Shown in pieces: positions 1-47,385 of a stretch of 47,385 nucleotides of DNA (position 1 is the first letter of the stretch; each line of letters starts with the position of its first letter). The position numbers and the translations under genes are program-made. Below the pieces are notes generated by a model. That model made no database searches. It saw only the letters and a program-made list of their open reading frames with translations, and was not told where the DNA came from. Source of the stretch: a virus (Duplodnaviria > Caudoviricetes); the IMG/VR virus record IMGVR_UViG_3300033076_000501, positions 1 to 47,385 of that record. The stretch is one strand, 5' to 3'.

Positions 1-597
1 GGTTTCTTCAATCAACTAAGTGCTGAGATTTCTAAAGAAGAAGCATTAGGTAAGAAGGGTGGTTACACTGTAACTATTCGTTGGCATGATGCTGGTGACT
101 TCTTTAGTCCAGAATACTTAGACATGGCATTGAAGATGGCTGCAAAGCATCCTAATGTTAAGTTCTATGCTTACACAAAGATGGCTGGTGCAGCATTAGC
201 TAAGAAGCCAGACAACTTCATCATCAACTGGTCAGAAGGTGCTCACACCTCACAAGAGAAGCAAGTTAAAGCTGCCGACCCTAGCTTAGAAAGAACAAAG
301 AACTCACGTATTGTTCCTGATGAATTGTTCCAAGACTTATTAGTTAAGAATGAAAAAGGTAACTTAATCAAGGGTGAAGCTGGTCAATGGCAAGTTCAAC
401 CTAACAAATTACCTGAGCTAAAGCAACGTCTAGCTAAACAATATGGCTTAACACCTAACAGTATTCTTTCTTATGATGAATACATGAATAAGCCTAAAGT
501 CGGTGGTATGAAGTATAACGTTATTGTTGCTCCGGGTGAAGGTGACGTTAGTGCTAACGACCAAAACGTTATCTCTACATTATTGTTGAGACACTAA
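1..597 (+). CDS. GP88-family (radical-SAM-like) phage protein, 5'-truncated by the window edge
   Basis: Frame 1 is open from base 1 (GFFNQL...TIRWHDAGDFFSPEYLDM...KFYAYTK). The RWHDxGD and YxYTK motifs are typical of the GP88 family. Confidence 0.65.
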   Translation, partial: GFFNQLSAEISKEEALGKKGGYTVTIRWHDAGDFFSPEYLDMALKMAAKHPNVKFYAYTKMAGAALAKKPDNFIINWSEGAHTSQEKQVKAADPSLERTKNSRIVPDELFQDLLVKNEKGNLIKGEAGQWQVQPNKLPELKQRLAKQYGLTPNSILSYDEYMNKPKVGGMKYNVIVAPGEGDVSANDQNVISTLLLRH

Positions 598-601
598 ATA
601 C

Positions 602-664
602 ATGGACTACTTTGAATTCTATTGGAATCGTAAAGGTAGTCCTCCCCCACAACCACAGAAATAA
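602..664 (+). CDS. Possible 20-aa leader/mini ORF MDYFEFYWNRKGSPPPQPQK
   Basis: ATG at 602 and TAA at 662-664, ending 2 nt before the dps ATG. It overlaps a hairpin at 604-642. Confidence 0.3.
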   Translation: MDYFEFYWNRKGSPPPQPQK

Positions 665-666
665 TT

Positions 667-1107
667 ATGTTATCAGATAGCTTAAAAACATTACTAGCAA
701 GCACTCAATCGTTTGCTATCAAGTCACAGAACTTTCACTGGAACGTAGAAGGTAGTGACTTCCCACAGTATCATCAATTCTTTGATTCATTGTACAGTGA
801 TGTAGCAGGTACTATTGACCAAATCGCTGAATACATCAGAATCTTAGGTCACTATACACCCGGTAGCTTAACACGCTATGCTGAATTGTCAGTAATTCAA
901 GACCAAACAAAGATTCCACGTGCTGAGTTAATGTTCGCTGAAACATTAAAAGACTGTGATGTGATGATTGAATTAGCAGTTCAAATTTTTGCCGAAGCAG
1001 CTAATGAAAATCAACATGGTATTGAAAATTACATGGCTGAACTACAAGACTTATATGCCAAAAAAGCGTGGTTCATTCGTAGTATTCTCAAAAAAGAACG
1101 TGAGTAA
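667..1107 (+). CDS. dps: Dps / ferritin-like DNA-protection protein
   Basis: NFHWNVEGSDFPQYHQFF and DQIAEYIRILG ferroxidase-centre motifs; C-terminal KKAWFIRS. Confidence 0.92.
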   Translation: MLSDSLKTLLASTQSFAIKSQNFHWNVEGSDFPQYHQFFDSLYSDVAGTIDQIAEYIRILGHYTPGSLTRYAELSVIQDQTKIPRAELMFAETLKDCDVMIELAVQIFAEAANENQHGIENYMAELQDLYAKKAWFIRSILKKERE

Positions 1108-2552
1108 TGAGAGCCAAAGAGTTCATCACTGAAGTATTTCAACCTGGTAAAACAAACTGGGAGTGGTTACGCCGCGGTAGTGAAGAGGCTAATGCTCAGT
1201 TCAAAGTAGGTGACAGAGAATATCGTTGGGATGCGTTTACTCAACGAGCTAATCCTAAGAAGTGGGAAATACAATTTCGTCTTATCAGAACACTTGACGA
1301 TGATCCTGACATGGATTTGTTTGGTCAGACTGGCACCGGTAATTCAACAGAAGTATTATCAGTAGCGGTAGACATTATACGAGCATTCTTGGAATACTAT
1401 GGATTAGACAGAGTAGAAGAAATTACATTCAATGCAAAAGAAGATAAACGTATTGGTTTGTATGCAAAGATGATTAAACGTCTTTTACCTAATTGGGATT
1501 TATATAGTAGAAAAGATCCAGAGAACGGTATGCAGTTTACTCTAACTGACCGTAGAGCATACGACAAGCCTGAAAACAAACTTAGTGAAGATAAAAAGAT
1601 AGCTAGGTATAATGGTTTGATTATGGGATATGTCTTTAATGATGCTGGATTGAAGATTAAAGCATATGATCCAGAGACTAGAACTCCAATAGCTTTTGCA
1701 GAGTTTAATAAAGAAGATAAAGAATTATATCCACGAATGATTTGGGTACACGATGACTATCGTAACAAGGGCATTGCAAAGTCAATGTATGATTTTCTAA
1801 AGAATGACGATTATGTTATCAATAGAAGTCATGACCAAACTAATGCCGGAACTAAATTCTGGGATAAGCATCGCGGAGAAGATGCGTATGTTTGGGAAGA
1901 AGAAGTATTAGATGAGATGCCTCTCCCGGCTGATTGGGATCCATCATCAATGCGTCAACAAGCAACTACATTCAAAAGTCGTTTAGCTTATGCATTGGAA
2001 CGTGCTAAGAAGTTAGGAACAGGCTCAAGTCGTGTGGCTACTGTTATCGAATATGAAGGTCGTCCTACAGTATTGAAGATTGCCAAGAATCAAAAGGGTC
2101 TAGCACAGAATAGTGTAGAAGCAGACATATTGAGTGATGGATATGCTAGTCAAATTGGCATTTTAATTCCAATCATTGATTATGATGAACAAAATCGTGA
2201 ACCAAGTTGGGTTCATACAGAACTAGCACAAAAAGCTAACGAGAAACAAATATGCTATCTAATGAAATGTGATTCATTGATGCAAATGGTACGCTTTGCT
2301 AATACAATCGCAGGTAAATATCGCGGTCAATCTGCACAGTCATTCATTGAAAATATGATTAATGACGGAAAAAGAGATGAAGATATTGAAGTTATGACTG
2401 AGTACGCTAATAAGTTAGCAGATTTGGCAAACTCATTTGATGTAGAACTAGCAGATTTTGCTAGACCTGCAAATTGGGGCATATATCAAGGTCACCCTGT
2501 AGTAGTGGATGTAGGGTTTAATAGCAACGTAATGAACCAGTATTACAAATAG
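1107..2552 (+). CDS. Multidomain putative virion-internal protein: GNAT-like, GNAT acetyltransferase and protein-kinase-like domains
   Basis: N-terminus MRAKEFITE. GNAT motif A: WVHDDYRNKGIAKSMY...AGTKFW. Kinase-like elements: LGTGSSR, VLKIAK, NSVE, D..PANWG, VVVDVG. Confidence 0.7.
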   Translation: MRAKEFITEVFQPGKTNWEWLRRGSEEANAQFKVGDREYRWDAFTQRANPKKWEIQFRLIRTLDDDPDMDLFGQTGTGNSTEVLSVAVDIIRAFLEYYGLDRVEEITFNAKEDKRIGLYAKMIKRLLPNWDLYSRKDPENGMQFTLTDRRAYDKPENKLSEDKKIARYNGLIMGYVFNDAGLKIKAYDPETRTPIAFAEFNKEDKELYPRMIWVHDDYRNKGIAKSMYDFLKNDDYVINRSHDQTNAGTKFWDKHRGEDAYVWEEEVLDEMPLPADWDPSSMRQQATTFKSRLAYALERAKKLGTGSSRVATVIEYEGRPTVLKIAKNQKGLAQNSVEADILSDGYASQIGILIPIIDYDEQNREPSWVHTELAQKANEKQICYLMKCDSLMQMVRFANTIAGKYRGQSAQSFIENMINDGKRDEDIEVMTEYANKLADLANSFDVELADFARPANWGIYQGHPVVVDVGFNSNVMNQYYK

Positions 2553-2650
2553 AACATGCCTTAGGACCGTGGTAGTTACTACCATGTAGGCGTCGCCCGG
2601 CTGCTGGGCGTAGGAAGCGATTCGCTACCGTGGACTACAAAGTGAGCATT
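2553..2650 (+). ncRNA. Candidate structured non-coding RNA (family not recognised)
   Basis: GC-rich intergenic stretch with nested stems 2556-2561/2588-2593, 2568-2575/2579-2586, 2594-2600/2604-2610 and 2616-2619/2623-2626. Confidence 0.55.
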
Positions 2651-2664
2651 ACTTCCAAAACGCA

Positions 2665-2670
2665 TAAATA
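2665..2670 (+). promoter_or_regulatory. T4-like late promoter box (TAAATA)
   Basis: ATAAATA lies 6 nt upstream of ATG 2677. The same box recurs before several other genes. Confidence 0.55.
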
Positions 2671-2676
2671 CATATT

Positions 2677-3399
2677 ATGCGAGCATTTAATTTCATTACT
2701 GAATCAGCGGTTGACGAACTAGCCAAAAAACTCCCTACCCTCAAGCGCACCGACTATGATGCGATTGATTCCCTCATGCAACGAATCAGCGTAAAGCATG
2801 ACATTACCGGAAAAAAGCTACATGACTTGTTTGTTAGCAAATACGGACATACTCCTGATACTTGGGTTAAGAAAATCAAGCAACGCAATGAAGATGTAGT
2901 AGACGAACATATTGGCAAAGTCAAAAGTGGATATCGCTTGTATAGCCACAGTGGTAAGAACTTAGGAACATATCCTACACACGCCGGTGCTGAGAAGCGT
3001 GAAAAGCAAGTTAATTATTTCAAGCATGTAGATGAATCTGTTGATTCAGAACAAGACGTACAACAAATCAACCAGTTTATTGAGTGGTCTAAGAAAACAT
3101 TACATGTCAAAGGTGAACCCAAGTTTCACTTTAGTAGAGACACCCAAGAAGCACAAGACGAGCATAGAACAGGTATGCACGACAGTGAAGGTAACATTAC
3201 AATCTACATTGAAAATAGAAATTTAGTTGATATCTTCAGAACAATATTCCATGAACTAGTACATCAACGTCAAGATGAGTTAGGTATGATTCAACACGGT
3301 GATAGTTATCCTGGTAGTCCGATAGAAGCAATGGCTGATATGATGGCTGGAAAGTACATAAAGATTTATGGAAAAGAACATCCCGAAATATTCCAGTAA
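2677..3399 (+). CDS. Putative virion-internal protein with C-terminal HExxH zinc metallopeptidase-like domain
   Basis: N-terminus MRAFNFITE; RTIFHELVHQRQ followed by a downstream Glu (SPIEAMAD). Confidence 0.65.
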   Translation: MRAFNFITESAVDELAKKLPTLKRTDYDAIDSLMQRISVKHDITGKKLHDLFVSKYGHTPDTWVKKIKQRNEDVVDEHIGKVKSGYRLYSHSGKNLGTYPTHAGAEKREKQVNYFKHVDESVDSEQDVQQINQFIEWSKKTLHVKGEPKFHFSRDTQEAQDEHRTGMHDSEGNITIYIENRNLVDIFRTIFHELVHQRQDELGMIQHGDSYPGSPIEAMADMMAGKYIKIYGKEHPEIFQ

Positions 3400-3553
3400 A
3401 GTAAAACAAAAGTTACAAAATGTACCTGATGATTTGTTTGAAATGGGCAAAGATGCTATTGATTTTAAACGTGAAGTCTTGAAAAAGCAGTATAATAGTA
3501 ATCCTTTGAGCATTTTTACTTTGATAAAGAGAATGATTAATGAGAGCAAGTGA
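3368..3553 (+). CDS. Small hypothetical protein
   Basis: Fills the gap between neighbours and overlaps both; no motif seen. Confidence 0.4.
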   Translation: MEKNIPKYSSKVKQKLQNVPDDLFEMGKDAIDFKREVLKKQYNSNPLSIFTLIKRMINESK

Positions 3554-4217
3554 ATTTATTACCGAAGACATGTCACGCCGAGGATTCTTGGGTGCATTAG
3601 GTGCAGGTGCAATGGCTGCATCCGGTGTTGCTCAAGCAAAAGTTAATCCCACTGCTCAACTAGTTGCAGACAATCCTAAAGTAGAATTGTTAATGAAGTG
3701 GGCTAAGAAGTTTATCACTGACCCACGTGAACTAGCAGCCTTTATGGCACAATGCGCCCATGAGAGCGACAACTTCAAAGCAATGGAAGAATATGGTTCT
3801 CCTGAACGTTTCGCTAAGAAGTATGACATTCGTTACAATCCTGCTAAAGCAAAGCAATTAGGTAACGATAAGCCAGGTGACGGTATCAAGTATCGTGGTC
3901 GTGGATACATTCAGTTGACTGGTAAGTACAACTATCAAAAAGCAGGTGAATGGATTAGTAAGTATATCAGTCATCCAATTGACTTTGTTAAGCAACCTGA
4001 TTTAGTCGCTACACCCACAGCGGCTGCGTTGAGTTCTATTTGGTATTGGATAACTTTTGTCAGACCAAAAGCAAAGAACTTCGGTGACACTAAACAAGTT
4101 ACCAAACACATCAATCCTGGCTTAAGAGGTCAAAAGAACCGAGAGCAAAAAGCAAAAGATTGGCAACAAGCATTGAATGTTAAACCAGGTAAACCCATTA
4201 ACGTTGCATCACGATAA
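3540..4217 (+). CDS. Glycoside hydrolase family 19 (chitinase/endolysin-type peptidoglycan hydrolase) with Tat-like signal peptide
   Basis: AFMAQCAHES, YRGRGYIQLTGKYNY, and the TKHINPG C-terminal motif. N-terminal SRRGFLG followed by a hydrophobic stretch and AQA. Confidence 0.88.
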   Translation: MRASEFITEDMSRRGFLGALGAGAMAASGVAQAKVNPTAQLVADNPKVELLMKWAKKFITDPRELAAFMAQCAHESDNFKAMEEYGSPERFAKKYDIRYNPAKAKQLGNDKPGDGIKYRGRGYIQLTGKYNYQKAGEWISKYISHPIDFVKQPDLVATPTAAALSSIWYWITFVRPKAKNFGDTKQVTKHINPGLRGQKNREQKAKDWQQALNVKPGKPINVASR

Positions 4218-4244
4218 ATCGGTCAAAATAGTTGCGTAAAAAGT

Positions 4245-4273
4245 TTGACTTTGTTGCGTAGTTCATATATACT
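4245..4273 (+). promoter_or_regulatory. Sigma70-type promoter
   Basis: TTGACT-17 nt-TATACT, followed by an AGGAG ribosome-binding site. Confidence 0.65.
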
Positions 4274-4296
4274 AACTACTTCTTTAGGAGATATAT

Positions 4297-4557
4297 ATGA
4301 CAACAAAGACTTTTAACGGTGACCAAAAAATCAAACTAACACAGTTGATTAATGAAGGAATGCAAGTACTTCACGAGATTGATACTCTAAACGAGGGTCT
4401 ATCTGACACAGTTAAAGCAATCGCAGAAGAATTGGAAGTCAAGCCTTCTGTACTCAAAAAAGCTATCCGCGTAGCACACAAAGCATCGTTGACACAAACT
4501 AACCAAGACAACGAAGAACTCAACACAATTTTGGAAACTGTAGGTAAGACTCTCTAA
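4297..4557 (+). CDS. Small dsDNA-binding protein, T4 DsbA-like
   Basis: 86-aa helical protein with the pattern VKAIAEELEVKPSVLKKAIRVAHK, located next to the polymerase. Confidence 0.55.
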   Translation: MTTKTFNGDQKIKLTQLINEGMQVLHEIDTLNEGLSDTVKAIAEELEVKPSVLKKAIRVAHKASLTQTNQDNEELNTILETVGKTL

Positions 4558-7265
4558 TGTCATACGTTGATGCTATTCATTCACGTGATGAAGACCGTAT
4601 CTATGTAGTAGAGAGAACCCCTGAGGGTAAACGAGCATATAAAGAGTTCCCGACTAATTATGTGTTTTATTACGATGACCCCAGAGGTAAGCAACGAAGT
4701 ATTTACGGTAATCCCGTAACACGTTTCAGTTCACGCAAGCGTAGCGAGTTTGAAAAGGAACGTAGAGTCCTTTCAAACAAAACATTGTATGAAAGTGATG
4801 TTAACGTTGTGTTCCGTTGCCTAAGTGAGAATTACTTGGGTGTTGAACCTCCAAAACTTCACACATGCTTTTTCGACATTGAAGTAGACTTTGACCCTGT
4901 GAAGGGTTTCAGTCCTACGTCAGATCCATTCAACCCAGTAACTGCTATCTCATTGTATTTGGATTGGCAAGACACATTGGTAACATTGTGTATTCCACCT
5001 AAACACATGAGCAAAGAAACAGCACAAGAAATTGTTAGCCAATTTGATAACTGTATTCTCTTTGACAATGAAAAGGATATGTTTGACACATTCTTTTTAC
5101 TAATCGAAGATGCAGACGTTATGACTGGCTGGAACTCAGAAGGCTATGATATTCCATATATGGTCAACAGAGTTACACGTGTAATGTCAAAAGACGACAC
5201 ACGCAAGTTCTGCTTAATGGGTCAACTTCCCAAGCCAAGAGAATATGAACGATTCGGTAAAGTCGAAATGACTTATGACCTAGTTGGTCGTATTCACATG
5301 GACTATTTGCAGTTGTATAAGAAGTACAACTATGAATCACGCCACAGTTATAAACTAGACTTCATTGGTGAAATGGAAGTCGGTGAAAACAAAACACAAT
5401 ATGAAGGTACTCTTGACCAACTATACAACAAGGACTGGTTCAAGTTCTTAGAGTATAACAGACAAGATACTATGTTGTTGGTTAAGATTCACAACAAACT
5501 AAAATTCTTAGAACTAGCGAACGCACTAGCACATGAGAACACAGTTTTATTACCCACTGTTATGGGTTCAGTTGCTATGATTGAAATGGCAATTATGAAC
5601 GAAGCACATGAACGTGGAATGGTAGTTCCAGATAAGAAAAGGAAGAAAGAAAATGAAACAGACATACAACCAGCGGCAGGTGCCTATGTTGCTTATCCCC
5701 AAAAGGGAATGCACGACTGGGTCGGCGCAGTTGACATTAACTCACTCTACCCGTCAGTCATCCGCGCACTCAACATGGCGCCAGAAACCATCGTTGCTCA
5801 GGTCAGACAAGACCTCACAGACCAGTACATGAAAGAAAAAGGCGCACGTCTAGCCAAAGCTAAAAAATATTATAAAGAAGGTGATGACGATGTGACTGGT
5901 GCTATTCTATGGGAAAACTTGTTTGGCTCATTAGAATATACCGCTATTATGAATCAAGAACGTGGCACATTGCTTTGGGTAGACTACGAAGATGGTCGTT
6001 CAGAGCAAATGAGTGCGGCAGAGATTTGGAAGATGGTCTTTGATAGTCATAAGCCTTGGATGATTTCAGCAAATGGAACAATCTATACTTATGAAAAAGA
6101 AGGTGTCATTCCCGGTCTACTAAGTCGCTGGTACTCAGAACGTAAATCAATTCAGAAGCAAGCAAAAGAAGCATATGGAACTGATATGTACGATTACTAT
6201 GATAAGCGTCAATTGGTTCGTAAGATTTTGCTTAACTCTGCTTACGGTGCGTTGTTGAATGAACATTGCCGTTTCTATGATAAGCGTATTGGTCAATCAG
6301 TTACACTTAGCGGTCGTCAGATTACTAAACACATGATGAGCCATATCAATGAATGTATCGAAGGCGAATACAAACATGACGGTCGTAGTATCGTTTATGG
6401 TGATACTGACTCTTGTTATTTCACAGCTTGGCCTGCTATCAAGGATCAAGTAGCTAAAGGTGAGATGACTTGGGATAAAGAAATGTGCATTCAACTGTAT
6501 GACACATTGGGTGAAAGTACAAACGATAGTTTCCCTGCATTCATGGAGAAAGCATTTCATGCTCCTCGCAAGAATGGTGCAATCATTAAAGCTGGTCGTG
6601 AATTAGTTGCTGACCGTACCATCTTTATCACTAAGAAACGTTACGCAGTTAACATCTATGATAAAGAAGGCAAACGCAAAGACAAAGATGGTACACTAGG
6701 TGACATTAAGGCTATGGGTTTAGATTTGAAACGTGCTGATACGCCTAAATACGTACAAGAATTCTTAATGAACGTATTAGAAATGGTTATTCAACATGGT
6801 AAGTCACGTGATGAAGTCATTGAAGTTATCAAAGACTTTAAACGTAAACTCTCCGAACAAGAACCATGGACTAAAGGTTCACCCAAATCAGTTAATAACT
6901 TGACTAATCACACAAACAACTGGAAGAAAACAGGAAAGTGTGGTGTAGGTCATGCTATGGCAGCAATCAATTGGAACTATCTACGTGAAATGCACGGTGA
7001 CAACTATTCACAAAAGATTGTTGACGGTATGAAGATTGTTGTTTGTAAACTCAAACCAAATGCGTTGAAAATGACAAGTGTTGCATACCCAACTGACGAA
7101 CTACGTTTACCAGAATGGTTCAAAGAGTTGCCATTTGATGACGACTTGATGGAAGCAACACTAGTAACAGAAAAGGTTGAAAACTTATTAGGTGTGTTGA
7201 ACTGGGACTTGCGTTCCAATACAGATACTAAGTCTACATTCGATGATTTATTTTCATTCGGGTAA
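4557..7265 (+). CDS. Family B DNA polymerase (T4 gp43-like) with 3'-5' exonuclease
   Basis: ExoI FDIEV, ExoII WNSEGYD, ExoIII YNRQD; polymerase motifs DINSLYPS, KILLNSAYG, YGDTDS, KKRY. Confidence 0.97.
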   Translation: MSYVDAIHSRDEDRIYVVERTPEGKRAYKEFPTNYVFYYDDPRGKQRSIYGNPVTRFSSRKRSEFEKERRVLSNKTLYESDVNVVFRCLSENYLGVEPPKLHTCFFDIEVDFDPVKGFSPTSDPFNPVTAISLYLDWQDTLVTLCIPPKHMSKETAQEIVSQFDNCILFDNEKDMFDTFFLLIEDADVMTGWNSEGYDIPYMVNRVTRVMSKDDTRKFCLMGQLPKPREYERFGKVEMTYDLVGRIHMDYLQLYKKYNYESRHSYKLDFIGEMEVGENKTQYEGTLDQLYNKDWFKFLEYNRQDTMLLVKIHNKLKFLELANALAHENTVLLPTVMGSVAMIEMAIMNEAHERGMVVPDKKRKKENETDIQPAAGAYVAYPQKGMHDWVGAVDINSLYPSVIRALNMAPETIVAQVRQDLTDQYMKEKGARLAKAKKYYKEGDDDVTGAILWENLFGSLEYTAIMNQERGTLLWVDYEDGRSEQMSAAEIWKMVFDSHKPWMISANGTIYTYEKEGVIPGLLSRWYSERKSIQKQAKEAYGTDMYDYYDKRQLVRKILLNSAYGALLNEHCRFYDKRIGQSVTLSGRQITKHMMSHINECIEGEYKHDGRSIVYGDTDSCYFTAWPAIKDQVAKGEMTWDKEMCIQLYDTLGESTNDSFPAFMEKAFHAPRKNGAIIKAGRELVADRTIFITKKRYAVNIYDKEGKRKDKDGTLGDIKAMGLDLKRADTPKYVQEFLMNVLEMVIQHGKSRDEVIEVIKDFKRKLSEQEPWTKGSPKSVNNLTNHTNNWKKTGKCGVGHAMAAINWNYLREMHGDNYSQKIVDGMKIVVCKLKPNALKMTSVAYPTDELRLPEWFKELPFDDDLMEATLVTEKVENLLGVLNWDLRSNTDTKSTFDDLFSFG

Positions 7266-7273
7266 ACTAAGTG

Positions 7274-7302
7274 TTTACAAACGCAAAAACTTCCTATATA
7301 AT
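7274..7302 (+). promoter_or_regulatory. Sigma70-type promoter
   Basis: TTTACA-17 nt-TATAAT upstream of the clamp gene. Confidence 0.6.
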
Positions 7303-7342
7303 ACACATTAAGTATTCCTAAATACATTAACAAAGGACTAAC

Positions 7343-8077
7343 ATGAAAGATATTTTACAAGACATTATTGAACACACACGAGCATTAGAAGGTATTGACC
7401 TTATTCGTGTTGAAGGTACAGACCAACAAACTGAAGTTATCGCAAACGCAGAAGACCGCTCTGTGATGATTTCTGGTTTGTTTAAAAATCCAAATCCAGA
7501 GTTTGTTGGCTCATTTGGTATGCCTAACTTGACAAAACTCAGCACAATTATTAGCTTTGATGATTACGATGCTGATTCTAAAATCAATGTGGTTCGTACT
7601 AACAACAACGGTGTTGATGTACCAGCAACAATTCACTTTGAAACTAAAGACGGTTCATTTGTTAACGACTATCGTTTGATGGGTTCAAACATTGTCTCTG
7701 AGAAAGTTAAGAAGCCAATTATGACCGTTGCTATTAACTTTAACGTTGAGTTTACTCCAAGCATTGCTAGTATTCAACGTTTGAAGAAGCAAGCAAGTGC
7801 TAACTCAGAAGAAACAACGTTCATTACTAAGGTTGATGGTTCAGATTTGAAGATTTTCTTCGGCGACCACTCAAGTCACAGTGGTAACTTTGTGTTTGAA
7901 GCAGGTGTAACTGGTAAGTTATCACGTGCATGGGCATGGCCTATCAAGCAAGTTCTCGCTATCTTGAACTTGGCAGGTGATAAAACATTCAAAATCAGTG
8001 ACCAAGGTCTATGCGAGATTGTTGTTGATTCAGGTCTAGCAGTTTACACATATCGTTTGCCAGCACAACAAAAATGA
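7343..8077 (+). CDS. DNA polymerase sliding clamp (T4 gp45-like)
   Basis: 244 aa with a two-repeat alpha/beta pattern, directly after the polymerase; C-terminal ISDQGLCEIVVDSGLAVYTY. Confidence 0.65.
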   Translation: MKDILQDIIEHTRALEGIDLIRVEGTDQQTEVIANAEDRSVMISGLFKNPNPEFVGSFGMPNLTKLSTIISFDDYDADSKINVVRTNNNGVDVPATIHFETKDGSFVNDYRLMGSNIVSEKVKKPIMTVAINFNVEFTPSIASIQRLKKQASANSEETTFITKVDGSDLKIFFGDHSSHSGNFVFEAGVTGKLSRAWAWPIKQVLAILNLAGDKTFKISDQGLCEIVVDSGLAVYTYRLPAQQK

Positions 8078-8466
8078 TAGGCTCAATCTACGGTACCTCA
8101 TCCTCAATCCAAGTCACTTATAGTGGCGGAAGTAATTATATCAATAATTACAGTGGAGCACAGGGTGTAGGTAATATGAGATACAACACTACTAGTCAAA
8201 GTATGGAAGTATTTGATGGTAACAACTGGTTAAAACTCAACGAAGGTACAGCCAGTGTTAGCTTATCAGGTGAGGTCGAAGCTCTCTTGGATTGGGCACG
8301 AAAGAAACGTGCCGAAGAATGGGAGCTTGAAAGATTAGCACAAGAGCACCCATCTATCAAAGATTTAGTAGACCAAATCAATCTTAAAAAAGAACAAATC
8401 AAAATGGTTCAGACTCTAATTAAGAGTCCGGGCGATGATGCAATCAAACCATCAATGGTACCTTAA
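8074..8466 (+). CDS. Hypothetical phage protein
   Basis: Start and stop coupled to both neighbours; contains GNMRYNTTSQSMEVFDGNNW. Confidence 0.7.
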   Translation: MIGSIYGTSSSIQVTYSGGSNYINNYSGAQGVGNMRYNTTSQSMEVFDGNNWLKLNEGTASVSLSGEVEALLDWARKKRAEEWELERLAQEHPSIKDLVDQINLKKEQIKMVQTLIKSPGDDAIKPSMVP

Positions 8467-9932
8467 TGGAACAAGTTAAATTAACAGATACACATAGCTC
8501 AGAATGGGCGTTGTTCTTACCTGCTGTAAGTAGTTTTTACATCAGCGGCTTGGGTAAGCAACGCAAGGGCATAGATTACTTCCCTAAAGAAAGAATCCCT
8601 GCAAGTTTCAACGGCGACGTAGAGAAACTAAACTTTCTTAATAGTAAAGAAGGTCTATACACTTACAAGTGGGGTTTGTATTCTGCTGGTCATGCTAACT
8701 TAGATACAACTGTTGACGATCCTAGTGAATCTATCATTAGAGAACGTGAAGAAGGTACATTCATGTTGGGTGACTCAGGTGGTTTCCAGATTCTTAAAGG
8801 TCAATGGCCTGCTGATTGGAAAGATCCTAACTGTCCTAAGGCTATGGAGAAAAGAAAGATTGTTTTAAAGTGGATGGACACATACATGGACTATGGCATG
8901 TGTTTAGATATCCCTTCTCAGTCTTTCCTTAATACTGCTGCCATTCCAATGCACGGTATTCACAACATCCAAGAAGCGATTGATGCTACTCATATTAATA
9001 ATGAGTACTTTGTTAAACATCGTAATGGTTCATGTAAGTTCTTGAACGTTTTGCAAGGTACTAATCATACTGAAAGTGATGATTGGTACAATGAAATGAA
9101 GAAATACTGTGACCCAAATATCTATCCAGACAATCACTTTAATGGTTGGGCGTTCGGGGGTCAGAATAAGATTGACATTCACTTGACATTGCGTAGAATG
9201 GTTGACATTATCTATGATGGATTGTTGATTGAAGGTAAGCACGATTTGATTCACTGTTTGGGTGTATCTATCCTTGAGTATGCTGTGTTGTTTACTGATA
9301 TTCAAAAAGCAATTCGCAAATATCACAACCCAAAACTTCAAATTACGTTTGACTGTGCAAGCCCATTCTTCTCGGCAGCTAAAGGTTTGGCGTATTTCAA
9401 CAACAGTTTGAATGATGACGAGAAATGGTCATATCAAATGACCAAAACAGTTGAGAACAAAGACTATGCTACAGACAATCGTAAGTTTTCGGATGCCTGC
9501 TTACAAGACGGTATCCATACTATGTTTACAGACAGTCCAGTAACTGATAAACTACTTGTTCGTGACGTATGTTATCGTGGACATGGTTTCATAGGTCAAC
9601 ATGGTAAAGAAACTAAAACAAGCTGGGATACTTTGAGTTATACATTGATTCAATCGCATAATGTTTATCAACACATCTATGCTGTACAGGAAGCAAACCG
9701 TCGATATGAGCAGGGAATTACTCCTGCTATGGTTCATCACTTTGATTCTGGTATCAAATTCAAAGATATCGTTGATGAAGTGTTTTCAAAGAAAACTAGA
9801 CAAGAAAGCCATGCTGTAATCGAACAATATAGTTCATTATGGAAGCAAATGTCAGCAGGTGCACAGGGCTTTAGTGGTAAGAAAACAGTTAACGCACGTA
9901 CTAAGTTTAACGAATTATTTACATTTGAATAA
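8466..9932 (+). CDS. dpdA: TGT-fold transglycosylase, DpdA-like (inserts 7-deazaguanine base into DNA)
   Basis: TGT motifs appear in order: DSGGFQ, LDIP, VLQG, WAFGG, HCLG, TFDCAS, and a late HN. It clusters with folE, queD and queE. Confidence 0.8.
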   Translation: MEQVKLTDTHSSEWALFLPAVSSFYISGLGKQRKGIDYFPKERIPASFNGDVEKLNFLNSKEGLYTYKWGLYSAGHANLDTTVDDPSESIIREREEGTFMLGDSGGFQILKGQWPADWKDPNCPKAMEKRKIVLKWMDTYMDYGMCLDIPSQSFLNTAAIPMHGIHNIQEAIDATHINNEYFVKHRNGSCKFLNVLQGTNHTESDDWYNEMKKYCDPNIYPDNHFNGWAFGGQNKIDIHLTLRRMVDIIYDGLLIEGKHDLIHCLGVSILEYAVLFTDIQKAIRKYHNPKLQITFDCASPFFSAAKGLAYFNNSLNDDEKWSYQMTKTVENKDYATDNRKFSDACLQDGIHTMFTDSPVTDKLLVRDVCYRGHGFIGQHGKETKTSWDTLSYTLIQSHNVYQHIYAVQEANRRYEQGITPAMVHHFDSGIKFKDIVDEVFSKKTRQESHAVIEQYSSLWKQMSAGAQGFSGKKTVNARTKFNELFTFE

Positions 9933-9933
9933 T

Positions 9934-10134
9934 ATGCCATACAAGCAACGAATCGCAACACTAACAGAATCACATCGTCTAATCGACGGGGTCATTCAAG
10001 ACTTAATGCTAAATCCAAACTACGACCAAATGAAAGTCAATGCACTAAAGAAGCAGAAACTTATCTACAAGGATGATATTCGTAGATTTGAACGAGCCCA
10101 AGAAGAACATGACAAGGAAATGAACCATGAGTGA
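9934..10134 (+). CDS. DUF465/YdcH-like small coiled-coil protein
   Basis: H..ID..I...LKKQKLIYKDDI pattern. ATG 9934 is preferred over the overlapping start in the ORF track. Confidence 0.65.
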   Translation: MPYKQRIATLTESHRLIDGVIQDLMLNPNYDQMKVNALKKQKLIYKDDIRRFERAQEEHDKEMNHE

Positions 10135-10582
10135 ACAAAGAGAACAAGCACTATTCGAACAACGTCAACGTATTAGCCAAGCGGCTAAACGTATGATTTT
10201 TGTAACATTTCAAAAGGAAGGCATCCATTGCTATCCGGCTGCGGCAACTGACCCTGCACTTAAAACAGGTGACATGTATGACGTTAGCTTTCTAGGAACT
10301 CCGCATCGGCACATTTTTCACTTTAATGTGGCGATTGAAGTCTTTCACAACGATAGGGATATCGAGTTTATTCAATTCAAGCGTTGGCTAGAGCATCTAT
10401 ATGCTCAAGGCACACTAGAGTTGGATTACAAAAGTTGTGAAATGTTAAGTGACGATTTGTACAACCAAATCGCTACACGATATCCTGACCGTAACATTGA
10501 GATTACTGTCTCCGAAGATGGTGAGAACGGTGCTACGATTTATTACAATTTAACACAACCTCTCAACAACCTAAAAATTTAA
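10127..10582 (+). CDS. dpdL: QueD paralog (T-fold), DpdL-like putative CDG decarboxylase
   Basis: LGTPHRHIF matches LxxxHRHxF; T-fold motifs SCEM and VSEDGENG; a canonical QueD is present separately. Confidence 0.7.
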   Translation: MSEQREQALFEQRQRISQAAKRMIFVTFQKEGIHCYPAAATDPALKTGDMYDVSFLGTPHRHIFHFNVAIEVFHNDRDIEFIQFKRWLEHLYAQGTLELDYKSCEMLSDDLYNQIATRYPDRNIEITVSEDGENGATIYYNLTQPLNNLKI

Positions 10583-10594
10583 TAGGAAAACAAA

Positions 10595-10801
10595 ATGGCA
10601 AAACCTCAAATCAAACATAATCCTAAAGTCAAACAAATTTTCGAAGACTTGGAAAACTATCGTCAATTCTGCGTAGACTTTGGATACGTATTCAATGAGG
10701 CAACATTGTATGATATGCGTAATTTCGTATATCGTCAACATACTAAGCAACTTCAAGGTAAGTCTGCGAAGTACAACTGGGAAGAAGCGATTACACGATG
10801 A
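10595..10801 (+). CDS. Hypothetical protein
   Basis: AGGA ribosome-binding site; coupled to the next ORF. Confidence 0.7.
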   Translation: MAKPQIKHNPKVKQIFEDLENYRQFCVDFGYVFNEATLYDMRNFVYRQHTKQLQGKSAKYNWEEAITR

Positions 10802-11985
10802 GAAAACTATACTACATGGGTCTTGAGCCCTACAAAGCACGTTACACTTTGCAATTAACAGAGTGGAACGAGCGTGTCTTTAAAAGTAGAGGCATTGACT
10901 ATGTAGTAGTGTCCGGTGAAACACTATCAACTGACCAAGCTATCGTAACAGGTCAAGTGCTTGATGCACATGGTCGTAGTTATTTTGGTATGTCTCAACT
11001 AATGAACTTAGTTAAGATGATGAAAGAAGGTCAAGTAACAAATGAAGATGTTATCTACTTTGAGGATATGTTTCAACCGGGCATTGAGTCACTTCCTTAT
11101 ATCCTCAATCAAGTACCTGTATCCCATCGTCCGAAAATTTTTGTACGCTGTTTGGCGCAGTCAATCGACCCTGACGATTTTGTTCACGTGTGGGGAATGT
11201 CAAAATGGATGGGACTCTACGAACAGATGGTATGTGAGGCAGTTAACCAAAGCGGAGGTGCTGTACTTGCGACTAATGAAGAAATGGTCATGAATATGAA
11301 GATTGCAGGCTGGGAAGCCCCAATCTATAATATCAGTGGTCTAGCATTCGGCAAGAGTGAAGTACAAGAACGTGTTGGTACTATTAAACCATTCAGTGAG
11401 CGCAAGCATCGTGTTGTATTTTCAGCACGTTGGGACCAAGAGAAGCAACCTGACTTCTATATGGATGTAATTGATGCTTGGCATCAGCGTCATCCAGGTT
11501 CAGGTGTAGAGTTTTGTATTTGCTCTGGTGCTAAAATAAAGAGCAACAACGATAGTTACATGCAACGTACACGTGACATGCAAGCCTCTGGTAAGCTAAC
11601 AATCTATGAGGACTTGAATAAAAATGATTACTATAATATTGTCAACGATAGCCGTGTGGTATTTAATTGTGCGCTACAAGACTGGGTCTCGAATACTGTC
11701 TCCGAAGCTGATGCTCTTGGTTGCAATGTGTTATATCCTGCTTATAGGTCTTTTCCTGAGACATTTGCAAACGATTACACCAGACTTTACGTACCATGGT
11801 CTATTGAAGATGCTTTGGATAAGCTCGAACAGCTTTTGAAGAAGCCCAGTGAAAAGATGGGTAAAATCAGTGACTACAACGATGGTACGATTGACCGAAT
11901 CGTTGACATTTTAGAAGGCAAGGGTGATACAATGCTACGTATGACAACTGACTATCGAAAATATACCCGTGAAACAAAATACTAA
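10798..11985 (+). CDS. GT-B fold glycosyltransferase (GT4-like)
   Basis: VVFSARWDQEKQP, and the donor-binding segment QDWVSNTVSEADALGCNVLYP...SFPE. Confidence 0.8.
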   Translation: MRKLYYMGLEPYKARYTLQLTEWNERVFKSRGIDYVVVSGETLSTDQAIVTGQVLDAHGRSYFGMSQLMNLVKMMKEGQVTNEDVIYFEDMFQPGIESLPYILNQVPVSHRPKIFVRCLAQSIDPDDFVHVWGMSKWMGLYEQMVCEAVNQSGGAVLATNEEMVMNMKIAGWEAPIYNISGLAFGKSEVQERVGTIKPFSERKHRVVFSARWDQEKQPDFYMDVIDAWHQRHPGSGVEFCICSGAKIKSNNDSYMQRTRDMQASGKLTIYEDLNKNDYYNIVNDSRVVFNCALQDWVSNTVSEADALGCNVLYPAYRSFPETFANDYTRLYVPWSIEDALDKLEQLLKKPSEKMGKISDYNDGTIDRIVDILEGKGDTMLRMTTDYRKYTRETKY

Positions 11986-11996
11986 AGGATTACAAT

Positions 11997-12209
11997 ATGG
12001 CAACAAAGAAACCAAAGAATCAATCATCAAATGGTTGGCCTAAGATTAATCAAGGTACACATTTGACTGTAAAGACTTTTGAAGATGGTACGACTGAACT
12101 TGTTTGGGATGACGTTCAACTATTGAAAGAAGTACAAGAGGCAATCGCCTCGGTGGAAGCACCAAAGAAAACAACTAAAGGAAAGAAGAAAAATGTCAGC
12201 ACACAATGA
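11997..12209 (+). CDS. Hypothetical protein
   Basis: AAGGA ribosome-binding site; in operon context. Confidence 0.65.
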   Translation: MATKKPKNQSSNGWPKINQGTHLTVKTFEDGTTELVWDDVQLLKEVQEAIASVEAPKKTTKGKKKNVSTQ

Positions 12210-12390
12210 TATCAATACACACTTAGAAGCATACCTAGCAGAACATGAAAAGTTTGAAAAGGGTAATGCAGCAGCAGGTACTCGTGCCCGTAAAGCATTA
12301 GCAGAAATGGCTAAAGCAATCAAAGCACGCCGTAACGAAATTACTGCTGAAAAAGCGGCACGTGCAGAAGCAAAAGCTGCAGGTAAGTAA
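12193..12390 (+). CDS. Hc1-like (histone H1-like) small basic protein
   Basis: KFEKGNAAAGTRARKALAEMAKAIKARRNEI signature. Confidence 0.75.
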   Translation: MSAHNDINTHLEAYLAEHEKFEKGNAAAGTRARKALAEMAKAIKARRNEITAEKAARAEAKAAGK

Positions 12391-12497
12391 TGACTGTACT
12401 AGATGTATTTCTAGGTTTAGGCGAAGTTGTAATCTTCTTCGCCTTTTTCATCCTAGCACTAAAATTATTCGGAAACTTAATCAGTCGTGATAAATAA
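12390..12497 (+). CDS. Small single-pass membrane protein (35 aa)
   Basis: TAATG coupling; MTVLDVFLGLGEVVIFFAFFILALKLFGNLISRDK. Below the ORF-track size cutoff. Confidence 0.5.
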   Translation: MTVLDVFLGLGEVVIFFAFFILALKLFGNLISRDK

Positions 12498-12556
12498 ACA
12501 TGTAACACAACGGTTACAAAATATCAAAACAAAACCATCACAAAGGAAGGTTATCA

Positions 12557-13243
12557 ATGTCATACAACAAAACAAAATGTGATCCATCATTGGGTCTAGC
12601 AGTACACGAACACTTAGTTAAAATGGGTGTTGAAACTCCAATCAAAGAAACAGGTCAAATCATCGACCGTAAAGGTAAAATCGAAGTCATCGAATCATTG
12701 TTTGCAGATATTATGAAAACAATGGGATTAGACTTGACTGATGATAGTCTTATCGAAACACCAAAGCGTGTTGCTAAGATGTACGTTAATGAAATTTTCT
12801 GGGGCTTAGATTATGAAGCATTTCCAAAATGTACTACCGTGGACAATAAAATGCAATACAACGAAATGGTTGTTGAGCGCAATGTTTCAGTTCAAAGTAA
12901 TTGCGAACACCATTTTGTCGTTATCGATGGTTTGGCAACAGTTGCTTATGTTCCCAAACAAAAAGTCTTGGGCTTATCGAAAATCAACCGAATCGTTGAA
13001 TATTTTTCTAAACGCCCGCAAATCCAAGAACGACTTACGGAGCAGATTTTTCATGCTCTACAATATATTCTTGAAACCGAAGACGTTGCAGTCCTCATCG
13101 ATGCACAGCATTATTGCGTTAAGTCAAGAGGTGTCGAAGACACAGGGTCAAGCACTGTCACTTGTCGTCTCGGTGGAGGCTTCAAAACTGATCCATCAGC
13201 ACGTGCGGAGTTCTTACAAATCGCAAACAAAGGTTGCAAATAA
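12557..13243 (+). CDS. folE: GTP cyclohydrolase I
   Basis: ETPKRVAKMY, SNCEHH, GLSKINRIV, RPQIQERLT, HYCVKSRG. Confidence 0.96.
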   Translation: MSYNKTKCDPSLGLAVHEHLVKMGVETPIKETGQIIDRKGKIEVIESLFADIMKTMGLDLTDDSLIETPKRVAKMYVNEIFWGLDYEAFPKCTTVDNKMQYNEMVVERNVSVQSNCEHHFVVIDGLATVAYVPKQKVLGLSKINRIVEYFSKRPQIQERLTEQIFHALQYILETEDVAVLIDAQHYCVKSRGVEDTGSSTVTCRLGGGFKTDPSARAEFLQIANKGCK

Positions 13244-13419
13244 TGGAAACATTAGCTAATCTGAGTTTGCTAATTGGTTTGATTTTAAAGGGCGCAGCTT
13301 ACATTTTTGTATGTTGTGTTCTTGCTTTAGGTATTTTCTATATCATAAAGAAGACTCCGGACAGCGCATGTCACGGTGATTGCAATCAAGGTCGCAACTG
13401 CAACTGTAAAGGAAAGTAA
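13243..13419 (+). CDS. Small membrane protein with Cys-rich C-terminus
   Basis: Hydrophobic stretch followed by CHGDCNQGRNCNC. Confidence 0.55.
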   Translation: METLANLSLLIGLILKGAAYIFVCCVLALGIFYIIKKTPDSACHGDCNQGRNCNCKGK

Positions 13420-13420
13420 C

Positions 13421-13657
13421 ATGGGTTTTAAAAAGCCAATGGATTACAATTCAGTAAGTCATCAAATTTATATGGCAGGTGTAGAACTATGCTCACCAAA
13501 GAACGATGGGTTCACTCAATGGGAAATCAAAAAAGATTTATACAAACTTAAATGGTTGTTGGATCAGATTATGGATGATAGTTCTACGTTTGTTGACGAA
13601 GAACAATTCTTAAAAGAACACGAGCAGGTGAAGATGTGGCGTACACTAGCCAAGTAA
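13421..13657 (+). CDS. Hypothetical protein
   Basis: AAGGA ribosome-binding site before ATG 13421. Confidence 0.65.
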   Translation: MGFKKPMDYNSVSHQIYMAGVELCSPKNDGFTQWEIKKDLYKLKWLLDQIMDDSSTFVDEEQFLKEHEQVKMWRTLAK

Positions 13658-13947
13658 TAGACCTAAAAAAGGCACACGAGGAATTTCTTGAGGAACTTAG
13701 AAATGATCCAGTGAAACTTAAAAAGTTCATTCGTGAAATTTCTGGTCCTGAAACGAGAACTCTCACGGGACAAGAACGTGACCATATGATTACTGTATTC
13801 AATTTGATAGATCCTGTCGAATCGAGCAATAATCAACGTGTATGGACTGATGTATATCAACATGCAGGTAAAATATATAACGTTCATTTCTTTGAAGAAG
13901 AAACTGTAATAGAAGAAGTACTACCAGATGATTTTCAACAAGATTAA
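13636..13947 (+). CDS. Hypothetical protein
   Basis: In-operon ORF. Confidence 0.6.
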   Translation: MAYTSQVIDLKKAHEEFLEELRNDPVKLKKFIREISGPETRTLTGQERDHMITVFNLIDPVESSNNQRVWTDVYQHAGKIYNVHFFEEETVIEEVLPDDFQQD

Positions 13948-14389
13948 ACAATTAAAAGAACAAGGTAAAAAGATTGGCATCACGTTCTCGACTTTTGACT
14001 TACTTCACGCGGGGCACATTGCAATGTTGGCTGAGGCTAAAAATCACTGTGATTACCTTATTGCAGGGCTCCAAACTGACCCAACAATCGACCGCCCTGA
14101 AACTAAGAATAAGCCTGTCCAATCTATCGTTGAGAGACAGATTCAATTGGCGTCGTGTCGTTTCGTTGATGAAGTTGTTGTTTACTCTACGGAGCAGGAT
14201 CTTATCGACCTTCTCCTTATCTTACCTATTGACGTTAGGATACTTGGAGTTGAATACGCTCACACAGATTTCACAGGACGACTAGAAGGTGGTGATAAGG
14301 GTATTGAACATATTTTCAATAGTCGTGACCACTCATTCAGTTCAAGTAGTTTACGTAAACGTGTAGCAGAAGCACAAAAGGATAAGTAA
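13928..14389 (+). CDS. Cytidylyltransferase (TagD/RfaE-like, HIGH family)
   Basis: TFDLLHAGH, LIAGLQTD, ER...CRFVDEV, RDHSFSSSSLRKR. Confidence 0.9.
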   Translation: MIFNKIKQLKEQGKKIGITFSTFDLLHAGHIAMLAEAKNHCDYLIAGLQTDPTIDRPETKNKPVQSIVERQIQLASCRFVDEVVVYSTEQDLIDLLLILPIDVRILGVEYAHTDFTGRLEGGDKGIEHIFNSRDHSFSSSSLRKRVAEAQKDK

Positions 14390-14688
14390 TGGATTTAGAA
14401 AGATTTGTCAGACACTTTGGTTTCAAAGTTGTACGAATTAGAGAAGACCGTCCCTATCAATATCTTGATGGGTATGATTCATATAAGTCATCTTATTACA
14501 CTAACTATGACCGTAGTTGTATTGAAATGGAAATTAGTCGCAGAGAGTTAGAACATTTGGCAGACTACTTTTCTAAAATGGAAGACTTGAATCGCAAAGA
14601 CCATGAAGATTATGTTATCCGACGTGAGAATCCTGCAGTCCAAGAAGCATACAGTAAGTACCAAATGTTATTGGAACTCTACAGATAA
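14389..14688 (+). CDS. Hypothetical protein
   Basis: TAATG coupling; C-terminal NPAVQEAYSKYQMLLEL motif, which recurs in the ORF at 23993. Confidence 0.65.
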   Translation: MDLERFVRHFGFKVVRIREDRPYQYLDGYDSYKSSYYTNYDRSCIEMEISRRELEHLADYFSKMEDLNRKDHEDYVIRRENPAVQEAYSKYQMLLELYR

Positions 14689-14701
14689 GGTAAATAAACA
14701 T

Positions 14702-14761
14702 AGCGGCCTTAGCATCATCCCGCTTTACAAATTCTGCTGCCTATGCTATAATACACATAGG
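14702..14761 (+). ncRNA. preQ1-I-like H-type pseudoknot plus RBS-sequestering hairpin (candidate riboswitch) upstream of queD
   Basis: P1 AGCGG/CCGCT with a 13-nt loop CCTTAGCATCATC; A-rich tail TTACAAA; P2 TAGCA/TGCTG; hairpin CCTATG/CATAGG over the RBS. Confidence 0.5.
14724..14752 (+). promoter_or_regulatory. Sigma70-type promoter embedded in the queD leader
   Basis: TTTACA-17 nt-TATAAT with a TGn extended -10. Confidence 0.6.
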
Positions 14762-14768
14762 AGAAAAT

Positions 14769-15269
14769 ATGCATAACCCAGTAACTTACAAATACACAAG
14801 TACAAAAGAGTACCATGACGCATTCCCTTGCGCATATCGTCAATGGCGCGCAGACAGTCATTGCAACACAATTCATGGCTATAGTTTCAGTATGAAATTC
14901 TATTTCGGTACAAACGATTTAGATGCTCGTAACTGGGCAGCCGATTACGGTGGCTTGAAAGAACTAAAGAAGTTCTTAGAAGACCAATTCGACCACACAC
15001 TAATCGTAGCACAGGATGACCCAGAAATGGAAACATTCAAGTTGTTGCAAGAAAAGAAGATGGCTAAAATCATCATTCTACCTGCACTAGGTTGCGAAGC
15101 ATTAAGTGACCAATTATACAAATATGTCAACGGTGTTTACATTCCCGAAATGTGGGGAGAAGGTGAAGCGAAACGTCTATGGTGCTATCGTGTAGAAGTT
15201 CGTGAGACACAATCAAATATGGCTTTCCGTGAAGGACACCGTGAATGGAACGAAAACCTATTTGACTAA
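14769..15269 (+). CDS. queD: 6-carboxy-5,6,7,8-tetrahydropterin synthase
   Basis: HCNTIHGYSF (CxxxHG), DYGGLK, FDHT, GCE, EVRET. Confidence 0.9.
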   Translation: MHNPVTYKYTSTKEYHDAFPCAYRQWRADSHCNTIHGYSFSMKFYFGTNDLDARNWAADYGGLKELKKFLEDQFDHTLIVAQDDPEMETFKLLQEKKMAKIIILPALGCEALSDQLYKYVNGVYIPEMWGEGEAKRLWCYRVEVRETQSNMAFREGHREWNENLFD

Positions 15270-15484
15270 TGGAAGTATGGATTCGTATTATCATTAAATT
15301 AGTTGCAGGTGTCATGTCAATACTTGACGCCAGCAACTTACGAAATCGGTTATACGAAGTCAAGGACGAGCATGAAGTCATGTGGACTGCTTTGGATGAT
15401 ATTGCTAGAATGCACCCAGATAGTCCAGCTGGTAAATATGCTAAAGAAACATTAAAACAAATCAAACACAAATACGGAAGATGA
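15269..15484 (+). CDS. Hypothetical protein
   Basis: TAATG coupling. Confidence 0.55.
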   Translation: MEVWIRIIIKLVAGVMSILDASNLRNRLYEVKDEHEVMWTALDDIARMHPDSPAGKYAKETLKQIKHKYGR

Positions 15485-15639
15485 AACATTTTTGGAGACT
15501 ATGGGCAAAAGCCCTAGGTGAGAAAGCAGGTGATACGGATCGGGAAGCTGACCGTATTGCTTTCATTAGAACCTGCATTGTGTTAACATACATCATCACA
15601 AACATTTTTATTGTAGCAGGCGTTATAAGGCATTGGTAA
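15481..15639 (+). CDS. Small membrane protein (52 aa)
   Basis: ATGA/TAATG coupling; MKHFWRLWAKALGEKAG...ADRIAFIRT...NIFIVAGVIRHW. Absent from the ORF track because of its size. Confidence 0.65.
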   Translation: MKHFWRLWAKALGEKAGDTDREADRIAFIRTCIVLTYIITNIFIVAGVIRHW

Positions 15640-16481
15640 TGAGCAAATTAAAAGTAGCAGAATTATTTTATAGTATTCAGGGTGAAGGTAGATACATGGG
15701 AGTCCCTTCTGTGTTCTTACGAACATATGGATGCAATTTTACATGTGGCGGCTTCGGCATGCCAAAAGGACAGTTAAGCGATGAAAGAAACAAGATTGAT
15801 GCACTTAGTATCAAAGAGTATAAAGACTTACCATTGGTGTCTACAGGTTGTGATAGCTATGCTAGTTGGGATCCTAACTTCAAGCATCTTAGCCCTGTGT
15901 TATCTACTGATAGTATTGCCGACAGCATTTGTACTATATTGCCTCATGGGCGTTGGATGGATGAGCACTTGGTTATCACCGGTGGTGAACCTCTACTTGG
16001 ATGGCAAAGAGCGTATCCAGACTTACTTTCAAACGAGAAAATGAAACCTCTTAAAGAGATTACATTTGAAACTAATGGTACTCAAATGTTGTCTACTGAG
16101 TTTAGAGACTATCTCCAAGACTGGAAGCGCAATCGTGAAAAGAACGCATTGACATTCAGTGTTAGTCCCAAGTTATCAGTTAGTGGAGAAAAGTATGATG
16201 AAGCGATTTTGCCTGACGTTATTCGTCAATACCAAGATGTGGGTTTTGTATACCTTAAGTTCGTTGTGGCATCAGAAGAAGATGTACGTGAAGCAGAAAA
16301 GGCTGTAGAAGATTACAAGCGCGGTGGCTTCAAAGGTCCAGTATACTTAATGCCAGTCGGTGGTGTTGAAAGTGTATATTCATTGAACGCAAAGAACGTA
16401 GCACTAGCCGCAATGAAACGAGGCTGGCGCTACTCAGATAGATTACAAGTACCGTTATTTAAAAACGAGTGGGGAACATGA
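15639..16481 (+). CDS. queE: 7-carboxy-7-deazaguanine synthase (radical SAM)
   Basis: FYSIQGEG, VFLRTYGCNFTC...GCDS, VITGGEP, FETNG, SVSPK, YLMP. Confidence 0.92.
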   Translation: MSKLKVAELFYSIQGEGRYMGVPSVFLRTYGCNFTCGGFGMPKGQLSDERNKIDALSIKEYKDLPLVSTGCDSYASWDPNFKHLSPVLSTDSIADSICTILPHGRWMDEHLVITGGEPLLGWQRAYPDLLSNEKMKPLKEITFETNGTQMLSTEFRDYLQDWKRNREKNALTFSVSPKLSVSGEKYDEAILPDVIRQYQDVGFVYLKFVVASEEDVREAEKAVEDYKRGGFKGPVYLMPVGGVESVYSLNAKNVALAAMKRGWRYSDRLQVPLFKNEWGT

Positions 16482-16708
16482 GAGAGAAGATTTTACATCA
16501 AGCATACGTGAAAGGGTTGTACGCACAGGGTACTCCCGATTCATGGGATGAAGAAGCATTATATCAATTTGGGCAGCACCTTATTGATATGTGCCTTGAC
16601 GCAGTTGAACAAATGGACACGTTGAAGGGTGCAACTACTTACGACAAAGATTTAGTTGAAAGTACCAAACACCACTGCGCCCAAGCGATTGAAAGAAAGT
16701 TTAAATGA
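16478..16708 (+). CDS. Hypothetical protein
   Basis: ATGA coupling at both ends. Confidence 0.6.
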   Translation: MREKILHQAYVKGLYAQGTPDSWDEEALYQFGQHLIDMCLDAVEQMDTLKGATTYDKDLVESTKHHCAQAIERKFK

Positions 16709-18096
16709 GAACATACAGTAAACGAATTGGTTTCTTAGTTAGTTATCAAACATTGATACCGCACGGTGGTATTGGTCAATTCACAAAGAGTTTTTGTGAA
16801 TTGATGGATGAACATAACATCAAAGTTGATATCATCACTGATAAGAACCCTAGTAGGATTGATGCTGATTTTGTTAAATCCCTAAAGGCTAATATTATTT
16901 ACCCTGATAACCCTATCGGGAAAGAAGCCGATATTGCAAAAAACAAAAGGTCAGATTACGGGGAACATAGTGCTATCTTTATGTACGGTGACACATTTTG
17001 CTATGAGCGCATGGCAAACTTTCGCAACAGTATTATAAAAGCATTGGAGCACAATATATACGATGCGTTTGTCTGTAACACATACGAAACAGTCCAAGTG
17101 GCAAGTACAATGGGTCTCGAAGATGTTATCCAAATCATTGCTTATACTCATTTAGAAAGTCAAATTTTTAATTGGACAAAGAATCCATTCTTAAAGAATA
17201 CCAATGAGATGATGCGACTACAGTTACAAGTAAGTTCATTATATGTTGGCACACAAAGTAAATTTAACCATCTTGAATTAGAAGATAGAATTTCAATAAA
17301 CAATGTTTGTCACTTACCTATCCCTATCACAGAAAGAGATTTACTAACAGAGTATCAAGGTGAGCGTGAAGGCATCTTGTTCGTAGGTCGTTGGGAAGAA
17401 GGCAAGAATCCAGAGTTGTTTATTGAGTTGATTGAGCAAACAGGACTACCTGCTAAAGTAATGACTAGTCCCAATGGCGTTAAGAAGTTTGAAGAACGCT
17501 TAGAAAAGATTGGTGCTAAGTATGATGTCCGTGCTAGTATCATTGGACAAGAGAAGGTAGACTTTATTAAGTCAAGCCGCATTGCTTTCAACCCTAGTAC
17601 AGTTGAGAGTTATGGCATGGCTTTCTATGAGCAACATATTCAATTACCAACACTTGTACTAACAGAGCAACGATGGACTGGTAACTTTAACAGTGATTAC
17701 TTTTACACTTGCACCAAGTTGACTATGGCCAAACGAGCAAAAGAGTTGTATGATAGTTTTGATACCTCTGAGAAATGGTATAACTTAGGTTCATTGGATC
17801 ATGCAAAACAACAAGAGGCAAATGTGTTTCACAAATGGAATACATGTTTCAATATGTTTGAATCAAAGCAATCTAACAGTAACACCGCTAAGATTCTAGA
17901 GAACACTACAGTTAAGTATAGTGATTTTATAAAAGACTTGGGAAGAAAAATTATCTGTATTGATGATTGTCGTTCGGCATTGACTAATCGTAGTAAATTC
18001 AGAGTTATCTACACAGACACCGATACTTATTTAACTAAAGATCCGTCATTTGAACCAACAGAGGAAGTAACAGGCGCAAGTTTGTTTCAATTTTAA
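16705..18096 (+). CDS. GT-B fold glycosyltransferase (GT4-like) with C-terminal extension
   Basis: N-terminal PHGGIG; ILFVGRWEEGKNP; PSTVESYGMAFYE (EX7E). Confidence 0.88.
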   Translation: MRTYSKRIGFLVSYQTLIPHGGIGQFTKSFCELMDEHNIKVDIITDKNPSRIDADFVKSLKANIIYPDNPIGKEADIAKNKRSDYGEHSAIFMYGDTFCYERMANFRNSIIKALEHNIYDAFVCNTYETVQVASTMGLEDVIQIIAYTHLESQIFNWTKNPFLKNTNEMMRLQLQVSSLYVGTQSKFNHLELEDRISINNVCHLPIPITERDLLTEYQGEREGILFVGRWEEGKNPELFIELIEQTGLPAKVMTSPNGVKKFEERLEKIGAKYDVRASIIGQEKVDFIKSSRIAFNPSTVESYGMAFYEQHIQLPTLVLTEQRWTGNFNSDYFYTCTKLTMAKRAKELYDSFDTSEKWYNLGSLDHAKQQEANVFHKWNTCFNMFESKQSNSNTAKILENTTVKYSDFIKDLGRKIICIDDCRSALTNRSKFRVIYTDTDTYLTKDPSFEPTEEVTGASLFQF

Positions 18097-18924
18097 ATGA
18101 AAAAAGTTTTAATCACTGGTAACTCAGGTTACATTGGTAGTCACTTGTCTAAATTGCTAGACAGTGAATATGAACTATGGGGTATGGACTTAAACAATCC
18201 ACAGTATCCAATCAAACATCATCGTAAACATGACATTAGACAAAACTTGCCAGCTAATACTAATGAGTTTGACTGTGTGATTCACTTAGCCGCACTAGTG
18301 AATGTTGGGCAGAGTGAGACACACCCAACTGACTATTACATGACAAACTTCTGTGGTACGTTGAATGTGATGAATGCAGTAAAGTTTAAAAGTTTTATTT
18401 TTGCAAGCACTGGGGCTGCTGAATATTGCCACAGTGCATATGGTACTAGTAAGAAAGCGGCAGAAGATTGCGTCCGTGAATGGTGTACATACAAGAACAT
18501 TCCATACACTACATTCAGATTCTACAATGTGATTGGATCAGATGGATTTAGTCCTACTAACCCTGATGGTTTAATGTCAAACTTAATCAAAGCAGTAGAC
18601 ACAGGCACATTTACTATTCATGGTACTGACTATGATGTGAGTGAAGATGGTACGTGTGTGCGTGACTATGTCCATGTCATGGAAATATGTGATGCTATCA
18701 AAACAGCGATTGAGCAACCGAGTAACAAGATTGAATGTCTAGGACACGGTGTAGGCTACACAGTCAAAGAAATGGTTAACTTGTTCCAAAAAGTGAATGA
18801 TGTAGACTTTTGTATTAGTTCTGGACCTCGTAGGAAGGGAGACCTTCCGTCTAGTGTACTGGAAGACGTTAGCCCATATATGAAAAGCATTTACTCTATT
18901 GAGGACTTGCTTAAAATTAAATAA
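18097..18924 (+). CDS. NAD-dependent nucleotide-sugar epimerase/dehydratase (GalE-like)
   Basis: TGNSGYIGSH, IHLAA, YGTSK (YxxxK), RFYNV, DGTCVRDYVHV, RRKGD. Confidence 0.92.
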   Translation: MKKVLITGNSGYIGSHLSKLLDSEYELWGMDLNNPQYPIKHHRKHDIRQNLPANTNEFDCVIHLAALVNVGQSETHPTDYYMTNFCGTLNVMNAVKFKSFIFASTGAAEYCHSAYGTSKKAAEDCVREWCTYKNIPYTTFRFYNVIGSDGFSPTNPDGLMSNLIKAVDTGTFTIHGTDYDVSEDGTCVRDYVHVMEICDAIKTAIEQPSNKIECLGHGVGYTVKEMVNLFQKVNDVDFCISSGPRRKGDLPSSVLEDVSPYMKSIYSIEDLLKIK

Positions 18925-19967
18925 TGTGCTATACTATGCACATGACTACATTCAATCCATCCATCAAACGTATCGGCTTTGCTTGCAAGTGGGCTGAAAT
19001 CAACAAAAAAGGCGAGATTGCCAGTGCTGAGGGTCTTAACACAGGCGGCACCACTCTTGCTTGGGCTAAACGCAACAATCGTAGCATTGTGGAACAAAAG
19101 ATTATTGACGTTGCAAAAACTAACATTGTCAATACCCACAATCTCTTGAAGAAGGTCGCAACACTTCCTCCTGAGCTACGAATGTTGCGTATCACGTCCG
19201 ACATGCTAAGTTTTTACACACATGATGACTATACTGACTTCTGGCAGTCTCAAAATACTCAAGATTCTCTTTCACGTTGGTTCGCCCCATTGGGTGAAAC
19301 AATCCGCAATAACGATATCCGTGTGTCTTTTCACCCTGACCAGTTTGTCGTACTCGCAAGCGAGTCAGAAGGCATTGTTAACAAATCAATAACTGAATTT
19401 GAATATCACGCTGATATGGCACGCATGATGGGCTTTGGTCAGAAGTTTCAGGATATCAAAATTAACGTTCACATTAGTGGGCGCAAAGGTGCTCAAGGTA
19501 TTCGTGACGTATACAATCGTCTGTCTCCCGAAGCACGTAACTCATTAACTATCGAAAACGAAGAATATACACATGGTCTCGATGATTGTCTCAGCCTTGC
19601 TGATTTGGTTCCTATTGTGCTTGACATACATCACAATTGGGTACGTGAAGGGGTATACATTGACCCAGCTAGTGATAGCGTTAAACGGGTGGTGGATAGT
19701 TGGCGCGGTGTACGTCCTACTTGCCATTATTCTGTCAGTAGGGAAGATGTCCTCGTTGGACATGCAACAAACGTTCGACCTGACCGAGACGTTCTCTTGG
19801 AATCTAAGTACAATAAACAAAAACTTAGAGCCCATAGTGACTATTATTGGAACGAAGCAGTAAACGACTGGGCTATGAGTTTCCGTGACCAGTTCGACAT
19901 TATGTGTGAGTCTAAGGCTAAAAATCTTGCAACGCAAAAATTGTACGATAAGTATATAAATGTTTGA
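18924..19967 (+). CDS. uvsE: UV damage endonuclease (UvsE/UVDE)
   Basis: RIGFAC, RITSD, SFHPDQF, NVHISG, IENEE, LDIHH, HYS, AHSD, DIMCESKAKNLA. Confidence 0.92.
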   Translation: MCYTMHMTTFNPSIKRIGFACKWAEINKKGEIASAEGLNTGGTTLAWAKRNNRSIVEQKIIDVAKTNIVNTHNLLKKVATLPPELRMLRITSDMLSFYTHDDYTDFWQSQNTQDSLSRWFAPLGETIRNNDIRVSFHPDQFVVLASESEGIVNKSITEFEYHADMARMMGFGQKFQDIKINVHISGRKGAQGIRDVYNRLSPEARNSLTIENEEYTHGLDDCLSLADLVPIVLDIHHNWVREGVYIDPASDSVKRVVDSWRGVRPTCHYSVSREDVLVGHATNVRPDRDVLLESKYNKQKLRAHSDYYWNEAVNDWAMSFRDQFDIMCESKAKNLATQKLYDKYINV

Positions 19968-20358
19968 TAAACTAAAAAACTATTTCAAGAAGCCCGAGCC
20001 TCCCAAGAAGGAAGCACCTAAGCCTAAAAAGAAAGAGCTAACACCAAAAGAGTTAGCTACTCAAGCAGGCGAACCCTATGTGAATATCGTTAGTATGGAA
20101 GTTGATGCTAACAACATTCACGAGGGTGCTTTTGAACTAGACTGGAACAGTATGTTCATTACTCAACTTGTGAAAGCTGGGTACATGAAGAAAAAAGAAG
20201 ATACTGACCAGGATATCGTAGACCGTTGGTTCCAAGATGTGTGTCGCAATGTCGCACTCGAAATGTACGAACAAAAGATTGCCGACCCTGAAAATCGTAA
20301 CGATTTGAGAACGATTCACAATAAGGATCTAGGTAACGGTCGTACAGAAGTAAGCTAA
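19960..20358 (+). CDS. Hypothetical phage protein
   Basis: 132-aa ORF containing GAFELDWN...VDRWF; a TAAGTA box lies just upstream. Confidence 0.7.
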   Translation: MFDKLKNYFKKPEPPKKEAPKPKKKELTPKELATQAGEPYVNIVSMEVDANNIHEGAFELDWNSMFITQLVKAGYMKKKEDTDQDIVDRWFQDVCRNVALEMYEQKIADPENRNDLRTIHNKDLGNGRTEVS

Positions 20359-20400
20359 AAGTACTCATTTGTTGTATTTTTACAATATACAACAACAGGC

Positions 20401-20429
20401 TTGACAAAATACCATATCGGTGATATACT
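20401..20429 (+). promoter_or_regulatory. Sigma70-type promoter
   Basis: TTGACA-17 nt-TATACT. Confidence 0.7.
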
Positions 20430-20495
20430 ATCTTCAGTTTAGTAATAGTGCTAAACAGTTTTGACACAACAAGGTGTCTCTTAAAGGAAATTAGT

Positions 20496-20789
20496 ATGAA
20501 AAAAGTATGGGAAGTTTTAGTCTCTTATGAGAACGATAAAAGTGATGTTCGTTGCCGCTCTGACATTGACACGCATTCACTAAAAGGGTTCACACGCCTT
20601 GCTAACGGCGATGTTGAGCATAAATTAGTAGGCACAGACTTTGTGCGTACCTTCAAAGTAGTGTATACTAGCACTAATAAACGTGACGCTGACCATTTTG
20701 CAGAGACAATGCGAATGGCATATTCATATCGCAAAGTGGATCGTTCTATCATGCGTCAAGAATTCATCAAACTCAATAGCGGAGAATAA
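20496..20789 (+). CDS. Hypothetical protein
   Basis: AAGGA ribosome-binding site before ATG 20496. Confidence 0.65.
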   Translation: MKKVWEVLVSYENDKSDVRCRSDIDTHSLKGFTRLANGDVEHKLVGTDFVRTFKVVYTSTNKRDADHFAETMRMAYSYRKVDRSIMRQEFIKLNSGE

Positions 20790-20791
20790 TA

Positions 20792-22045
20792 ATGGCTACA
20801 AAGAAAACGTTCAAATTTGACCAGTGGACACCAAACACTACTGCACATACTGCTAAAAACAAGCCAGCAGACGTTTGTGCCCCGGTAGCCGACAAAGACC
20901 GCTTTGTCCCCCTCAATAAACGTAGCATGGATATGATTGAGCGCCGAGGCGATGAAATTCGCAAAGCTATCAAGGCATTGGAATCTAAGTACAAAAACAA
21001 CAAGACAGATTATAAAGACATGCCAGTGGTCATTAAAGTCCCTATGGGTGACTGTATGATTGTTACTGACTTACAACGTGAGGCAGAAGAAGACCATATT
21101 ATTCACGACATTATGGTACCTTGGGATTCTCGTTTCTTCACTACACCGCGTGGTGCTTGGGATCCTGTACAAAAGAAATATGGTATTACTGAAGGTCAAC
21201 AACGTGTATTGGCATTTCGTGACCGAATTCGAATGGGATTAGTCAAAGGCATCAACCCCAATGACTGGGAAAAAGTAACTATCAATTTAGAAATCATTAA
21301 TTTGGAACTCAAAAACGGTGTAGTTGACTATGGTCCCGAACGCCGTGTGTTCAATATCGAGAACGGTGAAAAACTGCCAGTATCTCAAATTGATAAATTC
21401 AAAAACGAAGTTCATGGTAAGAACATGGACAGCCCTAATGCTCAAACTTATGAAGAATTTGAACAGGCTGCATTAGTATACGCAGATATGTTGGCTGCTG
21501 GCATCACACCTACAGCAACAGAAGGTAAGAATGCAAACAAAGCAGGTGCATGGAAGCATGTTGCGTATGTGCGTACTGATGCGAAAGGTAAAGGTAACAA
21601 GCCTAAACTCAATCGCAAACAGTTGAAGCAAATTTACAAACGCCATAACGCATATTCATTCCAAGAGCCAGTATCGGCAATTGAATTACTTCCTATCTTG
21701 GAACTTGATGAAGAAATTGAAAACTTCAGTTGGTACAACAAAGACGATAAAAAGAAAGTGGCAGAAGCAGAAAAGTTCCGCAAGAACTTGAATGCGACTG
21801 TGCATAGTGTGTGGCATGGTTGGGAAGCATACATGAAGTTTGCACAAAAAGTTTGGGTTCGCCGATATAAGAAAATCGGTGCAAAAGAACAAACTCCAGC
21901 AGATTGGTCACTCGCTTTGTTGATTCAATTAGTACAAAAAGCAGGTTACACATACCCGGGTATTGACAAATCTTGGTATATGAAGTATACTGCACCTAGC
22001 GGTTGGGATTGCTTGACTGCTGATGAACAAGCATTATTTCTATGA
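20792..22045 (+). CDS. ParB/Srx-like (DGQHR/DUF262-type) domain protein
   Basis: DLQRE...H, YGITEGQQRVLA (a variant of DGQxR), and a downstream ERRVFNIEN. Confidence 0.55.
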   Translation: MATKKTFKFDQWTPNTTAHTAKNKPADVCAPVADKDRFVPLNKRSMDMIERRGDEIRKAIKALESKYKNNKTDYKDMPVVIKVPMGDCMIVTDLQREAEEDHIIHDIMVPWDSRFFTTPRGAWDPVQKKYGITEGQQRVLAFRDRIRMGLVKGINPNDWEKVTINLEIINLELKNGVVDYGPERRVFNIENGEKLPVSQIDKFKNEVHGKNMDSPNAQTYEEFEQAALVYADMLAAGITPTATEGKNANKAGAWKHVAYVRTDAKGKGNKPKLNRKQLKQIYKRHNAYSFQEPVSAIELLPILELDEEIENFSWYNKDDKKKVAEAEKFRKNLNATVHSVWHGWEAYMKFAQKVWVRRYKKIGAKEQTPADWSLALLIQLVQKAGYTYPGIDKSWYMKYTAPSGWDCLTADEQALFL

Positions 22046-22488
22046 AAAAAGTAACAGCACCTCAGGATCACTTTTACATTGCTCTCATTCATGGGCAATG
22101 TAAGGGTGGGAAAACTAGTAACATTTACAACCGTTTTGGTAACAGTCAGTATAATGCTGGTAAATTTGACAATAGCCCATCGTTTGTCTATTTTGCTGTA
22201 CCTAGTATTGTATTTCCGATTGACCGTTTAGAAACAATCTATGAACGTGAGTTTGCTGATTTCTTGATTCCATCAAAGAACAATTTCAGAAAACCCACTG
22301 AATACATCGACAAAAAACATGACCAAATCACAGTGGATGTGATTCGTGATGTAATTGAAGGTTCGATTAAGTCAGAAAAACTCCCTATCAAGCGATTGAA
22401 GAAAGATTTCCTTCTTACTTGTCAGATTGACAACGAACTAGCCCAAAAAGTACGTGACGACCCTGAGAAGTATTTGGAAGATATTTAA
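22042..22488 (+). CDS. Possible GIY-YIG/T5orf172-like nuclease
   Basis: FYIA...KGGKTSNIYNRF...Y...LE...TEYI pattern. Confidence 0.4.
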   Translation: MKKVTAPQDHFYIALIHGQCKGGKTSNIYNRFGNSQYNAGKFDNSPSFVYFAVPSIVFPIDRLETIYEREFADFLIPSKNNFRKPTEYIDKKHDQITVDVIRDVIEGSIKSEKLPIKRLKKDFLLTCQIDNELAQKVRDDPEKYLEDI

Positions 22489-22489
22489 C

Positions 22490-22518
22490 TTGACAACAAA
22501 CTATAATATGTGTATAAT
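22490..22518 (+). promoter_or_regulatory. Sigma70-type promoter
   Basis: TTGACA-17 nt-TATAAT. Confidence 0.75.
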
Positions 22519-22550
22519 TTACGCATATTATACACATACATAAGGAACAT

Positions 22551-23564
22551 ATGGCACGTTACGCACTGATTGATACTGCAAATACATTCTTCCGCGCACG
22601 ACATGTTGCGAGTAGGGGTATGGACGAATGGGCTAAGCTGGGAATGGCATTGCATCTTACACTCGCAAGCACTAACATGGTTGTAAAAAATCATAAGATT
22701 GACCACGTTGTCTTTATGCTGGAGGGAAAATCGTGGCGGAAGTCTATCTACCCTCAATACAAGGCACATCGTGCTGTTGCTAATCAAGCAATGACTGAGG
22801 CTGAAAAAGAAGAAAACGAATTATTTTGGCAAACGTATGAAGTCTTTACAGAATTTTTGAAGACCAAAACAAACTGTAGTGTCCTTCGTCACCCAGAGGC
22901 TGAAGCTGATGACTTGATTGCACGTTTCATCGCATTGCATCCTGACGACACCCACGTGATAGTCAGCACAGATGGAGACTACAACCAACTTTTGGCAGAA
23001 AACGTTATGCAATATAACGGTGTGACTAACGAACTTATCACACTATCCGGATACTTTAAAGACAATGGGAAGCAAGTCTTGACTAAAGACAAGACACCTA
23101 AATTGTTAGAAGGTACTCCTGATTATATGCTATTCAAAAAGGTCATTCGTGGTGACGCAGGTGACAACGTGTTCAGTGCATATCCGGGTGTACGTGAGAA
23201 AGGTACTAAGAATAGTGTTGGTATCATGGAAGCATACGAGGATCGCAATAGTCAAGGCTATAAGTGGAACAATTTCATGCTCCAACGCTGGACGGATCAC
23301 AATGGTGTTGAGCATCGTGTCAAGGACAGATATGAGCTTAATAAAACACTTATTGACCTTAATGCTCAACCTCAGGATATCAAGGATAAGGTTGATGCAA
23401 CCATTCGCAGTGACTTGAAAGTAACAGTTACTCCTCAAGTTGGTCTTCACTTTATGAAGTTTTGTGGCAAGTATGAATTACAGAAAATATCTGACCAAGC
23501 TACGAGCTATGCTCAGTGGCTTAATAGCGAATATAAAGGTACGCTACATGAACAAACTACCTAA
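22551..23564 (+). CDS. rnh: 5'-3' exonuclease / T4 RNase H-like
   Basis: LIDTAN, SWRKSIYPQYKAHR, EADDLIA, STDGDYNQL, RGDAGDNV. Confidence 0.92.
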   Translation: MARYALIDTANTFFRARHVASRGMDEWAKLGMALHLTLASTNMVVKNHKIDHVVFMLEGKSWRKSIYPQYKAHRAVANQAMTEAEKEENELFWQTYEVFTEFLKTKTNCSVLRHPEAEADDLIARFIALHPDDTHVIVSTDGDYNQLLAENVMQYNGVTNELITLSGYFKDNGKQVLTKDKTPKLLEGTPDYMLFKKVIRGDAGDNVFSAYPGVREKGTKNSVGIMEAYEDRNSQGYKWNNFMLQRWTDHNGVEHRVKDRYELNKTLIDLNAQPQDIKDKVDATIRSDLKVTVTPQVGLHFMKFCGKYELQKISDQATSYAQWLNSEYKGTLHEQTT

Positions 23565-23775
23565 TCAGGTATACGCTGGTCTCTTTGAGATTTTAAAAGA
23601 CCAGCGTCTATACTATCATAGTGCAATCGGCGCGGATTATTGCCGTCTCACTGATGAAGGTAAAGAGGAAGTTATCAAGTGGATTACTTTAATGGCTCCT
23701 CAAATGTTTAAATTAGAACAAGCAGAATTGGATGCACGTGCTAAGAAACTAGTTTGGGAAGAATTGAAAAAATGA
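23548..23775 (+). CDS. Hypothetical protein
   Basis: AAGG ribosome-binding site; operon context. Confidence 0.6.
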   Translation: MNKLPNQVYAGLFEILKDQRLYYHSAIGADYCRLTDEGKEEVIKWITLMAPQMFKLEQAELDARAKKLVWEELKK

Positions 23776-23996
23776 TTGCCGAAAATACTAAGAGGGTAAA
23801 GAAGATTGAAAAGGGTGACAATGACTTTACCTTTGTTCATGGTCATGCGGTTTACTCTCGTGCCTGTCTCGAAATCTCAGCATTGTGCCCATCATATATG
23901 CGTATGATGATTGAACGTGCTATACTTGACGGGTACTTAAAGCCAGTAGCATACATGAAAGATACTGAATATATGTGGGAGAAACTTGCAGAATGA
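23772..23996 (+). CDS. Hypothetical protein
   Basis: ATGA coupling. Confidence 0.6.
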   Translation: MIAENTKRVKKIEKGDNDFTFVHGHAVYSRACLEISALCPSYMRMMIERAILDGYLKPVAYMKDTEYMWEKLAE

Positions 23997-24478
23997 CGAA
24001 GAAAATTTTCTACGAAAAGGTAGGACGTAGATACGTTCCAGTAAGTGAGTACGACCATGAGTTGTCGTATGCCTTGCCAAAAGGAACACACTTAATCATG
24101 GTCTATCCCGGTGGCAGTTCTACTCGCCACAAAGTTGACCCAATGTACGCACCACTAATTGCCGCAGGTAGAGTTGCAGAAGATGCGTTATCAAATGCTT
24201 TAGTTAAAGCAGGTGAATTGCGTTTGGGTTATAAATCTCGTGAACGTGTATTAACAGATGAACAACGTGAAGCATGGAATCATTTAGTAGAAGTGTTTGG
24301 AGATGATGCCAAACAACTAGAATGGCCCAGTGCTAGAGAAGTAGCAGAAGCAGGCTTAAAAGCATTAGAAGATGAAGCATTAAAGATGCTAGAAGTACCA
24401 GCAGTTAAAAAAGCCTATGAGCAATTTATGCTAGTATACAAATTAACAAAGGATGAAACAAATGAACTTAAAAGCTAA
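23993..24478 (+). CDS. Hypothetical phage protein
   Basis: ATGA coupling; 161 aa. Confidence 0.7.
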   Translation: MTKKIFYEKVGRRYVPVSEYDHELSYALPKGTHLIMVYPGGSSTRHKVDPMYAPLIAAGRVAEDALSNALVKAGELRLGYKSRERVLTDEQREAWNHLVEVFGDDAKQLEWPSAREVAEAGLKALEDEALKMLEVPAVKKAYEQFMLVYKLTKDETNELKS

Positions 24479-24920
24479 ACCAATCGTTAAAAACGAATTC
24501 TGGGTTGTTACTGATGGTAACAAAAAAGTAGGTAATGTGATTGCTGAAGGTAGTGGCTTTGATGTTAAGATTGGCAACAACATCCAACACTTTGATTCAA
24601 AGAAGCAAATCGAAAAGAAAGTTCAAATTGAGTTTGAACCAACACAAAAGCCAGTAAAAACAACAGAACCACTATTCTCTGTTTACCCAACCTCAAAGAA
24701 TCGTACATACAACCACATGTATGACGTTAAACGTAAACTACATTTGTTTACAGAGACACCCAAGAGCAAGTGTTATCATGCGGCAGGGTGGTTTGCAATG
24801 AAACAAGGTGATGAATTCACTCCAGTTCTTTGCCCTAAATATATTTTTGTTCAACGTTATGAGTACATGGGACCGTTTAAAACTGAGTCTGAGGTAAATA
24901 GTAGCATAAATAGTGTATGA
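24453..24920 (+). CDS. Hypothetical phage protein
   Basis: In-operon ORF containing KSKCYHAAGWF...CPK. Confidence 0.7.
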   Translation: MKQMNLKAKPIVKNEFWVVTDGNKKVGNVIAEGSGFDVKIGNNIQHFDSKKQIEKKVQIEFEPTQKPVKTTEPLFSVYPTSKNRTYNHMYDVKRKLHLFTETPKSKCYHAAGWFAMKQGDEFTPVLCPKYIFVQRYEYMGPFKTESEVNSSINSV

Positions 24921-25105
24921 CTAACATTAAAAAGTTCATTGACCGTGTTGCGATAGCAGACGGAAAGCAAAGCAGAGAAGTGTCTATGCTACTATCAGAT
25001 GCAAAAGCCTTGCGAGATGAAATTATGAAATTAATTATTGACAACCAACAGAAGAATAGTTCCGAAGTTGTAGAAGTCGTAATGCAAGGCGGTAAGTTTA
25101 AATGA
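24917..25105 (+). CDS. Hypothetical protein
   Basis: TAAATA box at 24907-24912; ATGA coupling. Confidence 0.65.
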   Translation: MTNIKKFIDRVAIADGKQSREVSMLLSDAKALRDEIMKLIIDNQQKNSSEVVEVVMQGGKFK

Positions 25106-25395
25106 GTAGAACACAACCAAAAGTTCTTATTGAACTAGTTGATAAAGCAACATATAAATGCGACCAAATCGTAGAGGCTGCAGGTATATGGGCTGTGTTT
25201 TACGACGGACAACCTATCAACTTAAAAAGTCAACACTACTTGGATAGCGAAGCTATACCTAAATATAAGAAAACTAGTTTCAGTAATCCAGGACATGCAC
25301 GTAACCTGTGTCGTAAACTAAACAAACAATTCAAGACGGATAAATTTAGTGTTGTGTTTATGAACAACGGCACAAAAGTTTATCCAGATGACTAA
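25102..25395 (+). CDS. Hypothetical phage protein
   Basis: ATGA coupling; contains KYKKTSFSNPGHA. Confidence 0.7.
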   Translation: MSRTQPKVLIELVDKATYKCDQIVEAAGIWAVFYDGQPINLKSQHYLDSEAIPKYKKTSFSNPGHARNLCRKLNKQFKTDKFSVVFMNNGTKVYPDD

Positions 25396-25765
25396 ACTAA
25401 CGTACAAAGAACAAATCACTCAAGCTGTGTTAGAACAACTTGATGATGATTTGTTGACGTTTGAACATGCCATGAAATCATGGTGGCAAAATCCCAGACG
25501 TGATGGTCCCTTACGTTTAACTAGTATAGGTGATTTAAGTTTTCGTCATGCTAAACTTGAACATCACGACCATCCCATCAAAACAAAAGACAAAAGCTAT
25601 TACCAGTTCATCATGGAACTTGGTAAAAAAATTAAATGTCCATACTATATTGATGTAAACACAGATGACAAGAAGCCATACATTCGCTTGTATGACGACC
25701 GTATAAGCATGATGCTAAACTTGTACGGAGATTTAGACACATATTTAAAATCAGTGAGAACATAA
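25388..25765 (+). CDS. Hypothetical phage protein
   Basis: Overlap-coupled ORF. Confidence 0.7.
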   Translation: MTKLTYKEQITQAVLEQLDDDLLTFEHAMKSWWQNPRRDGPLRLTSIGDLSFRHAKLEHHDHPIKTKDKSYYQFIMELGKKIKCPYYIDVNTDDKKPYIRLYDDRISMMLNLYGDLDTYLKSVRT

Positions 25766-25929
25766 TGACAGAAGAAAAGAAACCAAGTTTTTTAGACGCA
25801 ATTAAGGCAGTACAGTCGGTTAAGAATAAAGTACCGGCAGCTAAAGCAAAACTAATCCAACAAGAAAAGTTAAAGCAAAAGCCAGGATCTAATCGCCCAA
25901 CAAAAAGGGCATCAGGTCGCGGGAGCTAA
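25765..25929 (+). CDS. Small basic protein (54 aa)
   Basis: TAATG coupling; Lys-rich. Confidence 0.5.
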   Translation: MTEEKKPSFLDAIKAVQSVKNKVPAAKAKLIQQEKLKQKPGSNRPTKRASGRGS

Positions 25930-25978
25930 GTCAACTAAATACATGTCTAGTGCGTTATATATACATAGGAGATTAATT

Positions 25979-26188
25979 ATGAAACAACTACTCGCAATCG
26001 TTTTAGCCGCTTTCGCATTTACAGCATTCGCCGCAGATGCACCAGCAAAGTCAGAGCCAACTACATCAGAACATGGTGTTAAATTAGCAAAGAAGAAAGA
26101 CCATTCTAAGGACAAGAAGGTGGACGCCACTAAAAGTAAAGCGGATAAAAAAGCCGCTCCAAAAAAGTCCGATACTAAGTCAAAGTGA
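25979..26188 (+). CDS. Small secreted Lys/Ala-rich protein
   Basis: AGGAG ribosome-binding site; signal peptide MKQLLAIVLAAFAFTAFA-A. Confidence 0.7.
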   Translation: MKQLLAIVLAAFAFTAFAADAPAKSEPTTSEHGVKLAKKKDHSKDKKVDATKSKADKKAAPKKSDTKSK

Positions 26189-26435
26189 TATTGATGATGA
26201 GGACTATGGTCCTCCTGGTACAGATGAACTAGATTTACATCGTGGGTATGAAAAGCCCAAACTCTCTAAGCCATTTTTTGATGATGAATTATCCGATTAC
26301 GTTGCTATTCGGTTAGCAGTGATTAGAGCTAAAACTCTACAGAAATTTAGAGAAACCGTGATATAATATCATAAATAAAGTAGTTAGAGTTCTACTTAAA
26401 AACTCAACTTAAACACACTTACACAGGAGAAAAAT

Positions 26436-26717
26436 ATGTTTAATTCATTCGCATACCAAGCCGTTGATGGCATTCAAAACGCTAAAAAGCAATTCGTTTC
26501 TACATTCGTCCCTCAAGCACAAATCAAAGAAGCATTGAATGGCTTCATTGATGCTCAAGCACAATACACAAAAGACGCAATCACAGCAGGTTCTGTTGCT
26601 ACAACTAAGGTTGTTGAGACATTCACTGACCGCACGCCTTATGTAAAGTTTGCTGAAACTCTACAATCATTCTTCCCAACAGCAAGTTGCGCTAAGCCAG
26701 CTAAGAAGGCTAAATAA
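26436..26717 (+). CDS. Hypothetical amphipathic helical protein (possibly phasin-like)
   Basis: AGGAG ribosome-binding site; Ala/Gln-rich helices. The phasin resemblance is weak. Confidence 0.6.
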   Translation: MFNSFAYQAVDGIQNAKKQFVSTFVPQAQIKEALNGFIDAQAQYTKDAITAGSVATTKVVETFTDRTPYVKFAETLQSFFPTASCAKPAKKAK

Positions 26718-26718
26718 T

Positions 26719-26883
26719 ATGCCATTCTCGGTAGAAGCGTTAGGTATTGTTTTTGTCGTAGCCTTTATGGGTGCTGCACTGGCAATACTGATTGATTTCT
26801 ATCCAGTGTTCAAAAAATTTATAGACGCTGTGGTTGAAGGAATCAATGAACTAAAGAAGTTCAAAAAGCAAAAGCCATTCTGA
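26719..26883 (+). CDS. Small membrane protein
   Basis: One transmembrane helix (ALGIVFVVAFMGAALAILI). Confidence 0.55.
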   Translation: MPFSVEALGIVFVVAFMGAALAILIDFYPVFKKFIDAVVEGINELKKFKKQKPF

Positions 26884-27461
26884 TGATTACATACGTCCAT
26901 ACTAACATATATAAAATTAGTGATTATGCTCGTCACTTGAAAAATCTCACTGAAGAAGATAGATATTCTCGCTTTGGTTACAGGGCAAGTGACTACAACA
27001 TAGATAGCTTGATTTTGAATATGTGTTACAACCCGAAAGACCACGAATTGTGGTATGCTCGTGATGAAGAAAAACGAGTTGGTTGGGGACATATGGCTAA
27101 GAATCAGGATGGGTCTTGGGAACTTGCAGTATCAGTAGACAAAGAGTTCCAGCGTCAAGGCATTGCAGATAAACTAATGAGTGAAATGATTGTATGGGCT
27201 AAGTTCCATCATATCCCAGAAGTTTATATGCACTGTATTGAAAACAACAAAGTTATTCAACATCTTGCGAAAAAGCATGAGTTGAAGACCAAAGAACGAG
27301 GTGATGGTGAAAGAACGGCAGCTATTGAAGTTCCGGAACCTAACTTTGTAGAAACGAACACACAGTTGTTCAAAGAGCAGGCTGAGATATACGCAGAGAT
27401 TAATAGACTACGAGGTAAACTCGCTACTCTATGGTTGAATCCATCTCACCATATTGATTGA
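26883..27461 (+). CDS. GNAT acetyltransferase
   Basis: EDRYSRF, ELAVSVDKEFQRQGIA, MHCIENN...HLAKK. Confidence 0.85.
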   Translation: MITYVHTNIYKISDYARHLKNLTEEDRYSRFGYRASDYNIDSLILNMCYNPKDHELWYARDEEKRVGWGHMAKNQDGSWELAVSVDKEFQRQGIADKLMSEMIVWAKFHHIPEVYMHCIENNKVIQHLAKKHELKTKERGDGERTAAIEVPEPNFVETNTQLFKEQAEIYAEINRLRGKLATLWLNPSHHID

Positions 27462-27505
27462 CTATCAATCACAAAACAGACATAATACACACACAGGAGA
27501 ATAAC

Positions 27506-27769
27506 ATGTCAGAAAATAATCTACCAAAACTACCAGAAGTAAAGTTCAACAAGAACGGTTACGAAATCCGCGCAGATGTTTTAGCAATGGCTAAAGACTT
27601 TGTAGGTCAAGACTTCCACTACAAATATGTGGGTTGGGAAACTTCAATCGAGCGTGATAAAGACGGCAAGATTGTAACAACTGTTGCTATGCCAGAGTTT
27701 CCAGGAGTTGACAAGATCCTTGAGACTGCTGAAAAAATGTACAACTTTGTGAACCAAGGTAAAAAGTAA
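27506..27769 (+). CDS. Hypothetical protein
   Basis: AGGAG ribosome-binding site; promoter TTGACT-17-CATAAT at 27458-27486. Confidence 0.7.
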   Translation: MSENNLPKLPEVKFNKNGYEIRADVLAMAKDFVGQDFHYKYVGWETSIERDKDGKIVTTVAMPEFPGVDKILETAEKMYNFVNQGKK

Positions 27770-27788
27770 TACTTTTAGTTCTCAAACT

Positions 27789-27810
27789 GCCCCTTCATTG
27801 GGGCTTTTTT
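27789..27810 (+). terminator. Intrinsic terminator
   Basis: GCCCC-TTCATT-GGGGC followed by TTTTTT. Confidence 0.7.
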
Positions 27811-27815
27811 ACGGC

Positions 27816-27869
27816 TTGACAATAAATCATTTTGGGCATATAATACATGTATTGATTGATTAAAGGAGC
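27816..27869 (+). repeat. Repeated early promoter/RBS cassette, copy 1
   Basis: TTGACA-ataaatcattttgggca-TATAAT-acatgtattgattgattaaaggagc. Near-identical copies lie at 31103 and 47050, and a partial copy at 28099. Confidence 0.85.
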
Positions 27870-27874
27870 TGTTT

Positions 27875-28102
27875 ATGTTAGCAGTTAAAGCAGGAGATGT
27901 GATTCGCTACACTTCAGGTGCAGGAACCCGTAATGCAGTAGTCAAAAGTATTACAATTGGTCCCACTGCGAAACCCAATCATTCTATCGCTTGGTTGAAC
28001 TTGCATGTCCCGAAGCAAGGTAATACTAAATTCTCAACCGACGTGTCTATTCCAGCTGATTCAGTGTCCCTGAAAGGTTTCAAAGTCGAAAAAGTGGCTT
28101 GA
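27875..28102 (+). CDS. Hypothetical early protein
   Basis: Directly behind the promoter/RBS cassette. Confidence 0.7.
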   Translation: MLAVKAGDVIRYTSGAGTRNAVVKSITIGPTAKPNHSIAWLNLHVPKQGNTKFSTDVSIPADSVSLKGFKVEKVA

Positions 28103-28127
28103 CAATAAATCATTTTGGGTATATAAT
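28099..28127 (+). promoter_or_regulatory. Sigma70 promoter (partial copy of the cassette)
   Basis: TTGACA-ataaatcattttgggta-TATAAT. Confidence 0.8.
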
Positions 28128-28161
28128 ATATCTCATAGACAGTTAAGAAACGGAGCAAAAA

Positions 28162-28377
28162 ATGTCATTCGAAAAGCGTGTTTTGAATCAAGTTCGCAAA
28201 GTGTTCGACCGTAACTCAGGTTCTCTTTCTGCTGAGTTTGTGAACGGTACTCTTTTTGTAACTGCTCCTGAAAATGTTGCCCGCTCTGTGTTCTCTATGC
28301 TCTGCAAAGAATACAATTTCAAAGTTCAACCCAGCAAAGTCGGCGACAACGAATTTGCTTATGACTTCATTGCTTAA
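28162..28377 (+). CDS. Hypothetical early protein
   Basis: GGAG ribosome-binding site. Confidence 0.7.
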   Translation: MSFEKRVLNQVRKVFDRNSGSLSAEFVNGTLFVTAPENVARSVFSMLCKEYNFKVQPSKVGDNEFAYDFIA

Positions 28378-28386
28378 GGATTAAAA

Positions 28387-28695
28387 ATGTCACTCACACC
28401 TCTCACTGAACGCCAAAAGACTTTGATTGTCAACAACGTAGTTGCCGCATGCAAAGATATTAACAAATTGAACAAGACAGGTTACAAGTTCATTAGCCTC
28501 GCATCAGGCTTTATTGCTCACTATGACCTATATGGTTTCATTGATTTTTACTCTCACTCGGTGTCATTGCGTAATGACATTATCGGTTTCGCAAATTCAA
28601 ATCAATGGAAAAACTTTCGTCCAGGTGAACGTGACTATGAATACTACATGAGCAAGGCTGATGTTTACAATCGTATTCTTGCGGAGATTGTGTGA
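28387..28695 (+). CDS. Hypothetical early protein
   Basis: AAGGA ribosome-binding site; contains SGFIAHYDLYGF. Confidence 0.7.
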   Translation: MSLTPLTERQKTLIVNNVVAACKDINKLNKTGYKFISLASGFIAHYDLYGFIDFYSHSVSLRNDIIGFANSNQWKNFRPGERDYEYYMSKADVYNRILAEIV

Positions 28696-28916
28696 TGACT
28701 AATAAAATTGATGAACTATGGGGCGAGGCTTTAGACAAAGCCGTCCCTGATACTTACTCTACATTGACTTGGACTCAAGTTGAGAAAATCAAACAAGTGT
28801 TCGCTGAGTTAGTTGTGAAAGAAGCAGGTGAATATCTAATGTCACCCGAGTTCATTGGTCGCAGTGATTTAGATTGGTCAATGGTTTTGAATGAACATTT
28901 TGGAGTAGAAGAATAA
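28695..28916 (+). CDS. Hypothetical protein
   Basis: TGATG coupling; C-terminal EHFGVEE. Confidence 0.65.
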   Translation: MTNKIDELWGEALDKAVPDTYSTLTWTQVEKIKQVFAELVVKEAGEYLMSPEFIGRSDLDWSMVLNEHFGVEE

Positions 28917-29692
28917 TGCCAGGATTTGTTGACGTATCAAATATGACCAGCGAAGAAGTTCGCCGCATGGGTCATGCTGATGACTATGACGAGCCAACAT
29001 ACTCTCAGTCTACCTCACGCAAGTATACAGGTCGTTCTTGGAGTCCAATGCAAACAAATAAAGTAGTGAAGCCTATTTTTAATTTTCTTGCTGAGGATGT
29101 GTGGACTGCTAGTGCGTATGCTTATCGCATTAGTGGTAATCAATATATCAAGGCAATTATGCCCGGCGTGTCTAATCACACTAACCGAGAAAAGATGATG
29201 ACCGCATTGTTAGACAATATGTTCTTTGAAGAACAAGATATTGAACAAGGTAAAAAGTTGCGACAATACTTCCAAACATTAACTTTCAAAGTTATGAAGG
29301 GTAGTTCAATGTCCGACTTCCAAAAAAGCGCAATGCAAGTTGCTGAAAAGGCTACCATCATTAGCAACTTTGATTTTAGTGTTATTGCTAGTCTGCCTGC
29401 AACTTACGCAAAGATGACTAGCCGTGACGAAGTTGACCGTCGAATCAATTGGGCACGTGGTGGCTTCATTGGTTCTATCGGTGACAAGACCACTGAGAAA
29501 ATTGAGATTATCAAAAAACTGTGGTCGAACAACTACAACACATGGTACTTCACTGGTATCAATGACAAGGATCAAGTGTTGTTTTTTGCACACAAAGGTG
29601 ACTTTGAAATTGGAACTTATGTTACAATAGAGGGGAAGGTCAAAAGTCACCGCGAAACTTCTACTCAACTTTCACATGTAAAGGTAATTTAA
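28916..29692 (+). CDS. Hypothetical protein with C-terminal OB-fold-like domain
   Basis: Beta-rich C-terminus GTYVTIEGKVKSHRETSTQLSHVK. Confidence 0.65.
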   Translation: MPGFVDVSNMTSEEVRRMGHADDYDEPTYSQSTSRKYTGRSWSPMQTNKVVKPIFNFLAEDVWTASAYAYRISGNQYIKAIMPGVSNHTNREKMMTALLDNMFFEEQDIEQGKKLRQYFQTLTFKVMKGSSMSDFQKSAMQVAEKATIISNFDFSVIASLPATYAKMTSRDEVDRRINWARGGFIGSIGDKTTEKIEIIKKLWSNNYNTWYFTGINDKDQVLFFAHKGDFEIGTYVTIEGKVKSHRETSTQLSHVKVI

Positions 29693-30101
29693 AATGTACG
29701 AAATCTGGGATGGCGATTTATTCTTGTTTAACTGCTTTGACAATGATGAGGCAGACATTCTTAGTGAGCAAGGTTTTACTGTAAAGGAATTGAAATGAAA
29801 ACATTTATCATGGGTACCATCTTTGGTATCGTAGTTGCTACTGTAGGCTTCTCGGGTATTGCTCGTATGCTTGACAATGGCGTAGAGAAAACTAAAGCTA
29901 TTGCTGTTGAAGGAGCAAAGTAATGGATAAGTGGGTAGCTATTCTTTTGATTGGTTTGGTTGTAGGTATGTTCAGTCCAATCATTGTCTCTGAGCATACT
30001 AAAGGTGAATGTAAGATTGAAGCAATCAAAGCAGGTATGCCTGCTGATGAAATCATCAAACTTTGTAAATGAAATTTAAACGGAAACAACTGGAGGACAA
30101 A

Positions 30102-30542
30102 ATGGGTCTTGACATGTATTTGAACGCAAAGCGTTTTCTGTGGCACAGTGAAGAAGAACTTGCTAATAAAATTTCAGAGAACTTTCCTGAGATTGGCGAT
30201 AAACGTGTGAAAGAAATCACAGTCGAAGCCGCATACTGGCGCAAGTCAAATCAGATTCACAAGTGGTTTGTTGACAATGTGCAGGATGGTACTGATGACT
30301 GTCAAAGTTACGATGTGTCCAGAGAAAAACTTAAAGAGTTGTTGGACTTGATTGATAACGTACTTGCCAACAGGGGTAAAGCATCTGCACTCTTGCCAAA
30401 TCAACAAGGTTTCTTTTTTGGTAGTGACAAGTATGATGCCTACTACTTTGAGGATCTAGAACATACCAAGACAATGCTTACTCCTTTGCTTGATGAAGCA
30501 AATTGGAAGGGTTGGTACTTCGAGTATCGTGCAAGCTGGTAA
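30102..30542 (+). CDS. Hypothetical phage protein
   Basis: GGAGG ribosome-binding site; MGLDMYL...YWRKSNQIHKWF...GFFFG...YRASW. Confidence 0.75.
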   Translation: MGLDMYLNAKRFLWHSEEELANKISENFPEIGDKRVKEITVEAAYWRKSNQIHKWFVDNVQDGTDDCQSYDVSREKLKELLDLIDNVLANRGKASALLPNQQGFFFGSDKYDAYYFEDLEHTKTMLTPLLDEANWKGWYFEYRASW

Positions 30543-30543
30543 A

Positions 30544-30735
30544 ATGATTAGCTCAAATCAGTTTTTGTTTTGGTCAGGCGTTGCCTACTTCATTGTAGGC
30601 ATGTTTGATATTTTTGTCTATCGTTTTGTAGAGCCAGAATTCATTTCAATGTTCTGGTGTATTTGGTTGTGCTTGCCAGTGTTCTTGCCTATTGCAGGCA
30701 TTGTTCGTGGCGCACCTCTTTGGAGAAATAAATGA
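30544..30735 (+). CDS. Small two-TM membrane protein
   Basis: Two hydrophobic segments. Confidence 0.55.
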   Translation: MISSNQFLFWSGVAYFIVGMFDIFVYRFVEPEFISMFWCIWLCLPVFLPIAGIVRGAPLWRNK

Positions 30736-31088
30736 CAGGTTTTAGTGACATTCTAAAAATGCGTAGACTTGAGAAAGAAGCAAATGAACTTGGGTTCATG
30801 CTTGCTAATCCTAAGAATGGCTACTATCAAAACAGTTGGGGCGATGTTGTTGCGTTAGTCCCGAAGGATAACGATAGTGTACCTATCTATTCACGTGATG
30901 CAGAAGTTTTCCAAGGTACATTGGAAGAACTTAATATATGGTTGCGTGGTGTTGAATGGGCACGTGGATATGACATGCTACTCAGGGTATCCAATGAAAA
31001 GAAGCGTGAACGTAAAGAGCAAGATTTGCGAAACAAACAAATGATTGCTAGGTTAAAAGATGAAGAAATCGAACTACGAAAAAAGTAG
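30732..31088 (+). CDS. Hypothetical protein
   Basis: ATGA coupling; GGAG ribosome-binding site. Confidence 0.7.
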   Translation: MTGFSDILKMRRLEKEANELGFMLANPKNGYYQNSWGDVVALVPKDNDSVPIYSRDAEVFQGTLEELNIWLRGVEWARGYDMLLRVSNEKKRERKEQDLRNKQMIARLKDEEIELRKK

Positions 31089-31102
31089 TACTTTTGTAAT
31101 AC

Positions 31103-31156
31103 TTGACAAATAATCAATTTGGTACTATAATACATGTATTGATTGATTAAAGGAGC
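31103..31156 (+). repeat. Repeated early promoter/RBS cassette, copy 2
   Basis: TTGACA-17-TATAAT-acatgtattgattgattaaaggagc. Confidence 0.85.
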
Positions 31157-31160
31157 ACGT

Positions 31161-31388
31161 ATGCAAAACTTCACCGAGTACATGATGGCATTCTATGGTC
31201 CCGAAAGCGAAATCTACCCTGAGTTGGCTTTCAATGAAACTCAAATCGCTATCGCCACTAGTATCTATAAAATGCGCCTTGATGCACAGGGTGAAGAATT
31301 CGTCGGCGACACAGTTGACCGCGAACGTGTCCGTGACATTATCCTTGAAGCACGCCAATCAGTCTTGCCCGAATTTGCTAAGGCTTGA
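31161..31388 (+). CDS. Hypothetical early protein
   Basis: ATG 31161 follows the cassette RBS; contains FYG...IYP...GDTVDRERVRD. Confidence 0.7.
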   Translation: MQNFTEYMMAFYGPESEIYPELAFNETQIAIATSIYKMRLDAQGEEFVGDTVDRERVRDIILEARQSVLPEFAKA

Positions 31389-31413
31389 CAATAAACACTC
31401 ATGATGTTATAAT
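31385..31413 (+). promoter_or_regulatory. Sigma70-type promoter for ligase
   Basis: TTGACA-17 nt-TATAAT. Confidence 0.75.
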
Positions 31414-31437
31414 ATACTCATATTTTGAAAGGATTGT

Positions 31438-32784
31438 ATGTCAGCAGGTTGGATTAATAAGTTGAATGAAAGTGATAGTCGCCTTCACAAAGAGGACGTG
31501 CTCAAGCAAGCACTTGAGATGGCTACACTCGGTTCAACTAATGCGCAAATCTTCTTGGGTTTTCTCAAAGCCTGCTACAATCCCTACGTGACATTCGGTG
31601 TCAAACAAATCCCAGAATCAGTCGGTATCACAGGCGCAGATAACCCTTGGGATGAATTCAATACATTGATGGTTGACTTGTCTCAGCGCAAATTGACAGG
31701 TCACGCGGCACGTGATGCTATTCAAACAATGTTAGAACAATTTGACAGTGAAGAATGGAATACATTCTTGGCTCCTGTCTTACGCCGTGATATGCGATGC
31801 GGTATCTCTAGTACCACAATCAATAAAATCTGCAAGAAAACAGATTATGAAATTCCTGTGTTCGGTTGCCAACTAGCAACTAACTCAGAAGGTCGTCCTG
31901 AAATGAAAGGCAACAAACGACTTGAGCCTAAGTTGGACGGTGTTCGTGCGTTGTTCATGTTGATTCCTAGCGACGGTGGCTTGACTACTATTTGCTTTAG
32001 TCGCAACGGTAAGCAATTTGAAAACTTCACTCACATTGAAGAACAACTCCAAGACAATTTTGTAAAACTGGTTCGTGCATGTGCGGGTACTGACCAAGGT
32101 CGTAGTCTTGTTGACGGTGTTGTGTTTGACGGTGAAGTGATTGGTCAATCATTCCAAGAATTGATGCGTCAAGCACGCCGCAAATCTGACGTACAAGCCG
32201 ACGATTCAGTTTTCAACATCTTTGACATTATCCCATTGCAAGACTTCCGCCGAGGTCACTGGAATGCACAGTTACGTAAGCGTATTGCCTTACTTGATGC
32301 AATGCGTCCAATTGTTGACAACATGTTAAACGTTGAACTATTGCCTCACATCATGGTTGACTTAGACACAGCCGCAGGCAAGGATCAACTAGAACGTTAT
32401 GCCCAAGATAACGTCAAAGCTGGCTTTGAAGGTATTATGATTAAAGATATGGAAGCTCCTTATCTTTGCAAACGTTCAACAGACTGGATGAAGTGGAAGC
32501 CTGTTATTACAGTTGACCTAACAGTTGTAGGTGTTGAAGAGGGCACTGGTCGTAATAAAGGTCGCCTCGGTGCTCTCGTTTGTGAGGGTGAAGATGATGG
32601 CAAGTTCATTCAAGTGAACGCGGGTAGTGGTTACAGTGATGCAGACCGAGATAGTTACTGGGCTGATTCTAATCTGATTATCGGTCGCACTGCTGAAATT
32701 ATGGCTGATGCTATCACACAGAATCAAGATGGTAGTTACAGTTTGCGATTCCCTCGCTTTGTTCGTTTTCGGGATGACAAATGA
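31438..32784 (+). CDS. ATP-dependent DNA ligase
   Basis: EPKLDGVR (KxDG), SRNGK, FDGEV, FDI, EGIMIK, WMKWK, SLRFPRF. Confidence 0.96.
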   Translation: MSAGWINKLNESDSRLHKEDVLKQALEMATLGSTNAQIFLGFLKACYNPYVTFGVKQIPESVGITGADNPWDEFNTLMVDLSQRKLTGHAARDAIQTMLEQFDSEEWNTFLAPVLRRDMRCGISSTTINKICKKTDYEIPVFGCQLATNSEGRPEMKGNKRLEPKLDGVRALFMLIPSDGGLTTICFSRNGKQFENFTHIEEQLQDNFVKLVRACAGTDQGRSLVDGVVFDGEVIGQSFQELMRQARRKSDVQADDSVFNIFDIIPLQDFRRGHWNAQLRKRIALLDAMRPIVDNMLNVELLPHIMVDLDTAAGKDQLERYAQDNVKAGFEGIMIKDMEAPYLCKRSTDWMKWKPVITVDLTVVGVEEGTGRNKGRLGALVCEGEDDGKFIQVNAGSGYSDADRDSYWADSNLIIGRTAEIMADAITQNQDGSYSLRFPRFVRFRDDK

Positions 32785-33215
32785 CGATACAAACTAAAAC
32801 CACAGAATACTATGATTGGTTCGAAGACCTTGAGCCAATCGTTCTTGAAAATCTAAACGAGATTCTTGTCAGTAAAGGTATTGAACCACTAGAACATTTT
32901 CGCGGTGGTGCCTTCAAAGATGGTAAGTGGGTTGGCATTTGTGATAGCGAGGACTATCGCAACTACTGGCATCTATACATTGACTTGTGGGGTGAGCGTG
33001 TTCGCAATGATAGTTATGATGAAGCGTACTATCCTTGGTGTGATGATGACGAAGAATGGGCATACTATTACGAAAAGGCAGAGAAGTTTGCCAATCGTAA
33101 TATCACTTATAAACATACTGACCCAAAGTGGGGCTGTGATTTAGTAACTGCTATTCGTAAGATGTGTAAAGACCACAATCTCTATGATGGTGTTCTGATT
33201 CACTGGAGTTGGTAA
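32781..33215 (+). CDS. Hypothetical protein
   Basis: ATGA coupling; Trp/Tyr-rich. Confidence 0.65.
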   Translation: MTIQTKTTEYYDWFEDLEPIVLENLNEILVSKGIEPLEHFRGGAFKDGKWVGICDSEDYRNYWHLYIDLWGERVRNDSYDEAYYPWCDDDEEWAYYYEKAEKFANRNITYKHTDPKWGCDLVTAIRKMCKDHNLYDGVLIHWSW

Positions 33216-33341
33216 TGAACTACACCGCAGGTATTTTAGCCTTTTTACTCTTTTATGTCCCATTGTTCTTTGTATATCGCAAGTTTGTGAGAGATAATGA
33301 ACGTACAGATGAAAATTACCAAAACCAACTAAGGAAAATTT

Positions 33342-34262
33342 ATGACCGAAAATAAGAAACCCGAAGAACAAACGATTGAAGAAAAAAGTGTCATCTTTGA
33401 CATTTTGAAATTCACCCCTCAAGATTATACAATCTCAGTTTGGGGTTACGGCGGGGATAGTCGTTTCCTTCGTGCTACAAAAGAACAATACAAGTATTTC
33501 AAAGAGAACGAAATCGACCTCGAAGAATATGCGGGTGACTACGACAACCAATTCGATGTCCCCGAAGATATGCAACCGTTCCCACCAGGTGAACCATATG
33601 AAGGCAATGAAGTTGATTGCGCATGTGGTGCGACAATGGATACCAGTACATATCTAACTATTACTGACGAACAGGGTAATGAAATTTTTCAAACAACACT
33701 AGACCCTAGCGATATCGAAGACAAGGGTTCAGAAGTAGAAGAAGTTAGTGACTTCTATCCTGAACATGATTGTGAAAAAGGCACAGTGTTAATTTGGCAC
33801 GGTCAAGGTGAGAAGGGTACGTTCTTTGGTACTACTGAGCGTTTCACTCAACCATTCGACCCAAAGAAATTAAAAATCAACTACCAAGATATGGATGGCT
33901 GGATGATTTTGACCACTATCGAATATGACGGTGAAGAATTGTATGACAATGATTACTCTACTACAGGCAAGTGGGGAGAGACCAAGTGGGTCATCGTGGG
34001 TGATGAAGAAGATTTGGGTTTAGATGAAGTACCTTCTAAAGTTGAAGTACGTGAACCAGACGAAAAACAAGCACCCCGTACTGAATGGTTCCCGACAGAA
34101 ATCAACCCAGTACGTAATGGCGTATACGAATGTTTGTTTGCGATTACCGAAGCGACTGCTTGGCCGTTTAGCAACATGGACTTTGTTGAATTCGATGGGG
34201 TGAAATGGAACACTTCTAACACCGTTGTTAAATGGCGAGGACTCACTAAGGAAGTTATGTGA
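33342..34262 (+). CDS. Acidic hypothetical protein
   Basis: AAGGA ribosome-binding site; 306 aa, Asp/Glu-rich. Confidence 0.75.
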   Translation: MTENKKPEEQTIEEKSVIFDILKFTPQDYTISVWGYGGDSRFLRATKEQYKYFKENEIDLEEYAGDYDNQFDVPEDMQPFPPGEPYEGNEVDCACGATMDTSTYLTITDEQGNEIFQTTLDPSDIEDKGSEVEEVSDFYPEHDCEKGTVLIWHGQGEKGTFFGTTERFTQPFDPKKLKINYQDMDGWMILTTIEYDGEELYDNDYSTTGKWGETKWVIVGDEEDLGLDEVPSKVEVREPDEKQAPRTEWFPTEINPVRNGVYECLFAITEATAWPFSNMDFVEFDGVKWNTSNTVVKWRGLTKEVM

Positions 34263-34441
34263 GGCAAAAGAAACCCTGGGAGATTGCAGAGGAAGAACTC
34301 TTAAAGAAAGAGTATGCTTACTTGGAAAAGTACAATTGGTTTGAAAAGTTAATTGATAACCATTTGTACTTTGTAATCTTTGTTGTGGTTTCTATGGCGT
34401 TAGGTTTTGATTTGGGATTATTAATAGGGATGATGTTATGA
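34259..34441 (+). CDS. Small membrane protein
   Basis: GTGA coupling; C-terminal transmembrane helix. Confidence 0.5.
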   Translation: MRQKKPWEIAEEELLKKEYAYLEKYNWFEKLIDNHLYFVIFVVVSMALGFDLGLLIGMML

Positions 34442-34601
34442 ATAAAGATGACCAGTTTGATGAAGAATTCATGTACATTATGAATTGGACGCAAGATTAC
34501 CCGGAACTTCAAGAAGTGATTGACAGAGAGATGAATCGTATGATAGAATTGTCAAACTTTAAAGAAGCAAACGAGGTAATCAATATGATTAAGGCAAAAC
34601 T

Positions 34602-34799
34602 ATGAGCGGTCCCGGGGTAATCCAAGAAGAACCGATGCAACGTTGTGAACTTTGCGGCGTCATTGATGAATGTCGCCCATATGGACCCAATGGTGAACAA
34701 ATTTGCTTTGAATGTGGAATGAAGGACGAGGAGACAACTCGCAAGCAATTCGCAAAATATGTACTAGGAGTAGAAGATGGTAACAGTAGTAAAGCATGA
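34602..34799 (+). CDS. Small zinc-finger protein
   Basis: CELC...CFEC. Confidence 0.65.
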   Translation: MSGPGVIQEEPMQRCELCGVIDECRPYGPNGEQICFECGMKDEETTRKQFAKYVLGVEDGNSSKA

Positions 34800-35325
34800 G
34801 TGGCATCAGCATGACCGTCAATATGCAGTTGAAATTGACGAAGATTTGTTGAGTGAAATCTACCCTGACTTGGGTCCGGGTGAGATTAGCCACATGCTCA
34901 AGAACCTTGAAGAAGGTCTAGTTGACGTTGAGGATATCATCAATGACGCATACGAAAACGATGTTGACATTGAATGGGATTTTCAATATGATGATTGTTG
35001 GACTGACCGAAAAGGTGGCTACGAAGTTACCTATGAACTAGGTGACGAAGATAGCTGGCACACTGAACCAGAACCTAACCCACCCTCACATAAGTGTACA
35101 AAGTGTCGTTGGGAAGGTGAACGTTGGTCTACACGCACAGCGTATATCAACGAGCAAGGTGAAGTACTACCAGACGATTGCGAAGATTACCATGACACTA
35201 AAGACGTATGTCCTATGTGTGATAGTAACGTTGAACTCACCGAGTTTGGTAAAGAAGAAGAAAAAGAACGTGCTAGACGCATGGCAGAAATTGATGCCAT
35301 GTTCGCAGAGGAAGATGAAGAATGA
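34777..35325 (+). CDS. Acidic protein with zinc ribbon
   Basis: AGGAG ribosome-binding site; CTKC...CPMC. Confidence 0.7.
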   Translation: MVTVVKHEWHQHDRQYAVEIDEDLLSEIYPDLGPGEISHMLKNLEEGLVDVEDIINDAYENDVDIEWDFQYDDCWTDRKGGYEVTYELGDEDSWHTEPEPNPPSHKCTKCRWEGERWSTRTAYINEQGEVLPDDCEDYHDTKDVCPMCDSNVELTEFGKEEEKERARRMAEIDAMFAEEDEE

Positions 35326-35516
35326 CACCAGAAGAATTAGTAGGTAAAGAATATGTGTTTGAAGATGGGCAATCTATCAAAATTATTCAAACACGCAGGC
35401 GTGACGATGGTCCTTGGATCACTGCTCACATGATTGGGGCAGGTATCCCGCGACAAGTAACAATGCCATTCACTGAATTTATTGATACATATGGGCATCT
35501 ATTTGAAGCTAAATAA
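35322..35516 (+). CDS. Hypothetical protein
   Basis: ATGA coupling. Confidence 0.6.
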   Translation: MTPEELVGKEYVFEDGQSIKIIQTRRRDDGPWITAHMIGAGIPRQVTMPFTEFIDTYGHLFEAK

Positions 35517-35519
35517 AAC

Positions 35520-37205
35520 ATGTTCCGAAAAGTTTTTACATTAAGCAACGGGGCACTACTCGTTGCACTTTCACTTAGTACCATCGCCGCATGGTACTCA
35601 ATCATTGGTCTAACCGCTATCTTTGCAGGTGCGGTTGTTCCCATTATCATCATGGGTACAGCACTTGAGTTTGCGAAGATTACAACAACAGTATGGCTAC
35701 GTAAGTATTGGCGTCGTTGTTCAATGATTATGAAAATCTATCTAGTACCAGCAGTTGTATTACTTGCATTGCTTACTAGTATGGGTATCTTTGGTTTCTT
35801 GTCAAAGGCTCACTTAGACCAAAACATTGGCTCAGGGGATGTACAGGCTCAAGTGTCCTTGCTTGACGAAAAAATCGCTACTCAGCGTGAAACTATTCGT
35901 TCAAGTAAAGCTATGTTGGCTCAAATGGATCAACAAGTTAACGACATTATGACTAAGGGCGACAGTGAAAAATCTGTTGAACGTTCGGTTGTTATTCGTA
36001 AACAACAAGCTAAAGAACGTGCCTCATTACAAAAAGATATTGAAGTTGCCAACAAAGAAATTCAGAAACTAAACGAAGAACGAGCACCTATTGCTAGTGA
36101 ACTACGTAAGGTAGAGGCAGAAGTTGGACCTATCAAATATATTGCCGCATTAATTTATGGTGACAATCCCGATGCTAACATTTTGGAACGTGCTGTTCGT
36201 TGGGTTATTATTCTACTCGTTGTCGTATTCGATCCTCTTGCTATTATGCTTGTATTGGCAGCTAACCAGTCGAAAGATTGGGACGACAACGATGACGTTG
36301 AAGAAGAAAATAAACTACGTGAAAAAGTCGAGCATGAGAAAGTAATGTCTGATATAGAAGGACATAAACCTGATGCTTGGGTAGCTGATGTAGGTGAACC
36401 TCCGACCCTAGAAGATTTAGCAGAAATCAACCATGAGTTAGCAGAGGCTCGTGTTGTTGAAGAACCGTTCATCGAAGAACCAGAAGTTGTAGTAGAAGAT
36501 ACTAGAACAATGGCTGAAAAGCACCCATATTTGAATCAACCATTCAAGCACTTTGAGAACATGACTCCAATGGTTGCTAAGACAGAAATGATTCAAGAAA
36601 ATGTAGAAGAACTCATAGAAGTAAAAGGTGAAGTGGTTGAGGATGAACAGACCGTAGAATTGCAACCTCACGAACCTGAATCACAGATCCTTACAATGGG
36701 CATTGATGTTGTTGAGCGTCCAGGTGATTATGTAACACAGCCTGAACCACAATTCGAGGGTGTTAAAGTAGAAGGTCAATGGATACAAACAGGACCTGAA
36801 TTCAAATCTGTAATTCCATCTATCAAAGTATCACGTGACAGTGATTACATCGAGTATGATGGTAAGAAGATGCACAAGACTGCTTTCAAAGCACAACATC
36901 CAGAGTTGGCACTTGAAGTTGATAATCCACGTGAACCAAGAACAGGGTTTGGTTTAACTTTTCCGTTAGCCCCTCACATTGGTGATACATTCGTCAGAAT
37001 CGACACATTCCCAAATAGAGTACTAAAGTTTAACGGTAAGCAATGGATTGAAATCGTTCGCAATACTACTGAGAGTTACCTGTCTAATACAGAATACTTA
37101 CAATTCTTAGTAGAAAAGATTGCAACCGGTGAGTATGACCCAGAAATGCTTACTGATGCAGAGGAAGACGCAATCCGTGAGCACATTCAGGGAACCAAAA
37201 CTTAA
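35520..37205 (+). CDS. Membrane-anchored coiled-coil protein
   Basis: Three N-terminal transmembrane segments, a long coiled coil, a further TM segment (IILLVVVFDPLAIMLVLAAN) and an acidic tail. TAAATA box at 35510. Confidence 0.75.
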   Translation: MFRKVFTLSNGALLVALSLSTIAAWYSIIGLTAIFAGAVVPIIIMGTALEFAKITTTVWLRKYWRRCSMIMKIYLVPAVVLLALLTSMGIFGFLSKAHLDQNIGSGDVQAQVSLLDEKIATQRETIRSSKAMLAQMDQQVNDIMTKGDSEKSVERSVVIRKQQAKERASLQKDIEVANKEIQKLNEERAPIASELRKVEAEVGPIKYIAALIYGDNPDANILERAVRWVIILLVVVFDPLAIMLVLAANQSKDWDDNDDVEEENKLREKVEHEKVMSDIEGHKPDAWVADVGEPPTLEDLAEINHELAEARVVEEPFIEEPEVVVEDTRTMAEKHPYLNQPFKHFENMTPMVAKTEMIQENVEELIEVKGEVVEDEQTVELQPHEPESQILTMGIDVVERPGDYVTQPEPQFEGVKVEGQWIQTGPEFKSVIPSIKVSRDSDYIEYDGKKMHKTAFKAQHPELALEVDNPREPRTGFGLTFPLAPHIGDTFVRIDTFPNRVLKFNGKQWIEIVRNTTESYLSNTEYLQFLVEKIATGEYDPEMLTDAEEDAIREHIQGTKT

Positions 37206-37214
37206 AAATTTAGG

Positions 37215-37243
37215 TTGACAATTAATCCCCTTGGCGTTATAAT
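37215..37243 (+). promoter_or_regulatory. Sigma70-type promoter overlapped by a long inverted repeat
   Basis: TTGACA-17-TATAAT; inverted repeat 37224-37245/37251-37271 covers the RBS. Confidence 0.75.
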
Positions 37244-37276
37244 AACATCATTATTTAACGCAAAGGGGATTTTTCC

Positions 37277-37888
37277 ATGAAACGCACACTCACAGTTTTG
37301 GCAGTCGCTACATTGATGACCGCTTGTTCTAGTATCAAGCCAAATAACCCAATCTCAGAGCAAAAGTTGTCTACCAACTTTGTAAGTGAAAAAATTAAAA
37401 TTGAGACCAAGTGCAATTACTTTGGTATGGGCTCAGATTGTAACATTGTTGCAATCGAAGCAACAGGTACAGCACCTAGTTATGGTAACACTGTTAACAA
37501 TCGCAAGACCGCATTGGTTCGTGCTGAAATGAATGCGAAGGCTCAAGTCTCTGAGTTCTTGAACAACGAAATCACAACCTCACGTGTGAACACTACTATT
37601 GCCAAGAACATTGAAAAGGCAAGTGACAAGGTTGGCTCGGGTAACGCCAATGATGGTGAAACAGTTGAAATGACTGACACCGAAGCAAAGAACGTGTCAT
37701 TGCGTGAAAACACTAATAACACAGTAGCCACATTGACCGAAACAATTCGTTCATCCTCACAAGCAGTATTGCGTGGTTTCCGCAAGATTGATGAAAAGGT
37801 TGTAGGCAACCAAGAAGTCGCAGTGACTATTCGCTGGGACATTGAATCAAATAACTCTCGTAAGCAACTCCTTAAAGCGATGCAATGA
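37277..37888 (+). CDS. Lipoprotein (LPP20-like)
   Basis: Lipobox LMTA-C; ATGTA...RAEMNAKAQVSEFL pattern. Confidence 0.7.
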   Translation: MKRTLTVLAVATLMTACSSIKPNNPISEQKLSTNFVSEKIKIETKCNYFGMGSDCNIVAIEATGTAPSYGNTVNNRKTALVRAEMNAKAQVSEFLNNEITTSRVNTTIAKNIEKASDKVGSGNANDGETVEMTDTEAKNVSLRENTNNTVATLTETIRSSSQAVLRGFRKIDEKVVGNQEVAVTIRWDIESNNSRKQLLKAMQ

Positions 37889-38871
37889 AATCAATCATTG
37901 TGATGGTCATGCTGGCATTAGTGTCAGCATGTTCATCAACCCCTGTCAAAACAAGTCAAACGGCTGACGGTGGCACAAAGATTCGTGTCACTGCAACTGG
38001 TTCAACATTTGAAGAGGCAAAATCTATTGCCTTCAATCGAGCAATCGAATATGTTGTTGGTTCTGTTATCGTAAATGAAAAAGAATCACGCAACGATAAG
38101 TTGGCTCGCAACGAAGTTTTGAATCATAGTTCAGGTTATGTTGATGACTATACAGTTATCAAAAGTACATCGTCCGGTAAATCTGTGACTGTCGAAATGG
38201 ATGTAGTTATCAAGAATAGCCGCATTGCAAATCGAATTCTGAATTCTACTGAGGGTAAACAAGCAAATATCAACGGAAACAAATTAGCTACCCAATATGG
38301 TACTTATTTAGATTCTCGGCAATCTGCTAACAATGTCATTGTCCCAATCTTAAATGACTTCCCATCCCGTGCTTATACCACAGAATTGATGAGAACTGAC
38401 TTTGGGCTTGATGTGTTTAACAATGCTCGGTTGCTTGTAGCCTATAAAGTTTCATTGAAATATGAATGGGTTATGGCAATGGACGAGGCATTAAGATTGG
38501 CGTCAGAACCTAGAGATAGAAACATCCGTCAAGAAAAAATTAAAGTCATTAAGCGAAAGCCAGGTGACTGGGTCGGTAGTAACGATGTTTATTATTTCAA
38601 TGACGTTAACTTTTATGACATGATTCATAAAAAACTAAACTATGAGGTTAGTTTTTATGGTATAGTGAAGGATCAAAACGGCAAGATAATTGCATGTGAC
38701 CTTAAAAAAATCGTTGACATTTACACAGGGTCGTATGTTGAAATCAGTAACTCGCAACCATTCTTGGTTCAGTTTGATTTTAAATTTCAACCCAATCAAG
38801 TAAAACATATTGACGCCGCGGCAAACGTTGAAACTTTTGTAAGTTTAGATTCGCGCCACTGTAACAAATGA
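37885..38871 (+). CDS. Lipoprotein (LPP20/FlgT-N-like N-domain)
   Basis: Lipobox LVSA-C; ATGSTFEEAKSIAFNRAIEYVVGS. Confidence 0.7.
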   Translation: MKSIIVMVMLALVSACSSTPVKTSQTADGGTKIRVTATGSTFEEAKSIAFNRAIEYVVGSVIVNEKESRNDKLARNEVLNHSSGYVDDYTVIKSTSSGKSVTVEMDVVIKNSRIANRILNSTEGKQANINGNKLATQYGTYLDSRQSANNVIVPILNDFPSRAYTTELMRTDFGLDVFNNARLLVAYKVSLKYEWVMAMDEALRLASEPRDRNIRQEKIKVIKRKPGDWVGSNDVYYFNDVNFYDMIHKKLNYEVSFYGIVKDQNGKIIACDLKKIVDIYTGSYVEISNSQPFLVQFDFKFQPNQVKHIDAAANVETFVSLDSRHCNK

Positions 38872-38882
38872 TAAGTAAGATA

Positions 38883-40076
38883 ATGAGTGAAGAAAAACAA
38901 TTAAACCATTGCAGTTTTTGCGGCACAAGCAAAGAGAACGTGAAGAAACTAGTCGTCGGTGACAACGCCGCGATATGTAGTGATTGTATTGAATTGTGTG
39001 AGGAGTTAGTTGAGGATGACGAAGTTGCGGAACATCAGTCAACCCCACCTGAACAAGATCCTGAATCAATTAAGGAATTCTTAGACCAGCACGTTATCGG
39101 ACAAGATGACGCTAAGATGGTTCTAAGCGTTGCTATTGCTAATCACTATAAACGTATCAACCATCCACCAAAGGATTTAGAAATTCAAAAGGGTAATGTA
39201 TTGATTGTGGGTCCAACTGGCAGTGGTAAAACACTACTTGCTAAGACTGCGGCAAAGTTTCTCAAAGTGCCCTTCATTGTAGCTGACGCAACAAGTTTAA
39301 CCGAAGCTGGATATGTAGGTGACGATGTTGAATCAATGATATCCATGTTACTAAATGCGGCTGGGGGAGACAAAGAACTAGCAGAGCGTGGAATCGTGTT
39401 CGTTGATGAAATTGACAAGATTGCCCGCAAGAGTGAAGGCTCTAGCATCACACGTGACGTATCAGGTGAAGGTGTACAACAAGCCTTGCTCAAACTAGTT
39501 GAAGGTACAACTTGTCGTGTTCCCAACTCAGGTGGACGCAAACATCCAGGTAGTGATATGGCTGAGATTAATACCAAGAACATTCTATTCATTGCAGGCG
39601 GCGCCTTCGTTGGGTTGAAAGACGTTATCGGTAAACGTATGAATGGTACTGGTATCGGTTTCAGCGCCTCATTGAAGGAAACAAAAGTCGAGGGTGAATT
39701 GAGTAAAGTTACCCCTGATGACTTGACTAAGTTTGGTATGATTCCCGAGTTCATCGGTAGATTTACAACTACCGTGAGTATCGGTGAATTGACAAAGGAA
39801 CAACTGATTCATATCCTTACAGATGTAAAGAACAACTACATCAGCCAATATAAGTATTTGCTTAAAATTGACGGAATCGAATTGACATTCACACAAGACG
39901 CATTGGAAGAAATTGCGGATCGTTGTTTGAAACTCAAAACGGGTGCCCGCGGTCTACACACTGAAATTGAGCGTGTATTGATGCCACACATGTACAAAAC
40001 TCGTTTCTATAAAGAAAATCATATTAAGCAGATAAATATTGATAAGGAGAAAGTTTTAAACCCAGAATCACTATGA
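38883..40076 (+). CDS. clpX: ATP-dependent Clp protease ATPase subunit ClpX
   Basis: CSFCG zinc domain, GPTGSGKT, EAGYVG, DEIDK, RDVSGEGVQQALLK, RKHP, IGF loop, TGARGL. Confidence 0.97.
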   Translation: MSEEKQLNHCSFCGTSKENVKKLVVGDNAAICSDCIELCEELVEDDEVAEHQSTPPEQDPESIKEFLDQHVIGQDDAKMVLSVAIANHYKRINHPPKDLEIQKGNVLIVGPTGSGKTLLAKTAAKFLKVPFIVADATSLTEAGYVGDDVESMISMLLNAAGGDKELAERGIVFVDEIDKIARKSEGSSITRDVSGEGVQQALLKLVEGTTCRVPNSGGRKHPGSDMAEINTKNILFIAGGAFVGLKDVIGKRMNGTGIGFSASLKETKVEGELSKVTPDDLTKFGMIPEFIGRFTTTVSIGELTKEQLIHILTDVKNNYISQYKYLLKIDGIELTFTQDALEEIADRCLKLKTGARGLHTEIERVLMPHMYKTRFYKENHIKQINIDKEKVLNPESL

Positions 40077-40291
40077 AAAAAGGAATGAGAGTACAAGTTC
40101 ACGACGGCAACGTAGAAAAAGCGTTACGCAAATTTAAAAAGAAAATTACCGAATCCGGTAAACTACAGGAAGTAAGGGATAGACAAGAATTTGTCAAACC
40201 CACGACTGAGCGTAAGATTAAAGCAGGGCAAGCACAAAGCCGCTGGAAGAAACACTTACGTAGTCAGCAACTTCCACCCAAAATGTATTAA
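40073..40291 (+). CDS. rpsU: Ribosomal protein bS21
   Basis: VEKALRKFKKK...G...EVRDRQEFVKPTTERK. Confidence 0.88.
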   Translation: MKKGMRVQVHDGNVEKALRKFKKKITESGKLQEVRDRQEFVKPTTERKIKAGQAQSRWKKHLRSQQLPPKMY

Positions 40292-40292
40292 C

Positions 40293-40658
40293 ATGAAAAT
40301 AAATGAAATTTTAACTGAGTCAGTTGGTCATGACACACTGTGGCATGGCACTTCCGAACCAGTTGAAGTCATTCAACAGCAAGGGTTAAAGGGTGGCAGA
40401 CACCATGCAGTGTTCTTGACTGACAATCCTGACTTAGCACTTGAGTATGGCGTTACCGACCAAGAGCGCACTGGTAATGATACAGTCACACTAGTTAGTG
40501 TCAACGTTAAAATGCTTGACACTAGATTGCTAGTTGGTGACTTAGACCATACTACAGTGGATAATTGGGTCGAAAGTTTAAAAGAAACTGACCAATGTAT
40601 GTACTTAGGAGACATATCTCCTAATATGCTTCTCAATGTAGAAGATTATTCAGATTAA
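40293..40658 (+). CDS. ADP-ribosyltransferase-fold protein (Tpt1/KptA C-domain-like), putative virion-internal
   Basis: N-terminus MKINEILTE; LWHGTS...IQQQGL...VFLTDNPDLALEYG. Confidence 0.6.
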   Translation: MKINEILTESVGHDTLWHGTSEPVEVIQQQGLKGGRHHAVFLTDNPDLALEYGVTDQERTGNDTVTLVSVNVKMLDTRLLVGDLDHTTVDNWVESLKETDQCMYLGDISPNMLLNVEDYSD

Positions 40659-40707
40659 CCCATTAATATACAAATATTTTACGCAACCGTGTAAAATATA
40701 TAAGTAC

Positions 40708-40762
40708 ATGCAGATGCTATTTTAGGTCTGCATTTATAAAAATCTTGCTTTACTAAAGGAGA
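40708..40762 (+). promoter_or_regulatory. ROSE-like RNA thermometer leader of dnaK
   Basis: Hairpin at 40708-40733, then TCTTGCTTT/AAAGGAGA pairing with a bulged G over the Shine-Dalgarno sequence. Confidence 0.55.
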
Positions 40763-40767
40763 AACAA

Positions 40768-42672
40768 ATGAGCAAAGTAATCGGTATCGACCTCGGTACA
40801 ACCAATTCGTGTGTAGCCATTATCGAGAATGGCGTGACTAAAGTTATTGAAAACTCAGAAGGCGCACGTACAACCCCATCAGTCGTAGCATACACACAAG
40901 ATGAAATTCTTGTTGGCGCTAGTGCTAAACGACAAGCAGTTACAAACCCAAAGAACACTATCTACGCCGCGAAGCGTTTGATTGGTCGTAAGTTCAAAGA
41001 AGAAGCCGTACAGAAAGACATTGATTTGATGCCATATCAAATCGTTGAAAACTCAAACGGTGACGCATGGGTCAAAGCACAAGACAAAGACTTGGCACCC
41101 CCACAAATCTCAGCAGAAGTTCTACGTAAGATGAAGAAAACTGCCGAAGATTATCTAGGTGAAGAAGTCACTAAAGCAGTAATCACAGTTCCAGCATACT
41201 TTAATGATAGTCAACGTCAAGCAACAAAAGACGCAGGTCGCATCGCTGGTCTAGAAGTATTGCGTATTATCAACGAACCAACAGCGGCTGCATTGGCATA
41301 CGGTGTTGATAAAGCTGACAAGAAAGACCGCAAAGTTGCAGTCTATGACTTGGGTGGTGGTACATTTGACGTATCTATCATTGAAATCGCAAACGTTGAT
41401 ACTGATAAACAAATTGAAGTTCTATCTACGAATGGTGATACATTCTTAGGTGGTGAAGACTTTGACCAACGCATCATGGATTTCTTAGTTGATGAATTTA
41501 AGAAAGAATCAGGCATTGATTTGAAATCTGATGTATTGGCATTGCAACGTTTGAAAGAAGCCGCGGAAAAAGCAAAGATTGAATTAAGTAGTTCGGCTCA
41601 GACAGACGTTAACTTGCCATACGTTACAGCAGATGCGACAGGTCCAAAGCACTTGAACGTTAAACTTACACGTGCTAAATTTGAATCATTGGTACAAGAT
41701 TTGATTGAGCGTTCACTTGCACCTTGCCGTCAAGCAATGAAAGATGCAGGCGTATCTACAAACGACATTGACGAAGTTATCTTGGTCGGCGGTCAAACTC
41801 GTATGCCTAAAGTACAAGAAGCAGTTGAACAACTATTCGGTAAGGCACCACGTAAAGACGTTAACCCAGACGAAGCAGTTGCCGCAGGTGCTGCTATTCA
41901 AGGTAGTGTCTTGGCAGGTGACAGAAAAGACGTTCTATTGTTAGACGTTACCCCACTATCATTGGGTATCGAAACAATGGGCGGGGTATTCACTAAAGTC
42001 ATTCAGAAGAATACAACAATCCCAACTAAGGCTTCACAAACTTTCAGTACTGCGGAAGACAATCAACCAGCAGTTACAATCAAAGTTGGTCAAGGTGAAC
42101 GTGAGTTGTTCAAGTTCAACAAGATTCTTGGTGAGTTCAACTTAGATGGTATCGCTCCTGCTCCACGCGGCATGCCTCAAATCGAAGTTACATTTGATAT
42201 TGACGCAAACGGTATCATGCACATTAGTGCTAAAGACAAAGGCACTGGCAAAGAGAACAAGATTACTATCAAATCAGATAGTGGCTTGAAGGAAGACGAA
42301 ATTCAACAAATGGTTCGTGAAGCAGAAGAAAACGCAGAACAGGACAAGAAACAAGTTGAATTGATTCAAGCTAAGAATAATGCTGAAGGTACGTTGAACA
42401 CATTCAAGAAAGACTTTGACCAATACAAGGATCAAGTCACTGAAGAAGAACGTACTAAAGCAGAAGAAGCATTCAATGCACTTGAAGAAGCACTGAAGGG
42501 CGATGATGCAGAAGCTATTACCAATGCAGTACCTAAAGTATACGAAGCAATGGGTCCTATCACTGGTAAAAAGTATGAAGCCGAAGAAGCAGCCAAGAAG
42601 GCAGCAGAAGGCGCAACAGAATCTAAGGCAGATGATAATGTCGTAGATGCAGAGGTAAAAGAATCTAAGTGA
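40768..42672 (+). CDS. dnaK: Hsp70 chaperone DnaK
   Basis: [64 protein letters not shown]. Confidence 0.98.
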
Positions 42673-42683
42673 TTCTAATATAA

Positions 42684-42729
42684 GCCGGGTGCTTCGGGCC
42701 CGGCGTCAATTCTTGCTTAATTAAGGAGA
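42684..42729 (+). promoter_or_regulatory. ROSE-like RNA thermometer leader of hsp20
   Basis: GC-rich cUUCGg hairpin at 42684-42704, then TCTTGCTT/AAGGAGA with a bulged G. Confidence 0.6.
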
Positions 42730-42735
42730 TATAAA

Positions 42736-43188
42736 ATGACACAAGAAAACAGAACTTTAACACTAAGAGCGTTGGACATCCCAACCATTCACAAATTTGG
42801 CATCGGCTTTGACCAAATGTTTGATGAATTGATGAGAACAACATCAAAACAATCAACTAACTATCCACCCCATAACATTCTAAAGATTGATGAAAACAAT
42901 TTTGTCATTCAATTAGCAGTCGCTGGATTCGGTGATGGTGAGATTGACATTCAAGTAGAAGGTCAAGTATTGTCAATCGTTGGTAGTTCTACCAGTGATA
43001 ACAAATACGGTGCAGAATACTTGATTCGTGGAATCAGTATGCGTGACTTTGAACGTACATTCACTTTGGCTGAGCATGTCGAAGTTAAGAACGCCGAAAT
43101 CACAAACGGTATCTTGTCAATCGAATTGGAACGAATCATTCCAGTTGAAAAATTACCCAAGAAAATTGACATTAAGTTCAATAAATAA
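42736..43188 (+). CDS. ibpA: Small heat-shock protein (Hsp20/IbpA-like)
   Basis: IGFDQMF, NYPPHNI, LAVAGF, YLIRGISMRDFERTFTL, NGILSIEL. Confidence 0.93.
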   Translation: MTQENRTLTLRALDIPTIHKFGIGFDQMFDELMRTTSKQSTNYPPHNILKIDENNFVIQLAVAGFGDGEIDIQVEGQVLSIVGSSTSDNKYGAEYLIRGISMRDFERTFTLAEHVEVKNAEITNGILSIELERIIPVEKLPKKIDIKFNK

Positions 43189-43241
43189 TATAATATAAAC
43201 ATAGTGCGGGGATAGTCTCCGCACTTCTCTAGGAAACTAAC

Positions 43242-43544
43242 ATGGCAGATACCCAAATTACAATTAAACCCAATCTTAAATTGTCAGAACCTCCGTTGTA
43301 CAAAGTCATCTACATGAATGATGACACCACTACAATGGATTTCGTTGTACGTAGTTTGGTTGACCATTTCAACTATAACGTAGACACCGCGGCTCACATT
43401 ACAACTAGCATCCATGATGATGGTTCTGCTGTTGTCGCAGTCTTACCGTATGAAATTGCAGAACAAAAGGGTATAGAAGTTACTCTTGACGCACGTGCAG
43501 AGGGATTCCCATTGCAAGTTAAAGTCGAGGCTAGTGAAGGTTAA
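43242..43544 (+). CDS. clpS: Clp protease adaptor ClpS
   Basis: PPLYKVIYMNDDTTTMDFVV, IHDDGSAVV, YEIAEQK, FPLQV. Confidence 0.92.
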   Translation: MADTQITIKPNLKLSEPPLYKVIYMNDDTTTMDFVVRSLVDHFNYNVDTAAHITTSIHDDGSAVVAVLPYEIAEQKGIEVTLDARAEGFPLQVKVEASEG

Positions 43545-44236
43545 AGTATAACTTCAATGCGTTTAGCGTGATAGGGTTCTCTATCATGCTTTGGATTATT
43601 AACATAGTTGATACGATTAATAGTTGTATCAACTATTTTTCCATGTGTGGCATAAACCCAATGCGAGATTTTATGCTCGGTGTCACTAGACTCTACATTG
43701 TCTAATGTGATACTAGACAATACACCAACATCTTCACCGAAGTATAGTTTGTTTGATGGTACACAGTTGGACATGACTATGATTTTTCTAACGTCAACAT
43801 GTAATTGTAATCGTTCGATTGTCTTTTGTAGATATAATAAGTCATCTAAAAAGTTGGTTTGAAGTTGCATTTCATCCGATGATGAATGTGTCTCGTAATT
43901 CTTATACCAACCATTGATACCCACGATAGCAACACCATCTACTACAACTACGTTATTATGTAGATAAACGACATTGCGTAGTTTACTACATTGTTTCCCG
44001 ATATTGTCTACTAACTCATCACGTTCATATGGGTCGTTAACTTCTAGTGTACCGTCAATAAAGAACACACCCTGATACTGAGAACTCAAGTGATGGAGTA
44101 CTTTAAGAGTAGTCTTTAAATTAGATGAGATGTTTCCTGCCACTAGGCAGAACAGGCTAGTGGGTTTTCCTTCCCAATCAAAGACTGCGCCCTCGTTCAA
44201 ATTCAAGTCGCTTATGATATCAAAACCAATTGTCAT
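43541..44236 (-). CDS. Calcineurin-like metallophosphoesterase-fold protein with degenerate active site
   Basis: ISDLNL, VAGNI, IDGTLE, MSNCVP and WVYATH stand in place of DxH, GD, GNHE, HxxP and GHxH. Confidence 0.65.
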   Translation of the reverse strand: MTIGFDIISDLNLNEGAVFDWEGKPTSLFCLVAGNISSNLKTTLKVLHHLSSQYQGVFFIDGTLEVNDPYERDELVDNIGKQCSKLRNVVYLHNNVVVVDGVAIVGINGWYKNYETHSSSDEMQLQTNFLDDLLYLQKTIERLQLHVDVRKIIVMSNCVPSNKLYFGEDVGVLSSITLDNVESSDTEHKISHWVYATHGKIVDTTINRINYVNNPKHDREPYHAKRIEVIL

Positions 44237-44247
44237 AGAGTATTTAT

Positions 44248-44272
44248 AAAAAAAGGGACCGAAGTCCCTTTT
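44248..44272 (-). terminator. Intrinsic (probably bidirectional) terminator
   Basis: On the minus strand: GGGAC-TTCG-GTCCC followed by T7. Confidence 0.8.
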
Positions 44273-44289
44273 ATAGTAGCATATTTAGA

Positions 44290-44559
44290 TTATGCTTTTG
44301 GCTTTTTAGCTTTAGCGGCTGGCTTCTTTGCAGGTGCCTTTGCTTTAGCTGGAGCCTTAGTAGATGCCTTCTTAGCTGGTGCCTTCTTAGCTGGTTTTGC
44401 TACAGGTGCAGCTTCTACTGGTTGAGCATTGACTGCTTCAACTTTAGCTTCAGGTGTTTCTACTTTGTACGGTGCTGCTTCAACAACTTGTTCTTCTTTC
44501 TTGCGAGTTAGCAAGTAAATGATAGCTGCGACTACAGCGATTCCTACGATAATTTCCAT
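44290..44559 (-). CDS. Membrane-anchored protein with histone-like PAKKA-rich tail
   Basis: N-terminal transmembrane helix, AAGGAG ribosome-binding site, upstream TAAATA box. Confidence 0.75.
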   Translation of the reverse strand: MEIIVGIAVVAAIIYLLTRKKEEQVVEAAPYKVETPEAKVEAVNAQPVEAAPVAKPAKKAPAKKASTKAPAKAKAPAKKPAAKAKKPKA

Positions 44560-44644
44560 GTTTTTCTCCTTAAACTAGTTTGATGGACAAATTTATTTAG
44601 TATATGTATACTTAACGCAAAAATTTCCGGTTAAATAAAGTATC

Positions 44645-45136
44645 ATGCTTTTGACGAACTTAGAGCTTAGGGAGCTAATGAATTTACCATTGCCCACTAG
44701 AAGTGAGCAAAAGCGCCTAACGTTCCGTCCAAGTCTACGTTTTACATACCATATCTACGAACTCATTAATTATGAGATTTTTGGGGATTATATGTATAAA
44801 CCCAAAATCGAGCTACAATCGCATTGTAACAAGTACTGGGGAATCTGTTATGGAGCAACTACTAAAGATTATACGGGTAGTTATTGTAGAATCAACTTAT
44901 CCGACAAATGGTTCTGCCCTCAATGGTTCATAACCACACTAGCGCATGAAATGGTGCATCAATATCAATGGGATATCATCGGTCCTGAAAGAGAAAAGAA
45001 TGGAAAAGATTGGCTTATGAGTCATGGTCCTAGTTTCTATCAATTTAGACCAGATATGGAAGAACACGATATATCATTAAAAACGGCGCATTCTCAGCGC
45101 CGTTGGTTTGAACATCAAGATTTGTTTAAGGCTTAA
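44645..45136 (+). CDS. SprT-like zinc metalloprotease
   Basis: TLAHEMVHQYQ...SHGPSF; N...F and WGIC upstream. Confidence 0.8.
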   Translation: MLLTNLELRELMNLPLPTRSEQKRLTFRPSLRFTYHIYELINYEIFGDYMYKPKIELQSHCNKYWGICYGATTKDYTGSYCRINLSDKWFCPQWFITTLAHEMVHQYQWDIIGPEREKNGKDWLMSHGPSFYQFRPDMEEHDISLKTAHSQRRWFEHQDLFKA

Positions 45137-46290
45137 CGTTTAGCACGTGTAGCTGTCTCGCTTCCGATTTCCGCTTTTGCTTTTTCTTTCTCTGCCTTAG
45201 CTGCGGCGCGGGCTAATGCTTTTTGCTGGGCAGCATCAACTGCTGCTTGATTTGGGTTTTCGATAACATTTCCGTGTCTATCTACTAATACCACGTCTTT
45301 AGTGCCCTGAGCACCGATACCACGAGTTAACGTTACACCCAAAGTACGCAATCCTGGTAATGGGTTGTTGCGTTCCTCGTTGTTACGAATCAACCAAACC
45401 ATCATGTGACTTTCAGGGATTTCTTCCTTACTAGTAATAACAGTATGACATTGTACTTTTACTGTATTTTCAACTTGTTCATAGTGTTCTGGTTTGAAAG
45501 TTTGAATTACTACGCCACCTTTTGGATTCAAGTCGCTTCCAAAGATAGCATTCATTGCTTCTTCTTCAGATGGCTCAACTACAATTTCTCTATCTAATTG
45601 GTAGAACAAACGACCGTTGTCATCTTTATGTTGTTGCAATGTAATAACACCGTCATCTTGTAATTGCTGTAAGATTTGCTTTGCTTTTGGACCAAACAAA
45701 CTGTCAGCACTTTCCCACATATCAGCATTGAGTTTTTTGATACTGATTGGTAAAGAACCTTTAGCACTCTTTAACACAACGTCTGCTTTTTTGCGAGCCT
45801 TTGTATCACGACCTGCAACGATAACTTCGGTACAGTTTTTAATGGTCATTTTCTTTCCACGCGGGTCAACGAATGTAACATTAGCAGTGCCGTATTTGTC
45901 AATGATAGATTGAAGCATAGAAGCTAATTCAATCTCATTTGCGACACCTGCTGATTTGTCGCCTTGCTTTCCGCTATCTTTTACTAGAACAACAAGTGGG
46001 CTGTTGTCAAATGTAATTCCACCTTGTGATCCGTATGACGAAGCACGAGTGTGCTTTGGATTGAAATCTTTTAGAACCTTTTGTAGGCCAGCTAAAATGT
46101 CAGCCATAACTTCGGTTCTAAATTGGTTAGTTTGTTTGCCGTCAGGAATTTGAACCAAAACACGTAGTTTGCTTCCATCGGGTTTTACATCCTCATAACC
46201 TAGTTGTGCTAATGCTTGTGTCAGTTGGTCTTTGTTTAAAGTCTGGGCAACTGATTCAGCCAAAACCTTTGCAAATTCGTTGTATCTCAT
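45133..46290 (-). CDS. Putative virion-internal protein with PD-(D/E)xK nuclease-like core
   Basis: N-terminus [12 protein letters not shown]; GVANE...KADVVL...ISIKK...WES. Confidence 0.55.
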
Positions 46291-46370
46291 GTATAATCTC
46301 TCATAGAGTTGAAGAAGTGATTATTATATCACCTATTCAGTATTTATCGCAATTTTTAAAAAGGAATATT

Positions 46371-46964
46371 ATGAGTTTAGTCCCAATCGTTGTAGAGACA
46401 ACTGCCAAAGGTGAGCGTAGCTATGACATTTATTCACGGTTGATGCGTGACCGCGTAATTTTGCTAGAGGGCGAAGTTCATGACCAAATGGCAAATCTGA
46501 TTGTTGCCCAATTACTTTTCTTGGAGTCAGAAGATGCTACGAAAGATATTTATATGTATATTAACTCGCCTGGGGGAAGCGTCACCGCAGGGATGGCTAT
46601 CTACGATTGTATGCAATTCATTGCTCCGGACGTGCAAACGATTGTTATGGGTCAGGCTTGTTCTATGGGCTCTTTACTTGCCCAGGCAGGAGCGAAAGGC
46701 AAGCGTTTTATGCTACCTAATGCCCGACACATGATTCACCAACCCTCAGGTGGCGCACGTGGTATGCAGTCAGATATTGAGATTTCCTACAAAGAAATCA
46801 CCTATTTGAAGAAGCGTTTGACTGAAATCTATGTTGAGCACAATTCAAAGGGTACAACCTACGAACAATTTGAAAAAGACATGGATCGTGACACTTTCAT
46901 GTCAGCACAACAAGCGTTGGATTACGGTTTGATTGACGAAATCGTAACAAAACGCAAAAAGTAA
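46371..46964 (+). CDS. clpP: ATP-dependent Clp protease proteolytic subunit ClpP
   Basis: [25 protein letters not shown] (catalytic Ser), MIHQP (His), RDTFM (Asp). AAGGA RBS before ATG 46371. Confidence 0.97.
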
Positions 46965-46976
46965 TACTTAGTACTT

Positions 46977-47000
46977 AAAAGCCCCTTAACTGGGGCTTTC
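46977..47000 (+). terminator. Stem-loop after clpP (probable terminator)
   Basis: AAAGCCCC-TTAACT-GGGGCTTT; homologous to the hairpin at 27789. Confidence 0.55.
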
Positions 47001-47049
47001 CTGCGGTTATACATCAGGAAGCCGCATAAACAGTGGCTTTGCGAGGGGG

Positions 47050-47103
47050 TTGACAAATAATCATTTTGGGCATATAATACATGTATTGATTGATTAAAGG
47101 AGC
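47050..47103 (+). repeat. Repeated early promoter/RBS cassette, copy 3
   Basis: TTGACA-aataatcattttgggca-TATAAT-acatgtattgattgattaaaggagc. Confidence 0.85.
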
Positions 47104-47107
47104 TTGT

Positions 47108-47350
47108 ATGACAGTTAAGCGTTTCAAACAAACACAGCGTTTCCGTGTGAATGTCGGTGCAGTGTCATTCTATGCTACTGCTAAACAAATCCGCTATGGT
47201 GTAGGTGACTTTACTAAGTGCAACTCCGCAGTTCAAAAATGCTTGGATGCGCTTGAATTTACTCGTTCAGGTTCCGGTGCCGCAGACCAATCTGCTGTGG
47301 GTCTAGCAGGTACATGGGAAGGTCTTCAAGTTCAACTCAACATTGCTTAA
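47108..47350 (+). CDS. Hypothetical early protein
   Basis: ATG 47108 lies directly behind the cassette RBS. Confidence 0.7.
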   Translation: MTVKRFKQTQRFRVNVGAVSFYATAKQIRYGVGDFTKCNSAVQKCLDALEFTRSGSGAADQSAVGLAGTWEGLQVQLNIA

Positions 47351-47385
47351 AGGTAATACTTATGAGTTACATTTCATTTGTCCCA

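Follow-up and report, generated by a model that had tools for sequence, protein, structure and literature searches.

Results

Gene neighborhood and leader of a phage queD-like gene

The window analyzed here is the entire stretch of a 47-kb viral record (47,385 nt), which is about 11% complete and whose complete relatives span 328 to 524 kb. An 80-nt gap (positions 14689 to 14768) separates a 99-aa ORF from a queD-like gene, which resides among the following genes.

8466 to 9932, + strand: likely DpdA-type transglycosylase (DSGGFQ motif; placed in a TGT-like cluster at 0.93 by features)
10127 to 10582, + strand: DpdL, proposed CDG decarboxylase (LxxxHRHxF signature, as given in the excerpts of PMC10516641)
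12557 to 13243, + strand: folE (GTP cyclohydrolase I)
14769 to 15269, + strand: queD-like gene, PTPS fold, CxxxHGY (Pfam PTPS, 6e-16; phrog_2389)
15633 to 16481, + strand: queE-like radical SAM gene

The QueD-like product matches the QueD protein of Acidovorax phage ACP17 at 52%. It carries CxxxHGY rather than the canonical CxxxHGH that is the stated QueD signature, as do 339 of the 346 QueD-like proteins linked to the RNA motif described below, and we assume that the substrate of this CxxxHGY enzyme is that of QueD. DpdL matches proteins of ACP17 (58%) and Cellulophaga phage phiST (34%). For the DpdA-like protein, Pfam, PHROG and PDB sequence searches gave no match, the predicted folds are of low confidence, and the Foldseek rows to aTGT/DpdA obtained from such a model are weak. 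In five relatives (G001, G007, G009, G017, and G024), the match to the dpdA-like gene is split near residue 125 by an in-frame insertion of about 30 to 50 codons inside one ORF.

DpdL was detected in 34 and the DpdA-like gene in 32 of 36 large relatives, while 34 of 35 have FolE and 33 of 35 have QueE. The initial annotation of this DNA had described a local pathway without QueC, and indeed QueC has no match in the record and just partial matches in 11 of the 36 relatives. Two loci encode PP-loop proteins of about 210 aa with a C-terminal CxxCxxC that match part of QueC and sit away from queD (L547, 1474 to 2094; L549, 1060 to 1695). According to the excerpts of PMC10516641, DpdA, FolE, QueD, QueE, and DpdL likewise occur without QueC in phiST and ACP17, the set FolE-QueD-QueE-DpdL-DpdA predicts 7-deazaguanine in DNA, and no activity of DpdL was demonstrated in E. 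coli. By gene content, the pathway FolE-QueD-QueE-DpdL-DpdA without full-length QueC is predicted to yield 7-deazaguanine DNA here as well. Between 8466 and 18924, the dpdA-like, dpdL, folE, queD, and queE genes alternate with genes for two glycosyltransferases, an NAD-dependent epimerase, and a cytidylyltransferase-like protein, possibly for a sugar-decorated deazaguanine.

The leader of the queD-like gene, whose ATG start codon is at 14769, can be divided into the following parts.

14691 to 14696, + strand: TAARTA box (TAAATA), predicted late gp55-type promoter, from its position relative to P1 in relatives
14702 to 14706, + strand: P1 5′ strand AGCGG; the last two G-C pairs are invariant and G14706-C14720 is the putative pocket floor
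14707 to 14709, + strand: L1, a variable bulged base and then invariant CU (14708-14709)
14712 to 14717, + strand: pseudoknot 5′ strand, with P2b GCA (14712-14714), mismatch U14715, and P2a CA (14716-14717)
14718 to 14719, + strand: L2, U and the putative specificity base C14719 (equivalent of preQ1-I C17)
14720 to 14724, + strand: P1 3′ strand CCGCU
14724 to 14752, + strand: predicted sigma70-type promoter (TTTACA, 17, TGn-TATAAT), overlapping tail and hairpin
14725 to 14734, + strand: A-rich tail L3, ending in invariant U14733-C14734
14735 to 14741, + strand: pseudoknot 3′ strand UG-C-UGC(C), whose 3′ end also begins the anti-Shine-Dalgarno strand
14740 to 14761, + strand: P3 hairpin CCUAUG (14740-14745)/CAUAGG (14756-14761), covering the GG of the Shine-Dalgarno (SD) sequence and competing with P2b
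14759 to 14763, + strand: SD sequence AGGAG, from the sequence

The loop between the P1 strands is 13 nt long (14707 to 14719). All pieces named in the initial annotation (box, stem, loop, tail, hairpin, RBS, and promoter) are found where it had placed them, and a search for a second copy of the motif within the 47-kb window found none. Folding of this single copy is no better than that of shuffled sequences (z = 0.13). The Rfam search, which covered all catalogued families and not just the proposed preQ1-I model, was negative: nothing in the window reached the gathering score, and no family matched at E ≤ 10 in 14400 to 15000. Because single-copy folding is uninformative and Rfam is empty, conservation was assessed among homologues.

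The motif is tied to queD in homologous loci

A sequence model, partly trained on the 80 loci fetched by QueD protein similarity alone, matches upstream of queD in 75 of these 80. Three of the five unmatched loci have a leader of 15 nt or less and another has about 40 nt, whereas the fifth is a different phage with queE immediately upstream. This protein-selected set provided 55 distinct cores out of 74 hits, with 1 unparsed. A wider set was built by pattern scans, wherein 378 of 423 loci were parsed and 10 were removed by eye as chance matches, leaving 368 loci and 202 distinct cores. A pattern with paired P1 gave 74 hits (6 set aside as chance), and a control pattern with mismatched P1 gave 6 viral hits that include no motif copies.

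The first ORF behind the motif is QueD-like in 346 of 359 loci, and the QueD proteins linked to it are from 23% to more than 90% identical to that of this record. Each of 34 virus records carries one strong copy, and this single queD-linked copy holds even where folE, queE, or dpdL lie 70 to 250 kb away. In at least nine loci, another gene lies between the motif and queD or is first behind the motif, and queD follows wherever enough sequence exists. Such first genes, which use the RBS of the motif (L067, L083, L124, L138, L170, L181, L437, L500, and L532), encode cupin-like, thioredoxin-like, GIY-YIG-like endonuclease, 85-aa, and ~220-aa proteins, as labeled by sequence reading. In one locus (L032, 2484 to 3500), an additional QueD-like gene, with CxxxHGH, stands between the motif and the usual CxxxHGY queD. 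The motif is absent from a complete 163-kb phage (G006) in which a close QueD is encoded behind queE.

P1 and a pseudoknot covary among queD leaders

Pairs 2 and 3 of P1 are Watson–Crick in all 55 protein-selected cores, with a double change in 14. The predominant P1 is AGCGG/CCGCU (38 cores), followed by AGAGG/CCUCU (7), ACCGG/CCGGU (5), AGUGG/CCACU (2), and UGCGG/CCGCA (2), and one core has a terminal mismatch. When a metagenome scan was conducted with P1 left free, pair 2 was G-C in 78 and C-G in 12 of 96 anchored hits, a total that includes chance hits. Tree counts for P1 pairs 2 and 3 (36 and 27) are inflated because the scan patterns demanded pairing, and therefore the case for P1 rests on the free-P1 scan and the protein-selected cores.

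The pseudoknot was originally drawn with the register UAGCA/UGCUG, which is formable in this copy, yet only 45.6% of its cells pair across 100 homologues, compared with 42.7% in shuffles, and the register was rejected. The conserved register instead includes CA 14716-14717 with UG 14735-14736, a U·C mismatch, and GCA 14712-14714 with UGC 14738-14740. In a gapless 100-row alignment, this register is paired in 81.0% of cells versus 63.3% in shuffles; none of 500 shuffles reach the observed value and slid registers give 24 to 42%. Counted in fixed register, 664 of 808 pseudoknot cells are paired, against a shuffle mean of 404 and a maximum of 443. P2a is CA/UG in 189 of the 202 cores, CG/CG in 12, and unpaired in 1. 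When mapped on a 188-protein QueD tree, the base pair adjoining the pocket switched between A-U and G-C 11 times with no break. P2b is 3 to 7 bp long and its sequence changes freely across cores (GGCA/UGCC, GGUG/CACC, AACG/CGUU, GACUU/AAGUC, and AGUGU/ACACU are examples). Four P2b positions underwent 59, 49, 45, and 11 double changes on the QueD tree, along with 35, 29, 25, and 35 steps involving a non-pair, to which bulge variants contribute because the register was fixed. In this copy P2b is weak, with an A14711·C14741 mismatch.

The leader alignment proposed as a check thus reveals compensatory changes in both P1 and P2, and the prediction that a P1 stem and an H-type pseudoknot are conserved in phage queD leaders is upheld by strong covariation of both. 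Judged by comparative sequence analysis, the element is real, namely a covarying and conserved RNA pseudoknot.

Invariant unpaired bases suggest a ligand-binding pocket

Three groups of unpaired nucleotides are present in 55 of 55 protein-selected cores: CU in L1, the C just before the P1 3′ strand, and UC at the end of the tail. Targeted scans for exceptions to these invariant unpaired bases found none; for example, a scan for any non-U base at the tail U returned 6 hits, none of which is a real motif copy. Among 28 hits without C at L1 position 2, all 13 real copies keep CU one base later. The base preceding the specificity C is U in 182 of 202 cores (90%). The first loop base was correctly recorded in the initial annotation as C in place of the conserved U, but this position is a variable bulge (U in 21 cores, C in 19, A in 15; 1 to 2 nt in relatives), and it is the CU after it that is conserved.

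According to the excerpts of PMC11625349, the class I preQ1 pocket is composed of a G5-C18 floor, C17, U6, and A30, with A30 reading N2/N3 of the ligand, whereas type I members add U7, U16, and C31 for a second ligand, and preQ1-II and preQ1-III use a single U to read the minor-groove edge. The queD element, with an aptamer of about 40 nt, resembles type I preQ1-I RNAs (e.g. that of Carnobacterium antarcticum) as they appear in those excerpts, in that both are H-type pseudoknots (~35 to 40 nt) with a G-C-closed 5-bp P1, UC ahead of the P1 3′ strand, an A-rich L3, a C31-like tail C, and a site before a que gene. It keeps the G-C floor, the specificity C (C17), U16 (90%), and a U at the U7-like place. 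By analogy with the role described for C17, C14719 would act as the specificity base.

The differences are concentrated where preQ1-I reads its ligand. With positions mapped by analogy, the queD element has C for U6 and an invariant U for A30, and its L1 consists of the bulge and CU where type I has U6-U7 (UU also in type III). Its L2, of 1 to 2 nt, is short relative to that of preQ1-I. Its P2 is formed by 2 bp, the U·C mismatch, and 3 to 7 bp and never contains the SD, whereas preQ1-I buries the SD in P2 or uses a terminator. Because the U6 and A30 readers are replaced, the element by its sequence is not a preQ1-I member despite the same fold. The initial preQ1-I-like reading holds for the fold, with an altered pocket.

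A precedent for the putative C and U pocket is the THF-II riboswitch, which, in the excerpts of PMC9881143, binds THF, dihydroneopterin, and 7-deazaguanine using just a C and a U that read the 2-amino-4-oxo-pyrimidine ring, and likewise controls a pterin-pathway gene at translation. Since THF-II holds its ligands by C and U, the ligand of the queD element is likely guanine-faced. By the same analogy, such a pocket would not discriminate between pterins on one side and guanine or deazaguanines on the other, given that THF-II accepts both. THF-II has a rod-like two-helix fold with junctional C22/U44 and is an OFF switch on folE, whereas the queD element is a pseudoknot on queD. Membership in THF-II was ruled out by the pseudoknot fold, the queD context, and the empty Rfam search.

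A phage leader structure that controls the translation of one gene is also found in the T4 gene 32 pseudoknot, which, in the excerpts of PMC10690425, serves protein-bound autorepression of an ssDNA-binding protein and has no metabolite pocket. The queD element might similarly be a translational operator, read by QueD, DpdL, DpdA, or a host factor, and autoregulation would suit a motif that occurs once in each genome and always with a single gene. We consider this unlikely, given that the invariant bases coincide with those of a small-molecule pocket while the helix sequences vary freely, and that the motif stays the same even where the QueD proteins share as little as 23% identity.

The pseudoknot competes with a helix over the initiation region

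With the loop made unavailable for pairing, at least one 3′ base of P2b pairs with the region from SD to start codon in 256 of 259 distinct leaders (51% with shuffled spacers), and at least two do so in 244 of 259 (40% with shuffled spacers). The hairpin does not simply follow the pseudoknot, as first described; P3 shares P2b bases and competes with it. Several layouts accomplish this. CCUAUG/CAUAGG covers the SD in 168 leaders, including this copy, a long helix ending in GYCAUC/GAUGGC covers the start codon in 67, and GYCAUUG/CAAUGGC is used in 13, with CCUC/GAGG and ACUCC/GGAGU among the rarer layouts. Depending on the layout, the P2b strand pairs either with the SD or with AUG plus codon 2, and this RBS-region partner covaries with P2b.

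When the pseudoknot strands are blocked, SD and AUG open in 198 of 259 leaders and close in 2, whereas 44% open in the control; the folding energy model lacks pseudoknots and the ON call uses such blocked-base proxies. This opening is incomplete (mean unpaired, 0.33 to 0.53). In this copy, P3 has a predicted stability of −5.8 kcal/mol when whole, −2.7 without C14740, and +0.4 without both C nucleotides. Here P2b strips one P3 pair where two are usual, such that P3 stays at −2.7 kcal/mol, and forcing the pseudoknot moves SD and AUG from 0.54 to 0.67. Because the pseudoknot and the RBS-blocking helix are alternatives, expression should be ON when the pseudoknot is stabilized. The folding model therefore predicts ON control, opposite to that of preQ1-I, whose class I members act OFF in the excerpts of PMC11625349.

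The opposite wiring, implied by the initial annotation, also deserves consideration, wherein an end product (CDG, 7-deazaguanine, preQ0, or preQ1) binds the pseudoknot, which then stacks on P3 and leaves the RBS closed. Biosynthetic genes are usually under feedback control, the OFF-acting class I switches in those excerpts have this fold, and P2b takes only one P3 pair in this copy, so both structures could coexist. Such an OFF riboswitch is nonetheless doubtful in view of the two or more bases shared by P2b and the RBS/AUG helix in nearly all leaders, a pseudoknot state that closes the RBS in only 2 of 259, an SD that is never within P2, and the presence of the motif on queD alone rather than on folE or an operon head.

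Two predicted promoters flank and overlap the element

TAARTA occurs 6 to 26 nt upstream of P1 in 169 of 245 distinct upstream regions (shuffled mean 19, maximum 35), and its distance to P1 peaks at 11 to 14 nt. Counted across the entire window, TAAATA shows no enrichment (35 versus 45 expected), and only the position of the box is informative; some of the 9 of 55 cases in the window overlap stop codons. A T4 gp55-like gene is present in 12 of 12 large relatives, mostly with weak E values. From the box position together with the gp55-like genes, we infer that a transcript from the late box would start at about P1. In a third subtype of leaders, a sigma70 −10 element replaces the late box before P1 in 8 of 13. 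Elsewhere in the window, the leader of an ORF at 43242 has TAAATA with a small GC-rich hairpin behind it (43182 to 43230).

The sigma70 match at 14724 to 14752 is the best of 13 in 12000 to 17000 and agrees at 11 of 12 positions. This internal promoter is conserved in the subtype to which this copy belongs (TAnnnT in 160 and TGn in 161 of 167 leaders) and occurs in 0 of 67 leaders of the second subtype. The loop TA could in part be an RNA pairing constraint. A transcript from the internal promoter is predicted from its sequence to start near 14759 and would skip the switch, and this strong promoter could yield most queD mRNA in this subtype without the switch. The initial annotation had noted both the TAAATA late box and the overlapping sigma70 promoter, which are conserved in this subtype, and had cautioned that early transcripts would bypass the structure, a caveat that is apt for this subtype only. 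It had also considered that promoter hexamers might be all that is conserved, but 88 of 91 leaders of the other subtypes lack the internal −10 and retain the pseudoknot.

These promoters are relevant to a proposal that the RNA works without a ligand, by setting the translation rate or stability of late transcripts (timing between promoters) or by responding to temperature or Mg2+. Dual promoters are conserved in the main subtype, and competing helices can work kinetically without a ligand. This account is improbable, because it leaves the invariance of the unpaired C14719, CU, and UC unexplained and because the same core is present in subtypes without the internal promoter. The alternative that conservation is confined to DNA signals (promoter hexamers or an operator), with an RNA structure that arises by accident, can be set aside despite the 11 of 12 sigma70 match over tail and hairpin and the shuffle-like folding of the single copy, since compensatory P1 and P2 changes refute it, the mismatch control is empty, and the core persists without the promoter.

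A candidate translational ON riboswitch for a QueD substrate

The queD element displays the general traits of riboswitches: a covarying aptamer, invariant unpaired bases, a consistent cis gene, and a competing expression platform. We assign a probability of about 0.6 to the interpretation, made from sequence and folding comparisons, that this covarying pseudoknot is a translational ON riboswitch, likely for 7,8-dihydroneopterin or its triphosphate. The late transcript would begin at P1, and P3 would keep the RBS hidden as long as no ligand is bound. C14719 would pair with a guanine-faced ligand, and U14733 would read the other edge of that ligand, which on binding would lock P2, strip the 5′ end from P3, and expose the SD. 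Late in infection, QueD synthesis would thereby depend on accumulation of the QueD substrate, so that less folate is drained, whereas the internal sigma70 promoter would supply unregulated early QueD.

ON riboswitches usually precede a gene for a ligand-consuming enzyme, as with the adenine-add, glycine, and SAH riboswitches. The ON logic and the strict tie to the enzyme at the branch point favor the substrate of QueD, and because of the ON wiring an end product such as CDG or 7-deazaguanine is less likely than an upstream metabolite. If the element is an ON riboswitch, a pterin would be the leading candidate, at somewhat below even odds. Free guanine, which would be released by and compete at DpdA, comes next but is clearly less probable, CDG, 7-deazaguanine, or preQ0 would be slightly less probable again, and any other ligand would be a surprise.

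A more specific proposal is that the motif represents a phage-restricted class that senses dihydroneopterin (or the triphosphate) in a repurposed preQ1-I fold, possibly as two stacked molecules, and switches on QueD. Two stacked ligands are possible because the second-site bases of type I are kept. This proposal is tentative and, in its full form, less likely than not; if true, jumbo phages would divert pterin from folate into 7-deazaguanine DNA armor only at surplus. If the element binds a ligand, it would represent a new riboswitch specificity on the smallest known aptamer fold with its logic reversed, lytic phages would tune a genome-modification pathway by their own metabolite-sensing RNA, and the ligand would show which intermediate limits the still unproven DpdL/7-deazaguanine route.

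Occurrence of the motif

No description of a queD-leader motif was found in the literature: the excerpts of PMC9295807, PMC5737381, and bioRxiv 10.64898/2026.09.22.753630 have no queD motif, the readable tables of PMC10690425 contain no PTPS/queD entry or motif string, and the word riboswitch is absent from the excerpts of PMC10516641 on the DpdL-type dDG system. An unnamed prior listing may nonetheless exist in the large alignment files of PMC10690425 or the supplement of PMC5737381. Among cultured phages, BLASTN gave 19-nt chance matches only, and a model scan of the fetched queD regions of ACP17, X1, and Phosso and of a Paride region gave nothing below E 0.1.

One pattern alone corresponds to an estimated ~1100 stretches in IMG/VR and ~1600 in JGI metagenomes, whereas 118 hits in 185,579 prokaryote genomes (GTDB) include 4 real copies and 114 chance matches. 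Two of the four real copies are on MAG contigs that are probably phage. By these surveys, the motif is a phage-restricted and widespread riboswitch candidate, abundant in aquatic jumbo phages. A freshwater-type MAG titled Haliscomenobacter sp. includes two motif contigs of 183 and 39 kb (L221 and L551; G035), with dpdL and dpdA-like genes, which are probably binned phage DNA and do not indicate a host.
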